Positions 1 through 12,748 of a stretch of 12,748 bases of DNA are shown here, piece after piece. The notes under the pieces were generated by a model. It did no database searches and was not told where the DNA came from. It worked only from the letters and a program-made list of their open reading frames with translations. The DNA is from Trichoplax adhaerens (taxonomy: Eukaryota; Animalia; Placozoa): contig NW_002061051.1 in assembly GCF_000150275.1 (NCBI RefSeq), forward strand, positions 1-12,748. The letters run 5' to 3'. Numbering within the stretch: the first letter of the stretch is position 1; each line of letters opens with the position of its first letter. The position numbers and the translations under genes were made by a program.

Positions 1-383
1 ATAATCTGGCTGAGATGCAATAAAGATTATTATATAACGTATCTTTTATTACTATACTGATGAAATAATATTTGCTAGATGTCTATGAGCGTTAAAAGTG
101 CTACTCTATGGATGATAATGTCGTTCCTTTACTCAAAGTTGCTGGATCAATAATTTATTATTCCTTTAACGTGTCTAAAGATGCTAGTGTTTTAATGATA
201 CCTTCAAATATTATTCCATCGCTGCTTGCAAAATTGTTGTAATAAACGAACTTGTTGCTTGATTTTAACTGTAGTATTTATTCGCTTCTATTTCTGCGCA
301 GTAACATCTACTTGATCTATCACAGTACAACAAATAAAATTCTAGCTTATTATGATAACATCAAGCTTGGGCAATAGATTAAC

Positions 384-900
384 TTATTGTAATTTCATTT
401 GTATATTATACCATGGCAATTTACCAAAGTTTACTGAAGATGAGCCGACGCATTGAAACCCTACTTTCTCATAAAAATGATATTAGATAGTCATGAGCAA
501 CTAAATTAATAAGCACAATATCTGGAAAATTCTGCTTAATATAAGCTGTATAGTGATTGACCATGACAGACGCGATACCCTTGCGTTGAAATTTTTCGTG
601 GATGCATACAGAATGAATGCAGAGATATTTTCCACCAGGTATATGTTCATACATAGATTGAAAAGTTAATAAGTCATCATTACTCCGTGTACCACAGATA
701 TGACCAATTACTTCGCCATCTATTACGAATACAAGGAATAATTCCTTAGCTGCATTAAATCGGTCTCTAAGTTGCTTGGCAGAAGCTGGTTCGCCTTCTG
801 GAAATGATTTTTGTTCTGTTTGACATACAATATCAAAGTCTTCCTCGATAATCTGGCGTATATTAGCCTTATAAAGACCTTGTACGTGTATAGGTTCCAT
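384..900 (-). pseudogene. GNAT N-acetyltransferase, AANAT / polyamine acetyltransferase (yeast Paa1)-like, with a 1-nt frameshift (pseudogene, null allele or sequencing error)
   Basis: The ORF 900->469 has GNAT features of this subfamily: EQKSFPEGEPAS near the N-terminus and the acetyl-CoA motif A CIHSVCIHEKFQRKGIA. It stops at LVAHDYLISFL*. Removing one T from the T5 run (A473-477 on +) gives ...DYLISFYEKVGFQCVGSSSVNFGKLPWYNIQMKLQ* (stop 386-384). This restores GNAT motif B (FYExxGF) and a 171-aa protein. Confidence 0.85.
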
Positions 901-1204
901 GTTTCTTATCTAAAGTTGAGCAATGATAGGTTTAACGTTAAATTTTTAAAAATTGCTAGGATAACATTTACTACCGATATATACAGTATTACATTAGAAC
1001 TCTTATTTGACAGGTATGGTATACTTTCTTTCGGATTAAATTACGCTCTAAAATGTGTCTTGCATAGCGGTTTAATTAAATTTGGAAATTTTTTGAAGGC
1101 TCTCTATATATCGGCTACCGTTGCTGTGATTTGGGATAGTACCATTTTGCTAACTTTAGCAAATAGAACAAATTTAAACGAATTGAAGTAAGCGAGATCT
1201 TAAA

Positions 1205-1735
1205 AGGAGAATGAAAGATACGATTAAAATTTCACTACACTGCTATTGCTGGGGAGGTCATTAACGTAAATGATTAAATGGTGTTGAATTTTGATAGGAA
1301 CATCATCGCTGTATAGAAATTACAGTAAATGGTGTTCAGTAGGGGAGAATGCAATAGTTAAATGTTCAGTCTACTACTATAACCGTGGACGTTCACCGAT
1401 GCAAAAGATCCAATAGTGTTCAGAAGGAGGGAACGAATACTAAGGTAAAAAGTTCACTACACTACTATTAATAGGGATATCGTCAATGTAAAAGATTCAA
1501 ATGGTGTTCAGTATGAGAGAATGAATGCTATGGTTAAAAGTTTACTGCACTAGTGTTACAGAGGACATCATCAATTAAATGATTCAATAAAGCTCAATAG
1601 GAGAGAATGAATGCCATGATCAAAATTTCATTACATCATTATTAATAGGGACATCGTCAATGCAAAAGATTAAATGATGTTGAGCAGGAGAGAACGAATG
1701 CTACGAATAAAAGTTTACTACCTTACTATTATTCA
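1205..1735. repeat. Degenerate tandem repeat, ~84-88 bp unit, about 6 copies
   Basis: The anchor GGAGAGAATGAATGC-like motif recurs at ~1206, 1342, 1426, 1514, 1600 and 1687. Approximate consensus: GGAGAGAATGAATGCTATGGTTAAAAGTTCACTACACTACTATTAATAGGGACATCGTCAATGCAAAAGATTAAATGGTGTTCAGTA. Confidence 0.85.
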
Positions 1736-1803
1736 TTAGTTGATAGCATAGCTTGCAAATTCCAAAAAGTGCTTGAGATGAAATTTGTCCGGCAATCGTG
1801 ATA

Positions 1804-1861
1804 TTAATTAGCTGATACTTTTGGCAACCATTTAGAAAAGATACAATTTAACTCAGCAGGG
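1804..1861 (-). CDS. Soluble epoxide hydrolase (EPHX2-like), last exon
   Basis: After the AG acceptor at 1863-1862 it reads (C)PAELNCIFSKWLPKVSAN*, comparable to the sEH C-terminal PxEVNxILxKWL. The phase matches the previous exon (TG+C = Cys). Confidence 0.8.
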
Positions 1862-1969
1862 CTATGGTATCGATTGAAAGAACGTTGCATAATTACTAAA
1901 TAATGCAATTACAAGTAGATATAAGCAACAATATTGTATGTCTAAATAAAATTGAATAATGTATCATAC

Positions 1970-2106
1970 CATTCTGACTGCGTCCAGTGGCCACACAGTA
2001 GATTGGCACGTGTTAAATTCGGTATATATTGCTCCATCCCTTTGGTCAACTCTGATAGCAAAATAGGATCGTATTCGGCAGTAATCATCGATGAAGGCTG
2101 ATAAAT
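1970..2106 (-). CDS. Soluble epoxide hydrolase (EPHX2-like), exon with the catalytic acid Asp and His
   Basis: tag|IYQPSSMITAEYDPILLSELTKGMEQYIPNLTRANLLCGHWTQSE|gtatga matches the sEH pattern PALMVTAEKD...MEDWIPHLKRGHIEDCGHWTQ. The exon is 137 nt, phase 0 to phase 2. Confidence 0.9.
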
Positions 2107-2262
2107 CTAAAGATATACAGAAAATTTCAAAAATAGAATCAGTTATGCTATTGGTATGAAATGTTATAACCTCTTACGGCCCCAAAAAAGTCATGATGTG
2201 CTAAATAGAGCGAGAAAAATGATCTTACTTTACCGCAAAGTTTTTGATAAGCTATTTAACAG

Positions 2263-2808
2263 TGTTACGGTGTTGCCTTGTCATTAGGATAGTTTAACAA
2301 GTACAGTAGTAGCTAGTATGGAGAATATCTGTATTTGTAGTGCTACGTAAGATAAGTGATGCCTTAACGTGGATGTTGTTTGTAATAGTTCATTACATAT
2401 TTGATATTGATCGTTATTGTATGATAGATAGCAGTAAGATGATTCAAGTTTTAGTTGATGATAGTTGAATTAGACAACCTACGTGCTTAGATTGAGATTA
2501 AGTATGAGTAAGACATTTAAAATATTTACCGATAGAAAAGCTGCGTAAGGAACATCTCAGTTCGAGATGTTTCTCCTAGTAAGGTATAATAATAATACTG
2601 TTGTTGTTTACAAATTAGAGGGTTCCTATATAAACAGGAACATTTGAGTGGTGTGGTAAAAAGTTGTAGATGTATCTTTGCTAATAAAAGTTTATCTTTA
2701 TAGTATTTTGCTGTGAGTGTTTAACGTTAAGTAAAAGGGCGTTTAAGTATGTAGCTACTTATAAACTTTTACTGTGCGTTACCTTGTCGCATAAGCGAAA
2801 TTGTGACA
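2263..2808 (+). mobile_element. Solo-LTR-like element (546 bp) inside an EPHX2-like intron
   Basis: Termini are TGTTACGG...TTGTGACA. Flanks are AACAG (2258-2262) and AAGAG (2809-2813), a 5-bp TSD with one mismatch. TATATAAA at 2627-2634 is followed by AATAAA at 2683-2688. The ends resemble those of the 5629-6216 element. Confidence 0.65.
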
Positions 2809-3305
2809 AAGAGTAATAAACTATTGCATCTCTACGATTTAAAATAAAATAGACTCTAAATTATACAGTATTTCACTAATAGAATTATCTTTGACTCCAT
2901 TTGAGGCGCTTCAAAGGAGTGCTTACTACTGTTATAATTATGAAATTTATGTATATCGTCTGGGAAGGTCAATTAAACAAAGTATATTCTGTAACTCCCT
3001 AACAAGATGTCGATAGCCAATATTTAAATGGTAAATCTGTTAAAATATTTAAAGACTGATTTCCTATATGTTATAAAACTTCAGTTTATGGAACCAATAT
3101 AACAGTTAGAATATCATGGGCATCTGTATCAGTCCTAGACAAATTGATTACGACGATAAATGTACGCTATGAAAATCGGCATAAAAACGTACTCCATATT
3201 ATAATGATATAAACTGAATCTATAAATCATGTTCTAGTAAAATAGACTAAATGGTTTCATTAGCATAGACGCTATTAGTAATAAAAAGAGAAAATATAAT
3301 ATTAC

Positions 3306-3375
3306 CATATATCGCTCGAAACTGCGTAAACACTTCCAATTTCTTGGTTCATTCCGATACCAATTTAGCGAGTAA
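3306..3375 (-). CDS. Soluble epoxide hydrolase (EPHX2-like), LNWYRN exon
   Basis: tttag|T-YSLNWYRNEPRNWKCLRSFERYM|gtaat contains LNWYRN, which carries one of the epoxide-polarising tyrosines of sEH. Phases are compatible with both neighbouring exons. Confidence 0.9.
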
Positions 3376-3477
3376 CTAAAGATAGAAATGACTAATTAAA
3401 TCACATCGTTATATGATTATGCTAGAATAGTGAAAAAGCTGTAGCTCTTTGCTGTAATTTCAGTATTATTTATTTAC

Positions 3478-3580
3478 TGGAAACCATGCTTTTTGAATTT
3501 CTCCACACAGTAATTAAATTCTTTATCACTCATGAAAAAACAATTGTGTAATTTCTCCGGCAAGCCAGCCAGTAATCCAC
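3478..3580 (-). CDS. Soluble epoxide hydrolase (EPHX2-like), most 5' identifiable exon
   Basis: atag|GT-GLLAGLPEKLHNCFFMSDKEFNYCVEKFKKHGF-CA|gtaaat is comparable to sEH GGLFV...EEEIQFYVQQFKKSGF. It joins the next exon in frame (CA+T = His). Confidence 0.85.
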
Positions 3581-5628
3581 CTATCAATAAAAAAAGTAAG
3601 ATTAGCTAAACAAAGGTGATCTTTTGCATTTAAATAAATGTAACCTAAATTGAATAAAAGATGAAAATGATCATTTAAAATATTAAATGTTGTGATTTCG
3701 CAGAATTTTTATTCATTCTTTTTTGGATTATAACGCTAAACTGTTATAATTTATTACTAACGAAGTAACGATGGCAAGGTTTATCGTAAAGCTTTCATGG
3801 CAAAATATACAGTATTAACGTTTATTTACGATATTTATAGTAATATATTGATACATTGTAAGTGATGATCTATCTATATCTCTATACTTACCAACTGAAA
3901 TGATTTGCAAAGATTGACCACAAGTATATTGATTAAACTTGCATTATTTTCTGGTTTGCAACGCATTTGCAAACATTTTTAAATTATAATTATTTGAGAT
4001 TTAGTTGAGTAATGTAGTTTAACATCGCAAACAATTCCTCAACCTAGACCTCCTTTTCCTTAATATAGCATAAGTACTACCATTTACAAAAGAATTTATC
4101 CTTAATTGTGATTCAGTACTATACTATTTTATTGTGATCAAGTTGCTGTAGGTTAATAAAATATACAGGTTATTAGAATCATTTTCCTAAATTGCTATTT
4201 TACCACTATTATGGCCATAAATTAAAACATGATTGAATAATAGAACTTTAGAATAATGTAGCAAGTAATTTTATAAATCAAAAGATATTGGTTACTTAAT
4301 GACATTAATGTGATGGAATATTGTTGGCAGCGAGAATAATGCCATGAATGATATAATCAGTTACTTTATTTTAAAGAGAAAGAAATGAAATTGAAATTTT
4401 GTAGAAATACTTAAAACAGTTTTATATAATTGAAACTGCATAGATCAAATGGATATCAACGTTTCTACATGATAGCCCTCCACGATGAAAGACACATCCT
4501 TATTGTTTCAAAAATATATCATAAAGAGATTTTATTTAATGGCGTTTGACTTAATTTTATTACTCGTAGTAATATTAAAAATTTAAATATTTATATTTCC
4601 TGGTTTGGTAACAAATTGTTCTGATTTAAATAGGCCAAATAAGAAATACTATAATAACAAAATTAAATAGATTTCTACATTGGTACTATCATTAGATGAT
4701 AGTTTAATCGTTGTCATGATACTTATCTGAAATTTGGATATTTTAAGTTTCTAAGTTAACAATGTCTCTTGGGTTAGGCCAAAACACAGCCAGATGTTGC
4801 CATCATCAAATGCTGAAGTAGATAAAACACTTGGCAAGACTGTTTATGAGGTAGAACATGGGCAAGTAGCAAAATTTACTCCAAGGAAACTAGAACATTT
4901 GAAAACAAGTGTGATATATACCAATCACGAGATTCCAAATTTTAGAAAAATAAGGGCTTTATTAAATCTTATACAAAGATTAACTACACACAGCTCTACT
5001 CTAGCCGCATACTACTACTAAAGACTTCTACAACGAACTAACAGAATAATCTAAAGTTGCATGCTTTTATACTTTTCGTAGCATTCGCAGCTACAATCCG
5101 CATAGCAACCTTTTACCTTATATTACACATAGTTAAATTATTCTTAGTAAGACTATTCTACTGCGGACCATCATTAATCCAATATGGATACGACTACAGT
5201 ACTTACGTAGACATTATTCACTCCAGCCAAAGTACAATGAATTAACCACATCCTAATATATGATTTACAGTTCTATTTTTACGTATAGCCTTATTAGTAA
5301 CTCAACAGCTTACTGTATATAGTCATCTGTACTCTAGCATAGAATCTATACCACTACAGTCTATAGTTATGACTACCAAATATCTCTTAAGATAAATATC
5401 TACCGTACGTTATACTAAACATGGCTAACAGTCTACAATCACAATACTAGTTCCATTACACCTACATAGTATCGACTTCGTCGATATTGATCATCTTGTA
5501 AATTTGGCATTCTAATATCAGCTAATAAAGGGTAAATCGATCGTTTTCGGTACTAATCTGCTGATAACTTGTGTATATGAAAATTGAAATTGATCTGTAA
5601 TACTTACATGCAATCAGTAGTAATATAT

Positions 5629-6216
5629 TGTCACAACCCTCACTTGTGGCAAAGGAAAGTAAAGAACTCTAGTGTAGTTACTTAAAACTTGGGCTATTTC
5701 TCCCAGTACTTTCAGTTTCTATGAGAGAAGTATTTGAGAACTCGATTTCTCGGCTGATCTCCACAGACAACTGACTAATTATTACACTATTCTTCACGAT
5801 ATGAGTCTTGCCGTTTCTTGAGCAATTATTTTTTTTATTCTACAAACACACGCGCTTAAATAGGTTTCTACAGTGAATTCCAATATTAATGAGTGAGAAT
5901 TCATGCTTTACAAGTTACATTAATTAGTATAATACCATTACTAAATATACATGTCGATATCCTCAGACTTAGATAGCTACAAGCTATCAGGTGTTAAGAC
6001 GCTTAACCTTCGTCCATATACAGCTCAATTTTTAGAGATTAACACAACTTATAAACCTACAGTAAATTAACTGCTAACAACTTCTATTTTTATCTCATTT
6101 CTACCATCCTATTATCAGCTACAAGCGCATTAAAACATAGCACATAACCTTATCTTATCTATTCATAAGCATTCATTAATTTACAGTTACTTAATTAGTA
6201 ACGGCGTACCGTGACA
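5629..6216 (-). mobile_element. Solo-LTR-like element (588 bp)
   Basis: It has a perfect 6-bp terminal inverted repeat TGTCAC...GTGACA and an identical 5-bp flank TATAT on both sides (5624-5628, 6217-6221). On the minus strand a TATA-like CCTATTTAAG (~5864-5855) is followed by AATAAA (5839-5834). Confidence 0.7.
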
Positions 6217-8282
6217 TATATATGCTAAGATTATCCTGCGTTTTGTGTTGATTGATTATATTATTAATTGGATCCGTTCAAAATTCTTAACTAATGGTCT
6301 TTGAAACTCATATTAATGTTATTGACTACAGGCAATCATGCTAGGATCTATCTTGCTGTTGTAGCATTATACCGTTGTAGCTATTGTTTTTATTTTAACG
6401 GGGATAAATTTTAGAAGTCAGTGTATGAACAGCAAAGTATGAAGGTAATAATTCGGAGTAGCATAGTTACAAATCTGTAGTAAAGGACTAAAAGCGCAGT
6501 CCTTTACAGCTTTTAGTATGAAACTATTATTATTTTACTATAGAAAATACCTAGAAAATGATAGTATCTTTAAGGTTTACCCTGCCAAATCATGATGTCG
6601 CTATCTTTTCTTCTTCGCTATTTTACAAGGTTTTGTATAGATTACTATAGGAATGACTTAAGAGCAATTGCCTAATCTAAAGAAAGGGCGTTTGATAGTC
6701 TATTGAGAATTTAAATGAGTTGACTACATCAACTGCCAATACTAACGTCAGAGAAGCAGTCATAGTTGTCGTATAAAATTTTTTGATAAGCAAATATGTG
6801 ATTTTATTAAAATTCGGAATTTTTGGATTCAGTTTCCGTCGACCGTGAGGGCTCTGCAAACCGTGACTATAAATGATAGTGCAATCAGAAAATTTAGAGT
6901 AGAGAGTAACAGAAGATGGTTTTGAAGAATTTGTTGAATTTTAAAGACCTTCGGGGTCGAACTTTGTAAGTGAAAACGTTCTTCTTTTGTTAGGTTGTTC
7001 AGTTATTGACAGCTTTAGTTCTGTCGTTTTTTCATTATTTCTTCACTTACAATACTAAGGATTAAGTATCTGAAAGGTTGTTTGATCTATCTCACTCACA
7101 TTTATTAATAAATTGTTGTTCGGTTGTTTCTGCAATTTTTATTTGGTATCATAGTTTCGTTAAGTCGACCAGGGGCCACGAAAGTAGAATCAAAGTTTGT
7201 TCAAAGTTTTTTAGCTTGATCTCTACATTTTACATTTCATAACAGATCCATTTGTACGTAATATTCCTATCTTATCTCTATAATATCGCAATATTAGTCT
7301 TTCCATATTATTGTGATACAGACCAGATCTATAACAAAATAACGAGAAGGCTGAATGTACAAATCTTATCCCTGAGCCACGTATCAGGGCACTAAATCTC
7401 TTTAAGTAGCACTTAAGAACACTTATCCCTAATTTTACGGATAGATAATAATTCGTCCCTCTCCTTCATCCTCGATTTCGCGTTATATAAAAGACAGCTA
7501 TCTCGGATGGTAAAACAGAAAAACTTCATTAATATATAATGATGAATGATTATATTGTAGTTATAGCATGTATTATGCTCAAAACTGAAAATATGAACAA
7601 TATGCCGCCAAATCGACTGTCGACGCAAAAATAAATTAACATTTGCAGGATTATAATAAAATAATGTTGATTATACTTAGTAGAATTATAAGGCAATGAT
7701 CGTAAATAATTGAAGTTACCCAATATTCTTTGAGTAGAATTTCTCTAATTGATGAACTGTATAACAAAAATGTTTAACATTAATTTATCAAGCCATTAAG
7801 CCAATTTACGAAGTAATTAATATGATAGCAAATTTATGCTTAACACTACATTTTAATTATTCAATACTATTGTTATGCTAATGAGTAAGCTTCTATTTAT
7901 ATTAATAGCGATGACGCAGGTTATTGATATTGAAAAATAAATAAATAAAGAGAAGTAAGTTATGGAAAGAATGTCTTCGCGCTTTCAATCTATTACGGCT
8001 TCGTTAATATCAAAAAATAATTTACCAATAATTAGAATTGATGACCGTTGACTTCTTAGGGCGTATCCAATTTGGCCGATTTGAGCACACTGTGAACTAG
8101 CATAGATTTTGAAATCTTGACATTAAATAGAAGGCATCAGTTTGGCCCAATCATATACTGTAAAGACGATTGCGATAATCAATCGCATCTCTATTAAAGT
8201 TGCAACCTCTACCGATTAAAGTACTGGTGTTTATTTCCCCCAAATTACTGTGTATGCTTTCAGTCTTGTTATAAACTGAAAC

Positions 8283-11200
8283 ATGGCGGCATATGAGTCC
8301 ACAAAATTGACTATCATCGATGAAACTGAATCTATCCACAAAAAAGGTGCGAAATGCTTTGAAGAAGGCAATTATGAACAAGCCCTATTACATTACAAAG
8401 AAGCTGCTACTCAAATCCAATCTATGTCCAAGAATAGTAATAATAATTATGACCATCAACTTGAATGCGATATTTATCTCGACATAGCCGATTGTTATTT
8501 AAGCCAATATAAACTGATAGAAGCCGATAAATGGAGAAGAAATGCGAAGAAATTAGCCGAGCAACCACAAGATAGAGTGAGAATTGCAAAGTGCTTTGAT
8601 AGGCAAGGGTGTATTAAACAATTGCAAGGTGATTTGAATGGAGCTTTAGAAGATTTTAACAAATCACTTAGAATAAAATCAGAATGGTCAGAAAGTGAAG
8701 ATATCAATATTAGTGAGTCTTATCGTAACATTGCAAGTATTTATGGCAATCAAGGCAAGTATAATGACGCTCTATCGATGTATAACAAATCACTGAAGAT
8801 TAAACTAACACAACTTGGTGACAATCATCCAAGTATTGCTGTAACTTATACAAATATTGGGCAAGTCTATAAAGATCAAGGCAAGTATGACGACGCTCTA
8901 TCGATGTGTAACAAATCACTGAAGATTCAACTAACACAACTTGGTGACAATCATCCAAGTATTGCTACGACATATCACAGCATTGGTGGTGTTTATTATC
9001 ATCAAGGCAAGTATGACGACGCTCTATCGATGTATAACAAATCACTCAAGATTGACCTAACACAACTTGGTGACAATCATCCAAGTGTTGCTGTAACTTA
9101 TACAAACATTGGGCAAGTCTATAATGATCAAGGCAAGTATGACGACGCTCTATCGATGTATAACAAATCGCTGAAGATTAAACTAACACAACTTGGTGAT
9201 AATCATCCAAGTATCGCTACGACATATCACAACATTGGTGGTGTGTATAAAGTTCAAGGCAAGTATGACGACGCTGTATCGATTTATAACAAATCACTGA
9301 AAATTGACCTAACACAACTTGGTGACAATCATCCAAGTATTGCTACGACATATCACAGCATAGGTGGTGTCTATTATCATCAAGGCAAGTATGGCGACGC
9401 TCTATCAATGTATAACAAATCACTGAAGATTAAACTAACACAACTTGGTGACAATCATCCAAGTATTGCTGTAACTTATACAAATATCGGGCTAGCCTAT
9501 AAAGATCAAGGCAAGTATGACGACGCTCTATCGATGTATAACAAATCACTGAAGATTCACCTAACACAACTTGGTGACAATCATCCAAGTATTGCTGTAA
9601 CTTATACAAATATTGGGCAAGTCTATAATGATCAAGGCAAGTACGACGACGCTCTATCGATGTATAACAAATCACTCAAGATTAAACTAACACAACTTGG
9701 TGACAATCATCCAAGTATTGCTACGACATATCACAGCATAGGTGGTGTCTATTATCATCAAGGCAAGTATGACGACGCTCTATCGATGTATAACAAATCA
9801 CTGAAGATTAAACTAACACAACTTGGTGACAATCATCCAAGTAATGCTACGACATATCACAGCATTGGTGATGTCTATTATCATCAAGGCAAGTATGACG
9901 ACGCTTTATCGATGTATAACAAATCACTCAAGATTAAACTAACACAACTTGGTGACAATCATCCAAGTAATGCTACGACATATCACAGCATTGGTGGTGT
10001 GTATGAAGATCAAGGCAAGTATGACGACGCTCTATCGATGTATAACAAATCACTGAAGATTAAACTAACACAACTTGGTGACAATCATCCAAGTATTGCT
10101 ATGACATATCACAACATTGGTAGTGTGTATAAAGATCAAGGCAAGTATGACGACGCTCTATCGATGTATAACAAATCACTGAAGATTAAACTAACACAAC
10201 TTGGTGACAATCATCCAAGTATTGCTACGACATATCACTACATTGGTAGTGTGTATGAAGATCAAGGCAAGTATGACGACGCTCTATCGATGTATAACAA
10301 ATCACTGAAGATTAAACTAACACAACTTGGTGACAATCATCCAAGTATTGCTACGACATATCACAACATTGGTAATGTGTATAATGATCAAGGCAAGTAT
10401 GACGACGCTCTATCAATGTATAACAAATCACTGAAGATTAAACTAACACAACTTGGTGACAATCATCCAAGTATTGCTATGACATATCACAACATTGGTA
10501 GTGTGTATGAAGATCAAGGCAAGTATGACGACGCTCTATCGATATATAACAAATCACTGAAGATTCACCTAACACAACTTGGTGACAATCATCCAAGTAT
10601 TGCTACGACATATCACAACATTGGCAGTGTGTATGAAGATCAAGGCAAGTATGACGACGCTCTATCGATGTATAACAAATCACTGAAGATTCAACTTACA
10701 CAACTTGGTGACAATCATCCAAGTATTGCTGCGACATATCACAACATTGGTGGTGTGTATAAAGATCAAGGCAAGTATGACGATGCTCTATCGATGTATA
10801 ATAAATCACTGAAGATTCAACTAACACAACTTGGTGACAATCATCCAAGTATTGCTACGACATATCACAACATTGGTGGTGTGTATTATTATCAAAGCAA
10901 GTTTGACGACGCTCTATCGATGTATAACAAATCACTGAAGATTCACCTAACACAACTTGGTGACAATCATCCAAGTATTGCTATGACATATCACAACATT
11001 GGTAGTGTGTATAAAGATCAAGGCAAGTATGACGACGCTCTATCGATGTATAACAAATCACTCAAGATTCAACTAACACAACTTGGTGACAATCATCCAA
11101 GTATTGCTACGACATATTGCAACATTGGTGGTGTCTATTATTATCAAAGCAAGTATGACGACGCTCTATCAATGTATAACAAATCACTCAAGATTAAACT

Positions 11201-12748
11201 AACACAACTTGGTGACAATCATCCAAGTATTGCTGTAACTTATACAAATATTGGGCTAGTCTATAAAAATCAAGGCAAGTATGACGATGCTCTATCGATG
11301 TATAACAAATCACTGAAGATTCAACTAACACAACTCGGCGACAATTATCCAAGTATTGCTGCAACTTATACAAATATTGGGCTAGTCTATAATGACCAAG
11401 GCAAGTATGACGACGCTCTATCGATGTATAACAAATCACTCAAGATTAACCTAACTCAACTTGGTGACAATCATCCAAGTATTGCTACGACATATTGCAA
11501 CATTGGTAGTGTGTATAAAGATCAAGGCAAGTATGACGACGCTCTATCGATGTATAACAAATCACTCAAGATTCAACTAACACAACTTGGTGACAATCAT
11601 CCAAGTATTGCTACGACATATCACAACATTGGTAGTGTGTATGAAGATCAAGGCAAGTATGACGACGCTCTATCGATATATAACAAATCATTGAAGATTG
11701 ACCTAACACAACTTGGTGACAATCATTCAAATATTGCTACGACATATCACAACATTGGTAGTGTGTATGAAGATCAAGGCAAGTATGACGACGCTCTATC
11801 GATGTATAACAAATCACTGAAGATTAAACTAACACAACTTGGTGACAATCATCCAAGTATTGCTGCAACTTACAGAAATATTGGTCAAGTCTATAATGAT
11901 CAAGGCAAGTATGACGACGCTCTATCGATGTATAACAAATCACTCAAGATTCACCTAACACAACTTGGTGACAATCATCCAAGTATTGCTACGACATATC
12001 ACAACATTGGTAGTGTGTATCAAGGCAAGTATGACGACGCTCTATCGATGTATAACAAATCAATGAAGATTGACCTAACACAACTTGATGACAATCATCC
12101 AAGTATTGCTGTAACTTATACAAATATTGGGCAAGTCTATAAAGATCAAGGCAAGTATGACGACGCTCTATCGATGTATAATAAATCACTGAAGATTCAA
12201 CTTACACAACTTGGTGACAATCATCCAAGTATTGCTACGACATATCATAACATTGGTAGTGTCTATAAAGATCAAGGCAAGTATGACGACGCTCTATCGA
12301 TGTATAATAAATCACTGAAGATTCAACTTACACAACTTGGTGACAATCATCCAAGTATTGCTACGACATATCATAACATTGGTAGTGTCTATAAAGATCA
12401 AGGCAAGTATGACGATGCTCTATCAATGTTAAACAAGTCACTGCAAATTTCTTTAGTAACGCTAGGCGAGAATCATCTTCATACTGCCCAGCTGTATCGA
12501 AGCCAAGCTGTAGTCAATTATAAACTGTCGAATTATCGTCAAGCATTTTCATTATATCGAAAGTCCATTAACAGTCTACGCAATGTCTACGGAGAGAGTC
12601 ATCCTCAAATTATCGAAGATGAGAAACAAATTAATTACTGTTCCAATCAATTGCAAGAAAACGAGAAGGAGCCTTCTGCATTGGAAATAGCCAACATCAT
12701 TCGACAACTTCTGGCTCAATATGCAGACAATAAAAGAGTCATCGACAA
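8283..12748 (+). CDS. Large 42-aa TPR-repeat protein (kinesin-light-chain / nephrocystin-3-like repeat class), 3'-incomplete, at least 1488 aa
   Basis: The ATG at 8283 is in the context AACATGG, with an in-frame TGA at 8277-8279. It reads MAAYESTKLTIIDETESIHKKGAKCFEEGNYEQALLHYKEA... A 156-aa N-terminal region of divergent TPRs precedes 29 units of QGKYDDALSMYNKSLKIxLTQLGDNHPSIAxTYxxIGxVYxx, followed by divergent capping repeats and ...ALEIANIIRQLLAQYADNKRVID. I found no stop codon up to the window end and no signal peptide. Confidence 0.95.
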   Translation, partial: MAAYESTKLTIIDETESIHKKGAKCFEEGNYEQALLHYKEAATQIQSMSKNSNNNYDHQLECDIYLDIADCYLSQYKLIEADKWRRNAKKLAEQPQDRVRIAKCFDRQGCIKQLQGDLNGALEDFNKSLRIKSEWSESEDINISESYRNIASIYGNQGKYNDALSMYNKSLKIKLTQLGDNHPSIAVTYTNIGQVYKDQGKYDDALSMCNKSLKIQLTQLGDNHPSIATTYHSIGGVYYHQGKYDDALSMYNKSLKIDLTQLGDNHPSVAVTYTNIGQVYNDQGKYDDALSMYNKSLKIKLTQLGDNHPSIATTYHNIGGVYKVQGKYDDAVSIYNKSLKIDLTQLGDNHPSIATTYHSIGGVYYHQGKYGDALSMYNKSLKIKLTQLGDNHPSIAVTYTNIGLAYKDQGKYDDALSMYNKSLKIHLTQLGDNHPSIAVTYTNIGQVYNDQGKYDDALSMYNKSLKIKLTQLGDNHPSIATTYHSIGGVYYHQGKYDDALSMYNKSLKIKLTQLGDNHPSNATTYHSIGDVYYHQGKYDDALSMYNKSLKIKLTQLGDNHPSNATTYHSIGGVYEDQGKYDDALSMYNKSLKIKLTQLGDNHPSIAMTYHNIGSVYKDQGKYDDALSMYNKSLKIKLTQLGDNHPSIATTYHYIGSVYEDQGKYDDALSMYNKSLKIKLTQLGDNHPSIATTYHNIGNVYNDQGKYDDALSMYNKSLKIKLTQLGDNHPSIAMTYHNIGSVYEDQGKYDDALSIYNKSLKIHLTQLGDNHPSIATTYHNIGSVYEDQGKYDDALSMYNKSLKIQLTQLGDNHPSIAATYHNIGGVYKDQGKYDDALSMYNKSLKIQLTQLGDNHPSIATTYHNIGGVYYYQSKFDDALSMYNKSLKIHLTQLGDNHPSIAMTYHNIGSVYKDQGKYDDALSMYNKSLKIQLTQLGDNHPSIATTYCNIGGVYYYQSKYDDALSMYNKSLKIKLTQLGDNHPSIAVTYTNIGLVYKNQGKYDDALSMYNKSLKIQLTQLGDNYPSIAATYTNIGLVYNDQGKYDDALSMYNKSLKINLTQLGDNHPSIATTYCNIGSVYKDQGKYDDALSMYNKSLKIQLTQLGDNHPSIATTYHNIGSVYEDQGKYDDALSIYNKSLKIDLTQLGDNHSNIATTYHNIGSVYEDQGKYDDALSMYNKSLKIKLTQLGDNHPSIAATYRNIGQVYNDQGKYDDALSMYNKSLKIHLTQLGDNHPSIATTYHNIGSVYQGKYDDALSMYNKSMKIDLTQLDDNHPSIAVTYTNIGQVYKDQGKYDDALSMYNKSLKIQLTQLGDNHPSIATTYHNIGSVYKDQGKYDDALSMYNKSLKIQLTQLGDNHPSIATTYHNIGSVYKDQGKYDDALSMLNKSLQISLVTLGENHLHTAQLYRSQAVVNYKLSNYRQAFSLYRKSINSLRNVYGESHPQIIEDEKQINYCSNQLQENEKEPSALEIANIIRQLLAQYADNKRVID
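8751..12398 (+). repeat. Coding tandem array of 29 x 126-bp units (unit 26 is 120 bp), followed by a degenerate 30th unit
   Basis: CAAGGCAAG/CAAAGCAAG starts occur every 126 bp from 8751 to 11901, then at 12021 (6-bp in-frame deletion), 12147, 12273 and 12399. Confidence 0.97.

Follow-up and report, generated by a model that had tools for sequence, protein, structure and literature searches.

A tandem TPR array with hypervariable groove residues in Trichoplax adhaerens, probable recognition module of a Death-domain signalling protein

Introduction

An unplaced contig of the placozoan Trichoplax adhaerens carries a long array of TPR units that are nearly identical to one another except at a few residues, and it raises the question of what kind of protein such an array would serve. 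The window, meaning the whole stretch of DNA that was analysed (12,748 nucleotides, forward strand), is the entire 12.7-kb contig C1306 (NW_002061051.1), which ends inside the gene. Highly internally conserved (HIC) repeats whose binding residues are hypervariable are taken as a distinguishing mark of non-self receptors in fungi and in some bacteria. They are rare in animals, where they make up 0.8% of repeat proteins (Dyrka et al. 2014, PMC4986451), and hypervariable arrays are mentioned neither in the survey of Trichoplax ROCO genes (Civiero et al. 2014, PMC4104024) nor in that of placozoan immunity (Kamm 2019). A preliminary description of the window, made from its letters alone, had proposed a rapidly diversifying recognition protein, and the analysis reported here follows up that proposal.

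Results

Gene layout

The window contains the large first exon of a T. adhaerens gene, preceded by its promoter-proximal region. Forward frame +3 runs from 8280 to the contig end, 1489 codons, without a stop, while the other two forward frames hold 77 and 180 stops, and the chance of frame +3 staying open is about 1e-47. The features of the gene are as follows.

6222..8282, + strand: upstream region co-duplicated with the gene, putative promoter and 5' UTR (blastn)
8283..8750, + strand: start codon and N-terminal cap (N-cap), 156 aa, degenerate TPRs, family signature
8751..12398, + strand: 29 near-identical 42-residue TPR_12 units with seven hypervariable columns
11901..12020, + strand: unit 26, 40 aa, with an in-frame 6-nt deletion removing columns 41-42 (QGKY spacing)
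12147..12398, + strand: units 28 and 29, identical over 126 nt (identity 1.000)
12399..12748, + strand: C-terminal cap (C-cap), about 1.5 degenerate units and a conserved tail (Pfam TPR_12 E 9.5e-16)

Using blastn, a single alignment of 92% identity was obtained from window position 6222 into the array against the region upstream of a paralogue (C1402:509751-512369, minus strand), and further left of 6222 no match was found except at 5462-5625. The ATG at 8283 sits one codon past an in-frame stop, an arrangement that is the same in all paralogues, and annotated Trichoplax proteins share the start position of the N-cap, in which Pfam detects weak TPR_12 and TPR_2 matches. The N-terminus contains no hydrophobic stretch, which suggests a cytosolic protein. 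At the other end, the tail of the C-cap is 94% identical to C1402:509787-510093 and is cut by the contig end about 20 nt short of a conserved splice donor.

Repeat array and fold

TRF reported one array (8749-12443, period 126, 29.4 copies, 90% matches, no indels). With unit borders set at the Q of QGKY, 29 in-frame TPR_12 units were obtained, 28 of 42 amino acids and one of 40, the latter at the only site where the QGKY spacing is 40 rather than 42; the count and order of these units, which rest on an old shotgun assembly across a near-perfect 3.6-kb repeat, may be in error. Mean pairwise nucleotide identity of the units is 0.90 (amino-acid identity 0.81 with the degenerate end units counted), which places the array at the internal identity of about 85% or more by which HIC receptor repeats are recognised. 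Among the 25 family arrays compared it is the most homogenised, with a ratio of variable to scaffold entropy of 6.1, and units 28 and 29, judged by their identity, are its most recent duplication.

Only columns 18, 31, 34, 35, 38, 41 and 42 of the unit have an amino-acid entropy above 0.85 bit, and the remaining 35 columns stay at or below 0.57 bit. The seven variable codons account for 83% of the pairwise nonsynonymous differences between units and for 52 of 72 inferred nonsynonymous changes (binomial p 3e-25). Entropy and pairwise differences thus bear out the seven-column pattern of the preliminary description, whose 29 per-unit strings were reproduced exactly and whose numbering of the columns as canonical TPR positions 31, 2, 5, 6, 9, 12 and 13 proved correct in a HMMER alignment to consensus CTPR chains. 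Its statement that about 35 of the 42 residues are nearly invariant also stood; that this should hold even at synonymous sites was overstated, as variation occurs in 53 of the 126 nucleotide columns and the scaffold differs between units by a dS of 0.17.

The TPR solenoid that had been proposed is supported by Pfam, by structure prediction and by Foldseek. The match to TPR_12 has an E value of 2.5e-97 (319.6 bits against a cut-off of 30.1, six units), and TPR_10 and TPR_NPHP3 likewise exceed their Pfam cut-offs. AF2 with a 74-row alignment returned an all-helical model with two helices per unit (pLDDT 96.9), and a single-sequence structure run returned a beta-solenoid artefact. The top Foldseek matches were KLC1/2 TPR-peptide complexes, CTPR and LGN (probability 1.00), and the TPR domain of KLC1/KLC2 is the best match among natural proteins in both sequence and fold (E 1e-38; Foldseek E ~1e-13).

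Under HMMER alignment, column 18 corresponds to R327 of KLC1, column 31 to K340, column 34 to N259/N301/N343, column 35 to N302/N344/N386, column 38 to V305/L347, column 41 to R266 and column 42 to K309/N351. Taken together with the contacts that KLC1 makes to JIP1 and TorsinA cargo peptides in crystal structures (PMC6214655), this identifies all seven variable columns, by homology only, as peptide-contact positions. Similarly, HOP contacts its ligand through TPR positions 2, 5, 6, 9, 12 and 13 (PMC1261162), which are six of the seven variable columns, so the earlier placement of the variable sites at ligand-binding positions holds at the level of homology.

Gene family and Death exon

The N-cap has at least 125 matches in the genome, and the gene family numbers at least 100 clustered members with arrays of 14-36 units. 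The window belongs to a clade with C1293, two C1402 genes and C1384 that has 100/100 support in an N-cap tree and is nested there among ROCO-bearing members. In databases, relatives go by the names 'Nephrocystin-3' or 'Kinesin light chain'. N-cap, TPR, Roc, COR-A and Death are combined in P0001, P0016, P0022 and P0036; P0008 and P0010 share this order of domains with no Death match, P0006 has N-cap, TPR and Death, and the C1389 genes read TPR-Death-Roc/COR-Death.

No Pfam domain other than the TPR type was found in the window ORF. Downstream of three sister genes, at 1.7-2.4 kb, lies a Death exon (Pfam E 2.5e-13) whose acceptor, ttatag/AT in phase 1, is phase-compatible with the TPR exon, and the seven paralogues examined all keep the splice donor CAG/GTGA. 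Homology across the subfamily extends to the intron and Death region, and an identical acceptor is present in two further copies, at C1207 and at C1402:1.488 Mb, where no TPR exon was identified. Beyond the sister genes no COR-A match was found downstream, and a tblastn search with the Roc-COR portions of P0001 and P0008 recovered nothing in the 9.6 kb that follow C1402a. A ROCO protein was rejected on these grounds for the sister genes, which have no Roc/COR between the TPR and Death exons; the window contig stops before that region, and Roc-COR does occur in relatives further removed. An NLR or STAND receptor was likewise rejected, as the ORF contains neither NACHT nor NB-ARC and the genome's 43 NB-ARC matches all lie away from the subfamily.

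The contig ends before the donor, and the sister genes indicate that the window copy most likely also has a Death exon. The reading we favour, and consider probable, is that the N-capped array of KLC-type 42-residue units is the recognition module of a death-fold signalling protein, with four to five groove columns diversifying, in a clade without the central Death-Roc-COR exons. On gene structure, the window most likely represents neither a TPR-only protein nor an NLR, and would be the sensor exon of an NTPase-less TPR-Death receptor. The receptor reading of the preliminary description is therefore strengthened by the Death exon behind three sister genes, and its NLR-type affiliation is not upheld, there being no NB-ARC near the subfamily and no Roc/COR between the exons.

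The same region bears on a stand-alone TPR-only protein, whose Death exon is lost or unused and which acts as a decoy or sponge competing with Death-bearing paralogues or as a binder with no signalling output. Stops interrupt the Death exon in the C1410 and C1407 copies and the C1207 exon stops five codons early, so copies can lose it; no Death or COR was detected within 9 kb downstream in 34 of 39 long-array genes, where detection is a lower bound; and read-through of the donor yields a short conserved tail with a stop after 12 codons. Against this, donor and phase-1 acceptor are conserved despite divergence of the Death domains to 55% identity, and an intact Death exon is present in every one of the three nearest complete sisters, two of which lie on C1402 and the third on C1384. 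We regard a TPR-only protein as unlikely, though it is the best placed of the alternatives.

Selection and array turnover

Scaffold dN/dS is 0.096, and the scaffold of 35 residues per unit is, on this ratio, under purifying selection. At the variable codons dN is 0.52, about three times the scaffold dS of 0.17; when NG86 uses the local dS of these codons, the ratio is 0.92. Parsimony was also used to count changes over 98 unique units drawn from five sister arrays, with omega taken relative to a shared synonymous rate. Omega was 4.1, 2.6, 2.9 and 2.6 at columns 18, 31, 38 and 41 (p <= 3e-5), while column 34 reached 1.55 (p 0.04); these tree-based counts are inflated by inter-unit recombination. 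Columns 35 and 42 are near neutral, with omega not above 1. The expectation of dN/dS above 1 at the variable sites is thus supported at four to five of seven columns against the shared dS, and fails at columns 35 and 42 and under local NG86.

The sister paralogues have 15 to 29 units, none of them colinear. Units of the window could not be paired by position with those of the sister arrays, although N-cap dS is only 0.08-0.12, and only 0-2 groove strings are common to the window and any sister array.

These data can be set against an ordinary scaffold or adaptor TPR protein, a KLC- or nephrocystin-3-like housekeeping gene in which unequal crossing-over homogenises the units and the variable columns are the least constrained surface and play no part in recognising varied ligands. 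The names of relatives, the local ratio and near-neutral columns just given, and the observation that the same columns are the most variable in TPRs generally (PMC1261162) favour this explanation. It does not readily account for a dN at columns 18, 31, 38 and 41 of 2.6-4.1 times the shared synonymous rate, for convex-face and loop residues that are likewise solvent exposed and nearly invariant, for a large clustered family linked to Death and Roc-COR domains, or for complete array turnover between recent paralogues. Pfam gives only TPR-type families in the N-cap, array and C-cap; the heptad region of KLC and the N-terminal region of NPHP3 are absent, and orthology with either protein was rejected since the non-TPR parts of both are missing. 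The probability that we give a housekeeping scaffold is low, slightly below that of a TPR-only protein.

Integrity of the locus

Collapsed or chimeric paralogues, or a dying copy whose frame is open since its units are young, would make the locus an assembly artefact or a pseudogene. The window is a short unplaced contig ending inside a gene, C1293, C1003 and C1207 are similar fragments, of which C1003 repeats units 12-20 of the C1402:577k gene, and no annotated proteins matching the window subfamily were found. However, the N-cap and upstream flank differ from every other copy (85-89% amino-acid and 92% nucleotide identity), and the window is therefore a separate locus. Because unit dS reaches 0.17 yet scaffold dN/dS is 0.096, the units appear to have diverged under purifying selection, and the 1489 codons contain no stop. 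We consider an artefact or pseudogene improbable.

Modular code

TPR positions 2 and 5 coincide with the specificity positions of PPR proteins, and the geometry permits an extended ligand in the groove, as the array model matches LGN, the TPRs of which bind partner proteins, at TMq 0.79-0.84. The preliminary description had raised a TALE/PPR-like code, in which each unit reads one residue or nucleotide of an extended polymer; this we consider very improbable and it was not borne out, as seven positions vary rather than two, no small alphabet exists (the 29 units contain 28 distinct seven-residue strings and the 116 sister units 76 distinct groove strings, with helix-A positions strongly linked into unit types), the variable positions together carry a charge of -7 and column 42 is Asp in 20 of 29 units, unfavourable for nucleic acid, and the nearest structural relatives bind peptides.

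Discussion

We return to a recognition module joined to a Death domain, for which we infer the ligand and signalling role. The TPR exon would join the C-terminal Death exon in phase 1, the central Death-Roc-COR exons of the nearest ROCO-bearing relatives being absent. The array would evolve by duplication, loss and exchange of units that keep the scaffold near identical, and residues lining the concave groove would be kept different, four to five of them under diversifying selection. A superhelix of about 30 units may bind a protein or extended peptide in this groove. Column 35, mostly a conserved Asn, may hold the peptide backbone like the Asn pairs of KLC1, with the surrounding variable residues setting specificity. 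Clustering driven by ligand would in turn enable the Death domain to seed a death-fold assembly for cell death or immune signalling.

The closest known systems each share features with the array and differ from it in others. Like the HIC TPR arrays in NLRs of the fungus Podospora anserina (Dyrka et al. 2014, PMC4986451), it has 42-residue KLC-type units that are very highly identical to one another, variable sites predicted on the concave face that are in part apparently under positive selection, a number of repeats that differs (here among paralogues) and unit turnover by recombination. Unlike them, the gene carries no NACHT or NB-ARC, the array is N-terminal with a Death domain after it in sister genes, and the host is an animal; at 29 units the array is also longer than the 2 to more than 14 units sequenced in Podospora. 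The window clade has its N-cap and its kind of TPR unit in common with the TPR-Roc-COR-Death/CARD ROCO proteins of Trichoplax (Civiero et al. 2014, PMC4104024), and the C-caps and terminal Death exons of the two groups are homologous, whereas the clade has neither Roc/COR nor the inner Death exon between the TPR and Death exons, and its arrays are 2-5 times longer and far more homogenised (mean unit identity 0.78-0.81 vs 0.43-0.51).

KLC, unlike the window array, has six diverged TPRs and a heptad-repeat region binding kinesin heavy chain, and is conserved and single-purpose with no Death domain. The candidate NB-ARC-TPR and LRR-ROCO receptors of brown algae (Zambounis et al. 2012, PMC3341825) resemble it in shuffled 126-nt TPR units, signs of positive selection, a ROCO or STAND context and clustered birth-and-death families, but their units are separate exons that are shuffled or alternatively spliced, and all Trichoplax units lie in one exon, within which diversity arises. 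TALE and PPR proteins are likewise built of near-identical helical repeats in tandem, each of which carries a few specificity residues; the Trichoplax array differs in that its residue alphabet is not small, seven positions vary, its groove is acidic to neutral and its relatives bind peptides.

The gene therefore probably encodes a fast-evolving cytosolic receptor of a kind that is known from fungi and has not been described in animals. More tentatively, and with less than even confidence, we suggest that placozoans, which rank among the simplest animals, possess a germline-diversified cytosolic repertoire in which homogenised 42-residue TPR arrays with hypervariable grooves recognise varied peptides of symbionts, pathogens or non-self conspecifics and, in this clade, signal directly through Death domains with no NTPase switch. 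Such a repertoire would parallel, in an animal, the HIC-NLR sensors of fungi and would have arisen from TPR-ROCO-Death genes that lost their central exons. The near-identical units would constitute a natural library for the engineering of peptide binders. If this reading is true, the strategy of homogenising the scaffold and diversifying the groove arose independently on a death-fold signalling chassis.

The array and its seven variable columns

Contig C1306, which at 12,748 nt is the full window, is part of a 105.6-Mb assembly, and its frame +3 runs without a stop through the 1489 codons between 8280 and the contig end, a length with a chance of about 1e-47 given the base composition; the other two forward frames contain 77 and 180 stops. 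The ATG at 8283 lies one codon past an in-frame stop, an arrangement found in every paralogue. The parts of this frame are as follows.

8283-8750, + strand: N-cap, 156 residues of degenerate TPRs, the family signature
8751-12398, + strand: 29 TPR units, cut at the Q of QGKY, from which unit columns are counted
11901-12020, + strand: unit 26, 40 residues
directly 3' of unit 29, + strand: a degenerate unit 30

Tandem Repeats Finder detected a single array at 8749-12443 (period 126, 29.4 copies, matches 90%, indels 0). All units but unit 26 (28/29) have 42 residues; unit 26 is missing columns 41-42, the final two residues of helix A, a gap that should shift the superhelix register locally or else could be an assembly error. 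The per-unit residue strings of the preliminary description were reproduced exactly for 29 of 29 units, and variation does concentrate at seven columns, as amino-acid entropy rises above 0.85 bit at columns 18, 31, 34, 35, 38, 41 and 42 alone and is at most 0.57 bit at the remaining columns. These seven codons account for 83% of the pairwise nonsynonymous differences and for 52 of the 72 inferred nonsynonymous changes (p 3e-25). That the other 35 columns (the scaffold) are invariant even at synonymous sites was overstated, with 53 of 126 nucleotide columns varying and a scaffold dS among units of 0.17. Strong linkage of the helix-A positions with one another and with neighbouring synonymous sites sorts the units into types, for example V-T-N-Q/L, T-H-S-G-Y-H and T/M-H-N-S-K/E-D; column 18 assorts freely against the helix-A positions, with all four gametes found.

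Fold and groove mapping

Pfam TPR_12 matches six units with 319.6 bits, and AlphaFold2, supplied with a 74-row alignment built from eight-unit windows of 25 family arrays, returned an entirely helical model (pLDDT 96.9) with helices at unit columns 4-22 and 27-42. A beta-solenoid obtained by AlphaFold2 from the single sequence of 8283-9884 (pLDDT 70; 70-85 in the repeats) was rejected as a perfect-repeat artefact on the strength of this alignment-based model, and single-sequence structure predictions for perfect repeats should be treated with caution. Foldseek matches included KLC1/KLC2 TPR-cargo complexes, consensus-TPR superhelices and LGN/Pins, the last spanning all eight units with a TMq of 0.79-0.84.

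HMMER alignment to consensus TPR chains places the seven columns at canonical TPR positions 31, 2, 5, 6, 9, 12 and 13, in agreement with the preliminary description. Positions 2, 5, 9, 12 and 13 lie on the concave face and are among the most variable (Magliery and Regan, PMC1261162), and HOP grips its peptides through positions 2, 5, 6, 9, 12 and 13 (PMC1261162). The proposal that these residues line a binding groove is supported by homology: in a mapping that combines the HMMER alignment with the KLC1-JIP1/TorsinA structures (PMC6214655), all seven columns align to peptide-contact residues of KLC1 and are predicted to face a ligand. The Asn pairs of KLC1 form hydrogen bonds to the peptide main chain (PMC6214655), and Asn occupies column 35 in 23 of the 29 window units.

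Table. Unit columns and the KLC1 peptide-contact residues to which they align
Column 18: R327
Column 31: K340
Column 34: N259, N301, N343
Column 35: N302, N344, N386
Column 38: V305, L347
Column 41: R266
Column 42: K309, N351

Family members and the Death-domain exon

The N-cap has at least 125 genome matches, which are clustered, and in a protein search covering 1.84 billion representatives the N-cap-bearing matches came from Trichoplax adhaerens or Trichoplax sp. H2 in all eight cases looked up. The annotated relatives have one of two layouts, in which the N-cap and TPRs precede either Roc and COR-A, mostly with a Death domain, or a Death domain alone. The Trichoplax ROCO genes listed by Civiero et al. 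(PMC4104024) number at least 17 and carry TPR, CARD and Death domains.

Table. Domain content of annotated relatives
P0001, P0016, P0022, P0036: N-cap, 4-8 TPR units, Roc, COR-A, Death
P0008, P0010: N-cap, 4-8 TPR units, Roc, COR-A; no Death match
P0006: N-cap, TPR, Death

The N-cap gave no match in word-index protein searches over two length ranges, nor did four paralogue ORFs in exact protein look-ups, and the array as a protein query returned only generic TPR_12 proteins at an identity of at most 58%, so that the window subfamily has no annotated model. A first reading as a TPR-only family, based on Pfam matches of the large ORFs, was abandoned once the annotated relatives and downstream exons were found.

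A splice donor, CAG/GTGA, is present 13-30 nt upstream of the large-ORF stop in seven of seven paralogues examined, and the window contig ends about 20 nt upstream of the donor position. With TPR and Death exons searched separately, three sister genes (one on C1384, two on C1402) were each seen to be followed on their own strand, at a distance of 1.7-2.4 kb, by an exon encoding an 84-residue Death domain (Pfam E 2.5e-13) with the acceptor ttatag/AT. The exon phases match, with one base remaining at the donor and two coming from the acceptor (G + AT = Asp). Two more Death exons (C1207 and C1402:1.488 Mb) have the same acceptor, with no adjoining TPR exon identified, and homology of the intron and Death region extends throughout the subfamily. 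Among solved structures, the Death domains of ankyrin and FADD are nearest to this domain, both as weak matches. Neither COR-A nor Roc was found between the TPR and Death exons of the sister genes, no Roc/COR remnant in the 2.4-kb intron of one C1402 sister gene (C1402a), and no NB-ARC near the window subfamily. C1207 was rejected as the continuation of the window, as the overlaps reach only 96-98% identity, are mixed in orientation and include one dispersed repeat.

Some Death exons are disrupted, each behind a TPR ORF that is open:

C1207:7275-7526, - strand: stop five codons ahead of the usual end
C1410:8189500-8198000 (local 647-888): internal stops
C1407:936500-942500 (local 5442-5651): internal stops

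The decay of the C1410 and C1407 copies favours a rival reading in which the protein is a TPR-only decoy; the three sister genes with a phase-matched Death exon stand on the other side.

Origin of the clade

The nearest ROCO-bearing relatives are a tandem pair of genes, each with four large exons in the order TPR, Death, Roc-COR, Death:

C1389:264000-273700, - strand
C1389:277000-285900, - strand

Their TPR array exons measure 741-848 codons and their Roc-COR exons 737 codons, and their final Death exon resembles that of the window clade. The N- and C-terminal stretches of the Roc-COR exons are near-identical between the two genes and the TPR exons far less alike, a pattern that suggests exon-wise exchange. 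In the N-cap tree, C1293 pairs with the window, the two C1402 genes (100/100) and C1384 join this pair in turn, and the resulting clade is nested among ROCO-bearing members. The simplest reading of this tree, the root of which is uncertain, is that the window clade would have lost the central exons of a ROCO-type gene.

Other features of the window

472-909, - strand: 146-codon open frame, GNAT-type acetyltransferase (Pfam Acetyltransf_1, E 4.7e-11), probably an exon of an adjoining gene
1399-1731: 87-nt tandem repeat, 3.8 copies, matches 73%, AT-rich non-coding DNA
5626-6221: dispersed repeat of about 590 nt, an insertion relative to the paralogous C1402 upstream region

The dispersed repeat had 186 candidates at first look. 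Scoring of 40 other copies gave 98-99% identity for every one, which suggests a young, non-autonomous mobile element of high copy number; no clear terminal inverted repeats could be seen in it.

Selection on the variable columns

By NG86 over all unit pairs, scaffold dN/dS was 0.096, and the variable codons had a dN of 0.52, roughly threefold the scaffold dS (0.17), with a local dS of 0.57 and hence a ratio of 0.92. Parsimony counting in the manner of SLAC, which covered the 98 unique units of the five closest arrays and took omega relative to a shared synonymous rate, gave 4.1 at column 18, 2.6 at 31, 2.9 at 38, 2.6 at 41, 1.55 at 34, 1.3 at 42 and 0.7 at 35, and a local binomial test gave p <0.005 at columns 18, 31 and 38. 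Because recombination among units inflates such counts, the diversifying selection proposed in the preliminary description was graded, being supported at four columns, likely at a fifth and not shown at two, with the local ratio of 0.92 also weighing against it. A less likely rival reading is a housekeeping scaffold in which the surface positions would be relaxed.

Turnover of the arrays

The window array is the most homogenised of the 25 family arrays (mean unit identity 0.81, variable/scaffold entropy ratio 6.1); mean unit identity falls to 0.30 across the set and is 0.43-0.51 in the C1389 ROCO genes. Columns 31 and 41 are within the seven most variable in 25 of 25 arrays, and 38 and 42 in most. 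The groove strings of the sister arrays (76 distinct in 116 units) share only 0-2 with the window, and no colinear units were found between window and sister arrays despite an N-cap dS of 0.08-0.12. Unit identity within the window array showed no higher-order periodicity and no decay with distance (permutation p 0.06). A recently amplified set comprises units 11-16, 18, 22-23 and 28-29, of which 28 and 29 are identical. The consensus units of four sister arrays differ by 1-6 nucleotides. Inter-locus gene conversion is not needed for this likeness, since dS between units (0.17) is higher than N-cap dS between paralogues (0.04-0.12), and shared ancestral unit variants together with local duplication and loss explain it.

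The groove strings of C1003:1-4170 match, in the same order, units 12-20 of the C1402:577k gene (C1402:574000-582500); C1003 probably represents either a redundant haplotype or a duplication in the assembly, and both arrays contain N gaps. An assembly artefact or a pseudogene is a further, unlikely rival for the window array, the unit number and order of which come from an old shotgun assembly; its open reading frame speaks against this rival.

A predicted recognition module

A code reader of TALE/PPR type, suggested in the preliminary description, is disfavoured, because the 29 units carry 28 distinct seven-residue strings, with no small alphabet, and the variable positions sum to a net charge of -7. 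Fungal NLRs have highly internally conserved (HIC) TPR arrays of 42-residue units that are polymorphic in repeat number and under positive selection at sites of the concave face, and HIC repeats were found to be rare in animals (PMC4986451); in brown algae, 126-nt TPR exons are shuffled (PMC3341825). A survey of placozoan immunity does not treat the window's TPR family (PMC6321704), and the literature searched held no account of hypervariable TPR arrays from placozoans.

The window protein, the N-terminus of which has no hydrophobic stretch, is taken as a predicted cytosolic recognition module. With about 30 units, its superhelix would offer a groove for a protein ligand or an extended peptide, and in the sister genes this recognition module is coupled to a Death domain; the ligand, clustering and downstream signalling are inferred.
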